Below are positions 1 through 64,000 of a stretch of 64,000 nucleotides of DNA, piece after piece. Made by a program: the position numbers and the translations under genes. The stretch is taken from contig NC_047081.1 of the NCBI RefSeq assembly GCF_902459465.1, positions 3,348,001-3,412,000 of the forward strand, written 5' to 3'. Every line of letters begins with the position of its first letter. The stretch's first letter is position 1. The DNA comes from Asterias rubens (lineage: Eukaryota). Below the pieces are notes generated by a model. That model searched no databases. It worked only from the letters and a program-made list of their open reading frames with translations, and had not been told where the DNA came from.

Positions 1-39
1 TTCTAGCTAGAAGTCTTTTAGTCTTAGTCCTCCTTGAAA

Positions 40-224
40 GCACACAAATTCGTCCAACAAGGGTCATTTTTGTTTCATATTTTCTCGCAACTTTGATGAC
101 CAATTGAGCCCAAATTTTCACATGCTTGTTATTTTATGATTATGATTATTTTATGATTATAATGGGATACACCAAGTGAGGACACTGGTCTTTGACAATT
201 ACTAAACGTGTACCTTCCCTTTAA
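40..224. mobile_element. Right half of a related TTAA MITE (terminus GTGTACCTTCCCTTTAA); a sister copy starts at 49591
   Basis: Family body plus TTAA end. 49591 begins TTAAAGGGAGGGTGTAC. Confidence 0.6.
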
Positions 225-360
225 TTGCCTGATGTTTGGACCCAAGCAGAGTCTTTCTCAAAGTCTTCGCCGATTTAGCCTTTCTCAAAGTCTTCGTCAA
301 TTAAGCCTTTGAGAAAGACTCTGCTAGGGTCGAACCAAATGCCAGGCCATTCAATATTTT
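221..360. repeat. Degenerate inverted pair of the hammerhead repeat with an internal short duplication
   Basis: Both arms keep AGACTCTGC and the stem-I ends, but GAAACGTC is destroyed in both (CAAACATC on minus; GAACCAAATGCC on plus). Confidence 0.6.
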
Positions 361-2483
361 GCAAATATTATACAAAACACATGTACTCTAAAGTTGCTGT
401 GAATTGACGATTGATGTAAATTCTGGTCTTTATGAGTAAGGATACAGGCAAAAGCCCTTGGGAGACTTGCTAAACCTAGCAGTTTTGGTGCCACCCAGCT
501 TATCAATGTCCCACATTTTTCAACATCAACCACTGACCGCAAACTGCCCAAGTCGGCACGGCCAACTTGTCAGTCTCATTACTTTTTCCAGCATTTACGC
601 AACAACTGTACAGGCAATTCCTGATTAGTGGAATAATAATAACGGCTTCTACATTACATTTACAATCAATGAGCAAGTGCTTCACAAAAACATTAAGTAG
701 GCTAATAAGCAGACATAAATGGAACAACTCAAGGATAAGTGTCCAAACTCATACTTATCAATCCACTTTTTCAACTTTACAAATACTTGAAGTTTTTAAG
801 TGCAGTCTAAACAAATCATTCAGTGTTGACCTTATTTCCAGTCAAACAAAACGTGATGCCGACAACAATTTTACATTTATACTGTTAAAGCAGGCCTTTA
901 TGCCGTTAAAGCATGCCCGTATGCTTCGTTTTGAAAGGGCAAGGGGCACAGAGGCATTTTCTCCTTGGTAAATGGCACCCTATGATGAAATTGTAAATTT
1001 CTACTGGGGCATTTCAAGAGCACCAAGGAAATGACAGGGGACATATTGGTTCGGAACAGTAATTCGAAACAGTAATTCCCCTTTAAAAATGTATTACATG
1101 TTATTTTGGTACATAACAATGCCCCTTATAACTATCTCCTTAAAATATACATAATTTGAAAACATGCAAAGTGTAAATTGTTGGACTTGGGCCTAATTTC
1201 ATAAAGCTGCTTAAGCAAACAAAATTGGTTGGTTACCTGTTGCTGTTAAGTGAGGTTTTTCTGTGCTTAGCAAGTTTGTGTGCTGACAGGCTTTATGACA
1301 TTTGGCCCAGGTTTGACAAGTATTCTTATTCCATTTATAACATACTAGTGTCATCGCCAGCTTTGGCAAGTCTTTCTGCCGTCTTTGCTTTCATCCTTTC
1401 TTACTCCCACGTCCCTGTTTCAAAGGAGCTTTAAAAACAACCCCCAAGCACAGTTCAAAATCTGTGAATTGTGCCAGTCCGTCCAATTGCATAGCAATTC
1501 CTCAGAAGGATCTCTTTAAAAACAGTACTTGAAAATCACCTTATTTATTTTTTACTTATCATTGATCCCCACTAACTCTTTCCCTCTGGGCTTGACTAAG
1601 TCGAGATGTACAAATTTACTTTGACTAGTTCGTAAGTAGACAAATATAAATGGTAGGTGAACAATTACACATGAGCCGCTTTTTTGAGAACACAGAACTC
1701 AACCGATCTTAAGACTTTCACCGAACCTCTATTTGTTTGATTATTTACATTTGAATTTTAAGAGTATCAAAATGTTTGCAGGCTCGTTTTACGATTACTA
1801 AAAACAACTGGACAATTGCCCAGGAGTTTCTATTCAGAAAGTGTTTACTCTCATTCGATTTTGAGAGAACACTCCATAAGAATTTCAATTACGTTCTTAA
1901 ATGGTTGTGCATGTTTATCTTTCGCACATCTCAAACAAGGCCCTCCAAGCCTAACTACAGTACTACACAAGTTACAAATAGCCAGGCCATTAAGATCAAG
2001 GTGTAAACAGTCCATCGATCAATACATAGTATTGATTAGCAATTCCGATCAATATTTGTTATTGATTGGTCTAGATTGGCTTTGTGTATTGGGAGTTGTG
2101 AGTCTAGCATTTTCTCAGTGGGAAGTCTAGTTACCTACAATTAATAATTCAGGGTAACAATCGTAGGTTTCCCTTTAATGTACCCCTACACATCTCAAGG
2201 TCTCGTTACGTTCTTTGATCGATACTAAACTAGAAAAAATAAACTGTCTTGTTTTCATTGCTGATTACAAAGTTAGTATTGATACTAATTATCATTGGTG
2301 ATGTTTATTGCTGTTGTGTTTTGATTTTTGTGTTTTGCAACTCGTCGAGTATAAACTGGCTTTTCTCAGAACCACTCACTCACTCACTCATGAGTTCACT
2401 CGGTCGCCCTCAGAACCATTACTCAGTAGAGATCCTCAGCATGCATGTTTACCATTATTGTACCACATAACTATCTTAAATTA

Positions 2484-2855
2484 TAAAAATTTTGGTTTTT
2501 ACCCATACACCAATGTGTGTTAGCACTGTATACTCACGAGTCCTGTGAAAAAAATATCACAGGCATGTTACTCTGGTGGGATTCAAACCCACGACCCTTG
2601 CAATTCTAGAGCAGTGTCTTACCAACTAGACTATCGAGGTTGCCCAGTAGCTAGAGGCAGTTCGAATCCTATGTTTTGGCAGCGGGTACCGCAACGATAT
2701 AAGAGATGTTAAATTTGCATAGGGGATAAAGAATATAAATTTTGTTTTTTACCCATACACCAATGTGTGTTAGCACTGTATACTCAGTATATCGGTGTAT
2801 GGGTAAAAACCAAAATTTATATTCTTTATCCCCGATGCAAATTTAACATCTCTTA
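2484..2855 (-). mobile_element. tRNA-headed SINE-like retroelement with 250-bp direct repeat, inverted tail and 12-bp TSD
   Basis: The minus strand has an A-box-like TCTAGTTGGTAAGA and a T-arm GTGGGTTTGAATCCCAC. ACCCATACACCAATGTGTG recurs at 2501 and 2751. 69-bp inverted arms at 2696-2764 and 2791-2859. TATCTTAAATTA flanks both ends (2472-2483, 2856-2867). Confidence 0.75.
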
Positions 2856-3164
2856 TATCTTAAATTACTTGTGTAAATGGTTCATACAGACAAAATGTTT
2901 ATCACACAAAAAACACCAAACACATTGCTTGCACGTTACACAACAAACTTTTAAAATGAAAAAAGAGCAACTCAAAAAAGAATTGAACTTTACTTCACCT
3001 TAGGTCTGATACAAGAAAATACATCAGGTTTTAAATTCTTCATTTAACTAGTCAATTATAATTCATCCAATTCGTTTTTGATTAAATTGTTGGACTACAA
3101 CTCTAGTATACAACCATGAATCGAGAGTCACTGTCCGATACAATCCATTACATACAGGTCTATT

Positions 3165-3208
3165 AGCCTTTGAGAAAGACTCTGCTATAGGGTCGAAACG
3201 TCAGGCCA
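3165..3208 (+). ncRNA. Minimal type-I hammerhead ribozyme motif (U3-A8 core variant)
   Basis: GCCU - UUGAGAA - A - GACUCU(GCUAU)AGGGUC - GAAAC GUC - AGGC. Shows stem I, a covariant core, an extra A, a 6-bp stem II, GAAA, a 2-bp ACGU stem III and a GUC site (cleavage predicted after 3202). Confidence 0.65.
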
Positions 3209-3302
3209 GTAACTATTTTCTTGAGCAATCAATTACCTGACATGTTTTGAGATTATTGCAATTGATCACCAACACAGGTAGTGACTTTCTACATACTCTG
3301 TT

Positions 3303-3475
3303 CAGGCCTGAATACTTCGTTGTTGAAAGGGCAAGGGCACCAAGGCGTTGTCTCCTTGGTAAAGGCACCCTGTGAGGAAAATGTAAATTTCTACTGGGAC
3401 ATTTCAAGGGCACCGAGCCAATGACCAGGGGGCATGGAGGCAATCGCCCCCATTGCCTCCGTGAAGTCAGGCCTC
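3303..3475. mobile_element. CAGGCCTG-ended MITE with 6-bp TSD (TCTGTT)
   Basis: Terminal CAGGCCTG/CAGGCCTC, internal GGGCAC..GGCAAT motifs. TCTGTT at 3297-3302 and 3476-3481. Confidence 0.8.
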
Positions 3476-4568
3476 TCTGTTCAATGACCAAGTATAGCAC
3501 AGCAAAAAAAGTACACCAGAAAACACAGTAGAAAAAAAGACCGCTGTATGCAAAGCAGGTTATACACCCCGAGGTTAAAGGTTAATCCTGAGCTGTTTTT
3601 GTGAGGCATTATCCGCAGGAGGAAAAGTGACAACAGGTTGTGAGCTTTCTAAACAGTATTCTTGATGAATTCCAACCAGGAATGCTTTCTTTGTTGATAT
3701 GTTTTCATTTTAGTATTTAGAGGAGTCAATAGGAAATGACCCCCGGTCACACATTGCTTGGTGGGTTATGAAATTTATCATTTTTTTTATTTAACCCTAA
3801 GCAGGGATTTCAAAAAGAGGAAATAAATTAGTCTATTAAATACTCAGTCACTAGGTTCATATATTGTGAATCTATTCACCGCAGTAATCCAACCAGTGAG
3901 TTGTTGTAGTTTTGTACACTGGTCACACACCGCAATGTTGCTATTAGTTATACGAAAGGACAAATCCGTACTACAAACACCAACTCCTTCATCGCTACTA
4001 CTAGATAAAAGCCCAACATGGACCTTTCTTACTGAACACTGATCTTTTCTATTCTTGGTTTACTTTTTTTGATGGTGCTTCAAAATCTGTCTTCAAGGGT
4101 GTAAGTCTTGGCAAACAGAAAGCCACAACTTGAGGATCACATGAAGGAGATAAAAGACCTTGTCTATTGTGTCAACTTCAGTGGTTGCAGTAGGGCCCCC
4201 AAAATAACTTATATTCGACAGATTTAAGAAAGTTTGTGTGATTCCTTTTCTCTGTGTAATCTCAGACCAACATATTTCAATCGAAATCCATCCCTTGTGG
4301 GACGTACAGCAGGGGGAGATTATCCCGGTGCATAATCCCATAGCCATCTTACACTTATCCCCAAACACAATGTCAAATCTCAGTTTGGGTAAGTGAAAAG
4401 TTTTAATCCATCCTATAGTTTGCCAAACTAGTGACAACACATTTTGACACGGAGAGCAACAAATGTAGGAATTGCACGACAGACACATGAGGCTCAGTGG
4501 CCAACTCACCAACACTGTGCATGCAGAGGATTCAAATACTCATTAAATAGTTGTTTTGTAAAGAGTAA

Positions 4569-4747
4569 AGGCCAATTCACACTGCAGTGATAACGAGAAC
4601 GATAACGATCACGACGCAAAAAGAACGCATTGTATTGGTTGAATTGCTCCACACGGAATACGCACAGACTCATTCAACCAATGGTATGCGGTCTCTTTGC
4701 GTCGTTATCGTTATCGTTCTCAATATCGCTGCAGTGGGATCGGGCCT
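4569..4747. mobile_element. PIF/Harbinger-type palindromic MITE with TAA TSD
   Basis: AGGCCAATTCACACTGCAG ... CTGCAGTGGGATCGGGCCT flanked by TAA (4566-4568, 4748-4750). ACGATA/TATCGT inverted arrays inside. Confidence 0.75.
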
Positions 4748-4753
4748 TAACAG

Positions 4754-5036
4754 GGCCCGATTTCATAAGGCTGCTAAAAGGCTGACTCTGTGTTTACTGA
4801 GCGATTTCCATTTCATAGCGCTGCTTAAAGTAACCACATGAAAAGGAAAAGGCATGCTAACCTGTAGGTGCTTATTGTATGAAACATGATGTAACAATAT
4901 AAATCCATTGTGAAAGTGCAAGCTCGCTGCTTTATTTTCTTACTTACCTGTGAAATACACTTACGCTTAAAAAACAATTTTTTTCTGCTATACATGTAGT
5001 TGGCAGAAAAATTGGTTACTGTTATGAAATTGGCCC
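4754..5036. mobile_element. Harbinger-type GGCCCAATTTCAT MITE
   Basis: Homologous to 55731-56011, with inverted termini. Confidence 0.7.
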
Positions 5037-5490
5037 CTTGTGAAATAATTCTCTAAAGATAATAAAGTTGGATTAATTTCTTGCTATCCTGTGAAATAAG
5101 CAAATGCTTTTTCTGCTTAAGTTAGCAGAAAAATTTGCTTACCGTTTTGAAAGCAGCATCTGGTCAAATGTTCCTCTACTCTAAAGATAATAAAGTTGTG
5201 CGTATTACAATGTTTAATGTTCACTGATACTTGGAAGGAATGTTGAACACAATGGAAGTTTAGCATGTTGTGATGTTGTCTTTTTACTGCCAATGACTAA
5301 TACCAGTCCGAAACTTTCTTGTCAAATGTATGCGATTAAACTTCCATGCAGACTGAAAAGCTATTGACTTTAATTTGTAATGAATTTGTGACGCAGATTT
5401 ATCCCTGATGGACAACCTATCCACAACAGTGCCATTATTTTGAGCGTTTAAAAAATTATAAATGTGTACTTGAATAGAGAATCCAGGGCC

Positions 5491-5789
5491 AATGGGCCAT
5501 ATTTTTGACCGCGTGAGGGCGCTCTCAATCACTTCCGGGGGTATATTCATTCATACGCAAAACAGTTTTTAAAGATTGGAACACATTATAACCACAGACA
5601 TCTAATCCATCACAGACAATAAGACTTTTAAAGGAGCCGTTATAATCCACCTCTAAAGCAAATTGAAACTACGGCGCAACAAAAGTGACAGAACGCCTAT
5701 TAATTTGTGCAGGGCGATTCGCGTGTACCCCCGGAAGTGATCAAAATACTATTTATAGCGCCCTCGCGCGGTCAAAAATAAGGGGCATT
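5491..5789. mobile_element. MITE with ~33-bp imperfect TIRs
   Basis: AATGGGCCATATTTTTGACCGCGTGAGGGCGCT versus AGCGCCCTCGCGCGGTCAAAAATAAGGGGCATT. Inner inverted ATCACTTCCGGGGGT/ACCCCCGGAAGTGAT. Confidence 0.7.
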
Positions 5790-6389
5790 AATGGAATACT
5801 AACTGGGGGAAAGAAAGTGAACACAGAAGAGTCTAACTTTGTTACAACCTTGAAAATTCACAATACACTTCTTCAACTCCACACACTACCAGAGAATAGT
5901 TACAAATTATCAAATAATTGCAGGTATTGGTGAAGATGGTTGGTCTATAATTAAAGCAAAGGCCTTGAAGGCAGAGGTAGAGATGAAAATGTCCTGTGTT
6001 TGACCCCAGGGTCTAATGAGGCCAAAGGACCAGGGGTCACAGAGGGGTGTCGTAAATCTCACCATAATCACTGTCCCCAAACCAGGTCACCTCTAAGCAT
6101 GCTCTAAGTCATGTCCATCAAAACTACATTGCAATAATAATCCCTGGTGAGGGAGGTAGGAAACAGGTGGGGATTTTATTTAGGCTGTGACAGGTGGTGG
6201 AATTTGTAGCAAATAAAATTTACAAAATGTGAAAATTTGTATTGACTGTTGATTTTAGGTAGCTGCCTCATTAGCCTACACTAAGGAGTACGTCAGAAAA
6301 ATGTATTTGTAACACTACAACTTACAAGTCAGTCCAAACAAGATATCAACAATACAGCCAAATTACCAAGTTATGCAGGTCAACACAGA

Positions 6390-6780
6390 AAAAAATAGAT
6401 AGGGATTTGAACCTACGACCTCCAGATTAACATGCCGGCACTTTTCCAATTGATATACTATGTATATTGTATCACCCTAATGGTGGCTGACTCCCTATTT
6501 TGTCAATATCTTTGTGCGTAGGTGCCAGTTTACTTAGTGCCAGTCAGAAGCCATTCAACCTGTAGTTGCCAGTTTAGCCAGGGATCACACCCAACCAGGA
6601 TTACCTTATGTATGGGGCCTCCACTTTTTGTGTCGAATATCAAGTAATAAACCACAGGGAAATGACTGATCGAACTTTAATTGAATAATCAGGTACCAGT
6701 AAAAATGTACCAGTAAAGGATTCGAACCTACGACCTCCATGTGCTCTATCATCTTAACTATCCAGACCTAATGTCGGCAT
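6390..6780 (-). mobile_element. Degraded tRNA-derived SINE fragments
   Basis: Two reverse-complement B-box/T-arm motifs, GGATTTGAACCTACGACCTCC and GGATTCGAACCTACGACCTCC. Confidence 0.4.
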
Positions 6781-8935
6781 TAGAATTTATCTAAGAACTT
6801 ATTTATCGGACCATAGTGCAAGGACCTACACCAACCTCACCTCAAGTATCCTCGCCACACCATTAGGCTCAAATAAACCTACTCCAAGTTGCAAAATCCC
6901 AAACAATAACATTCCCCTCATTCAAAGAAAAAGTCTAGCTCTGTAAACATCACACTGTGGAAGTATACCAGCTACCCATATAACTGTTCAAATACTAGCA
7001 ACTACGTGCTAGGAATTCAGAATGGAGAGGTGTTGTCGTTTTTTGTTCTGCCAAATATTTGAACAGAGGGAGTAATTCTGCAATGAAAAACTTCTGAAGA
7101 ATAGCTCGGAGAAGTTCACAAAGTAATGTGATATTGAATGAGGGTGATGGAGGACATTATTAGTCAGTGCTTGGAGTTTCTAAGAAGTGAGAAACAAAAA
7201 AATAAAAAAGCACTCCCAGACATTTTACAACATTTATAATAAGGTTTAGCTACAAGTTAGCTTTTAATGACGCACAACAACGAGCAACTTCGGAGGACAC
7301 TAGGTGGCAGCAGACTAACAAGCTTTATCTCTCTTCTCAGAAATCTGCGCTTAATGGTGTACCATGGCCGAGCGGATAAGAACATCGGACCCAAGCTCAG
7401 ATTCTTCTGATAAGAATAGGTCTCATACTTCAAAAAACACAGCTCGCAAACCTTGAAGGAAATATTACATAACTCTCACACAAATGATAAGTCTTCTTTG
7501 ACCTCTATACTATGTGTTTTAAAAGGGTACACAACTAAGCTGTTTTCAAATACCTGTTACCCCTTCCACAATGAAATTTGAATGTCAAAGTACAAAAAAA
7601 AATTGGCTGAATTCAAAGACATAATTAGAGAGAAAACAATAGCCCCTTTTGTGTTATCAGATGGAGGTAGGCCTGACTTGATGCCCGGTCACGAACTGAA
7701 GTGAAACATGCCTCAAGAAGAGTGCAGTCATTGTTTGTGGTTCTTCCCACTCCAATCAACTCTGTTTACAGTGAGTTATATCTTGGAAACTGCTTCCCCA
7801 TTGCCTCTAATCAAATTCTTCATCACTCTCACTCTCCATTGTGTCTGTGTTTACCGTCTTTACTCAAATGCAAAGGGTTTCATCTAGTGTCTCTCCACAA
7901 CTACATAACACAAGCTTGTCCACAAAAATCACTAACTCATTGCTGGAACTGAGAAAATACAAAAAGAACCAGCGTTGGCTCATTGCGAAAGTGCTCCACA
8001 GGAAAAGCACAGGGCACCACAGCACTTGCTGTGGGTCCCATGGCTCAATTTTAGCCCTGCAAATCATCACAAAAAATATAGGTAAACCTCCATTTAGAAT
8101 GGCTTTGTTACTAAAAGGAATTAGGTACAGAATTTGTATCTGTTCACACTCAAACGTAATGTACATACATCAAGAAGACTCTGTTATAAGACACTTGAGA
8201 CTCCATAGGATTTTTCTCCCCGCTATATACATAGAGCTGTTGTAAACAACTCATCCCCATGGTTATAGGTCAAATGTTAAAGACATAAGGGTGGTATGCC
8301 ACCCCTCTCATGGTAACAACCAACCACCAAAAATGTAAATTACTAACCAGAACCATCTAGAACCAAATTCAAGTATGTACCCATTGTTGGGTCCAACTCT
8401 CAACACTCAGGGAAAATGTATTGGATTTCTTGACGTATCATCCATCATGTGGAGTCATACAAGCAAGCAAAAATGGTCGAATGACAATGACCTTTTGGAG
8501 ATTGCACTTTTCTGTCTAAGATTCAAGCTATGACTTGCTTGCTTTCCTGACCCCATAACCAATTATATCTTGTAAAAAACATCATCTCTTTGTGAAACCA
8601 GAGGACTTTGCCGAGACCAAACCATTCAGCTCTTTTCCGAAACAAAAACTTATTGTTATAATACATGGTGAAGAAAACAGAACTCAAAAGAGTTTTACCC
8701 GTCTCCATTAGACATATCATTAAAAAAAATATTCACTGTGCATGTATGCAATAACAGACATGAATTTGTAAGGGTGTAAGGCGTCCAGGCACACAAATTA
8801 CTTGTTCCAATATCAGAAGGGTGCACATTTTAAAGACAATAAAATGGTTCCTGACAAATAATGTGCCATTACTGTTACATAATCGTTGCTAGAAGTACCC
8901 CAAAGACTTGTTTTCAATGCAAAACTCATCTTTCC

Positions 8936-9315
8936 TTAAAGGCAGTGGACACTATTGGTAATTACTCAAAATATTTATTAGCATAAAACCTTTCTTGGTG
9001 ACGAGTAATAGGGAGAGGTTGATGATGGTATAAAACATTGTGAGAAACGGCTCTCTCTGAAGTGCCATAGTTTTCGAGAAAGAAGTAATTTTCCACGAAT
9101 TTGATTTCGAGACCTCAGATTTAGAACTTGAGGTCTCGAAATCAACCATCTAAATGCACACACCTTCATGTGACATGGGTTTTTTTTTTCTTTCATTCAT
9201 ATCTCGCAAGTTCGATGACCGATTGAGCTCAAATTTTCACAGGCTTATTATTTTATGCATATGTTGAGATACACCAACTGTGCGGTGGAGGCTAGTCTTT
9301 GACAATTACCAATTA
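8936..9315. mobile_element. Kolobok-type MITE (TTAA-AGGCAGTGGACAC family), right end lost
   Basis: TTAA followed by the AGGCAGTGGACACTATTGG terminus. Body is shared with many copies. Abuts a truncated Harbinger-type MITE (about 9322-9527). Confidence 0.75.
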
Positions 9316-12300
9316 CCAATTACAGTAAGCACAGAATCGGCGCTTACGGAAGCAGGGAATTCTGTGCTTACGGCAAGTGTATTTCACGAGTTAGCGTCGA
9401 ATTTGGGCTTCTTCGCGTGCATATTTGACATTACTAGGCATTCTACGCTTACAAGGCTAGCGCAGAAATTCGGCGCTTGCATGTAAGCGGGGAATCGCGA
9501 TCGTAAACAGAGCCATAAAATTGGGCCCTGTACAGCGGCAGTTGTCTTGCGGCTTTTACCCCTAATGTTGAGCCCTGCAGTACATGTACTAAGATGTACA
9601 CTATTAAATCTAAAATACTCACATAATAACCCCCAAAAAGGAGTGTGCAAAAGTCACAAAATAAGTAGATAAACCCCTTCTTCATCAGTGTAATAGGAAA
9701 CCCATATATTTTGGGGTTTGGCCTTTTTACTAAAGGTACAGTATTCAAGCAGGAATTTTGACAATGCCAGATGCTGTGCAAACTGATTTTAAATTACTCT
9801 ATCAAGACCATAACATAAACTGACACACAAACAACAGGATCACTTGAACTATACTACAAAAAAGTTGAGACATTTAATTGAGTGTGTCAAAAAAGTGTAA
9901 AGAGGTTTTCATTCTTTGCGGGGATGCATTTAATCCGTTTTTACGGCAATCTTTGATCAGGTCACGCTTGGGAGACAGAACTGCATCAAAGGGCCAGCCA
10001 TGCATAAACTTCATTTTATTACCACTTCAACAGGTATACTGTACTTTTTATAACAAGTTGTAGGGGGTAGGGATATAGAGCTGTAAATGAGGTGTAATAA
10101 TTCCAGAATAAAAGGGATTTATCTAAAAGGTGGATTAAGGATGAATCAGAAGGTCAATAGCCGCGACAACTTGCGTACTGGTTTTATTGGGAAGATTAAG
10201 TCACTTTGGCACACAGTTCATGGAATTAAACGTAAGACTGTTTTGTCTAGGTTACTCGTGAGACAAACATTCCGGTGTTGCATTCAAAAACGTGGCTTTT
10301 ATTGCTTGATCGCTTAAGATTAAACTTTAAAATCTGTTGGTCCTTCAAACAATGTGCACTCCTTTTACACAAAAAAATGCCATCATTTTTTGAGGGTGAA
10401 TTTGAGAGCCTCTTGGTTAGTTATTTTCACTTGATTAAACCTGAAAATGCATAAAATTGGAAATAAAAACTTAGCCGTTGTTAATTTTATGGCACAATTC
10501 ATGGTGGAAGGACCAAGTTGTTGGAGTTGAAATATTTTATTGCAAGAAAGCGGGGCATGCATCACAAAGCTAGCTTACTTAAGAGCCTTATCAAGGCTGC
10601 GGAAGTTGGGGAAAGTGTTGTTCAAATTGTTTGGATCAAATAAGTGTGATGATTGAATGTATTGCTTTGAAAACAACATAAGTATGCTTTCGGAGAAGTA
10701 CATCTAGTTTAGGGATCATTGAAAAATGTTTATTTGTGTTTCAAGGCACACGTCACATAATGAAGATTATGGATAACATCAAACAAGTAGAATTTTGTGA
10801 GATTGTTTGAAGTCCTTGTTTCGAGCGAGCAGTTTTACAACTGAAACAAATATTTTTCTTCAAGTAGTTTTAGGGATGCTATTCATTTCAAATTGTCAAT
10901 TTATTCCCATGCTTCTTTAGAACAGCTCTGAAAAATTAAGCCTGGATCATACTTCCTGCGAATTCGTGCGAAGCAAATTTTCTGCGTCACAACGCAAGAC
11001 TTTGGAACGCTAGGTGGCAGTAGACTTACCAGGTAAAGTTGCATTCTGAGCATGCGCACAATGGAATGACCTTGTAAGTCTGCCGCCACCAAGTGTCCAA
11101 AAAGTTCCCCATGGAAAAAAATAACAGGGCGAACAAAATCTCCCAAAACCGCTTCGCATACGCAGGAAGCCGAACGGGTCTTTAGTCAACAATCCCATGA
11201 CAATTCCTCCATCAAAATGATGTCTGCACAGAAAATCTTCCAAAGCTTTTAGAATCACTACAACCTCCCACCCCTTCCTCTTCTAAGGATTCCTAGTATT
11301 GACACAATTTTTAATCCCTACTTCAACTCAAGAGCAAATAGTAGGTAGTAGTAGTTCTTTCATTTTGGGAAACGTAAAATGATTTTAATTAGGCAGGTCC
11401 ACAACAAACTTCAATAGTGGTAAAGTTTTTTGGTAAATAATGGCAGGCGGGGAAAGCCACAGGTTTATCTTGTCTTGCCCTTGTTGTGACCTTGAGGTCC
11501 CTCATACAAAACATTCACATTTGGAGATGAAAATGGCCTTACAAATTTAAAGACGGCCTTCTTCTTCAAGAGAAAATTCAAGGCGTAACATCAATTCATT
11601 TTAAGTTTTGATTCCCTGAGAAAGTCGCGCCTTTTGAACTGGAATATGCCTCACTTTTGAGGTTTAACGCTAAGCCTTAAAAAAAGACCATCCCAACACT
11701 CCTCACACCTCGACTACAATAATTGGAGACACGTTGCTGTCAGTCCATCTCCCGAAATAACTACTTGCGGAGACGCAAGAACCCACAACCTTTGTAAGTC
11801 TATACTATAAATCATCACCATAAACCTTGAAGATTCTAAAGTTGTTTCCTTAACAGCTGAATGACCTGAACTCATAGAAATTATAGGTAAACTTTTCACT
11901 GATTGGGAATCCAGTTTTAGCCCATTTTCTTTCGCACTCTGAATGGGTGGTTTTAAGTCTAGCCTGTGGATATTATTTTCCTTTTTGTTGTCAGACAGCT
12001 CGATTTTTCACCTCTAAAGTCTAGGCTCTAGAAGAATTGTGCGGCACTTTATGTAGGGTTTGAACCATAGAAGTGTGTGCCTGCATACTAAATCCCTGTT
12101 TAGACTTCTGTTTAAAAAAAATTCCTATGGGACGATAACAATGTACATTTTCCCCCTTTCTGCTTTTCAAATTCTGAAATACGTAACATAGGTTATTTTT
12201 CAGTGCCTGGTTTTCTGTCTTTGTTGTATTTTAGTGAACTGATCTGGTATGTTAAGTATACTGGGTAGTTCAACTGTACTGTGGAGACAAAAGCCTTTAA

Positions 12301-13180
12301 AATATCAAAAATGTAGGCCTACCTTAACTTTTGACAAAATGACTGGTGCTATAAATGACACCAGACATACTAACAAGCAAAAAGAACAGCCAAAAAGCAC
12401 CTGTTTGTAACATAATACAAAAGGCTTTGACTGTTCTTTTTGCTGCTTGCTGAAAGCTGTAGTCCACTTAGTAGACAACACGAATGCATAACAAGTTTTA
12501 AACTCTCAACTTTTAAAATTAAAAGATTAAGATGAGTTTGAGTATCTTGGTAAAACATTAGACCGTTACAAAACACCAACTATTTTCAAGATAAAAATAT
12601 CCCAGCTTCTATAGTAAGCTTCTTTTCGAAGACATTTCAAGTATTCCCTCTCGATTTATCCTCAGTAGGCCAATGGTTATTTTCAGAACAAGAAGTGTAG
12701 CATTAGAGTTTAGACTATCATACAGGTACAGACAGATAGTGAAGAAACAGCTCAAGACTGTGGCTAATAATGAGTGCACATTGAGAAGTAGCACAGCAAC
12801 TCACACATTAATTAAAGCTGTTCTGGATGAATGTCATGATTTTTAACTTGGCAAATTACTTTTTCTGGGGCACTGGGTGATTACAGTGTCATGTTGCAGT
12901 TGTACACTGTAATGTATGATTTGGAGTTGATTGAGGCAGGGTTATTGAGGCAAGAACGAGACCATGTTATTGCTGTTAAGTTATGCACAAAGATAGTCTG
13001 GTTTCTGTCAAAATAAGAATTTACGTACATCTTGAGACTTTTTGTATCTGTCAGTTTCATATGATTTCACACAAAGAATAACAAGAGAACGTCTTCCAAA
13101 TACAATAAAGATGTATTTTAAAAAGTAATAATCTGAATTCCAATGGAGACGAAGCATAACAAGTACAAATTTAACCCTAC

Positions 13181-13406
13181 CTTGCAGCATTTCTTCAAGT
13201 TTCTTTCGGTCAACACGGAATCTTTCTTCCATGTGATCGGGGTCACACATGCCGGGCTCAAGCACCAATTCTTCCCCGTCGTCGTCTCCAACGCATGTCG
13301 GCTGCCCACAGTCCGAATTGTTGTCAGAGCTAAAGTCATTGTTATTGTTACTCAAAGCTACTCCGTGGTCCTGCAAGTCAGAGACTGAGTCGGTGACGTC
13401 CGCCAT
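13181..13406 (-). CDS. BICC1: Bicaudal-C homolog 1, coding exon 1 (75 codons + 1 nt); later exons not found in window
   Basis: Translates MADVTDSVSD...MEERFRVDRKKLEEMLQ. ERFRVDRKKLExMLQ is the conserved BicC motif just before KH1. Ends at a phase-1 GT donor (CAAG|GTAGGG). The ORF-track start (MKKNLAV) is a TTG; the real ATG is 13406. Confidence 0.93.
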
Positions 13407-15561
13407 TACCGCTAGATTCTTCTTCAAAACTGCTTAAAGGAAATACATACGGCACTTATTCATGTCAACAACACACACTTCTAGCGCGAGTGTGCTGGTG
13501 TTTTGCTGGGTACATCCTTTCGTTCATGTGTGGTTCTGAACTCTGAACTAAACAATGCTGCATGTACTTTGTGTTGAGCCCAAATTGCCGCATCACTCAA
13601 TGTTGTTCCGCCTTGATCTGTCAGAAAACAAAACAACCCTAGGCAGGAAAACACAAAACTTGTTTGTTTCATTTGATTGTACCCTTTGGTTTGTCACATT
13701 TATTTTTATAATTATTTCCTCCTATGTATATGAAACATTTATAGTAATAATAAACTACTAATTTACATGATATGTAAAGGTCAAACAAAATACTTTCCTC
13801 AGTTCTTCCTTAGGCCTATTTTGTTCTTTAAAAAATCAATCGATTATCTTAAACGCCATCGATTTCTTTGATGAATACTTCAAGGAACTCATCGATGACT
13901 AAATAGTACTGTACAAATCATTCTATTTTTGTTGTTTTCTTTCCGTGAAAATTGCATGCAAAACAATTTGTGGTAAAAATGTTGATTTAGTTCGCGGTTG
14001 AATATTACTTTCACCTGTAGTAAACCGGTCAAAATGTACGAAGCTCGGAATGTACGCTCGTATCGTCTGCAACTTTTCTCAGCGTAAAGTTGATTGTAGC
14101 AAAACATTTTAAGTATAAGATTCTTAATAGAATATTTTTCAGCAATGTGCATTGTCTTCACAGAGTTTTTTTTTTAATTATTTTATGTTATATATGTTTA
14201 TGGGTTTTTCTGGGGATTTTGTCTTCTTCTAAATCGTAATACACAAAAGCGTAAAACTGAATAAGGAAGTTCCATTCTTCAATCTCGTAACTAATGCTGC
14301 ACCAAATTATTTGAATAATACGTTGAAAGCTATAAGCCACAAGAAGTTAGTTTGATGAGTGCAGGCCGCACCTTGCCCCCATGGTGGAATTTCTAAGAAT
14401 TGACTCACCCGCTTGGGTTGGCACTCAGGTAGGCCGGAGAGAAACCGACACTGCCCGGTACCCTGCGGGGTCCAACAACCACAGAGCATGGGTACAAAGG
14501 GTGACTTTCGTTCTCTAGTCGGTGAGGCCCAATTTCGAAGAGCTGCTCGGGCCAAAATGTACCGACAAGAACAATGTCAAGTAACATAAAACATCTGTGA
14601 CAGGAATTGAGCCATATTTTTTTGGATAACAAGCTCTTTGAAAATGTCCTAAATCACGTTGAAAAGGATCTCTTCATAAAAAAAAAGTTATTTTCCAACA
14701 AAAATAATAAACGCAAAAAATAGTTAATGGCCTGACGTTTCGATCCAAGCAGAGTCTTTCTCGAAGGCTAATGACCATTTAGCCTTCGAGAAAGACTCTG
14801 CTAGGGTCGAAACGTCAGGCCATTAACTATTTTTTTGCATTTATACCCTCGGTCCATTTGGTTGGTTAGTTGTTTGCAACAGCTAATTCTATTTTCACCA
14901 AAATAATAAACGTTTGTTTTAGTTCACCAATCCATCAATATACGGCAGAACAAAGTCGAAAGAAGTGCTGCATGATTAGTCACTCAACTCCAGCTGAAAA
15001 GAGGATGGTGGAATTTTCTTTCCTTTGCTGCTCGAACCAAGCAAAACATAATCAGTAGGGGATAGATTTTGTGTTCCACTTGGAACTCAAACATCAAACA
15101 TTTTCAATTATTTACAAAAGGAAGTGGAATAAACGGGAACGTTAGCCATTTCCACTTTACGTAGATTAAATCTCAACAAAATGTACATGTCAATTAAAAA
15201 CAATAATTTTTGATAATCAGGACTTTGTTTTAAAAGTCACAAAAGATGTGATCATTGAACTGCTGAGAGCTTGACAAGGTCTATCACTACCACTTTTTTT
15301 GTAGCACGCCTTCAGTCAGTCTTATATTATCCAACAAGCGCCTGTTACGAAAACGGTTAACGCCCTCTCGTGTTAGCCTTGCGCAGCCGGGGTTCTGCTG
15401 TCGGTATGCAAATTAGCAAAAATGGTAAATGTTTACGCTGCAGTCTGAGATAGAGTAGTGGATACCTGGGTGACCTGTGCAAGAAATCCATTGGAATCGT
15501 ATATTTTGGAATAGCATCGAAACCCCAAAAGGCAGCTGGTGGGATAAGTAGCCTTTCAGCT
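13407..15561. promoter_or_regulatory. Divergent promoter/5'-UTR interval shared by BICC1 (-) and calcineurin A (+)
   Basis: Lies between two outward-facing first coding exons. Contains a CTCF-like motif (15361-15373, minus) and an ATGCAAAT octamer (15406-15413). TSS positions cannot be determined from sequence. Confidence 0.6.
14713..14838. ncRNA. Inverted pair of minimal hammerhead motifs forming a ~60-bp-arm palindrome
   Basis: Plus motif at 14782-14820 (GCCU UCGAGAA A GACUCU GCU AGGGUC GAAAC GUC AGGC). The mirror motif on the minus strand has a damaged stem II. The arms differ by 2 substitutions and 1 indel around a 7-nt spacer. Confidence 0.62.
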
Positions 15562-15610
15562 ATGGCTACGATTGACGGAAAGCTCTCAACCACAGAGAGG
15601 ATTGTAAAAA
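15562..15610 (+). CDS. PPP3CA: Calcineurin A (PP2B catalytic subunit), coding exon 1
   Basis: Encodes MATIDGKLSTTERIVK + 1 nt, matching the calcineurin A N-terminal motif (K)LSTT(D/E)RVVK. Followed by a consensus donor A|GTAAGT. Phase 1 joins exon 2 in frame (A+GC = Ser). The symbol is nominal: orthologous to the vertebrate PPP3CA/B/C group. Confidence 0.9.
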
Positions 15611-16410
15611 GTAAGTATTTTTGAGAGGGTTATCTTCAAAATTTCTACCTGTACCGCCGCCATGTTTTGTGGTCAAACAGTTGACATAATGTTATTGCGG
15701 TAGCTGGCTATGTTTATGTCGCCGGGTTACGAGTTAAATTTATTTTTACGGCTTACAAGTCTCCAGTTCTCGCTGTCATTATTGTCTTGTGTTAATAAAC
15801 GCTTTTCAAATGTTAGCTGCTGTAATTGGTGTATTATAAATGATCTAAATACTAGAAATTTCGTATGTCAGGGGCCGCCGATATGTCATGTTAAAATTTT
15901 GTGTTTGGAATGGGCTTGGCCCATATCCAACAATCCCAGCTACACACGTATGACACGATAAAATACAGAACTTCAACGTAGTAAAACATGTTTGACATTA
16001 ACTCTTTGTGTTAATTCTTTAATTTCGCTGTAAAATTATGCTGTGCTAGTATTTGAAAAAGTCTTTCCTTTGAATAGGGAGATTGCCTTGCCAGATTCTG
16101 TCATGTCAGTCTGTGTATTTTCTAAACAAAATCAGATGAAATGTCAATAGGCCCCCTAGTCCATGTCATCCATTCATTGCCTTTCGTCCACTGTCATGTT
16201 TGAATGACTGTCAAGTGACTCTCAATGCATCAGTCCTTAAGAACTAGGCATTGTCATAAACAACTTTCATGTATAGTGTGGCTCATTCATTCATGTCCCA
16301 TGTTCCGATCCCATGTTCACATCGATTAAGCCTTTGAAGGGAATTGTTTTCCAAACTCCAACCCTTTTTCTGTCAGGCAGTAGATGATCTGGAATGGTAA
16401 AAGTTTTCTG

Positions 16411-16916
16411 GGATAACTTTCCGTATGGCGCCACCACTTTTTCACTCATTTTTACAAAAAGGGATATATCATTGAGGTAAATAAGATACTATATTATTTC
16501 ATATCGAATGAAAAAGTGGTGGTGCCATACGGAAACTTTTCCTGAACATCTACAACAGTGTACTAAGTGTTGCTTGGAAGTAGGTACCTTCAAATACAGC
16601 CATTGACAACATAACAGTAAACAATTTCCCCTAAACAGCATTGCGAAAATGCTATTCAAATTGTTACACAAAATCATTTGCTACCGATTACTAGAATTCA
16701 GTGTGCACAAATTATGTTTAGTCAAAACATTTTGCTATGCGTAAGTGCTGGATGAAATCATTCCCTGGTATATTTACAGAAAACGGAAAACTTTCTGTAT
16801 GGCGCCACCACTTTTTCATTCGATATGAAATAATACAGTATCTAATTTACCTCAATGAGATATCCCTTTTTGTAAAAATGAGTGAAAAAGTGGTGGCGCC
16901 ATACGGAAAGTAATCC
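16411..16916. repeat. 132-bp inverted repeat (two opposite copies of a small MITE) with a 242-bp spacer
   Basis: Arms 16411-16542 and 16785-16916 are reverse complements with few mismatches. Each arm has its own TTCCGTATGGCGCCACCACTTTTTCA-type inverted ends. Confidence 0.85.
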
Positions 16917-19900
16917 GATGTTTACACCTATAGGTTAGGGTTGAGTTTTCATCAGCCTTCTTGCTTTATGCTTCAACTACCCTACTCAATGCTGTCACAA
17001 GTCATTGAGTTTTCTCTATAGGCCATTCAAGTCCTGCTGGTACATGTACATGTATTCAACTATTCTTGAGAACCCGAGGCTTCCCACCAACATGTATTTT
17101 TTTACTTCCCCTGAGATACTGGATAAGGACCCCTAGAGTGCAGTTGAAGAAAGGTACTGATGCATGGCCTGGCAACACCAAGGGATGTTAAGATAACCTA
17201 AATGTATGAAGTAAATAAAAGTGCAATAACTAACTTACAGTATAGAGACTAGTGGAAAAGACCAGGCAGTTTGACTTGGACATGAATTATTCCATCTCCC
17301 CTTCTCCTGTTTCTCTCCACACCAAATAGTTTGGAATACTTGAACCTGTGCTCCCCTGTGCTAAGCACAAATTGTTGTTAGGGCCTATTAGTTCCAATCC
17401 TTCTGAATCCTTCACTTTGGCAATAGACTGCCCTCTGTGGCTAGGACAGTCGCCATCTTGTAGGGCAAATTGTGTGCGTGTCTAAACGCAAACATCGAAG
17501 CCGCTCGCAGCGTTTCCGGTTTGATTTCTACGGCACATGCACGCACACCCCATGCACATCCTCACAGACGTCATGCGGCAGATATTTGAGTAGTGACGTC
17601 ATATTCAATACTGGCCATGTAGGACATCAGTTAGAATTGGGGTTTGGGTGAAACGAGAAAATGTGAAATAATGTCTCATAAGAGATTCACTGAATCTCAT
17701 GTGGAATAAGGTTTTATTTGGTGAAGTTGACAAGATGTTTTGAAAAAATTGTACCCTGCTTTAAAACCACCATTACCAGAGTACACCAAGGGGTAATGTG
17801 TTCTGGAGTTCATCATTAGGGCGATGCCTAGGTTGCAACAAGAACAGTAGGCATGCTTTGTTTAAATCTGGATTTTGTATAAGGTCAAAAATTGGTCAAA
17901 ATTAAAAAAACAGGTGTCGACATTTTTCACTTACAATACAAACATGTTAATGACAGATAAAACAGTATGTCCAAAAGACACAGACATCCCTTTGGCACCA
18001 AGTCAAAGATCTGGGCAACAGAGGTCATGGACAATGTGTCATTTTAGGCTTGATTTTATTCCCTGAAACACTATTGATCTACTAGAAGTAACCCTCGGCC
18101 ACCACACCCACCCACAGCAATTGCCGTGGTGCCCTGTGCATATATATGCTGTGGTGCCCTATACAAGTCTTACCAGAGGAACATTGCTGTGTCCTGCCCT
18201 GCCAAGGGTAAAGTTCAAGGTCAAAATTTAAGGTATCTTCTATTTTGAAAGTAGTGTTTGATTGTGGTTGAGGACAATATGATGTGTATGAAGAGTTGTT
18301 GATTGTGTCAATAAAGAAGAAACAAAACAAATAACCGACATCGATCGTGTTGAATGTACTTGTACACATACTGGACACAGCTCATTTATACCACCATCCA
18401 AATGCTATGCAATTTTGAAAATTAACGCTTTATGCACACATACATTCACTCAAGCATGGTGTCAAATAGTGTGTATCGTATTGGTTGTTGAAGCACTTAA
18501 CTATGCAAAAATATATCATTACTTGATGGAGGGGAAGACACTAGATTAGAAGAAAATTGCCTCATTTTCAAACGAGAATTTTTTTATCATTAAGTAGCGT
18601 AGAGAGATAGTTGGGAAAGGGTGGGTGGGGAGAGATTGGATTGAGGGGGGATGAAATGCCTGAAGTAAAGTTTGAGGGGTATCGGCGGTAAAACTGAAAG
18701 CAATAATGCAGCCTCAGCTGGTGGATTAGGTATAATGCATTCATCCATATCATTATGATACTGATGTTTCCAACAATTTAATATATTGCTTTTTCTAATG
18801 GCAAGAAATTAAATTTCCAGGCATGCTTTGGCATGAAACCAGGTTTCAAGTTTTCTGATGGTATTTCTTGTTTGTTCATGAAATTCTAATTTGGACTATG
18901 TTTTTTCTCATCTTTTTATTTATTATTCGTCAGTTTTTTTTTTGTATTCTCCAAGTTTCAATTAACAAATATTAATTCAACTTTATCTGAGATGTAACAT
19001 TGTGAATAATTGTAATCAGTGGTTTGAAGTGGGGCTTAAAAGTGATTGGAGAACTAATTCTAGGTGAACGTATTTGACACACTATCTATGAATACTTAAA
19101 AAACTGTTTGTGTTTCAACGGTTATCACATTTCAAATAGTCTTGATGGTAAGTCTTTTCATGAGACATGAAACCTTTTTGGTGATCTGTCTGAATGCATT
19201 TAAACCCTAAGCACCCAAAACCTTCAAATTTAAACTGCATTTTGGTTTGATTCTCTTTGGACTGCAACAGTTGAGTGAAAACAAGGTACTTTTGATCAGG
19301 CATACCATCAAACTCCAACCGTTTGGATGTCAGTCAGTTTGTGTGTTGGATTACCATGGTGTTGGATTTTGTTGGAGTGTCTGTTAAACAGCTACCTGAG
19401 CAGAACGTTTTCAACAGAAATGGTATTTTTACTTGTTTATAATGCACTTGTTCACCATTTTAATGTAATTTTGATATGTGTACATTTCTGAACTTTTCGT
19501 AATTATCGATTAAAAAATCAGGCCCCTACCTAAAGGTTTTTTGAAAAACTAAAATTACTTCTGCCGTTGAGAGCGGGCGTCAAAGGACAATGCCGCTGAC
19601 GTCACTTGTGAGAGTTTGCTTTGTTATACATCCACGCTGCAATAAAGCGGCTTTATCTACTTATGACGTTTTGAGAGTGATTACGTAACGGGGCTTTTCG
19701 CAAATCTCGCAGAAAAGCTCTGGACAAGGGCATACAAAATGATTGTTTTTTTACACAATTGAAACCTATTTATAATCATATGACTCTATTTCCTTATTCA
19801 TCGAAAACATTTTAAGTGGAATTCAGCAAAGTTCATGACTTGACATTTTCGTTCAAGCAGGTCTTTAACAATGTCATATTCAGACTAAGGTTGGGTAAAC

Positions 19901-22107
19901 ATGGCGCCTTTTTTGGTATAAAAAAAAGGGCAACGACACCAAGACATTTTCTTCTTGGGAAAGGGCACCTTCATGAGTAAATTGTAAACTTCTGTTGTAA
20001 ACCATGCAAGGGGCACAAATCAATGACAAGGGGGGCAATAGAAGCAATTGAAGTTTCGGGCCAAAGGTAATGCATTCAATAGCATCAGACTTATGTGACC
20101 ATTCACTTGGTCAGTTTTGGTCAAGACTGTCTTGCTGATTGATTTCGCCTGGGCATTTATTGAAATTCCTATTGGATTATTGACCATTTAAGAAAACTCA
20201 CACCTGTTATAGCAACTGCATACCTCTTAAGGCTCCAGTTATTGTCAAGTACAAAGAGATAAATCCACTATTGTAATGTACAAATGTGGAGTATTGTTCC
20301 TGTATGCGATAGGCTGACTTATTGAATGGAACTACATGGGTCTTAAACGGTCAGGTGTTTCACTAAGTCCTTGAGATTAGTAATGGGGCTAGTGAAGTAC
20401 TACTGTGAGAACCAATATGAAATGGAGTTCAAAACATTTCTGAACTTTTTCAGCTGAGGAGGTAGAGGGGGAGGAGCTAAAAGAATAATTTGAATTTAAT
20501 TTAGTGGCTACATGGGTCTTGAATGGAAAGGTGTCTCACTATGTCCTTGAGATTTGTAACTAAGAAGAACCTAGAATTTAGTTTAGGAAGCCCATTTGCT
20601 GGTTCCAGCAATATGTCAGGAGGGTAGCCTGATCCCTGAATGGAGGGTGCTCAATTGCCCATTCTGTGACTGTGTGTGTCTTTGTTTCATCGTTTCACCT
20701 CACCTGTAAGATTTCCATGGGACAATGTCAATTCCTAAGGCCTCGGCTACATGTATGTCAACAGTCATCTTAGGCAATGTCTTAAAATTTACATGTAGTG
20801 ACAGGGTAGTCTAAGCCCAATTGTTTCTCATGATGGAATATCCTTCGTACCATGAGTGATGATCAAGCTCGACAGAATTTGAGATCATCTCAAGCTACCC
20901 CCTTTCCAGGAAGTAGATTTATAGGAAGTACATCCGGCAAGTGGGGGACAAACTCCTTTCCCGTCTCACCTCAGTGTATGGATCAGTTAGAATCAAGTCT
21001 GTGAGCCATACTGAGTGCTATGACATTGGATGGTATGGTGTGTGGTGCCTTACAAATTATTCACCCTAATTTAAGAATCTTTTATGACTCAATCTATTAC
21101 TAAAGAAATATTTACAAGACATCATTGGAATGTTTGTTAAACCCTTCCCCTTAAAATACATGTACTACAATAGCTTGAAACATTTGAAACCATGCAAAAA
21201 AGGTTGTACACTCATGAGTAAATAATGCTTTAATTAAATTATGTTTTGTCAAACCCTAAACCCATTTTTTTAAGTAGCTATAAAAAAACACTGATTTTCA
21301 AGTAGTTTCTAAGTTTTAGAAATAAAATTTCAGGTGTCAAAATTTAAAATTGTGGCTCAAAGAGGCAGATGAGAAATTATGGTTTAATTATCTTCGATTT
21401 TTGTTCTTGTTTACAGTTTAAGTGTGTATGGTATGAAATTCATAATTTCTTCAGTGCAATACTTTTCATTTCCTGAAATAATATACATTTTATTTGTTTA
21501 TGCCATGTGTAACATTGTTATACTATGTTGAAGACCTACATAAAGTATTACAATGTAATACAGATTTGTGTAGGGTGAATGTGTGGTTTAGATCAATAAA
21601 AAATGCAGATTGGATTAAATGTACAGACAGTACAGATCTATTTATACACTGTACAAATTGGACTTTTGAACTGTGCATGGTGAGGTTGTTGTAAATGAAG
21701 CCACTAAATAAACATCAAGCATTTTTTGTACTGCAATTTTATTTTGAATTCACTTTCACCCTCACCAGTAGGATTTTTTTTAAAACAAATTGTTTGCATG
21801 GTGTGTATTTATATTATAGAATAGGTAAAAGAAAAGTTTTATGTAAAGAAGTCAATACTTCAGAAATGTTTATTTACCAATCTGTTTGTTCAACCGTATT
21901 TCTATTCAACAAGTTTGAAGTCAAGTAATGGTAGTTATCATACAAAGTAAATACTTCAGACTATCTGAAAGAGTTCCTGGTGTTTACTTTGTTGTGCATT
22001 GAGCGTTAAACGACCTAATTTAAAGGACTTCAATTCAGTTGGGCTGATATTGGCAACTGTGTAGTGAATTACAGTGTGTGGCTAATTTAGTTTTAAAAAT
22101 TAGGTGT

Positions 22108-22267
22108 CAGGCCTTTATGCTTGGTTTTTAAAAGGGCTGGGGCACCAAGGCATTTGTTCCTTGGTAAAGGGTACCCTTTGCTACTGCAGCATTTCATGGG
22201 CACGAAGGCAATTACTAGGGGCACAGAGGTAATCGTCTCCGTGCCTCAGTGAAATCTGTCAGGCCTG
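22108..22267. mobile_element. CAGGCCTG-ended MITE with 6-bp TSD (AGGTGT)
   Basis: Homologous to 3303-3475. AGGTGT at 22102-22107 and 22268-22273. Confidence 0.8.
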
Positions 22268-23407
22268 AGGTGTGATGGTTTGTGAATAAAAGTATGGCTT
22301 AAATACTTATGGCTTATATGGTAAGTACAAGACAAATGAGATTTAAATCTTATCTTGGTGCTGATGAAAACAAAAAAAAACAGTTTATGTGTGATCATAT
22401 TTGTTATCTTTCAATTTTGATTCTAAGTCCATCAGAAAGTTTGAGCAACAACCCCTGCACCCTAGTGGATGTTATCCCAAATTGAAACTTTTGGCTAATT
22501 TAAGTGGGATGTGGTTCCTCTCTTTAATCTACATACGGTACATTAAGCACATTTTTAAGGAAAAGGCAGTTATAATTTCCCCACACTTAAAAAAAAAAGA
22601 CAAATAAATAAAATTAATAAATCTAAATTAATCAAACAAGTGTAGGCTTAATTAAATTAAAAATTAATTATTACAAATTGTAGTATTGTTTCAAAGGGGA
22701 GTATTAGAACATTGCTTTTGAAACAAAATTATATAATGGTTTTGGTGGGAAAATAAAAATCATGGTTCTCTTTTATTTGAAGTTTAGGGTACATAAATCA
22801 TTATTCAATTGTTGAACCAGTTAAAGCCGTACATGTAAATTAGTTATCTGAAGATAAATGGGAACAGTCAAAGTGGTGTCTGTGAGTCTTTTGAACACAC
22901 TGCTTTAAACTCAGACATCCTGTTTAACTTAGTAATTTACATGACAAATTGAACAATTTGAACAACAAGTTTTTAAGAATTTTCCCAGCAAATTTTCACA
23001 TCCTCTAACCACATCCTGGAAAAAAACCTTGCATGCCAAATACCAAGGTCACCATAATGTACACTCTGTCCTAGATGCTCATTTTATTTCTTGGAAGCAA
23101 AGTGCATTAATTAATTTAACAGTTCAATAGAAAATATACTGAGTAAACACATGACATATCGTCATAGCAACACATTAATAATGCCTTAATATAACGTCTG
23201 TCACCGCGTTACATTTTCTCACGTAATTAATTCTGAAAAAATTTCTTTCGAAGACCCCAACTGGGAGTGTAGGCGTGATCGCATTATGTTATACGTAATT
23301 TGTTTGTAAGTTGTTCAGATTATCTGTCAAAATAATAAATTTAGTGGCTTTTGTCCTTTTATGTGATTTTGACTTGACATGTTGGGACTTGACTTATGAG
23401 TAGGCCT

Positions 23408-23573
23408 CAGGACTGATTCTTCACGGAGGCAACAGAGGCGATTGCCTCCATGCCTCCTGGTCAATGCCTTGGTGCTCTTGAAATACTCCAGTAAAAATTT
23501 ACAATTTGTGCCCTTGAATGTCAGAAAATGCTTTGATGCCCTTGCCCTTTCAAAAACGAAGCATACAGGCCTG
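23408..23573. mobile_element. CAGGCCTG-ended MITE, opposite orientation, 6-bp TSD with 1 mismatch
   Basis: Reverse-complement homolog of 3303-3475. AGGCCT/AAGCCT flanks. Confidence 0.75.
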
Positions 23574-23695
23574 AAGCCTTGATGTGTTTGATCAAGGTAA
23601 GTTTGATATAATATCACACGTCCATGACTTAACAGCAGGGCTTGAATTTGGGTAAAAAAATTTTTGCTGGGCCAGAATTATTCTAACAAGACCAG

Positions 23696-23899
23696 GGCCC
23701 CATTTCATAGAGCTGCTAAGCACAAAAATTTGCTTAGCATAAACTTCCATGTGATTTTCAGAATAAGCATACAACAGGGGAATACTAGTAACAAGAAATA
23801 TATGTACAACACATGGAAATTTGGCTGGTAATCCTGTTTTTATCAAGGAAGAAATTTCATGCTGAAGCATATTTTTGTGCAGCTCTATGAAATTGGGCC
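23696..23899. mobile_element. Harbinger-type GGCCC MITE with CAG TSD
   Basis: GGCCCCATTTCATAGAGCTGC ... GCAGCTCTATGAAATTGGGCC, with CAG on both flanks. Confidence 0.78.
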
Positions 23900-26800
23900 C
23901 AGAACAGTTTAAAGTGCATTTACTATAATTTATTTGAATAAGCACCAAGACATACGGTAATAAGAGAAACATTTTCTCACTTGTCTTTATGGGCCTCTTC
24001 CCTTGCCTTGGTGCCCTTTCAAAATTTACATCTGGACTTTAAAATTTTCCAATGGAATAATGAAAATTAGGCCTCATGAAAAAGGCCTGGCCCTTTCAAA
24101 TACACAGTCTAAGCCTGAAATGGAATTACAGATTTAACTATAAATGGATAAAGTCTGCACCCACATTTTATAATAATGTCGGATCCCAGATCAAGTTACA
24201 TACTGTTCAAAATGAACAAGGAATAACACAGGGATATTTGTTTTAAAATCTAAAATTTAACAATGCAAATTTGAAGGCCGGGTAAAAAAAACCTGCTCTC
24301 TCATTTTTGAAGATTTGAAATAATTTATTCCCTACCTGAGAGTGGGATAAGGTTTCATTTGTAGTGACTGATAACATTTTACTTAAAATATACAATGAAT
24401 ATGATCCTCGGGCCCTGTGTGCACCTTCAATTATTTAAGCGGGCGTTCCTCATCATTTTAGACAAGGGCCTAAATTATGTAAAATAAAGTATTCCAGCCT
24501 AGATACTATACCAGTAGAAAACATTCCACGAACCTTGTTTCAATACAGTCGTTTCCATGTAGGCCAAACTTCCAAAACTTGGGTCCAGAAAAATAATAAA
24601 AGTAATAATTTGAAAAATCCTGCTGTGAACCCTGAAAACCTTCCAATTTGAAAGTTTATCCTTTTAAATAAATTAATTCTGAATTTTCTGTGCAGTTTAA
24701 TATATGAAGTGTAATATTTGATGATTCCTTACATAAACATTATTGTTGACAATTCATGGATTAAAATTGTTCAGATAAAACAGGAAATGCTATTGATAAT
24801 ATAAATGACAAAACAGTATTTGAAAAACTGTGAAGCCTTCAAACTGATCTCATGCTATGTTTTTCAGGGTCAGGTTCCTATATAACCAATTGATGAACAA
24901 AATTGAATCTTAATATTTATATTAAGTGATCTGCCAGATACACATAGACAGTTATTTATTTATTAATACTATTATGTTATATTTATTTAGGGGGATATCT
25001 ACAGTAGACAATGAAAGATAAACTTGATGATTTTTTTCCAGATGGACCAAGAATGATCTTACAAAAGGAAAATATCTGCAGTCCATCTCTCCCAAGATCT
25101 GACAGCTAGCAAATTGGAATGAAAATACATGTAGAGGGTTGAAAATGTTCCATTAAAAAAAAAAGTATTAAAAACGCACTTCAAGGGTATTATCCACAAA
25201 CACTCTCCCAACAGCTACTGTTACAAAAACGAAACTACCTAAATATGCCCTTCCCCCAAGCTATTGAAACATGTCTTAATATTCACACAAGATTTTTTGT
25301 ATGCATGATGTGACTCTACTGACTACACTGTACGTACTCATTGTGCAAGTCAAATTGTAGTTTAGTAACGATGATCATAACCCATTCTCACGTACCAGGG
25401 CAGTCGAAGCTGCCGCTGCTACATAATTAACTTATCCGCCATCAGTGTCGTCCGTTACACAAACCTCTAAATGATATCCGTATGTAATTTTTTTACCCAA
25501 CAATACTGGTCAGTCAATAACAGTTTCTGGAATGAAATTCATGTCTGTCTGTGACACAATTTTTATTCCCATGGTACTACTTGAACTGTTTCTATAGTAA
25601 CTGTATAATGTGATAAAAATGGGAGTAACCTATGACCTGTGTGTTGAAGCTGTGTGCTATAAAGGAACTGGCGTTTTATATGGGGCTGAATTGATATATT
25701 TGTGATCTGTATGTGAAAGATTTCTTGATAATGTGCTTTGTTTAATCCCATCTTGGGCTATTTAGATAGCATTACCTCACACTGCCCACCTTTGTAGCTT
25801 GATGTGAATTATCAATCAGGGAATACGCTGCCTGTAGCAGTTTGACCGGGCTCTGATGATAGTGTCTGGGTTTCCATACAAGAGCCATTGCCATTGCGAG
25901 CTGGCTCTCATATGAAGTGCTGTGTGTGTGCGCAGCAACGGCCGGCCGAACAAATTTAACAAGGTCATTTTTTATAGTGGCGGCGACATCTTAGCTGTGA
26001 GGGGATTGTATTTTTGGAACAGTACTTGCTCATCGCTCAATCCAGTCACACTGCTGTCCTCGATTGGCTTTGAATATTATTTAGGGATGCACTCGAGTAG
26101 ACCCCCACAGGCTACATGAAGTCATTTAATAATCAGCCGGGAAAGTCAAGAAGATCCCGCATTGTTGATGGTTCCCATCCTCAACGCTATTATATTACAA
26201 TTTTAGAAATTAAATTTCATTGTCGGCTTTTAATTTTGTTTTTGGAGATGTTGAAAATGTCTTAGTAATTGGTGCTCACTGTTAACGACATCTGGAAAAT
26301 TTGTTTTGAGCCATACTTTTAATGATAAGGTCCATAATTATTTTTTGATTATAATTTGTCTATTTGACATTCAATATGAAGTGTGTTTAATGTACACAGG
26401 CAAAGTGTTGTGTACTCAAACACGCGCTGCATTCAAATAAATAATTGTAAATTCAACGACAAAGTAAAAATGTATTGAGTAAAATTCCATTGGACTTACA
26501 TCTGTAAATGCTTCAAGTCTGTAATAATGAGACTACACATTTGTCAAGTAATTAAACCTACACTTGAGACTTATTTTAAACTATGAAATTATGCCATATC
26601 CACAAATGAAACGCATAGTGTAGTTAAACAAATTATAATTACAATGCTACATGTATATTCACCTATATTGGGAAATGAATGACAAATGACACAGAGACAC
26701 AAATTTCAAATATGTGTGAAGTTTTCACAAACCTATTTCTAAATTGGTGAATTGAAGACGGCCTTGCTGAAATTTGTTAAAACTCTCTGCCAAATATTGA

Positions 26801-27866
26801 TTATTCAAATAAAATTCCAAATTAAAACTCCAAACAGAATGTTGGGTATTATTGCATTCATTTTCATAAGTTTTTTTACCCATACACCAAGGGCATAGAA
26901 GCGTACAAGGATTTTGAAACAGGGCTAATTTATGCAGTGAAATGTGTGAGTGTGCTTGGGAGCTACTGTATTCAATTGGTGACTATAATCAGAATGATAG
27001 TCACTGGATATACGGCCAAGCAGAAAAAATTAATTGGTTAGTGTTCTTGCTGACCCATCAATAAATTCACCACAAGTACAATATTTTTTCTTTTACTATA
27101 AATTTAGATACACTTCATGCCTGAAGCCATTCTAAGACTCAAATTTTGTGCTTAGAAGTACCCCTTTTCTCTAAAACTGCTTTACTTCGTTCCTAACAAT
27201 GATTTATGTCTTATAGTATCAACCCATCTCCAGGGCTCTTTACCAAGTAAGTGACGGTTTATGTTTATTATTTTTGGAGTAATTACCAATTGGATACTTT
27301 CCCTTGGAGGAGAATACAGGATTTGTAAAATAAAAAATTACCTGAGACCTTGGCTTTAACAGATAGGAGAAAAGTAAATACAATTCTCCCCGCCTTCCCT
27401 ATGGATGCTGACCAGATATTTTGTTGGCTTTATTTGGCTCGTCTACCTACAGCTTGAGCAGGTATCAAAGTCGTTTCTGACTGGAGCCAATGTACCCTAG
27501 TTAATATAAATCCATTATGCATCCTCCGCACAATGTAAACCTTCTGTGTTTTGGTTTACCGGGATCTGAGTGGTACAATGTATAAAACCTTATCAACCCT
27601 CGGCTTCGCCAGCCATTCTAACCGGATTGACCCGTATGAATTATGAAAATCAACCTTTTGTGCGGGTTACCCATAGCAACGAGACCACTACATATCTCAT
27701 CAACATGCCTTATATTCACTGTCAGTTTGTACACAGTCACAAACAGAGTGAATAATACCACTCAGGTATGTTCAAGTTGATTAGTTTTTACATCCATGTG
27801 AACAGGGGCTCTCCCAAGCAGTTTGGGGGTTTTTTTTTGGCGCAATTTGTGAAAATATATTTTGCA

Positions 27867-28264
27867 TTAAAGACAGTGGACACTTTTGGTAATTGTCAAA
27901 GACCAGTCTTCTCACTTGCTGTATCTCAGCATATGCATAAGATAACAAACCTGTGAAAAAATTTCAGCTCAATCGGTCATCGAAGTTGCGAGACAATAAT
28001 GAAGGAGAAAAACACCCTTGTCACATGAAGTTGTGTGCTTTCTATGCTTGATTTCGAAACCTCAAGTTCTAATCTGAGGTCTTGATATCAAATTCGTGGA
28101 AATAATTACTTCTTTCTCGAAAACTACATATTAGGCCCTACTTCAGAGAGAGCTGTTTCTCACAATGTTTTATACTATCAACTTCTCCCCATTACTCCTT
28201 ACTAAGTAAGTTTTTATGTCAAACAATATTTTGAGTAATTACCGATAGTGTGCACTGCCTTTAA
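27867..28264. mobile_element. Kolobok-type MITE, complete with TTAA at both ends
   Basis: TTAAAGACAGTGGACAC ... GTGTGCACTGCCTTTAA inverted termini. Confidence 0.8.
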
Positions 28265-30329
28265 GAAGGCACAAAGAATAACATTAAATATTTAGGAAGA
28301 CATCATAGATTTCTGTTGGTGTCACTCATTTACAAAGGTTAGGCCTCGAAATAACACACAGCCATTGCGCGGTGCCCTCTGCTTTTGCTCTGTTGCCCAT
28401 TGCATTATTGCAATACAAGTTCCTCATAGAAGTACCCTTACCGAAGGAAAATTGCTGGCCCCTTAAAGAAGACGACCTGGAAGCTTAGCCCCCTCCCCAA
28501 TGTATCTTGTGGCGACAACAAGGAAGTAAATCTGAAAAACTTAGCTATTTGGAATGAACGTGCGATTTTCCCAAAACCTTGCTCGTCTCCCAAGCCAAAG
28601 CGGCAAGTGTTCGACAGTTTGTAATTAAAAACCTGGCGCACCTGTTACTATGAGTTCATCAAAATGTGGTTGATGAATTACTGTCCCACAGCTGGGGACC
28701 AGTCACGGGTAAAGAATTGTGGCGCAGGTCAGCGATAGAATGTGAACACCAGGGAAAACATTGATATCTGACATGGCGTATATATATATATCTGATTTTT
28801 GAGTGGAGCCTTTTACGTATTTATGATTTTTTTTTGTTATTTATAAGCAGTTGGATATTTTAAGAGTGAACTGGAGTATCTGCAAAAAAAATATTTGTGT
28901 TAACACCAAGGGAATCAATTCAACACCCTCAGTTTGTACAGTGTAGGGTCATGCTAAGGTTTAAGACATAAATTCAGAGTTTGTCCTGCTCATCATATCG
29001 GGTTGGCTACAATCTAGGTGTCGGTGGTGATTATCCAAGACAATATGACGTGTTTGAAGTCAGGATGGGATAATTCCATGAGTCTTTTTTGTTTCTGCAG
29101 ATGAAACCAAGAGTGAAATTGTATGCAATCCCTCGTCTGTGAATAAAAAGCACTTAGCCATGTTACCGAGTGACACATTTCATTATTGTCTGACCTAGTA
29201 ATTTCAATGCTTTAAGCCCAGAGCCCGTAGGCCGAGGGCAGTATTTGATCAAGTACTAGGGCCCTCAGTTTATCATGAAGAGCCACTGGAGGTGTAATTT
29301 GTCAATATTATGAAATCTTACTATGCAGACAGTGTATCGGGGACCCATCTGCAAAGGGTTTTGATAGTGTAGCATCTTCATCGTGTATTAAACAGTCAAC
29401 AGTTGGCTTTCCTGGTTGTTTGTTCGACAGCATTTACTCTACCTCTCAGATGCAAATTTTGTTATGCTTTAAGATTCGTCTTCCATTAAAGTCTTGTCAA
29501 TACAGTAGGTTTCCGCCTCCGTAATTGCAGCCATCATTTCATATCCTGTCTATGCAACATCCATATCGCAAACCATTGTTTGCCAGCGGCCACGTCGACG
29601 CTATGATTGTCATCTCTCTTATATTGTTTATAGTCAGTGGTCTATCTGCGGACGAGATGTCATTCAGAGCGAGCGAGTTGCTGCTGACGCCGTGGTGGCC
29701 TGGTCGTTACAGCCCAGACTAGTTGACTCATGACCTTGAGTTTAATTTTGCATTTTCTAGGGCTGTGATGGCGAAGACTTTGAATCGATAAAGTCAGAAG
29801 TGACCTGCAGTTATCGTGGCAGTTGAGCTGCCCCTTATTTTTTCTTCTTCCTTGAGGTGCACGAGTCTTGTAGATGCGGAGACTTGACTTGGCAGTGGTT
29901 TGGATGTTGTTCAATAGCAGACATAACTATGTTGGAGTCATTTAATAACTTGGCTTGCGGAATAAAACAACTTGTTTTCTCATGGAATAAAATCAAACCC
30001 ATTTTTAAAGTCGGTTTCTTGAGAACAGCAATTGTTACAGTTTCTCACAAATACAGGTTAAGTATGAATAGAAATTGCTTTTTGATGGAAAATGTTGATT
30101 CTTTTTTCTCTCCCTGAATTGTTTGCTGAGGGTTTACATTGATACTCAACTTCTCAAGAGAATTCAGGTTATTTATTGTTTTTCTGGATTTTTTTTTCTT
30201 CTTCTCACAATATACAAAATTAGCTTTCTCATGTCGCCACCATATCGTCATGTTCCCTTTAACACCAGCAATTGCGGAATATATTATTCTCATTGTACAA
30301 AATAAGGGCATTTATAGATGAAAATACAA

Positions 30330-30386
30330 AAAATAGTTAATGGCCTGACGTTTCGACCTTAGCAGAGTCTTTCTCGAAGGCTAAAT
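30330..30386 (-). ncRNA. Minimal hammerhead motif, single copy of the same repeat
   Basis: Reverse complement reads TTAGCCTTCGAGAAAGACTCTGCTAAGGTCGAAACGTCAGGCCATTAACTATTTTT. One mismatch in stem II. Confidence 0.55.
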
Positions 30387-32237
30387 GACAACACAACAAA
30401 CATGAACAGGTAACTGAAAATACAGTTACACCCACAAATATTTTGTTTGTTGTTTTAATGTGTTCAGTTTCCATAACATAACGCTATATATCTTTGAGTC
30501 TATTTCATGCTGCAATCTATTAAATTTTACAAGCAATAATTGCCAATAATGTTGAGCGTACACTGTACAAGGTACTTCTCTAAAAAGCTTTTGCCTGAAA
30601 CCAGTAGCTACATGTACTGTGCTCATATGGTCATATTGGCTCAAGAAAAAAACTGTTGATTTGGAGGGGGAAAAAACCGCCACAGAAATGTAGATTTTGA
30701 TTGAAGAAATTGCTGGGAAACAATTTTTTCTTTTTGTGAGTGCCCTCCCACTAGAGCTGCATAGTGTGAAGATGAGATCTGAATGGAGGAATTGAGTAGA
30801 AAATAGAATCAGTGAGCATGTAGTGTAGACCCGTAATGGCTGAATCAATTCAACATCATTATTATTGGTGGTTGAGGGACAGTTGGGGTTGAACATGTAC
30901 AAGATGCTGGCCAGGTTTTATGGAAAGCACTTTGTCAGTCTTTATTAGCTTATTTTTTTTATGAGGAAAATGAGAATTTGTGGTTGACATTTATGTCAAG
31001 CAGTGTCTATGAAATCATTTGAATTTGATTTCTTTATTTACGGCTTGAATTTTTGTGGAAAAAAGTACAATAAAAACGTAGGGCTTTGAGCTAAAAATAT
31101 TTACTGGACCATAATTTGTTGTACACGACAAGATTTTGTATGAACAAAATTATCCAACTATGGGGATGGAGGAATTATCCTCGAATTTGAGAAAGAAATC
31201 TAGCAAAATAAAAATAAAAAAACCTGTTACCATGATTAACAATGCTTTGATGTCATGCCCTTCAAAAATGAAGCATTAGGTTATTAAAAAAATACCTTGA
31301 ATACAATGTTATTAAAAACACTTGATGATATGACTTAATTGGAAGAACAAATTATGCTTGGAGTAGACTGAGGCAATTTACATTCGTCAGTACCGTAGTT
31401 TAATCAAGACAACATCAACAGTTCTAATTGCTAGATTTCCGTTTTGATAAATAACCGCGATCCCTTTCACTTAACTAATTAAAAATACCAATCCATGGTG
31501 TGCTCTCAACGCTGACATATTTTTCTTCACCCCGTCAAGTGTTGAATCTTTTCCTATGCCCAACCCAACCCTGTTCACAAATTGCAAGTATATTTTCCCA
31601 GTCTCAGATATTAGAGACTTGAAAAATTCAGTACCCTTTGGATTAGTGTATCTGCCAATCAATAGGCAAATTTTGCTCAGTTCAGAAAATGCAAAAGTCA
31701 TTCAATATAGTTTATTTGTTAAAAAACCTCAATGAACAGGCCTTGGCTTACACACATGCAAGACTCAACACTTGAAATCATTCTTTCTGTTTTCCCTTTC
31801 CCCTCTTCTGAGGATTTAGACTTTACCCCTTTCACTTGCTGACATGTTCCCTGGGCTATGAGCAAATTGAGACGTACATGATGAGAATCGTGGCATCTAA
31901 AAATAGAACGGTTGAATTTCTTTAAAATGCACACTCTGTGTGGACACTGCGTTTTCATATTGTCACTCATGCGTTTTTTCTCTTCTCTTCACAATCTTGA
32001 AAGTCTGTCAGCGTGAAGACAAAATGTTATTGTAGAAATTTTATATTGCTGATGGAATTCAGTATTAGTTGAATCTCGAGGAGATAAAATAACATTATTA
32101 AATGTGGTTAATTTGAAGTTACCGCAAATTCAGAGATTTTATATAACAAACTTTTGTTTGACATGTACATGTAAGACTAAAATGTACATTTTTGGTAAAA
32201 AACATTGGAGAGCTGTTGATATTATAAAACATTGTTA

Positions 32238-33147
32238 CAGCCCTGATACTTCGGCTTTTAAGGGGCACGGCAGTTTTGCCTTGACTTTTTGTAAAAATTT
32301 AGGGCACCAAGGCAATTTTCAAAAATTTGGAAGGGCATCACGGCAATCAAAAAAAGTTGCGAAGGGCACGACGGCAGTTTGAAAAAAAACCCTCCGAGTT
32401 GCCTGTAAAAAATAGTTCTTCCAATTTTTCCATTTTCTAACTATTACCCAATGAAAAAAGAAAGCATTCATCTAATTCAACAAAATAAAGAACAACTACT
32501 TACAATACACAATAAATAATTTTTGTTCATGTGAATCCTACTATTGGTCATGCACGTTGTGTAGTTTTTCGTAGAGACGCTAAAATTCCCACGTAACTGC
32601 TCCATTTTGACACGATGTTGACAGAATAAATGCATGCGGTGCGCGACGACTATGCTGTACATGATGGTACATCACATGTACCAAGCATGGGGAAAACCAC
32701 TATCCCAGCATGCACAGACACGTCGAGTCTTTGTCTCAAGGCGTTTAGCGTTGGTTCGCGTAATTTTACCACTAGAGGGCGTTTAATCTCACGCTATCGC
32801 TTTGTTCCGAAACGCCCTCTAGCTTTCAATGTTTCGAGTATTTTTTTGTCGCACGCAAAGAACAACGACTAATGGGCCTGAAATCTGCTGTTGTGCCTTA
32901 CGTGCGTGAAATTGTGGTCTATTTCGTTGCGTGAAATTTACACAGACATCGGGACTTTTTGGCTTATTTTCAAACTTTGACAACGTTGAATATAATTTGT
33001 TTTCGGGAGGAAGGGCACGGCGGCAATGATGAGAAAAGGGCACGGCAATCATTGCCGTGAAAAATTGAGTTTTTGAAGGGCATTGCGGCAATCGGTAGGG
33101 GCAACGACGGCAATTGCCGTCGTTGCCGTCGGGAAGTATCAGGGCTG
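32238..33147. mobile_element. 910-bp non-autonomous DNA transposon, 15-bp TIR CAGCCCTGATACTTC, 6-bp TSD TTGTTA
   Basis: Perfect TIRs. Arrays of GGGCAC(N)GGCAAT subterminal motifs are shared with the short CAGGCCTG family. TTGTTA at 32232-32237 and 33148-33153. No transposase ORF. Confidence 0.85.
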
Positions 33148-33792
33148 TTGTTATCAACCTCAAACTAGGATCTGAGAAAGGCTTCAAGCACGCAATTTTT
33201 GTTTCGTTCCTTGCAAATTATATGACAGATTGAGCCCAAATTTTCACAGGTTTTGTATTTATATTATATTTTATTTATTAATTTATTTTATTAAAAGAAC
33301 ATTAAAAAGGAATGAACAGTATATTACCCGATAGGTTGAATTGCACTAGAACATGTACGTTATAAATAAATAAAAAGGTTTGGATAGTACACCAAGTGAG
33401 GATACTGGTTTTTGGCAATTGACCTGCCCTTAGGAAAAAATTATTAATGTCATATATATTTGTATTTATTTAAGGCAACATATGACCAGATGCACACAGA
33501 CTGTTCATCAGTAATGACACAGACTTAAACCAAAGTGATATGACAGAACAGTGCACACTAAAAACCGGAGCGTACATCCCAAGTGTAGCTTTATCGTTTG
33601 CGTATAATTGATGTTAATAACATGAGGTTGAGTTTCATCACCTATGCCCACCATCCTTTAACTCCAAGTCTTTGCTAGCTGCGGCCTTTACATGCACTCT
33701 ATGTAAAGGTCAAGTGGTGTAGGCTAGGCTGGATGCTGCTGATGGTGGCTGCTTGCTATCCTTGGGTGGCGTAGAGGTTTGGGTTACAAGTC

Positions 33793-34204
33793 TTAAAGGA
33801 ACACGTTGCCTTGGAACGGTCGAGTTGGTCTTTGAAAGGTGTTTGAAACCGTTTGTTATAAAATGCAGATGGTTAGAAAAGTAGAATTTTAAAAGTAGAA
33901 TACAATGATCCACACACATTTGCCTCGAAATTGCGACGTTTTCCTTTTACTTTGCTAACTAACACGGTCGGCCATTTATGGGAGTCAAAAAATTTACGCC
34001 CATAAATGGCCGACCGTGTTAGTGGACCGTGTCAGTCTACGAGGTAAAAGGGAAAACCACGTAATTTTGAGTGACACTTGTGTGGATCATTTTATTCTAC
34101 TTTTAAAATATCTCTCTAATCATATGCATTTTATTTTATAACAAACGGTGACAAATGCTTTTCAAAGACCAACTCGACGGATCCAAGGCAACGTGTTCCT
34201 TTAA
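33793..34204. mobile_element. TTAA-flanked fold-back MITE (TIR AGGAACACGTTGCCTTGGA)
   Basis: The whole element is an imperfect palindrome centred on CTAACACGGTCGGCCATTTATGGG...CCCATAAATGGCCGACCGTGTTAG. Confidence 0.85.
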
Positions 34205-37200
34205 ACCATGTGGGAGCAGAAGCACAGATTCCGTCTCCTCTATTTGACAGCGTGAGGCTGTCTAGGATGTGACATAGATGTATGTTGTATGATGTGTGTT
34301 TTTGTTCATGACTTACTTGGCCCTTCCTTGGCAAAATAGCCTATCTCAAATTTTGTTTCTAATATTAGATAGCTTAATATTAGATAGCTTCTGGTTAGAT
34401 TGAGAGTGTTTTTTTTTTTCATTATAAAGTTATAAAGGCATTTTGTATTTGTAGTAGATGTGGATATAACATGTCCTATCTAGGCTAGTTTTTGTTTTAC
34501 ACTCTTAAATCCCAATTTATTGCAAAACAGCTTATCACTGTACTTGCTTGGCTGTTTTGCCATGTATTCTTAAATTTTAAATGTAAACCAGCACTTCGTT
34601 TTCTTTAACAGGACGCAGAGGGTAAATTGTTGAGTGTATTGTAATGAACATTTGCAGTGAATATTCAATGAATCAATGGTAAGGGGCCATTCAGTGTTAA
34701 CGACAATTTGAACTTATTTTGACCTATCCATCCACCCCAAATTGTGATATAATTTTTTGTTTTTTTAGTGTTTAACACTGAAGATTAAGTAATGCCTCAA
34801 ATGAACCAGATACTTAAGATCAAGAGCTAAGTAATCATTGATAAAAGCAATGACTTTTAATTTATTTTATTGATTGGAATTTAGCCTTTTTGAGATTTTG
34901 GCGAACACCATTGTCATGTACCCTTTGGTTTTTTTTCTTCAGAGAAATTACCTGAACCAGACAATACAATTCTAATGTGTCTTCCGTGCCTCAAATAAGA
35001 TTGAATTTTAAAAAGTAAAAAACAAAAAACACCCCCCAACAACATAATACCCCAAATTAAAGAAAACTACTGCAATACACCGACAAACATTTGTTAAAAA
35101 AAAAAAAAAAATCCAGGTCAACTTTCCAAGCAAGCAGAATCTTAAAACCCATCTTTAATTGAACTAAAGTTGTCCGTACATTTAAGCAAGCCGGCTTTGC
35201 CAGCCAAACACAAACTCGGCAATTTAGCCATTGTGTTTGACTCCATCTAGGAGGTAAATAGTGTCCCGAGCATGAGAGAGAGTGAGAGCATACAGCCAGA
35301 GGCTACATCAGCCTCACGACCGACGAGCAGTCCGGGGCAAAAATTCCTTGACATTTAGCACAGACCTGTTTCTGTATTTTGCCGGGTGGCCTAAAAGAAA
35401 TTTGCATGTTAAAGATGCATTGATTGGGAATGTTAAAGCACGGGTAAATGAATTTTTCTATTTAGCGAGTAAATTAAGGATAGTTCATAGTGGGTAGTCA
35501 TGGATGATAATGACCCACTTTCAAGTGCGTACATGTCCGTACTTGACTCGTAGTTGAACGAAGTTTGTTGTACGATGGTCTCTCAGGAAATTTCTTGCCT
35601 GCTTTCAGTTAGGAAACCTTTCGTGTAGGTCATGTGGACTTGTTTTTTTGTCGTCAGTTGAAGTCACTTTGAAGGGTAATATCTGTTTAAAAATGAATAG
35701 TTCAGTGGGGTTATGTAGTTGCACTTTTAGAGAAGTAATTACCACACATGTAGGCCTATACTTTCGATTTGTCCTCAAGATTCTGAATTTAGAGAGAGAT
35801 AATACAATTTTGCCATGTATATTAAAGAAAACAATCAGGGTTTCATGTCTAATATTATTACAAAATCTGTTCGTTTTGTTTTTCTTTGAATGATTTTTAT
35901 ATGGTACTTTAAATAATTTAACTGGACATTAGTAGCTAATTTGTAATAAACAGAAAATAATTATTGGAGGCAGAATTAAAAAAAATTAATTGAGGCTGAA
36001 TTGAATTTGTGACCAATGTGTACTGGTTGTGCTGGATTGAAGAATAAAAGGCTAAGAGGACAATTTTATATTCTGTTCATTTTAGCATTGCAGTTTTGCC
36101 CAGTAAATTTGATTTATTATCTCTCGTGACAATTTTGTTCTCTGAGGAGGTAGGTGTAAAAGGTTAAAGATCATCAAATACCAGGCATGGAATTACAGGA
36201 GGCTCCGTTGCATGGCCCCTGTGGCCCTTGACATGGCCTTAGTGCCTCATCAAAGGTTCTCCATAGAAGTGCTGAAAGTTGAACCATGTGAAGTCTAGTT
36301 ACACAATATTCCACGTGAAAAAAAAAATGTAGTTTAGGAAAATATTCTATTTAGGAGTTTCATTATGTGTCAAACCAACCAATAAATTCCCTTGACCTCA
36401 AAGATTTTTTTTCATTTTAGGGATCAATTGGGACCCATGAGAAAATAAAAAATAAAAAAAATCTTTTTGCTTCAGAAGTCTTAATTAGTAAAATATACAC
36501 TGGTACTTGTGTAGCTAATTAGCAATACCTTATGAATTAAAATGCCCATTGTGTAATGTACATTATATTTTGTGTGTGACCCCTTTCCCCATATGTAATA
36601 AACCAAAACATAGTACAACAAAAGTGAAACATTTTTAAAAAGTAGACTTACACCCAAAACAAAACATTTGAAATTTAAAAGGGTATTTTTTAAATTTAAA
36701 AACCAAGTAATGTATTCGAAGAAATGTGAAGAGTTAAACAGTATTTATTTTTATAGTGACCGAATTTAGGGGTTGTGAACTGTGTATATTTGTTGACATC
36801 AGTGTAATGCATACAGACCAGTGCATCACCAATAGTTATTCACACAGCACCTTGTGTGACACATGCATGCAAATTGGCCCAACCAAAAATAACTGCTGTT
36901 TCTGTCTGCAGCAAAAACAAAAAACCCAGATGACTTGAATGGTCCAAAAATAGTCTCATAAAATCCAATTTGAATTTACGAGCGGGAAAGTATTATTAAG
37001 TTACTAAGTCAAGCATAAAATTACTTGGGTATTTGATTTCATGTTCAATCACTTTCAGATATAGGCCTACTGTAGATACAAAATTAAGTACCTCTTATCA
37101 ACGCATATTTAAAAATGGAGGAAACAGGATGTTGGCTTAAAGGAAAGGTCACCAAACTGTTATCAAGGTTTGTTTTATTTTTTGTTAGATATAATTATAC

Positions 37201-37510
37201 AGATGTTACATTTCAGGATGTGAGATTAAAGGTCTAAATTCGGAGAAATGGACTTTGGGGGTGATGCCCTTGGATTTTTCTAAAAATGAAAGTTTGTTGA
37301 ATTACAACACAACATGTTATACAAGTAAACTCTGAGTATCATTATTTTTGAAACAATGGATGTTGACGTTTTTTGTTATCATCTTCTAGTTCAGAAGTTT
37401 ACACACATTAAAATTACATTTAAATGGTGAACAAAAGCATTATAGCAAAGTTTAAATAGCATTTCTCTTGAAAAACATTCCGCTGAAGTAGCTGTGTCAA
37501 AGGCCTGCTC

Positions 37511-37893
37511 TTAAAGGAACACGTTGCCTTGGATCGGACGAGTTGGTCTATAAAAAGCGTTTGTAACCCTTTTTAATAAAATGCATGGTTGGAAAGATGT
37601 TTTAAAAGTAGAATACAATGATCCACACAAGTTTGCCTCAAAATGGTTTTCCTTTTACTGTGCAAACTAACACGGTCGGCCATTTCTGGGAGTCAAAAAT
37701 TTGACTCCCAGAAATGGCCGACCGTGTTAGTCGACGAGGTAAAATGAAAACCATGTAATTTCGAGGTATGTTTGTGTGGATCATTGTATTCTACTTTTAC
37801 AACATCTATGTAACCATATGTATTTTATAAAAAACGGTTATAAACGCTTTTCAAAGACCAACTCGACCGATCCAAGCCAACGTGTTCCTTTAA
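37511..37893. mobile_element. Second copy of the TTAA fold-back MITE
   Basis: Same termini and central hairpin as 33793-34204. Confidence 0.85.
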
Positions 37894-38103
37894 TGAGAAT
37901 CCTACACAAATGGGAACCTAACTCCACTTATGACCTACTAACCCACTTTAGTATGACCTTGACACTGATCAGTGGCCTAAGGTCATCCATGTGTGTTTAG
38001 TAAACAAATACAACTGCACCTCCTTCAACCCAATGGGTTCTCCTGTAACCCGAAGTGCCTGATCTTCTGTCACTAAACTGTTTACCACAACTGTTAACTT
38101 TTA

Positions 38104-38443
38104 ATAAAGGCACTGGACACTTTGGTAATTCAAATTATCAAAGACCAATATTCCTACTTGGTGTACATGCATAAAGTAACAAACCTGTTGAAATTTGAGT
38201 TCAATTGGTCATCAAAGTTGCAAAAGAATAATGAAAAAAAAAAAACAAAAAACACTCTTGTTGCACAAAGTTTTGCAGGCTTTAGGCCTGAAGTCTTTCA
38301 TTATTTGTGTGAGAAATTACCTTTTCCTCAAAAACTATGTTTCTCACCATGTTTTATGCTATCAACAGCTCTCTGTTGCTTGTTACCAAGTCAGTTTTCA
38401 TGCTATATTTTTAGTATTTACCAATAGTGTCCAGTGCCTTTAA
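38104..38443. mobile_element. Kolobok-type MITE, diverged copy
   Basis: TAAAGGCACTGGACAC ... GTGTCCAGTGCCTTTAA. Confidence 0.75.
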
Positions 38444-38884
38444 AGCCAAGTGCTTTGCCGAGGCTTGAAGTTGTGGCTGATTGCTTCAAGTAACTTGTGT
38501 TACTTGCCTTTACCTAGTTGAGTTGCACTTCTTTAAAGATATTCGATATTGGCATTGAATCTTTGGATTTGATGTATTGCGTTTGTTGTGAGATGTGTTT
38601 TGGGTAAATATACTTCTTGAAGTAGGGTTTGACTGCCATTGGATATGGTCATCAAGTGTGAATAACACTCCTCACTCATGTATGCCTTTCAGCTACATTT
38701 GTATTTGCTGACATTTCAAGACATCTGTACTGTACTCTCAAAACATTAAACTTATTATACAAGACTTTTTGTACAGCAAGTCTCTGGATTTTTAAAATTT
38801 TTAGTTAAACAGACTGATGTAGTATGATTCTGACTTCTATAGAAGTCAGAATCATATTACTTGAACATAGATGTTCATATTGGT

Positions 38885-39612
38885 GAACTTAAAAATGTAA
38901 AATTTCATTGTTGTTTTCAGCAAGTTGCGAATCTGTATATGTTGAGAAAATCAGACTTTGAACGTGAACTATTTATTTAAACTGCTGTTTTGGAGATGGG
39001 TTGTCTTTTTTTTCTTTTAAATTTTACCACCAAAATATAGTTGACTTCTTCAGTTATACAGAACTATGTTTTCAATCCTGCAACTCAATGGTTTTGGCCA
39101 ATATGTGAAAGTTTTAAACAAAATGAACTTAAAATGTAAAATTTCGTTATTGTTTTCACCAAGTTGCGAATCTGCATGTTTTGAAAAAATCAGATTTTGA
39201 ACTGGAACTATTCTTTTAAACTGCTGTTTTTTCGAGATCGGTTGTCTTTTTTTTCTTTTAAACCTTACACACAAAATATATAGATTGTCCGGTAGCTAGA
39301 GGCAGTTTGAATCCTATGTGGTCTAGTTGGTATGACATTGCTCTAGAATTGCAAGGGTCTTGGGTTCGAATCCCACCCGAGTAAAATGCCTGTGATTTTT
39401 TCACAGGACTCGGGGAAAGTACTGAGTATACAGTGCTACACACATCGGTGTATATGGGTAAAAACCAAAAAATTAATATTCTTTATCCCGATGCAAATTT
39501 AACATCTATATTTAAACACAAAATATAGTTGACTTCTTCAGTTAAACAGAACTATGTTTTCAATCCTGCAACTCAATGGTTTTGGCCAATATGTGAAAGT
39601 TTTAAACAAAAT
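38885..39612. repeat. 240-bp tandem duplication; the second unit is interrupted by the SINE-like insertion
   Basis: Units start GAACTTAAAA(A)TGTAAAATTTC at 38885 and 39125. The second unit resumes at 39516. Confidence 0.8.
39281..39515 (+). mobile_element. Second copy of the tRNA-headed element, 5'-inverted, with 12-bp TSD
   Basis: GGTCTAGTTGGTA ... GGGTTCGAATCCCAC head and the same tail as the 2484-2855 copy. TSD ACACAAAATATA at 39269-39280 and 39516-39527. Confidence 0.78.
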
Positions 39613-42600
39613 CTGCTTTCTATAACTTCAGGAATAGTGGAAACATGTCTGCTATCTGGAATACTTTGTAATATTTAAACAGGCATAGACAGTCGTCCAC
39701 AAAAGTATTTCTCAATGTGAATTACGTCATCGTTAGTTGACTTTCAGAGATGGCAATACTCCATTTACACTTGGCAAGGATGTAAAGGTCCCTGTGTCAT
39801 CACACTCTGTGGAACAATAAGACATTAGACAGCTGATGAAGGCAATGATGATGCAGTCTCGAAAGTTTTGATTGAAGTCATTAGCGATGGTTCAAGTTGT
39901 TGGGGGGGGGGGAAGTAGTTTTTGATATTATGATAAATAAATTCTGGCTAGTACTATTTCTGGCAATGAAACCAATGATGCCTCATACATGTCATAAGTG
40001 AACTTAATTACTGTAGCTGGCAAGTTGGAGGAAATCTGTAAACAATGGTGCTCGCTGTGTGAACCAGAAACACTATCACAAAGAGTGTTCTGGGTTCTTT
40101 TAGACATGCACTACCAAATCGTAGTACATGGGACCTATGACTTAATGGCCCAGCTGAAGGACAAAGCATTGATGGTAAAGTATCTTGCTCAAAGACACAA
40201 GTGCCACCATCGAATTTGCACTCTTCCGATCCGAAACTCCAGCTTGAGTCCAACAGCTTGGCCTTTACCCCACAAACCTTTTTAAAAACTCTGCAATGTT
40301 TTTTTTCCATGAAAAGGACACAGTGCAACACCATGTATAAATTGGATGTCTTACCTTAGAAATGTCTTCAAAGGCAGGAATTTCAAAAGGAGATAATGAT
40401 GTAAAAGTCCTTGTGCCTCTGTGGAGAAATAAGACAGTTGATGTGGTCAAACATGATGCAGTCAAGAATGTCTACCGTCCACAGTTTTGAAGTGTTGGTC
40501 AATAAGGGTGCCACGGTTGCCTGCTTTTGGATGCTCGAGTCATTAGCGTTATTGACTAACCTTTTAAGTTAATGTGGCTACAGTCTCTTGAGTTGATCCC
40601 TTGATGGATGACATTCCGAGGAGACGATCCCCGAGGAGCTCTCATTTACTTAGATAAAACTACAAGGTCACCCATGGAGATGTATGGCAACATCCTCCGC
40701 TGACCCTCCCCCATCCTTGTCTGAGAGAGGAGGATTGCCTCCGTCTCCGAGGCTCCGTTGGTTGTCATCGGTAAGGCAACCTCCTTGGCAAACAGGGACA
40801 GAGTGCGGGGCGAGGGGCTTAATGTTCGGCCCGGCGGGGCCGCAACTGTATAAATATACCCCCTGCGACTTTCCCCGAGTGTGCGATTATTGACAAGTCA
40901 TATCTAGTTTCAGTGTTGTGGTTGTGGTTTAAACGAGTGAGCATGATGTTATTGTGACCAGGTTTTTATATTTACGTATTTGGATGGGAGTTATGTTTGT
41001 ATTTTAAATGACTATTGTTTTGAGGTATTTAGATTTGACTTTGAGGTAGATGAGGGGATTTAGAATGTGCTTCATTAGAGCCTACACTCCACCCAAAAGA
41101 GATTTGTTTCTGTTTTCTTCTTTTCATGCGCTTTGAGCACCTTATTAGGTGGATACATGCGCAATATAAATTTTCCTTATTATTATTATTAGTCTTAGTC
41201 ACTGTGTTCAACAGCATCTTGTAAGTGCATTTAAGATGAGAGGGGCCAGACTATTTTTCCCACTTCCAGCCTTGGTCTGGCTGTATTAATTTATATCTAG
41301 AGAAAAAAAGCAAGATGCTTTCATAATGATAGAAGTAATACCGACTGGCCGTGGTCTGTGTGACAACAAAGGTATATTGTCTGATCAATACAACCATCCG
41401 AGATGATGTTGTGCGGCATATGACGCTTTTAAAGCTAATGTAATTAATGTCAAGGTACAACATCAACATGATCTGCAATGCATTTTTATTATTATTTTTT
41501 TTCCCTTCTAAGAAATGACCCAAATCAAACGAAGTAGTATATTTATTTACCGAGTATCGGAGCCTTGAAATTTGAAAAGAATCTTTGATGTTTTGTCGTC
41601 TTCCGGGAAATGTTACACGGTCTGTAAATTATACTAAATTAGATTTCTGTGTTTAATCTTTGTGAACATTTTTTCTTAGTTAGAATTTCTACTAGACTTG
41701 CTATATAATTATTTTAATCAGCTTGAGAAGAAAATTAGATGAGGCTTTTTTTGAGTTTCTGATGAAAGATTGTGAAGGGTGGTACGCACCATTAATGATT
41801 AGCAAGTCAATCATACTGGGCTCCATGAGATAGTATCAGGGATTTTCCCTGATTTATGTTCTCTCCTCAAACCTTAAGCCTTCTTGAGAGGAACAAAGTA
41901 GTAGTCAGCATTATTTGTGTTTTAATCCAGAACTCCATTGTTCCCCCCCCTCCCTGAAAAAATAAAATAAAAAATTAATAAATAAATAAGCAAATAAATA
42001 AATAAATAAAATAATTTATTTTTTAGTCATAAAAATAAAATAAATACAATTTTTTTTAAATGCATTTGTTTAATATAATTGGGATCAAAATTGCCCTACC
42101 TTGAAGAGTAGGGCTTTTAAAACCAAAGATAAATATATGTTAGCATGCTTCATGCTCACAAGCTTTCACGCTTTGCGCTCATAGTTCAGTTTTATTTTAA
42201 ACAGCCCATTACATCCCTGCATTGTCCATTTTAATATGAGACTTGGTAACCCATCCAATGACCTGTCCTTGCTGTCAATACTAGAGTTGTTATCCAATCA
42301 GGAAAATCAGTTGAAATTGGGTAGCAACCAATCTGGACTATGAAAAATAGCAGTCGAGCATTAACTAGGCACAGTTCCCATGGCAATCTTTGGTACTAAC
42401 TCAACCTGTTTTATGATGTGACAAAGCTTCATGCTCATAAGTCCCAAACAATCAACATTGGTGAGAAGGGGGGGGGGGGATTTACATCAATCTAGTTCAC
42501 AGATGATGTGGAAAATTTGCTTTCGCATCCTTTGAAAACGATTTTGGTGTACTGTACATAGACAAAGACAACTTTTCACGCTTGGCAGTTTGTATGTGTT

Positions 42601-42680
42601 GTTCTGTTGCATTTCTTTTGAAAAGGAGCACTTACTTTTCTTGCCTTCTTCACATGAGAAAACTCGACCGATTCATTTAA

Positions 42681-43311
42681 GGTCAAACAAAATAATATAT
42701 GTGTTTCCTATTACACCGGCCAAAAAATTAGGGTCGGTAGGGACGAAAACACATTTTATTTTGTTGAATTATTTTATTGCTTCAAAACTTAGGGTAGGAA
42801 CCAATGTTAAAAATATTTTTGCCCTTGCATGTAAATTTCATGTAAATTCAACGATGTCCAAGTTCGACTCGAAAATCTCTTAAAATGACACAGAAAATAA
42901 GCCCCAAAAATCAACATGTTGTGCAATCTCAAGATTGTGCAGCGCAATTAACAGATTGCTAGCATTACGAACTCGCATGTGTAAATGCATACTGCGACCT
43001 CCCAACACACGCTACACACGTCGTCCGTCAGTCGTTGCAATACTAGTACTTGATCAACCATGGATCAATGACGTCTTTTCTTGTAAGAAAATGTGTATTT
43101 TCTAATGCTTTATTTTAAATGTGAAAACATTTTAGAAAAAAGGAAACATCAAATATAATAACGTTAAAGTCGTGCGGTATTTTGTCAAACGGGGAGTGGG
43201 ATCGGGGTTGTTTTATTTTATTTTGTCTGTAAATGTATAAAATTCCGTAGGGTCGGCGTGTTTTTCTAGGGTCGGTCGGGTAACCGGAAACACATATTAT
43301 TTTGTTTGGCC
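42681..43311. mobile_element. Non-autonomous DNA transposon with TAA TSD (PIF/Harbinger-like)
   Basis: GGTCAAACAAAATAAT...GTGTTTCC left end and GGAAACACATATTATTTTGTTTGGCC right end. TAA at 42678-42680 and 43312-43314. Subterminal TAGGGTCGG motifs. Confidence 0.75.
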
Positions 43312-44782
43312 TAAGCAATATGTATACTGTAGTGATGTACAGGATTGATTGAGCTGACAAAACAGTGGCACACCGTATTCATGTTTTGTGTGATCAACCA
43401 TATAAACATGAAGCAGCGAACATGAGCAAACTACTCAATCCAATAAGTGTCACGAGAAATTAGTGATAAATGATGTACAATTTTCAGCATGTAAACAAAC
43501 TGTTTTTATTTTTATTATATATTTTTTATAAAGGTTTTTTTAAATTTTATATAAAGGTTTTGAATATTAGTTAGATTTCATTGGGAAATAATATTACATC
43601 CCCAACACTCAATTTCTTGTATTAATATCATAATCAGTTAAGCTTTTACTGAAATCAAACAATGATAACTTTATATCCTTACCAATTCTGTTTGATACCT
43701 TTAATAATCATAGGTAACATGGAGATCATTTCGCTCTGTTTGAGTTTGATTTCACAGAGAACTGATTTTAAAATGGAATTGTAAAAGGTTTTTCCTGAGC
43801 AATAAACTGGATTTATTTGACAGTAGCAGGTTTGGGAATGAGTCATAGGAGACAACGCCTTTCTCGTGGATTCTTGTTAAAACTGAAACACCTGGTTATA
43901 GAGTGAATAGTAACGACATACCCAGTGTCTCACAGTCATGGGTATGCTCTCTGATGCAAATGAATACATTAAAGGTACTGGACACAATTGGTTATTACTC
44001 AGAATAATTGCCAGCATTAAAACTTACTTGGCAACGAGCAATGGCCTTGGTGCCCCTTCAAAAGTTTCCAAAAGACTAATGGAAGTGCCCTATTCAAAAT
44101 TAAAATAGGATTGCCCTCTCAAAGATGAAATTCAGGGCTGGTGTCACTTGCATGTAAATGTATTGTAAGTGAACAATTTGCACACTCAGTTTTTGAATTT
44201 CCAGCAAATTTGGACACCCTTTTATCAAAACTTGGAAGGTGAATGTACACGCCTCTAGTAAGTAATTAACAGCAGGAAAAGATAATTGTGCACTACAATT
44301 TATTAAGTACATACACATCATGCTGGCTTGAAGCGTGAAATGTAGGCCTCAATGCATGGACGCACACCGGTCCGATGCCATCTCCTATTCGTTGCATCAG
44401 ATGTCTGTTCACGCAGCTTGATTATGCATTTCTCATCTCGTTAATAATGCTGGGTGAGGATTACATTATATGAAGGTGTAACTGTAAAGTGCTGATACGC
44501 AGCCTGTAGCTGTCATGATGAGTTTGTATGCCCCCCCCCCCCTCCTTAAAGTTAGTACGCTCACGTTTTGCCCGAGTAGCAGTAGATTACCCTTTGCTAG
44601 GCCTGTATGCTTCATTTTTTTAGAAAGAGCAAGGGCGTTCTCATTGGTAAAGCTCACCCTATGAGGGAATTTTTACTGGAACATTTCAAGGGCACCGAGG
44701 CAATATCCACAGGAAGTATCGGGCCTGCCCTGTTTGAGAAAACCAATGAAAATCCAGGATTAATTTCACCCGATGTGTTGTT

Positions 44783-45069
44783 TTAAAGGCAGTGGACACT
44801 ATTGGTAATTGTCAAAGACTAGCCTTCACAGTTGGTGTATCTCAACATGTGCATAAAATTAAAAACCTGTGAAAATTTGAGCTCAATCGGTCATCAAACT
44901 TGCGAGATAATAATGAAAAGAAAAAAAACCTTGTCACACGAAGTTGTTTGTGTTAAGATGGTTGATTTCGAGACCTCAAGTTCTAAACCTGAGGTCTTGA
45001 AATCAAATTCGTAGAAAATTACTTCTTTCTCGGAAACTACGTCACTTCAGAGGGAGCCACTGCCTTTAA
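44783..45069. mobile_element. Kolobok-type MITE with internal deletion
   Basis: TTAAAGGCAGTGGACAC ... CCACTGCCTTTAA; the family's right subterminal segment is missing. Confidence 0.75.
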
Positions 45070-45668
45070 AGGAACAGTTTCAATATCAGTGTTGAAATTG
45101 GGAAAGGTCTCCTTTCTAAACTTTTGGTAAAAAATAAGTAGCAGAAATTCACTGCCTGATCTGAAAAACATTGCTGCTGAGAATCAATTTTCTTTAAGCA
45201 GTCTCAAATTGATTGATCTCAAAACGAGCACTCCACACATCCTGAGGTTTCGTCCTCACAATGTTGACTTGAATCAAGACTAACATCCTGGTACCCATCT
45301 CCTGGAGACACCACTCAATGCATTTTCTAAGGCAGTCCCTTGTTTATTAATGGAGCCCAGGGAAAATCATTAGCCTCTTTTCCTGTCTCAGCAGCTGCTT
45401 TCATGCACATGTAATACTGGGTCAGTCTGCAGTAGCTTTTGGACTTGACTATCAACCACTTAAAGGGTGTCTCTCTCACTGTATTTGATAATGCTCTCAA
45501 ACTTGGACTCTGTAACAAGTACATGTAGGTGTACAAGACAAATTCAATAACCCCAGTTGGGTGTAATTTGCAGACCTAGAATTTAATCTTTGACAAAATG
45601 AAGTTGGTAGGAACAATTTGGAAGTTGGCGTTGGGGCTAGATAATGAAACCTTGATGTGGGTGAGGGA

Positions 45669-45830
45669 AGGCCTGTATGTTTCGTTTTCGAAAGGGCAAA
45701 AGGCAACATGGCATTTTCTCCTTTGAGGAAATTGTAAATTTCTACCGGAGCAATTAAAGGGCAACAAGGCAATGGCCAGGGGGCATGGAGGCAATCACCT
45801 TGTTGTTGCCTCTTTGAAGTACCAGGCCTG
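45669..45830. mobile_element. Further CAGGCCTG-family MITE (other copies or fragments near 891, 19940, 24000, 36180, 44040, 44598, 48290, 52990, 56350, 60360, 61008, 62340)
   Basis: AGGCCTGTATGTTTCG ... GAAGTACCAGGCCTG with the family's AAGGGCAA..GGCATTTTCTCC..GAGGAAATTGTAAATTTCTAC core. TSD not resolved. Confidence 0.7.
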
Positions 45831-46621
45831 GGCTAGATAAAAGGGGACTTTGTGGGGGGGGGGGGGGGGTTGCATGCCAGGGGTCTAAGAGGTCACATGT
45901 ACTTTTGATGATATCAGCAGCCCTGCGATGTTGTTAACTTAAAGGTATCAGGTGTCTGTGGAATTGTTTGTTGCACATATTTTATGCCACCTTTTTTGTT
46001 TACTTATCAACCAATCGTATTGATCAGTCTACCCTGTCACATAAATGGACATGCACCCATGATTAAACTGACCATCCCCATGTCGCTCTGCAGTACAGTG
46101 CACCACAAATTCAAAGATTGGACATTTCATTTGTTCAGAACTGTGGAGCTCCAAAATTTGCAAACGCACTTTTCATGAGTCCAAATTGCAATAAAAACCT
46201 TAATTCAGAGCAAACTTGCTTGTTGAGGCAAGGTCAGTTTTCTCCAGGAAAAATTGCAATAAGGACCTTATAGTTCTTAGTAAGTGTTACTGTTGCAAGG
46301 CCAGTTTTCACTAGGGAATGTCACCATTTAATAAATCAGAAGGTATCACAGTCTATGCTTTAATTCCCCCTAAAAAATACTCCCTTTCCCCCTTGAGTTT
46401 CACCTAAAAACCGCCTTCTTTCCCAGGGGAAGTTGTTCTTATCTGTAGAATAATGAAAAATTCTGACTTGTACAGATGTTACCAGTTCTATGACTCTCCA
46501 CTGGCTTCCAATTGACTATAAAAATCAATAGTTGTGTCATGTAATGTGTTCACCTGTAATCCACATTAAAATTGCTTGTTCAAAGTGGTCTTCATACCTA
46601 TATGGATCAATAGTATACACA

Positions 46622-47121
46622 TAATGAATGTTTATGAGTGCAATGGTGCGAATATGTTCATGAGTTGAAAGATGGAATGTTCTATTCAACGAGGCGGAGC
46701 CGAGTTGAATGGAACATTCCAGCTTTCAACGAATGAACATATTCGCACCATTGCACGAATGAAAAACATTCATTATTTGTTTTATATAACATCCAAGTAG
46801 ATCTTTGTCATTTTGATTGAAAGATACAACTTTCAAAACAAACAATTTCAACTGTAGAAGCCGAATGCTAGTAATTTTACTATGCCTTCTTGCAGTAACA
46901 CCTGCTGCGTTACCAAAGACACGCGCACGCAGTGATGTTTTTACTCAGCTTTTTCGTTCCATCCGAAAAGTACCATTGCACGCTGCCAGCGTGCAATGGT
47001 ACTTTTCGGATGGAACGAAAAAGCACGGTGAGTGACTCAGCGTGCAATGGTACTTTTATTTGCTATCACGTGACGGACAATCCTCCAATCAAATGGCAAG
47101 GATCTGCTTGGGTGTTATATA
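46622..47121. mobile_element. Multi-hairpin fold-back element, possibly a non-autonomous Crypton-type (tyrosine recombinase) element
   Basis: Hairpin 46622-46775 with loop GAGGCGGAGCCGA. Inverted TATATAACATCCAAGTAGATC / GGATCTGCTTGGGTGTTATATA. Perfect palindrome 46948-47024. The superfamily call is inference. Confidence 0.5.
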
Positions 47122-47731
47122 ATATTGTATAAGAAGATATGGGTGTGGGGGCTTTGGCAGTGTGTCATATTTTGACATTAGGTAGCTTATGACTGCAACT
47201 CTTATTAAATATTTGTCAGACATGTACATTTAGTCTTCTTATTAAATGATATGCCAGTAAAAAAATATGATAAAGGTTAAAGCATTCTCCCTTGGCCTAT
47301 AATAGTGGTCCGCTGGCCAAATGACAACTCAAAATTCTGGCATACTAATCAGGCCGGCTGGGTCATTGAGCTCCCACTGCTGCATGGAAATCACCCACTG
47401 TTCATGTTGCATCAAATATACAAGTCCCACACAAAAGACAAACTTGAAAGGGAACCTTGAAACATAGATCAGTGAAAAGCCCTGGGTAACACATTTGTTC
47501 AGCAGTATGATCAAAGTTGGGAATGAATCCAACGGTTGAAATAAATGTGTTACTGGCTGCTTGTTGTTCAAAATGTGTACTGGACCAATACTGGGTTTTA
47601 CAAGACCAGATTAAGTACAAAAGAATGACCGACTGACACATTTTTAAACTGTGTCAGAAAACATGCAATAAACTGTTCTTATTTGAACCAAAACAAAGAC
47701 ATTACGGTGTAAGATTTATCTAAATTTGTCC

Positions 47732-48105
47732 TTAAAGCCATTGGACCCTTTCGGTAAACAGTATTGTTCAAGGCACACACTCAGTGTATCACAACTTCTA
47801 TATAAAATAACAAACCTGTGAAAATTTAGGCTCAATCGGTCATCGTAGTCGGGAGAAAATAACGAGAAAACCCACCCTTGTATCCGCGCGTTTCGCCGTG
47901 TCATGACATGTGTTTAAAATAAATCCGTAATTCTCGCTAACGAGAATTGATATTGTTTTGTTGTTTTCTCAAAAAGTAAAGCATTTCATGGAATAATATT
48001 TCAAGAGAAGTCTTTCACCACTACCTTCTGTAAACCCTGTAAGTTATTTGTAAATCTGTGAACTTTTATTTTTTTGTCTGTACCGGAAGGGTCCAATGGC
48101 TTTAA
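47732..48105. mobile_element. Kolobok-type MITE, distinct subfamily (TIR AGCCATTGGACCCTTYCGGTA)
   Basis: 25-bp inverted ends including TTAA, with 1 mismatch. Shares AACAAACCTGTGAAAATTT..GCTCAATCGGTCATCG with the main family. Confidence 0.8.
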
Positions 48106-49955
48106 GGGATGTTAAGCATGTTGTTTGCACTTTATTACTCAATATAACTGAAAGGTGAATGCAAGACCGTCGTCGGACTTGTCCAGTCTTTAGCGATGCT
48201 AAAATCACTGGCCTAAGGCCTGTGGTCTTGTGTTAAGTTTGAGCCTTGAACCGTTCCAATACAATTAGGCAATTTCCTATTTATGCACTTTACCAAGGAG
48301 AAAACGCCTTGGTGCCCTTGCCCTTTCCACGAGGCGTTTAAGTTAGCCTCTAAGTTTAATTGTTGAGAAGAGAATTTATGCAGAATTATTTAATGGTGAT
48401 ATCAGTTTGCATTGACACATTCAGTAAATTGTTACTTGAAAAGAAGGTAGTCAAAACATTACGAAATCATCTACTGTCTGTTCCGCTACTTTGTAGGACA
48501 TCCTTTAATCTACAAGAGTGGTATTCCCGCAACCTCTTGTTAGTTTTGCAGGTCAGCCTACGAGCTAAAAATATCCATCCGTCCCAAAATAGACACGCAG
48601 TTGGCATTTATCAATAGTGTATGTGGGTAGAGCGGTCGGTCGACTGAAAGAGGGGTTTATAAAATATTTAGGGAAAACTGTGCTGTGGGTTTTCAAATAT
48701 CTTTAATGGCAGGATTTGGGTTTGGGTTGCTTAAAGGTCAACACATTTTAAAAATTCATTTTAACAATGCTTTCAAGTAAGTAATTGTTTTGTGGGGAAG
48801 AGGGTGGGGGAGTGTTTCATGCTATTTTTAAATGTTTTTGAATTACTTTATGAGCAGAGAAAACCTGAAAACCCAAATCTCAATTTCTAGCAGTTGAAAT
48901 TTATCCTCTTGATCTGGACAAAAACGGTTGTGAACTTTTTTTCTTGACAACAAATGATTTAGCAAGTTGCTTTTAATTAAGACCCCAAACCTTGGTGTGA
49001 ATATCTCCTTGATTGTTTATACACAGGTAGATTGTTAAAATGTTAAACACTCCATGTGTATTGTTTACATGATTAGTGTATGCAAAAACTGCATGTACAG
49101 CAGCATGTGTCGCAGTGTATACAGAATACCTGGTCTCATCCCTGTCACAGCCCATGCGATAAAAAGCAATTACCAATCATATTGAAGGGGGGGGGGGGGG
49201 GGGGGGTGGGCATTCGGTAACCCTGTATAAATAGTATGAGAGCCACTCTAGACCGTTAGAGGGAGAGAGAGATTACTGGCTGTAAACACGTTCTTAGACA
49301 GACAGACCTCCGTGGACTTCCGTGGATGGAGAGAGGAGAAGGGGGGAATCTGAGCATGCTCAGATGATTTGTTTGATTATGGTCATGAAGGAGGATGAAC
49401 TAGAATCAACAATATTATAGTCTGTGGAAGTTGGGGTCATGTTGTGTATTATATTAAATTCATTGTGGTAATGGAGGTAGTTTAGGAGTCTGAGATAAGT
49501 TGTTTAGTTGTGGGGTGATTGTGATTATTCTAAGCATACATTTTTGCTTGAAGGTTAAAGACTGACTTGGAAGGAGAAAGTGGAAAATGTTTAAAGGGAG
49601 GGTGTACCTTTGGTAAATACAGAAATTAACGACCATAGAAATTTGCTTGGTAAAGAGTACCGGAGAGCCGTTGATATTATAAAACACTGTAAGAATTGAC
49701 TTCCTTTTAATTATAGAAAGAGGTTATTTTTCAACCACAAAAATTGAGTGTTAAAAAGGATCCAGTCAAGAGGCCAGAACCGGGCATCTGAAAGCACTCA
49801 ACTCTGTGCAACAAGGGAGTTTTGTTTTTATATTATTTTCTTGCATAAAATGATCAATTGAGCCCCAACTTTAACAGATTTCTAATTTAATGCATATGTT
49901 GGGATGCACCAAGTTAATTAGCAAAAATGATGTTGTTGGATTGTTCAATTTTTAG

Positions 49956-50323
49956 TAAGCTTGGGCAATATCGATTAATTTTATTCACGATATATTGCCG
50001 ACAATATATCGCAATATTCGATAAAATCGCGATTAATTAAATTTGACATCATCAGTCTTCAAACTCTCAGTGAAAGTTGTAGAAGAGACAGTCAAAGCAT
50101 AAGAGAGGTGTTCTAATGACATATTCTTCTGGTTTTACTCCAAACCTATGCGGTGCAAGATGTCTCAGCTAGGAAATACATCACGATATTGCGATACTTA
50201 AGCGATATCGCGATATATCGCGATATATCGATATTTCGATTAAAACCAAATTGATCCGATATCGAAATCGTTTCCAAATTAGTATCACGATATTCGATAA
50301 TATCGTGGTATCGCCCAAGCTTA
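49956..50323. mobile_element. hAT-like MITE rich in ATCG/CGAT motifs
   Basis: TAAGCTTGGGC ... GCCCAAGCTTA termini. Degenerate 8-bp TSD ATTTTTAG/ATTGTAAG. Confidence 0.7.
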
Positions 50324-51680
50324 ATTGTAAGTTGGTGTTTGTTGTTGGTAGCTAGGAACATCTCTGGTCATGGACAGTCTCTCTAAAGACTTAATTAATT
50401 CTTGTGTAGGTTGGCATACATCTTTGTGCCCCGACATGGTAGTCCTCTTTATATGAGAAGGACATGATCTCTAATCAAATATTTACAGTTTTGATCATAG
50501 TAAGTAGTTCCTGAAGCACCTGACTGCCTAGTGGGTGTGTCAAGCCCTGTTACTGATTGTGTGTGTTGACAGGTAGATGTTTGGAACCCAGTGAATCCGT
50601 AGCTCAACCCCACCCACTGGGTACAAAAGCCCTTAGACCTCCCACAAGGGGGATTATCTGTACTTTGTGAGTCCCAGGACCTGATCCCATTCAGGTGAAG
50701 TGTGTGAAGATATCTGTCTTTTTGTTTACTCTTTGTGACTTGTTGTCCTTGGAGAGCTCTTGTATATTTCTGAAAACTGGACACAGGGTAAACATAGAGG
50801 GCTCTGTTTTTGGTGAAGGAAAGTGCCCATGTGGCCAGGCGGCAAACCAAAAGCAGTCCCAAATCTGTCAAAATCCAACTGCAGGTTTTGTTTGATTCTG
50901 TTGGACTGAGGACTGCACTTAGTAAACTTATAAATGCTTTACATGGTATCACACCACCATATTCAGAGTTTGTGTGCTGAGTTACCGTGAGGTGTTCAAT
51001 GTTGTTAGAGATGGTCATATTTATTGGCAATAAAAACTTAATTTGTTTTGTATTACAGCAGCTTTTGATAAAAGCATGTTTAGAGGAGTAATGTGGTTAT
51101 GAAAAAAGGATGACGTTTTTGTCTTCTACAAGTATTTGACTCTGAGAAGAGTTTCTGTCAGAAGCATTATCAGATTGTGTATTTCAATTTCAAAATGTAT
51201 TTCTATGTAGACATATCTGCTCCAGATTTACGGCAAAATCTCAAAAATGCTACCACCTTTTGAAATGAAATTATCACAGGTTAGTTTTAGTGTAAACATT
51301 TAACTACAATGTATGATCAAAACAATCGTAAACAGATCCACAATTCAAAGGTATACGTTCCCTTCAATTTTCCCAGCTACTTTCACACCAAGTTGACTAT
51401 TGACTCAATCACTCAAGGTCACTCCGAGCTGCGAATTCCGCCTGATTCTTTTAATGTTCCTAAGAGCGGTTTGAAAATCTCCCTAACGATCGAAACTGTC
51501 CCTCCAGTATGTTGAATTATTTAATTCTAATTATCTCCCTGATTGTTGTTTAAAATAAATCTCCCCGGTTGCAAGCTGCAAATGGTGGCAGCTGTGGACC
51601 AGTTATAGTAACATTCTGTTATGACTTATAAATACATTTTGGCTCGGGGTCAAAAGTAGTTCAGGGTTTAAAATCAATTT

Positions 51681-52026
51681 TTAAGGCACTATACATCTTT
51701 GGTAGTTCTCAAAGACCAGTATTCTCACTTAGTGTATCCCGATGTATGCATCAAATAAAAATTGGTCATCGAAGTTGCAAGAAAATAATGTAAGAAGAAA
51801 CACCCTTGTTGCATAAATTTGTGTGCTTTCAGATGCCTGAGAAAGGCTAAAGGCATGAAGTCTTTGTCAAATATTTTAGTGAGAAACTACCTCATTCTCA
51901 AAAACTAAGTTACTTTAGAGAGAGTCATTTCTCAGAATGTTTTACACTATCAATAGCTTTCCATTGCTCCAGACCAAGTGAGCTATTAATTCTAATATAT
52001 ATTACCAAACATGTCCAGTGCCTTAA
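51681..52026. mobile_element. Kolobok-type MITE, old diverged copy
   Basis: TTAAGGCACT ... TGTCCAGTGCCTTAA with the family body. Confidence 0.65.
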
Positions 52027-53303
52027 AAACATAAATAGACAACTGCTAGCACACAGATAAATTGGCGGTGTTGTTGATTGTTTCCAAAGTCTGGAATTAG
52101 TTTCATTTTTAACCAGAGTAGAGAGACTGAAAATCCTGTATTGCTTTCCGATTTGCCGTGTTGTGAATACAATTACACTTTTGATGATGGTCCATTAATA
52201 GCTCGCCGGGGAGCGGACCGATACCGAGAGTTGTGTGAAATCGGAGGTTGATCCATGCTGAATTATTAAACAATCAAATTGAAACCGTTTTGCTGATAAG
52301 TTTTGTTTCGCTGTCGGCTAAAGGTCTTTATCTAAGTATGGATTATTGTATGAATTTTTTTCAATACTGTAATACCTGAGGATCTACATCTCTCACCTAC
52401 AGTGTTTTTGTTTATAGTAGAAAAAAACTAGAAGGGAAGTATGTGGAAGAGGAAATTATATTTTTTCTCTCTGAGCTTCCGTTTGTAGTGCAGTCGGGAT
52501 CGGACGATTTAATTATTGTTGATAAAGTATTTGTCTGTATTTTCGTTCAGAGACAAATATTGTCACAATTAATCAATAACCTGATTGAATGTTTCCAAAT
52601 AAAAATCAACATTCAGGGAAAAAATCACTTGGCTGATTGCCGTGGGCGAGAACACAAGTTCTGGTGTTGTGAGAATTTCGGTTCAGGCCCCCCACAGGAG
52701 GCTTGCGTATTCGGACAAGACACTTTACCATAATTTGGGTGTGGTGCCCTGTGTAAGACTCCTTATACAAATCTACGTTTTCCACATAGAGGTGCCCCTT
52801 ACCAGAGGGAAATGCTGTGCCCTTCCAAGAGGGAAGGTCAAGGACTGTGTACCTGAAAATATTGGAAATAATTTGTAAGCGTTGGACAAAAAACTTTGTC
52901 TATGTTAGTTTTGGTTTTTACCCATACACCGATGTGTGTTAGCAGTCTATGTTAGTATTATAAAGACACTTCCTGGTAAGAAAATCAGGCGCGGAATTTG
53001 AGAGGGCAATTTTTTTTTTGCAAAGGGCACTTCCATTGGAAAATCTTAAAGTCTGTGGGGAAGATTTAATGGGGGTACCAAGGCCAAGATTAGGGCAACA
53101 GTGGCCATGGCCCCAGTGAAATTCAACGGCTGAAAAATGTTTTGGTTATTTACCCAGGAACCCTTTCAAGTTTGTAACATCCTGCGCAGAATCCTGTCAA
53201 AATATCATCTTCACATTCGTCCCGCATTCGTGACTTACAAGCTACCTGGAAATTACATAAACCTCACTCTTACAATTTTTACCTCTTCTCTTTTCCTTAA
53301 CAG

Positions 53304-53504
53304 GCGTACCGTATCCTCCGTCACGGAGGTTGCCGATGAAAGAAGTGTTCGATGCCCAGGGGCTGCCACGACCAGATGTCTTAAAGCAACATTTTGTGTT
53401 AGAGGGTCGCTTACAAGAAGATGTAGCACTTAAAATAATCAACAAGGGTGCGGAATTACTAAGGAGAGAGTCCACAATGCTAGAAATAGAGGCTCCAGTA
53501 ACAG
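53304..53504 (+). CDS. PPP3CA: Calcineurin A, coding exon 2 (201 nt)
   Basis: Polypyrimidine tract + CAG acceptor. Encodes (S)[66 protein letters not shown]. Phase-1 donor G|GTTGGT. Confidence 0.96.
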
Positions 53505-54670
53505 GTTGGTATATCAAGGGATAAGAAATGTCAGTGTTCTAGTTTTTCATCTTAACAATGATTTTTTTTTTATGGATGAGAAATTTCTGGCCTGAATATC
53601 ATCATAATTCTGGAACTAACTCAAAACTGATTCCCCTTATAAAAAAGTTTACTTAAAATGTGATGTCATCGCACGCTTTTGGATGTTGACAGAAAAATCC
53701 CACCTGAATTGAAGGGTATCAAACACAATGGCTTTTTACACTGTTTTAGCGCAAGGTTGAACTTACAATGTTTTTTTTCCCCACTTTCATAACGACTCTC
53801 TCTATTGGAAAATGAGTGGATCACATAACTGAGTTTGACCTTGGATCCCCTCCTTAAGAAAACAGTGGGTTTTCATCCAAGTGTTCTGTGTTTACTGCTC
53901 TGACAAAATGACCTTTTGTAAAGCTACAATAACAAGGTAATTTTCAAACAGATAACCTTCAGGAGCTTCTTCTTTTTTTCAGAATCAAATTTTGATTATT
54001 TCTGTTTTCCTAGCTGACTAATAAGGGCTAGGAATAATCTGAGGGGGAGGGGAAGACCATAGCCAAGCCCTTGTTTGTTTTGCCACAGTGACCCTTTCTT
54101 TTGGCTGTAGTGTCCTTAAGATTTCATCTTTAATTTTGTTGATGTTCGAAAGGAAGGCTTAGGAGATGGCCTCATTCCTTGTGGGACTGAAAATTCCAGT
54201 TCGATTCACCACTTTTCCAACCCAACCCTCTGGAATTGTATGGTTGACTGGCAGTGTCTTTGAGCGCTGCTGCTGTCCCTACACCTTGGCAGACAAATTT
54301 TCTCCAAGGTTGTTCTATTTTTAGTGACAAGACCTGCTGTCCTGTATGTCACAATTAGATAACCGAGGGGAAAATGCCCTGGACTATTGGAGTGTGGCGT
54401 TTTTTTCCTGACAGTGATGTGTTTTTTTCTCTGACTGTATGCCTGAAGGCAAACTTGCTGATACAGCCCGTGTCCTTTTTGGAGGTTGATTTGGGCAAAT
54501 AGTTTCATCAGGCTTACACATTTGCTTAGCACAAACAGTTTTTTTATTCCAAGATATAGGCTACCAGCTAACACTTCATGTTATTTATATTGCTGACTGG
54601 TTGCCCTGACTAAGCATTGTAAACTTGTGAAAAAATTGATTCAGCTAAGCATTGATATGAAATATGTAAA

Positions 54671-55094
54671 GAGCCAATTTAATAGAGCTGCTTCAGCAGA
54701 CTATAGCGCTTAAAAATGTTCTGCTAAGCAGAAATATAAAGCAAGATACCAGTGACAGTGGGTACATGTGTCAGCATTTTAGCCTTGTTCTAGTTAGCAG
54801 AATTTTGTTGTGCTGAGGTTCCTTTCATGCTTATAAGCAGCTCAATGAAATTTGCCAAGCTGCCTTGTGACATCAGGGCCCAACTTCATGGCTCTGCTTA
54901 CCGCCTAACTATACGATCACCATTAACAACTTACCTGCAAGCACAGATCTTCTGCACTAGTTGTGTAAGTGCAGAATGCCTGGTAACGTGGAATACGCAC
55001 ACGCACAAGCTTACCCTTGAAATGCGCAGGACTTAACTGATTTTGCAAGCGCCGATTCTTTGCTTACAGATAAGCACAGCCATGCAACCGGGCC
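54671..55094. mobile_element. Two adjacent Harbinger-type GGCCC MITEs (54671-54856 and 54877-55094)
   Basis: Homology to the 23696 and 61381 subfamilies respectively. Confidence 0.65.
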
Positions 55095-55241
55095 TAGTCG
55101 TCTCCACCTTGGTCGTCAAACAAGAGCTTTATAGAGCTCTTCTTTCTTTTTTGAACTAAATTTTATGTTGCCCTTCCTTTTACGAGGTTCTGTGCTGCTA
55201 AGTAGAGTGCTTTGCAGTAATACCTTGTTTTATTGTTATAA

Positions 55242-55421
<180 letters not shown>

Positions 55422-55730
55422 TAGTCAACATATTTTTCATACTACTCTTCTCAAGATATAACGTAAACAAAATAATAGGCCTCCATAGATTATAAGCAAA
55501 ATAATAAGCGATGGAGGGAAAATAGTTATTCCAAACCAAAACGAAAAGAGTTTGAGGCTGTCAGATTAAAAGCCACAGGCTTGTGGAAGACAGCCTAGAC
55601 AGACAAACTACAAACAAGGAGACAAGATAAACAGGTAACAAGAAAACATCTACAAAACAAAGGTTGCTATGAAAGAATCTAAATGTATTAGCCCTGCTAG
55701 GTTATACCCTGCTAGGTTATAACCTAGCAG

Positions 55731-56011
55731 GGCCCAATTTTATAGCGCTGCTTAGCGGCCGATTTTTTGCTAACTGAGATTTTTATTTCATAGCGCTGCT
55801 AACCGTAAGCACACGAAAAGGCATGCTAACCTTCCGGTGCTTACTGCACGAAAATAAATGACGTCACAATGCAAATCCACGGTAAACACGCAATATTGCC
55901 GCCAATTTTTTTTCTGCTAACCTGTGAAACATGCTAAGGCTTAAGCAAATTTTTCTGCTACAGTAAGCACGCAAATTTGCTTACCGTTAAGCAGAGCTAT
56001 GAAATTGGGCC
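55731..56011. mobile_element. Harbinger-type GGCCC MITE
   Basis: GGCCCAATTTTATAGCGCTGCTTA ... TAAGCAGAGCTATGAAATTGGGCC. Preceded by a 15-bp tandem repeat CCTGCTAGGTTATAC. Confidence 0.78.
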
Positions 56012-58282
56012 CTGGGCTAAAGCCAATGGCTGATGACACAATGTAGGAGCACGACTGACTAGAAAGAGAGCCACACATTAATGTATGCCACAAGTTAAAT
56101 TTGAAAGTAGCAAAGTAGTGTTGTTTGACCGTCTATGATCAAATGTTGTTTTGCAAAGGAGGAATTTCCCTGCAAATAAGATTGGGGTAGTGTTGTTTGA
56201 CTAGGGATAAATGTTGTTATGCAAAAGAGGAATTTCTATGCTAAATAATCGTGGGAATTGATTATTTCAAGTAAGGATACACAAAGCTTGTTTTCATTTG
56301 CAAGATATTAACATCTTATGAAAACAACAAGCCTCCAAAAAACTGGGGGCACTCAGCAATTGCTTTTGCTTTGGTGCCCTCTGCAAGCTTTCAATACAAA
56401 CTAACATTTTCGTCATAAAAAGTGCCCCTTACCAGAGGTAAATTTGCTGTGCCCTTAAAAAGTGAAGGGCAAGTCCTGAAAAAATGATAAGAAGAAAAGA
56501 AACACACAAATTTGGTTTCAATTCCTCTTAGCACAAAGCTTAGAAGCACCTTCTATACATGGTTTCATTGATTGTATACAATGCTGTATTCAAACCATGT
56601 TGTGCTCCGTATGCACAACTGTCTACAATGTATGTTCAGCCTCTTTCGATCCTACAAATTGGGTACGGGAGTTGGGATTCACTTTTCTGTTGACGTCACC
56701 AACTGGAAGATGTAAGGCAATTAGCTGTCGCAGTACGGCTGCAGCATGTTGAAATACAGATGCTGGCACAGACTCTAAAATTCCATTGAGGTCGTAATGT
56801 TTTAGCTCGTCGCATTGGAGTTTCTTGTATTCAACGACAAGTTCGGAATTATTTTACAGCACACAAATTGAAACGCTGTTATGAGAGGGTTGAGAAACCA
56901 AAATGATTACATCACAAACTGAATTTGACCTCTGAAAGTCTTGAATATAATTTAGTTGAACTGACACGACTTTACAAAGTCAAAGATGAATTACACCTGA
57001 AAAAGTACTCTGGCAAAGACAAAGTTAAATTGCACAAGAAAAAAAACACAAAAAAAAACACATCGCAAAGTCAAAGTTGAATTGCACATGAACATATTGC
57101 GATGTGTAACTCTCTTAAAAGCTTCAGTGTATTTTATTGCAGTAACCAGTAGGATATAAATGGAGAGCTCCTCAGTTCATGATACGAGAAATGATTCCAA
57201 TTCTGGTTTCAAAATCCCCAAATGGCACTTTCGATTTTCTGGGAGTTTTTTTTGTACATAAAGAAGCTACCTCGGCCCCAGGCTATACATACATGTTGGT
57301 CTGCTTATAAAAGCAGGAATATTGCTTAACAATTGTCTACTTAGCAGAAATGAGCAGGTTACCAGTCACAAATTGTACATAATGACAAATTATTTCGACT
57401 GGTAACTTCATTCTGGTAAGCATATTTTTTGATAGTTTTTGTACTTAAATAGCTCTAAGAAATTTGGCACTAGTCTACTCGAAAGTCGATTGAGTTCGTT
57501 TTTTAAATCAAATTCTAACAATACTCTACCCAGGGTGTGAGTGTACTGTAGATAAAGGTCAGAGACCTGGCATTGCTAGATTGGTATATATTCCTGACAC
57601 CTTAGCGTAGGCGGAGGTTGATGGTGATGAACTCGGTGGGAGTATCGCTTGAGAATGACCCCACTACTTCTGTCCTCCTTCATGGTTGGTCCACTTTGAT
57701 GTGGCAGTCATGACATTAACGGGATCCTCATAACTTTTATAATCATGAATTATAAAACTATCCGTTTTCGGTGTTGAAATGCTCGTTGTCAAATCTTGTT
57801 TTTTACATGGCTGGCGCCAGACATCTTAACTAAAGGTCAGCAGCTGCCGGAATATCAGTAAATCTAGGGGAATGTTTTTTTTAGGACTTTCATGTCCAGG
57901 ACTAGAAGAACCATTTCTATCATTTGTAGATCGTCCTACACATTTTGTGTGTGCGATGATTCGGCCATACCCCTCCCCCCCCCCCCCCCCCCCCCCCAAA
58001 TCTCTGTCTGACTACTCGTTTTCTAAATAAATGCTGATTTGCTATGGAAGATCCGTGCCGCAACAATGCATTGACTCTCCAGCTTTCCATGGTACCATCA
58101 CATTATTAATTAATACTTTTATTCTCTCCTGGAAGCGTATTTATTGCATAACATGTACTTTTAATATTCAATACTAAAACATGCTGGTGGAAACTTGCAG
58201 TATAAATATTATGTGTACATATTGTGTGTAAGTATTATGCAAGAGAAAGTATACTTTGAAATTGTCAATCATGAGAAACATC

Positions 58283-58634
58283 AATATTTATTAGCATAAA
58301 ACCTTACTTGGTAATGAGTAATGGGGAGAGGTTGATAGTATAAAACATTGTGAGAAACGGCTCCCTCTGAAGTGAAGTAGTTTGAGAAAGAAGTAATTTT
58401 CCACAAATTAGATTTCGAGTCCTCTGATTTAGAATTTGAGGTCTCGATATCAAGCATCTGAAAGCACACAGCTTTGTGTGATAGGGTCGTTTTTTCCTTT
58501 TATTATTATCTATCAACTTCGACGACCAATTGAGCTCAAATTTTCACAGGTTTGTTATTTTGTGCATATATGTTGAGATACACCAAGAGAGAAGGCTAGT
58601 CTTTGACAGTTACAAATAGTGTTCAGTGTCTTTG
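58283..58634. mobile_element. Kolobok-type MITE copy with degraded ends
   Basis: Body closely similar to 8936-9315. Confidence 0.7.
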
Positions 58635-61219
58635 AATTTATTCAATGCTTTCACTTGTGAAAGTTTCAGCGGAGTACAGTGTCTACTTGTCGAGAAAACA
58701 GCAAAACTTTCTCACATGGTTTTCACGAAGAACAAATCGTGTACCTGTGAAAGAGTAAGCTGCTTTTTAGTATTTTATGCAATGAGATGCTAAGCAAGGA
58801 TGTCGGGAAACGTTGTTGACACGCAGGTAGAAAGCCTATTGCCATCTTGCTAAAATATAGACCGAGACTGCCTAGAAATAGAAACAATCCTAGGTGGATT
58901 GTCCTTATCCCTCCCCCACTCACTCTCTTAATACTCGTTAAGAACGACGCCCCACCGGAAGGAACAAAATATCATAATCCATAACAAGTCATTCATCACA
59001 TTATATGGGATAAGTAGTTACATGTATCCCTCACAAACAGCTTCCTCAATTCTGCCTTCATTTCCGCAACGAGGCCCCCGCTTGATCAAAATTGGAGTTG
59101 CAATCCCCTAGATCGGTTTTCATTATGACTGAAATCCGACATAAAACCCTCCCAAGAAAAAAAAATGGCCCGAGCCCTAAAATGCATTTTCCTGAATTCT
59201 ATTAGTGTGGGGAACTAAGTTCTCTGTCAGAGCTATGCAAGAAACCTCTGTGTGTGTGTGGGTAATGACTGTGCACTCCATATGGCCAATGTAGAATAAA
59301 AACAAGGTGTGTTAACGCTGTAGTCCTCAACACATGCAGCTAGATTTTTAGGAATATTATTTTTGTTTAAAAATCTCGTCTTTTATTTCAGGGTTCTAAC
59401 AAAGACCATCACAAATAGACAATTGTATACAGTGAAAAAGAGAGTCAACATAAAAAAATAGGACTTTTTTTGGACAGCACCCTACCCAATGTTATGTTTC
59501 CAACTGGCCATGTGAAATTTCTCACCATTCTGTTACAGGTGCCCTTCTATTAAATACAAAAATAAAGAGGGGGGGGGGGGGGAGAGGAGAGGGATTTGTC
59601 TAGCTCAATGAACAAAATGATGTGGCCAACCTCTAGGTTGCTGTACCAGTGTGAATAGAATTATAAAAACCTGTCATCTAGAGAACGCTTCTCTGTTTTG
59701 ACAGCACCTTACCCAACACTATATTTTCATCTGGCTCGGTGAAAATTCCCACCCTACAGTTACAGGAGCCCTCACAAAATGAAAAAATGAAGAAGGAAAA
59801 AAGAGGCAAACGGGGAACAATTTCATCCAGTTTCGACTGAATTTTTGTTTTATCCACTGAATGATGATGTTCAAATGAAGATTTTTGAGTAGCAACCGAC
59901 ACCTTTTGCATATCACTTTGCCCATGCTTTACAAGGGATATCGTTCACTAGAGAAGGGTTTGTCTAGTTCAATAATCATAATGATGTGGCCAACCTCTTG
60001 GTTGGTGTACCAGACCTTCGTAGTAGACCGTCCAGAGTTCAGCTTGGCTATAATGACTATCTGATGATTTCAAGAATGATTGTTAGACGACAGGGTTTCA
60101 TGCCCGTCGGCGAGGCTCCATGCAGCACAGCAACACCACACTCGTACATCTAGTTTGTTGGGTACACTTGAACATTCTCATGTAATATTTATCACATGAG
60201 AGAGGGAGAGAGAGATTCAGCCGATTTCAGTTATATTTAATACTACATTTAATTACTCTGAGGTGAAAATGTGCTGGGGGGTGTGGCTGTTAAAGGTTCT
60301 GCTGTTTATGAAGATGAAAACTGCCATGAAAAAAATGGACTATTCTTGAAATTTTAACTGTATTGCTTCGTTTTTGAAAGGGCAAGGGTCGCAAGGCATT
60401 GTTCTCCTAAATTTGTAAATTTCTACTGGAGCTTTTCAATTTCAAGGGCTCCAGGGTGCATTGGGGCAACGGAAGTATCAAGCCTGCCAGAATTATCAAA
60501 ATGCTTTTAATGGAGATTGGGGAACGAAAGCTTTGCTTAAAATTGAAATAGTTTCACTAAACATAAACATTGGATGAACAAATAATAAACCAAGATGTAT
60601 GTGATTTATTTCTGATGGGCTTGTGTGGTATATCTTTAAGACCATAATAAAATTAGTCTAAGATGAGATAAATCCACTTTCCTCCTTGCTGCTTCTTGAG
60701 ACAAGGTACCTCTGTGGGGATTATAACATCCCCTGTCTCATGTCATCTCACACCCATCCCTCTTACCAAGGGGGTTGAATCATTCAAGATAAACAGGAAG
60801 GGGGTATGGGGGTGTGATTGACTCTACTCATCCATTCCTCTTGATAATGAATGGGAGTAGCATCAATGCTTTAAAGAGATGGGGTAAGGATTGTTTCAGT
60901 GTTGGTGCCATGTTCAGTCGTGTTTGCTGGGATACGCAATGGTAAAGGGAATAGACTACTTTGTCCTTTCCCTGCATTAGTTTTCAATAATTTATTTGTT
61001 TCAGGCCCGTATGTTTCGTTTTTGAAAGGGTAAGGGCACCAAGGCATTATCTCCTTGGTGAAGGGCATTCTATGAGGAAATTGTCAAATTCTGTTGGAGC
61101 ATTTCAATATTTTTTGGCAAGAGTATTGCGTTTTGAGGTATGAGACCAATTTATCTTTTACATATCACCATGTAATGGTTTACACAGTGGTTGTGATAAA
61201 AGGCAGCCAATCAAACCAG

Positions 61220-61731
61220 AATTACTTGGGCGAACCCCTTCTATTTTGCATTAAGTGCACTGGGTTCTTTTACGTTCCGTTATATTTACACACGGGACTA
61301 ACGGCTAATTATGTCCCTAGTCAAAGGATGCGTCAATTATGGTTTAGTGTCTTGCTTAAGGACTTAAGTGTCACAAGTAGGACCCAATTTCATGGCTCTG
61401 CTTACCGTAAGCAAGGAAATGGCGCTTACCGTGAGCAAGGAAACGGCGCTTACTGAAGCAGGGAATTCTGTGCTAACAACGTCAAACGTATTTCACGGGT
61501 TAGCGGGGAATTATGGCATGTGCGCTTGCAAACTCAACATTACTAAGCATTCTACGCTTACACAGCTAGTGCAAACTCAACACTTGCAAATAAGCGATGG
61601 ATGGTGATCATAAGCGCAGAATTTGGCAGTAAGTAGAGCCAAGAATTTGGGCCCAGGACTCAAACTAACACTTTGCTGAACAGAAGCATCAGAGCTAGAT
61701 TCCGGTGCTCTTATCCACCGCGACGCGCCAT
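61220..61731 (-). mobile_element. tRNA-headed SINE split by the MITE above (related fragments near 7360-7410 and 40190-40270)
   Basis: Minus-strand head ATGGCG..GGTGGATAAGAGCACCGGAATCTAGCTCTGATGCTTCTG at 61731-61657. The body continues at 61380-61220 with GTGTCTTGCTTAAGGAC and TGCACTGGGTTCTTTTACG motifs. Confidence 0.55.
61381..61653. mobile_element. Harbinger-type MITE inserted into a SINE; internal 24-bp tandem duplication
   Basis: GACCCAATTTCATGGCTCTG ... AGAGCCAAGAATTTGGGCC. CGCTTACCGTRAGCAAGGAAAYGG is repeated. Confidence 0.72.
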
Positions 61732-63671
61732 TATATCCTGAATTCATGTGCATGGAGGTCTTTACATTATACTACAACCACTTATCCCTCCGTGCAACAG
61801 TTACATGCTGTTTATCCTTTGTCTGTGTCTTTACATAATGACTTCACTTTCATGAATCAATGATGCACAAGGTTGCTAAGTCTGCAGTTCGGCTTAAAAA
61901 CCATGACGACTGCATTAGCATTGACCATAAAAAAGATATATGAACACCGTTATGAGAGTGTAGATTTTCAGACTTGTTTTAATTAGTTGCATTCTGTGAA
62001 CGTTGCTCTTTATCTATGGAATGAAAGGCTTTCCGGAGGGTAATTTGGCTGACTTTGGAAAGGGATTTAGACAAAAAGATGATGACTGAATATATGATAC
62101 AATTAAATATGGTGTATTTATTAAGTCTTGGTAATTAGTTAGCATTATATTGTATCCATTTTGTAACAAATTTTGGAGGGTATTTTAACGTTTGTTTTGT
62201 ATTTGTTTTTTAAACAATTTACATTCTTAAAGATCTCAGATATTAACTTAAAAACAATTTTTTATATAAAAAGATCATTTGAAATCATACATGAACTGCC
62301 ACAAACAAATAACCTGTAATTACACAGAAGACATGGTCTCCATTGCCCTGCTCTTGGCTTTTGCACCCCTTCAAATGTTTCCCATAGACTTCAAGTTTTT
62401 TCCAATGGAAGTGCCCTTTGCACAATGAAAATTCCTTGCCCCGTCAAAGATGAAATTCCAGGCCTGCATTAATGTAAGATACATGGTTCTACAATTTTGA
62501 TAAATGAAAAGTGTTAACCTTTTTTCACTTGGTAGCCAACTTGATACGTGTAGGCCCTATGTGGTCCAAAACTACATAATGTTGTTAAATGTTTCAGGTG
62601 AAATCAAATACAATATTTCATCTGTGGTGAATTCTTAAATATTTCACCTCGGGTGAATTCAAATATTTCACCTAAGGGGAATTCAAATGCTTTCCAATTT
62701 TTCTATACGAGTCGTCTAACAATAGAATGAAAGAAATATGGAGAAATCTCTCTTCGGATTTATCCTTGAGTCTGTGAACATCAGGACTGGAAAACAGAAA
62801 TAAATAAAAACCACACCACAACCACATTTTATAATGTAAAAATAAACAGAAAGAAGGCACATGTTGTGCCCAAGACAAGCAAATTGTAAATCTGCTGTTG
62901 CATGTAATGTCAATCCCATCCAAGGGCTGATGTTAATGTGTTGCTATGGTAACAGGCCCCAACTGCAGTTGAGTGTCGTGCGGGAACATGTACATCATGT
63001 ATGTGTCATCAGGTTTTTCTGCGTTGTTTTGCCGAGAAAAAGGGAGTGAACGGATTTTCCAAGGCAGCTTGCATTTTTCGCTCTTAATTATTCGTGTCTC
63101 AAGGAGGTCATGAACGCCATCGAAGAGGCAGAGAATGAGATTAGAGTGATTCTGATGATATAAGATGCTATGAATGGTGATTCGATCCAATGGTGGTCAT
63201 AGAGAGGTGTGACCTTCGACCTTTGCCTGCCGATATAATCCCAGATGTGTGGGAGTGTCGCTGCTTTCACTGCTTCGACATCTTTGTGTGAAAAACAAAG
63301 AAGTGTTTTGTTTGGTCTCTGTGTACACACTTCTCTCTCAAATCATGGAATAAACCTCACTGTATTTGGACAATCATCTTCACTTGATGTATTCAGGTCC
63401 AAAAACCCATTGTGTATGATTAATTTTTTTCTCCATTAAGTGTAGTTTGTGTTTTGGTCTCTGAATTTATTTTGTTTATTTATTGCAAAGCATATTCGAG
63501 TTTATTTTTTTTAGATGTTGCACAATAAAAAAATATCCATTATTTATTGATCTTATAGAATTATTTAGTCTGAGTGTACAAATTGTCTTCCAACTTAAAT
63601 CTGAATTTAAGGTTTTTTTTCACACAAACCCCCCCCCCCCCCCCCCGAAAAGAACAATTATTTTAGTAGCT

Positions 63672-64000
63672 TTAAAGGCAGTGGACACTATTGGTAGTTA
63701 CTCAAAATAATTATTATCATAAAACCCTACTTGGTACAAGTAAGGGGGAGAGGTTTATAGTATAAAACATTGGGAGAAACAGCTTGTGACGTAGTTTTCA
63801 AGAACGAAGTAATTTTCCACGAATTTAAATTCTAAACCTCGGATTTAAAATTTGAGGTCTCGAACTTAAGCATCTGAAAGCACCAACTTCGTGTAACAAT
63901 GGTGCGACAAGGGTGTTTTTTTCTTTCAATATTATCGCGCAACTTCGACGAACCGATTGAGCTCTTGAATCTTTCACTGGTTTGTTATTTTATGCATATA
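63672..64000. mobile_element. Kolobok-type MITE running off the window end
   Basis: TTAAAGGCAGTGGACACTATTGG terminus and family body. Confidence 0.75.

What the first reader, a model, noticed from the sequence alone, without database searches (positions are those of the whole stretch)
3165..3208. Dispersed ~60-bp repeat that is a minimal hammerhead ribozyme with a covariant U3-A8 core
Seen: four loci (221-360, 3165-3208, 14713-14838, 30330-30386; six motif copies) share the consensus TTAGCCT-TYGAGAA-A-GACTCT-GCT-AGGGTC-GAAAC-GTC-AGGCCATTAACTATTTTT. This maps onto a type-I hammerhead: stem I GCCU/AGGC, core UYGAGAA in place of CUGANGA, an extra A before stem II, a 6-bp stem II with loop variants GCU/GCUAU, G12-A13-A14, and a loopless ACGU stem III followed by the GUC site. 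Established: loopless ACGU-stem-III hammerheads are typical of Penelope-like retroelement pLTRs and cleave as dimers. C3-G8 is a tertiary Watson-Crick pair that tolerates compensatory swaps, and an extra A after A9 occurs in natural hammerheads. Inference: both C3->U and G8->A are fixed in this family, as expected if catalysis was selected. CUGANGA-based searches would miss it. Homology stops almost at the ribozyme boundary and there is no RT or GIY-YIG ORF in the window. This suggests a very small ribozyme-only non-autonomous retro-unit (retrozyme-like) mobilised by a Penelope-like partner.
Basis: partly seen in the sequence, partly recalled or inferred. Interest (0 to 1): 0.85.

Follow-up and report, generated by a model that had tools for sequence, protein, structure and literature searches.

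The report
Penelope retroelement tails carrying variant hammerhead
The ~60-bp repeat is the tail end of truncated copies of a 3.8-kb Penelope-like retrotransposon in a sea-star genome. Its ribozyme-like motif is the minimal hammerhead already known from such elements, here with an unusual but not unprecedented core.

Summary
Six copies of the motif sit at four loci in the window, where 0.06 would be expected by chance.

The motif is a genuine relative of the minimal, loop-III-less type-I hammerhead of Penelope-like elements (PLEs). Eight related echinoderm and marine PLE families carry the same architecture at the same place. The 3-8 core pair switches between C-G, U-A and A-U, and helices I and II show compensatory changes. 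The hammerhead is also the only conserved island in otherwise unalignable 3' UTRs.

It is not a ribozyme-only retro-unit. Walking upstream in the genome (417 Mb, Asterias-like sea star) leads to a ~3.8-kb autonomous PLE. It has a 914-aa RT plus C-terminal GIY-YIG ORF, pLTR partial tandems, an optional 62-nt tail, variable 5' truncation, 5' inversions and 9-15-bp target-site duplications. The window copies are extreme 5' truncations, and one is 5'-inverted.

All the highlighted features (U3-A8, extra A after A9, palindromic ACGU, dimer logic, opposite-strand pairs) were published in 2011-2014. The family's own twist is C at position 4. The T seen in older copies is CpG decay.

RNA-seq shows no read ends at the predicted cut site, so cleavage by this variant is untested. 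This is a new member of a known kind, of modest interest.

The parts
3163..3219 (+). Older solo copy (93% identical to the family master), truncated right at the 5' edge of the hammerhead. The min-HHR spans 3166-3206, with core UUGAGAA (T at position 4 from CpG decay), a 2-nt insertion in loop II and a predicted cut between 3202 and 3203. It ends in the short form. No clear TSD.
14701..14713 (.). Left target-site duplication (13 bp, AAAATAATAAACG) of the 14714-14899 insertion.
14715..14771 (-). Inverted 5'-truncated arm of the same insertion. The hammerhead copy on the minus strand has a mutated helix II (GGATC).
14776..14836 (+). Forward arm, 100% identical to the family master. The min-HHR spans 14782-14820, with core UCGAGAA and a predicted cut after C14816.
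14837..14899 (+). Optional PLE 'tail', which is the first ~60 nt of the next unit. It marks the second, downstream start site of reverse transcription.
14900..14912 (.). Right copy of the 13-bp target-site duplication.
30328..30414 (-). Solo 5'-truncated copy (98-99% identical), made of 37 nt of 3' UTR, the hammerhead (30343-30381) and the short-form end. It is flanked by the 9-bp TSD TGAAAATAC at 30319-30327 and 30415-30423.
221..360 (.). Old, degenerate inverted pair (84-87% identical): a minus-strand arm at 221-266, partial duplications, and a plus-strand arm at 300-360. The GAAACGUC box is destroyed in both arms.

Best explanation
The repeat is the 3' terminus of insertions made by an autonomous, recently active Penelope-like retroelement (PLE) of a sea-star genome (Asterias-like).

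The unit is ~3.8 kb. From the hammerhead cut site it runs through 20-21 nt to the first RT start site, a 62-nt optional tail, a ~740-nt leader, a 914-aa ORF (RT plus CX5CXXC linker plus C-terminal GIY-YIG) and a ~300-nt 3' UTR, and it ends in the hammerhead.

Insertion is by target-primed reverse transcription. It starts internally, about 21 or about 83 nt downstream of the hammerhead site. This gives copies that always contain the hammerhead, are 5'-truncated at any point, are sometimes preceded by an inverted 5'-truncated copy, and are flanked by 9-15-bp duplications.

The motif itself is the PLE minimal type-I hammerhead: a 4-bp helix I, the core U3-C4-G5-A6-G7-A8-A9, an unpaired A, a 6-bp helix II with a GCU loop, G12-A13-A14, and A15.1-C-G-U16.1 without a loop, followed by C17. 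Because it lacks helix III it can become active only when two copies pair through the palindromic ACGU, or with help from the element's protein. Its presumed job is processing multi-unit pLTR read-through transcripts.

Shown here: the element architecture, the homology and covariation of the motif, and the origin of the window copies. Inferred: that this particular U3/C4/A8 core still cleaves. I put that at about 55%.
For: 5' truncation series and TSDs:
- Oriented alignment of 30 genomic copies shows homology continuing upstream to different break points, with 9-15-bp TSDs.

Autonomous element:
- At least 5 copies have a 931-aa open frame.

Tandem structure and tail:
- Partial tandems (pLTRs) occur in L070 and L074, and the 62-nt 'long form' is the start of the next unit.
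- 12 of 30 copies carry the tail.

Inverted pairs:
- They are always in (-,+) order: 8 pairs in the first 100 of 588 genomic motif copies.

Comparative support for the hammerhead:
- A second Asterias PLE family (54% aa identity) and relatives at 63-71% aa identity all carry a homologous min-HHR at the same place. These are Apostichopus, Diadema, Lytechinus and three marine-metagenome elements.
- Their cores are CUGANGA, UUGAUAA, AUGAUUA and CCGAAGA.
- On the 11-row alignment, 143 of 143 cells pair and 8 of 13 pairs show double changes. The 3-8 pair reads CG:6, UA:4, AU:1. Slid controls pair at 19-49%.
- G5, A6, A9, G10.1, C11.1, G12-A15.1 and U16.1 are invariant.
- The hammerhead is the only significant similarity between the 359-nt 3' UTR and those of the relatives (E 9e-12 and 7e-14, exactly over positions 292-358).
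- The helix I plus helix II fold is the MFE of the isolated RNA and persists in a 177-nt context.

Literature:
- The same architecture, U3-A8 core, opposite-strand pairs and solo truncated copies are described in PMC4209133.
- The tail, the two internal RT start sites and protein-assisted cleavage are described in PMC11167929.
- pLTRs, inverted copies and the tail are described in PMC8557442.
Against: - Position 4 is C, not the conserved U. U4C is reported to lower activity considerably in vitro (PMC3088659), so this core may be weak or dead.
- No pile of read starts or ends at the predicted cut site in four raw RNA-seq runs.
- Every inserted copy spans the cut site, so the templates were uncleaved there.
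- Rfam hammerhead models give no hit. They also miss the canonical-core family-2 control, so this is uninformative.
- The compared sites were picked with a descriptor that demands pairing. That inflates the 100% figure, although 9 of 9 protein-retrieved elements had one such site.
Confidence: 0.88

Rival explanations
1. The hammerhead-like motif of this family is a catalytically dead or nearly dead relic, or a purely structural RNA element (for example, part of what the RT recognises near its start site). It is carried along because cleavage is dispensable for PLE retrotransposition.
For: - U4C in the master. U4C lowers activity in vitro (PMC3088659).
- PLE min-HHRs cleave poorly in vitro (PMC4209133).
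- HHR mutants do not affect insertion in vitro (PMC11167929).
- Naiad PLEs thrive without hammerheads (PMC8557442).
- No read ends at the cut site.
- All genomic copies span the cut site.
Against: - The changes that distinguish this family are compensatory: C3-G8 to U3-A8, and U-A to C-G at 10.3-11.3.
- The catalytic purines G5, A6, A9 and G12-A14 are invariant across families. That is hard to explain by structure alone.
- C4 recurs independently with a C3-G8 core in a Lytechinus element, which suggests position 4 tolerates Y in this clade.
Confidence: 0.3
2. One reading: the repeat is a very small, ribozyme-only, non-autonomous retrozyme-like unit mobilised in trans by a Penelope-like partner.
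For: - The window copies hold little beyond the hammerhead.
- One locus elsewhere (L090) holds more than two tandem units of a 284-nt ORF-less derivative inside one TSD-flanked insertion.
- A 2026 preprint derives animal retrozymes from PLE pLTRs (10.64898/2026.07.22.740005).
Against: - Copies form a continuous 5'-truncation series up to the full 3.8-kb element, with no preferred short unit.
- They are dispersed single or inverted copies, not tandem arrays.
- The deletion junction of the 284-nt derivative occurs only at that one locus.
Confidence: 0.05
3. The repeat is the terminal inverted repeat of a MITE or DNA transposon, as suggested by the perfect ~60-bp-arm palindrome at 14715-14836.
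For: Inverted pairs with outward-pointing identical ends.
Against: - Most copies are solo.
- TSD length varies from 9 to 15 bp.
- Inverted arms have unequal, variable lengths and one side often carries the 62-nt tail.
- The sequence is contiguous with an RT+GIY-YIG ORF.
- Pairs are always in (-,+) order, as expected for 5' inversion.
Confidence: 0.01

Closest known systems
Minimal hammerheads (min-HHRs) of metazoan Penelope-like elements (Cervera & De la Pena 2014, PMC4209133), including the U3-A8 variant of the Schistosoma Cercyon PLE
   Same: Location in the pLTR. Type-I topology. Short helix I (4 bp) and long helix II (6 bp). An unpaired nucleotide between A9 and 10.1. G10.1-C11.1. Palindromic 15.2-16.2 with no loop III, giving the dimer logic. 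The U3-A8 covariation. Genome-wide solo copies from truncated PLEs. Pairs on opposite strands 100-700 bp apart.
   Different: The host is a sea star. The master carries C rather than U at core position 4 in addition to U3-A8. I could not check whether that combination appears in the paper's figures or supplements.
Canonical EN+ PLEs with a CX2-5CxxC linker (Neptune/Nematis type; Arkhipova 2006 as cited in PMC8557442), and the Poseidon element PAc of Anolis (PMC11167929)
   Same: A single ORF with RT and C-terminal GIY-YIG. A CX5CXXC motif in the linker. pLTR partial tandems, adjacent inverted 5'-truncated copies, two alternative 3' ends that differ by an optional tail, and AT-rich targets.
   Different: The tail is 62 nt rather than the 30-40 nt usually quoted. 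The hammerhead lies ~740 nt upstream of the start codon rather than overlapping it as in PAc. Clade assignment by phylogeny was not done.
Natural hammerhead core variants (Perreault et al. 2011, PMC3088659)
   Same: U3-A8 covariation seen in nature. U4C is known as a viable viroid variant.
   Different: Those are separate variants in other hammerhead contexts that have tertiary contacts. Here both occur together in a minimal motif without loop-loop contacts.
Metazoan non-LTR retrozymes (PMC7229834; 10.64898/2026.07.22.740005)
   Same: Type-I hammerheads derived from PLE pLTRs. The single L090 locus resembles a short ORF-less multimer.
   Different: The window copies are not tandem, have no defined short unit, and are simple truncations of the autonomous element.

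Membership tests
Penelope-like element (canonical EN+) | Single ORF with reverse transcriptase and C-terminal GIY-YIG endonuclease | tested here: met
   L063:6792-9536, 914 aa, RVT_1 at 416-579 and GIY-YIG at 817-900. Homologues carry PF00078 and PF01541.
Penelope-like element (canonical EN+) | pLTR: a full unit preceded by a partial tandem copy | tested here: met
   L070 (84-nt upstream partial copy) and L074 (384 nt) run straight into the tail and leader.
Penelope-like element (canonical EN+) | Adjacent inverted 5'-truncated copy; heavy 5' truncation; variable TSD | tested here: met
   Window 14714-14899 with a 13-bp TSD. L016, L018, L027 and L069. Eight (-,+) pairs and no (+,-) pairs in 100 rows.
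Penelope-like element (canonical EN+) | Optional 'tail' extension reflecting two RT start sites | tested here: met
   Short end at ...AACTATTTTTT, or plus 62 nt. 12 of 30 copies are long. RNA-seq loose ends occur at both sites.
Penelope-like element (Neptune/Nematis type) | CX2-5CxxC motif in the RT-EN linker; placement by phylogeny | tested here: inconclusive
   The motif C-SNISK-C-IV-C is present in the translation. No phylogeny with reference PLEs was possible.
Hammerhead ribozyme, PLE min-HHR type | Helices I and II flanking the core, with G10.1-C11.1 and an unpaired nucleotide after A9 | tested here: met
   Descriptor fit. It is the MFE fold. 100% pairing with compensatory changes across 11 sequences.
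Hammerhead ribozyme, PLE min-HHR type | Core G5 A6 N7 A9 ... G12 A13 A14, A15.1-U16.1, H17 | tested here: met
   All are present and invariant in alignment A1. H17 is C.
Hammerhead ribozyme, PLE min-HHR type | C3-G8 tertiary Watson-Crick pair | tested here: met
   Replaced by U3-A8. Across relatives the pair reads CG:6, UA:4, AU:1 and is never unpaired. U3-A8 is known in nature (PMC3088659, PMC4209133).
Hammerhead ribozyme, PLE min-HHR type | U4 of the uridine turn | tested here: not met
   The master has C4. T in 16-18% of copies matches CpG decay at the two control CpGs. C4 is also seen in Lytechinus L089.
Hammerhead ribozyme, PLE min-HHR type | No loop III; self-complementary 15.1-16.1 tetranucleotide allowing a dimer | tested here: met
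   ACGU here; ACGU or AGCU in all 11 sequences.
Hammerhead ribozyme (Rfam models) | Score against the Rfam hammerhead covariance models | tested here: inconclusive
   No hit at the gathering threshold or at E<=10. The canonical-core family-2 motif also gives none.
Hammerhead ribozyme | Site-specific self-cleavage after position 17 | not testable with these tools
   RNA-seq shows no accumulation of read ends at the site. However, the reads come mostly from solo copies inside host transcripts, and the libraries are not end-specific.
Metazoan non-LTR retrozyme | Tandem arrays of short ORF-less units, each with a hammerhead | tested here: not met
   Window copies are solo or inverted. The only tandem short unit found (284 nt, L090) is unique to one locus.
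MITE / TIR DNA transposon | Terminal inverted repeats with a fixed-length TSD and no 5'-truncation series | tested here: not met

The most novel reading that the evidence does not exclude
The U3-C4-A8 (plus A9a) triple-variant core is a working, selected ribozyme of an active sea-star PLE, which would show that position 4 of the minimal hammerhead tolerates pyrimidine exchange. In addition, the single TSD-flanked insertion at G000:C3:194.6-195.4 kb carries more than two head-to-tail 284-nt ORF-less units with one identical deletion junction. On this reading it records rolling-circle reverse transcription of a hammerhead-processed circular RNA, that is, a retrozyme caught at birth from its PLE parent.
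Probability: 0.15. Interest if true: 0.6.

Novelty: new member of a known kind. Interest (0 to 1): 0.3.

Why it matters
This mainly matters for annotation. About 600-1,000 short hairpin-prone or ribozyme-like repeats in this sea-star genome are explained as tails of one young PLE family. Some sit in promoters and transcripts, and they should not be read as miRNA hairpins, MITEs or a new mobile ribozyme class.

The echinoderm PLE set assembled here is also a compact natural mutagenesis series for the minimal hammerhead. The 3-8 pair appears as C-G, U-A and A-U, and position 4 as U or C. That series could guide cleavage assays on how much core variation the dimeric or protein-assisted form tolerates.

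Tried and rejected
- Rfam scans (gathering threshold on the whole window; E<=10 on 14690-14860 and 3130-3250) gave no hammerhead, only generic miRNA-hairpin matches caused by the inverted pair. A control with the canonical-core family-2 motif also failed, so Rfam cannot judge min-HHRs.
- The MITE reading was considered first because of the perfect palindrome. It was rejected on the TSD and truncation evidence.
- My first upstream walk used wrong-strand coordinates and hit unique flank. I repeated it correctly.
- RNA-seq (4 raw-read runs laid on L070) shows high depth over the hammerhead and tail (about 500-800 per mate orientation, both orientations). Depth over the leader and ORF is about 0-14, 95-98% of reads run on into unlike sequence, and no start or end pile-up appears at the cut site. 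This gives no support for in vivo cleavage and no evidence against it.
- I tested for a T4 subfamily and rejected it in favour of CpG decay.
- The search for the 284-nt derivative's junction found it only at its own locus.
A census of 5' ends relative to the cut site, and retrieval of more divergent PLE families, could not be done.
- One relative (P0013) had no retrievable DNA.

Full report
**Observation.** A 25-nt pattern with up to 3 mismatches finds six copies where 0.06 are expected. A stricter descriptor of my own fits three of them fully: 3166-3206(+), 14782-14820(+) and 30343-30381(-). That descriptor requires helix I, a 7-nt core with a Watson-Crick 3-8 pair, an optional bulge, helix II, GAAA, a palindromic dinucleotide and U-H. 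It finds none in 30 shuffles. The other three copies carry disabling mutations. The window encodes no RT or GIY-YIG similarity.

**What the repeat belongs to.**
- The window is C21:3348001-3412000 of a 417.6-Mb, 150-contig genome.
- A protein 99% identical to the element's ORF is labelled Asterias amurensis, so the host is an Asterias-type sea star.
- The 63-mer around the motif has more than 1,000 first-look candidates, many 100% identical. A CpG-degenerate 35-mer has 588 exact matches and 0 for the reversed control.
- When 30 copies are oriented and aligned, homology does not stop at the motif. It continues upstream into a common sequence and breaks off at a different point in each copy. The insertions are flanked by 9-15-bp direct duplications. 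In the window these are the 13-bp TSD at 14701-14713 / 14900-14912 and the 9-bp TSD at 30319-30327 / 30415-30423.
- Walking upstream reaches an element of ~3.8 kb. [quoted passage not shown] At least five genomic copies keep a 931-aa open frame.
- The unit is circularly continuous in partial tandems (L070, L074). The order is ORF stop, ~300-nt 3' UTR, hammerhead, 20-21 nt, a 62-nt stretch, a ~740-nt leader, then the ORF.
- Copies end either right after ...AACTATTTTTT or 62 nt further on. 12 of 30 are long. This is the optional 'tail' of PLEs, which Frangieh et al. traced to two internal start sites of reverse transcription (PMC11167929).
- Inverted pairs such as 14715-14836 are single insertions with an inverted 5'-truncated copy. 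Among the first 100 genomic rows there are eight (-,+) pairs and no (+,-) pair.
- All of this matches the published description of PLE insertions (PMC8557442). The linker carries a CX5CXXC motif, said there to mark Neptune/Nematis-type PLEs. I did not build a phylogeny.
- The MITE reading and the 'ribozyme-only unit' reading are therefore rejected for the window copies.

**Is the motif a hammerhead?** The sequence reads GCCU / UCGAGAA / A / GACUCU-GCU-AGGGUC / GAAA / CG / U / C | AGGC.
- I retrieved elements by protein similarity alone. These were a second Asterias family (54% aa identity, many intact copies), elements from Apostichopus, Diadema and Lytechinus, three from marine metagenomes (63-71% aa), and an A. 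amurensis copy.
- Every one carries a motif of identical layout between units, either ~260-310 nt after the stop codon or in the upstream pLTR.
- Their cores are CUGAUGA, CUGAAGA, CUGACGA, UUGAUAA (U3-A8), AUGAUUA (A3-U8) and CCGAAGA (C4 with C3-G8). The A. amurensis copy has the same UCGAGAA as the window.
- On the 11-row alignment, all 143 pair cells are standard pairs. Eight of 13 pairs show changes on both sides. The 3-8 pair reads CG:6, UA:4, AU:1. The 15.2-16.2 dinucleotide is CG or GC. Sliding the partners drops pairing to 19-49%.
- G5, A6, A9, G10.1, C11.1, G12-A15.1 and U16.1 are invariant.
- Caveat: I located the sites with a descriptor that requires pairing. However, each of the nine elements had such a site and none was lost.
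- Independently of any descriptor, BLAST of the 359-nt 3' UTR against the UTRs of the 71% relative and of the Apostichopus element finds one significant match each. It lies exactly over the hammerhead: query 294-358 at E 9e-12, and 292-342 at E 7e-14, with the hammerhead at 302-341.
- The helix I plus helix II fold is the minimum-energy structure of the isolated RNA and survives in a 177-nt context.
- I conclude that the motif is a true homologue of the PLE minimal hammerhead and that its fold and catalytic purines have been under selection in this lineage.

**What is and is not new.**
- Cervera & De la Pena (PMC4209133) already describe these min-HHRs in PLE pLTRs. They report the short helix I, the long helix II, an unpaired nucleotide between A9 and 10.1, G10.1-C11.1 and the palindromic 15.2-16.2. 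They also report the missing loop III, the dimer hypothesis, low activity in vitro, solo copies from truncated PLEs and pairs on opposite strands.
- They explicitly describe a U3-A8 core variant with ~1,300 hits in Schistosoma.
- Perreault et al. (PMC3088659) reported natural U3-A8 covariation in 2011. They also note that a U4C viroid variant cleaves much less well in vitro yet is viable.
- The feature specific to this family is C at position 4 together with U3-A8.
C4-G5 is a CpG. In the first 100 of 588 copies it reads CG 74, TG 16, CA 8, TA 2. The two other CpGs of the motif read 75/13/12 and 83/4/13. Inserted copies therefore decay neutrally, as expected.

**Does it cleave?** Unknown.
- Four raw RNA-seq runs of 'organism B' were laid on a pLTR-containing locus.
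- Depth over the hammerhead and tail is about 500-800 per mate orientation, and is equal in both orientations. Over the leader and ORF it is about 0-14.
- 95-98% of reads run on into unlike sequence. Loose ends with heterogeneous flanks occur at both RT start sites.
- The reads therefore come mainly from the many truncated copies embedded in host transcripts. No accumulation of read starts or ends is reported at the predicted cut.
- This agrees with the Anolis result (PMC11167929) and neither supports nor excludes cleavage.
- One firm inference follows from the sequence. Every inserted copy contains both sides of the cut site, so the RNAs that were reverse-transcribed were uncleaved at their 3'-proximal hammerhead. 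This fits a motif that is inactive as a monomer.
- I rate catalytic competence of the U3/C4/A8 core at about 55%. The rival that it is a relic or purely structural element gets about 30%.

**Side result.** At G000:C3:194.6-195.4 kb, a single TSD-flanked insertion contains an inverted part followed by more than two head-to-tail copies of a 284-nt ORF-less derivative. Its order is hammerhead, tail, the first ~198 nt of the unit, then the last ~86 nt of the 3' UTR, then hammerhead again. The deletion junction occurs three times there and nowhere else in the genome. It could reflect a multimeric or circular template, but it is a one-off.

**Verdict.** The hammerhead reading is supported by comparative evidence. 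The 'new covariant core' and the 'ribozyme-only retro-unit' claims are not supported. This is a new member, with a C4 twist, of a kind published in 2014. Interest is modest.

Noticed in passing
L090 (G000:C3:194500-195700), positions ~168-913: One TSD-flanked insertion holds an inverted part plus more than two tandem units of a 284-nt ORF-less deletion derivative of the PLE. Hammerheads sit 284 nt apart. The deletion junction is found only at this locus. It may be a trace of a multimeric or circular RNA template.
   Followed up: partly
L079:593-629 and L080:584-620 (G000:C4:12.49 Mb and C11:6.98 Mb): A second PLE family in the same genome (54% aa identity, many intact 921-aa frames) carries a canonical-core min-HHR (CUGAAGA, GC at 15.2-16.2). 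It ends 23 nt after the cut site.
   Followed up: partly
L087:708-744 (marine metagenome contig), L089:2336-2372 (Lytechinus variegatus): Related PLEs carry an A3-U8 core (AUGAUUA) and a C3-C4...G8 core (CCGAAGA). Together with U3-A8 these form a natural series of core variants in one PLE clade.
   Followed up: partly
L049:274-322 (-): A third type of min-HHR in the Asterias genome: helix I UCUC/GAGA, core CUGACGA, a U as the unpaired base and a 6-nt loop II. Its parent element was not examined.
   Followed up: no
window 2569-2640 (-) and 39312-39384 (+): Two similar tRNA-like sequences score just above the Rfam tRNA threshold (35.8 and 37.7 bits). They have several mismatches in the acceptor stem. 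They are probably tRNA-derived SINE heads or pseudogenes.
   Followed up: no
L070 raw position 2332 (inside the 62-nt tail): In all four RNA-seq runs, hundreds of reads break at this point into one and the same flanking sequence (agreement 0.95-1.0). This implies that one particular truncated copy sits in an abundantly expressed host transcript.
   Followed up: no
genome-wide motif copies: All three CpGs of the motif show 17-26% TpG/CpA decay among copies that are otherwise exact. This indicates germline methylation of these insertions in the sea-star genome.
   Followed up: partly
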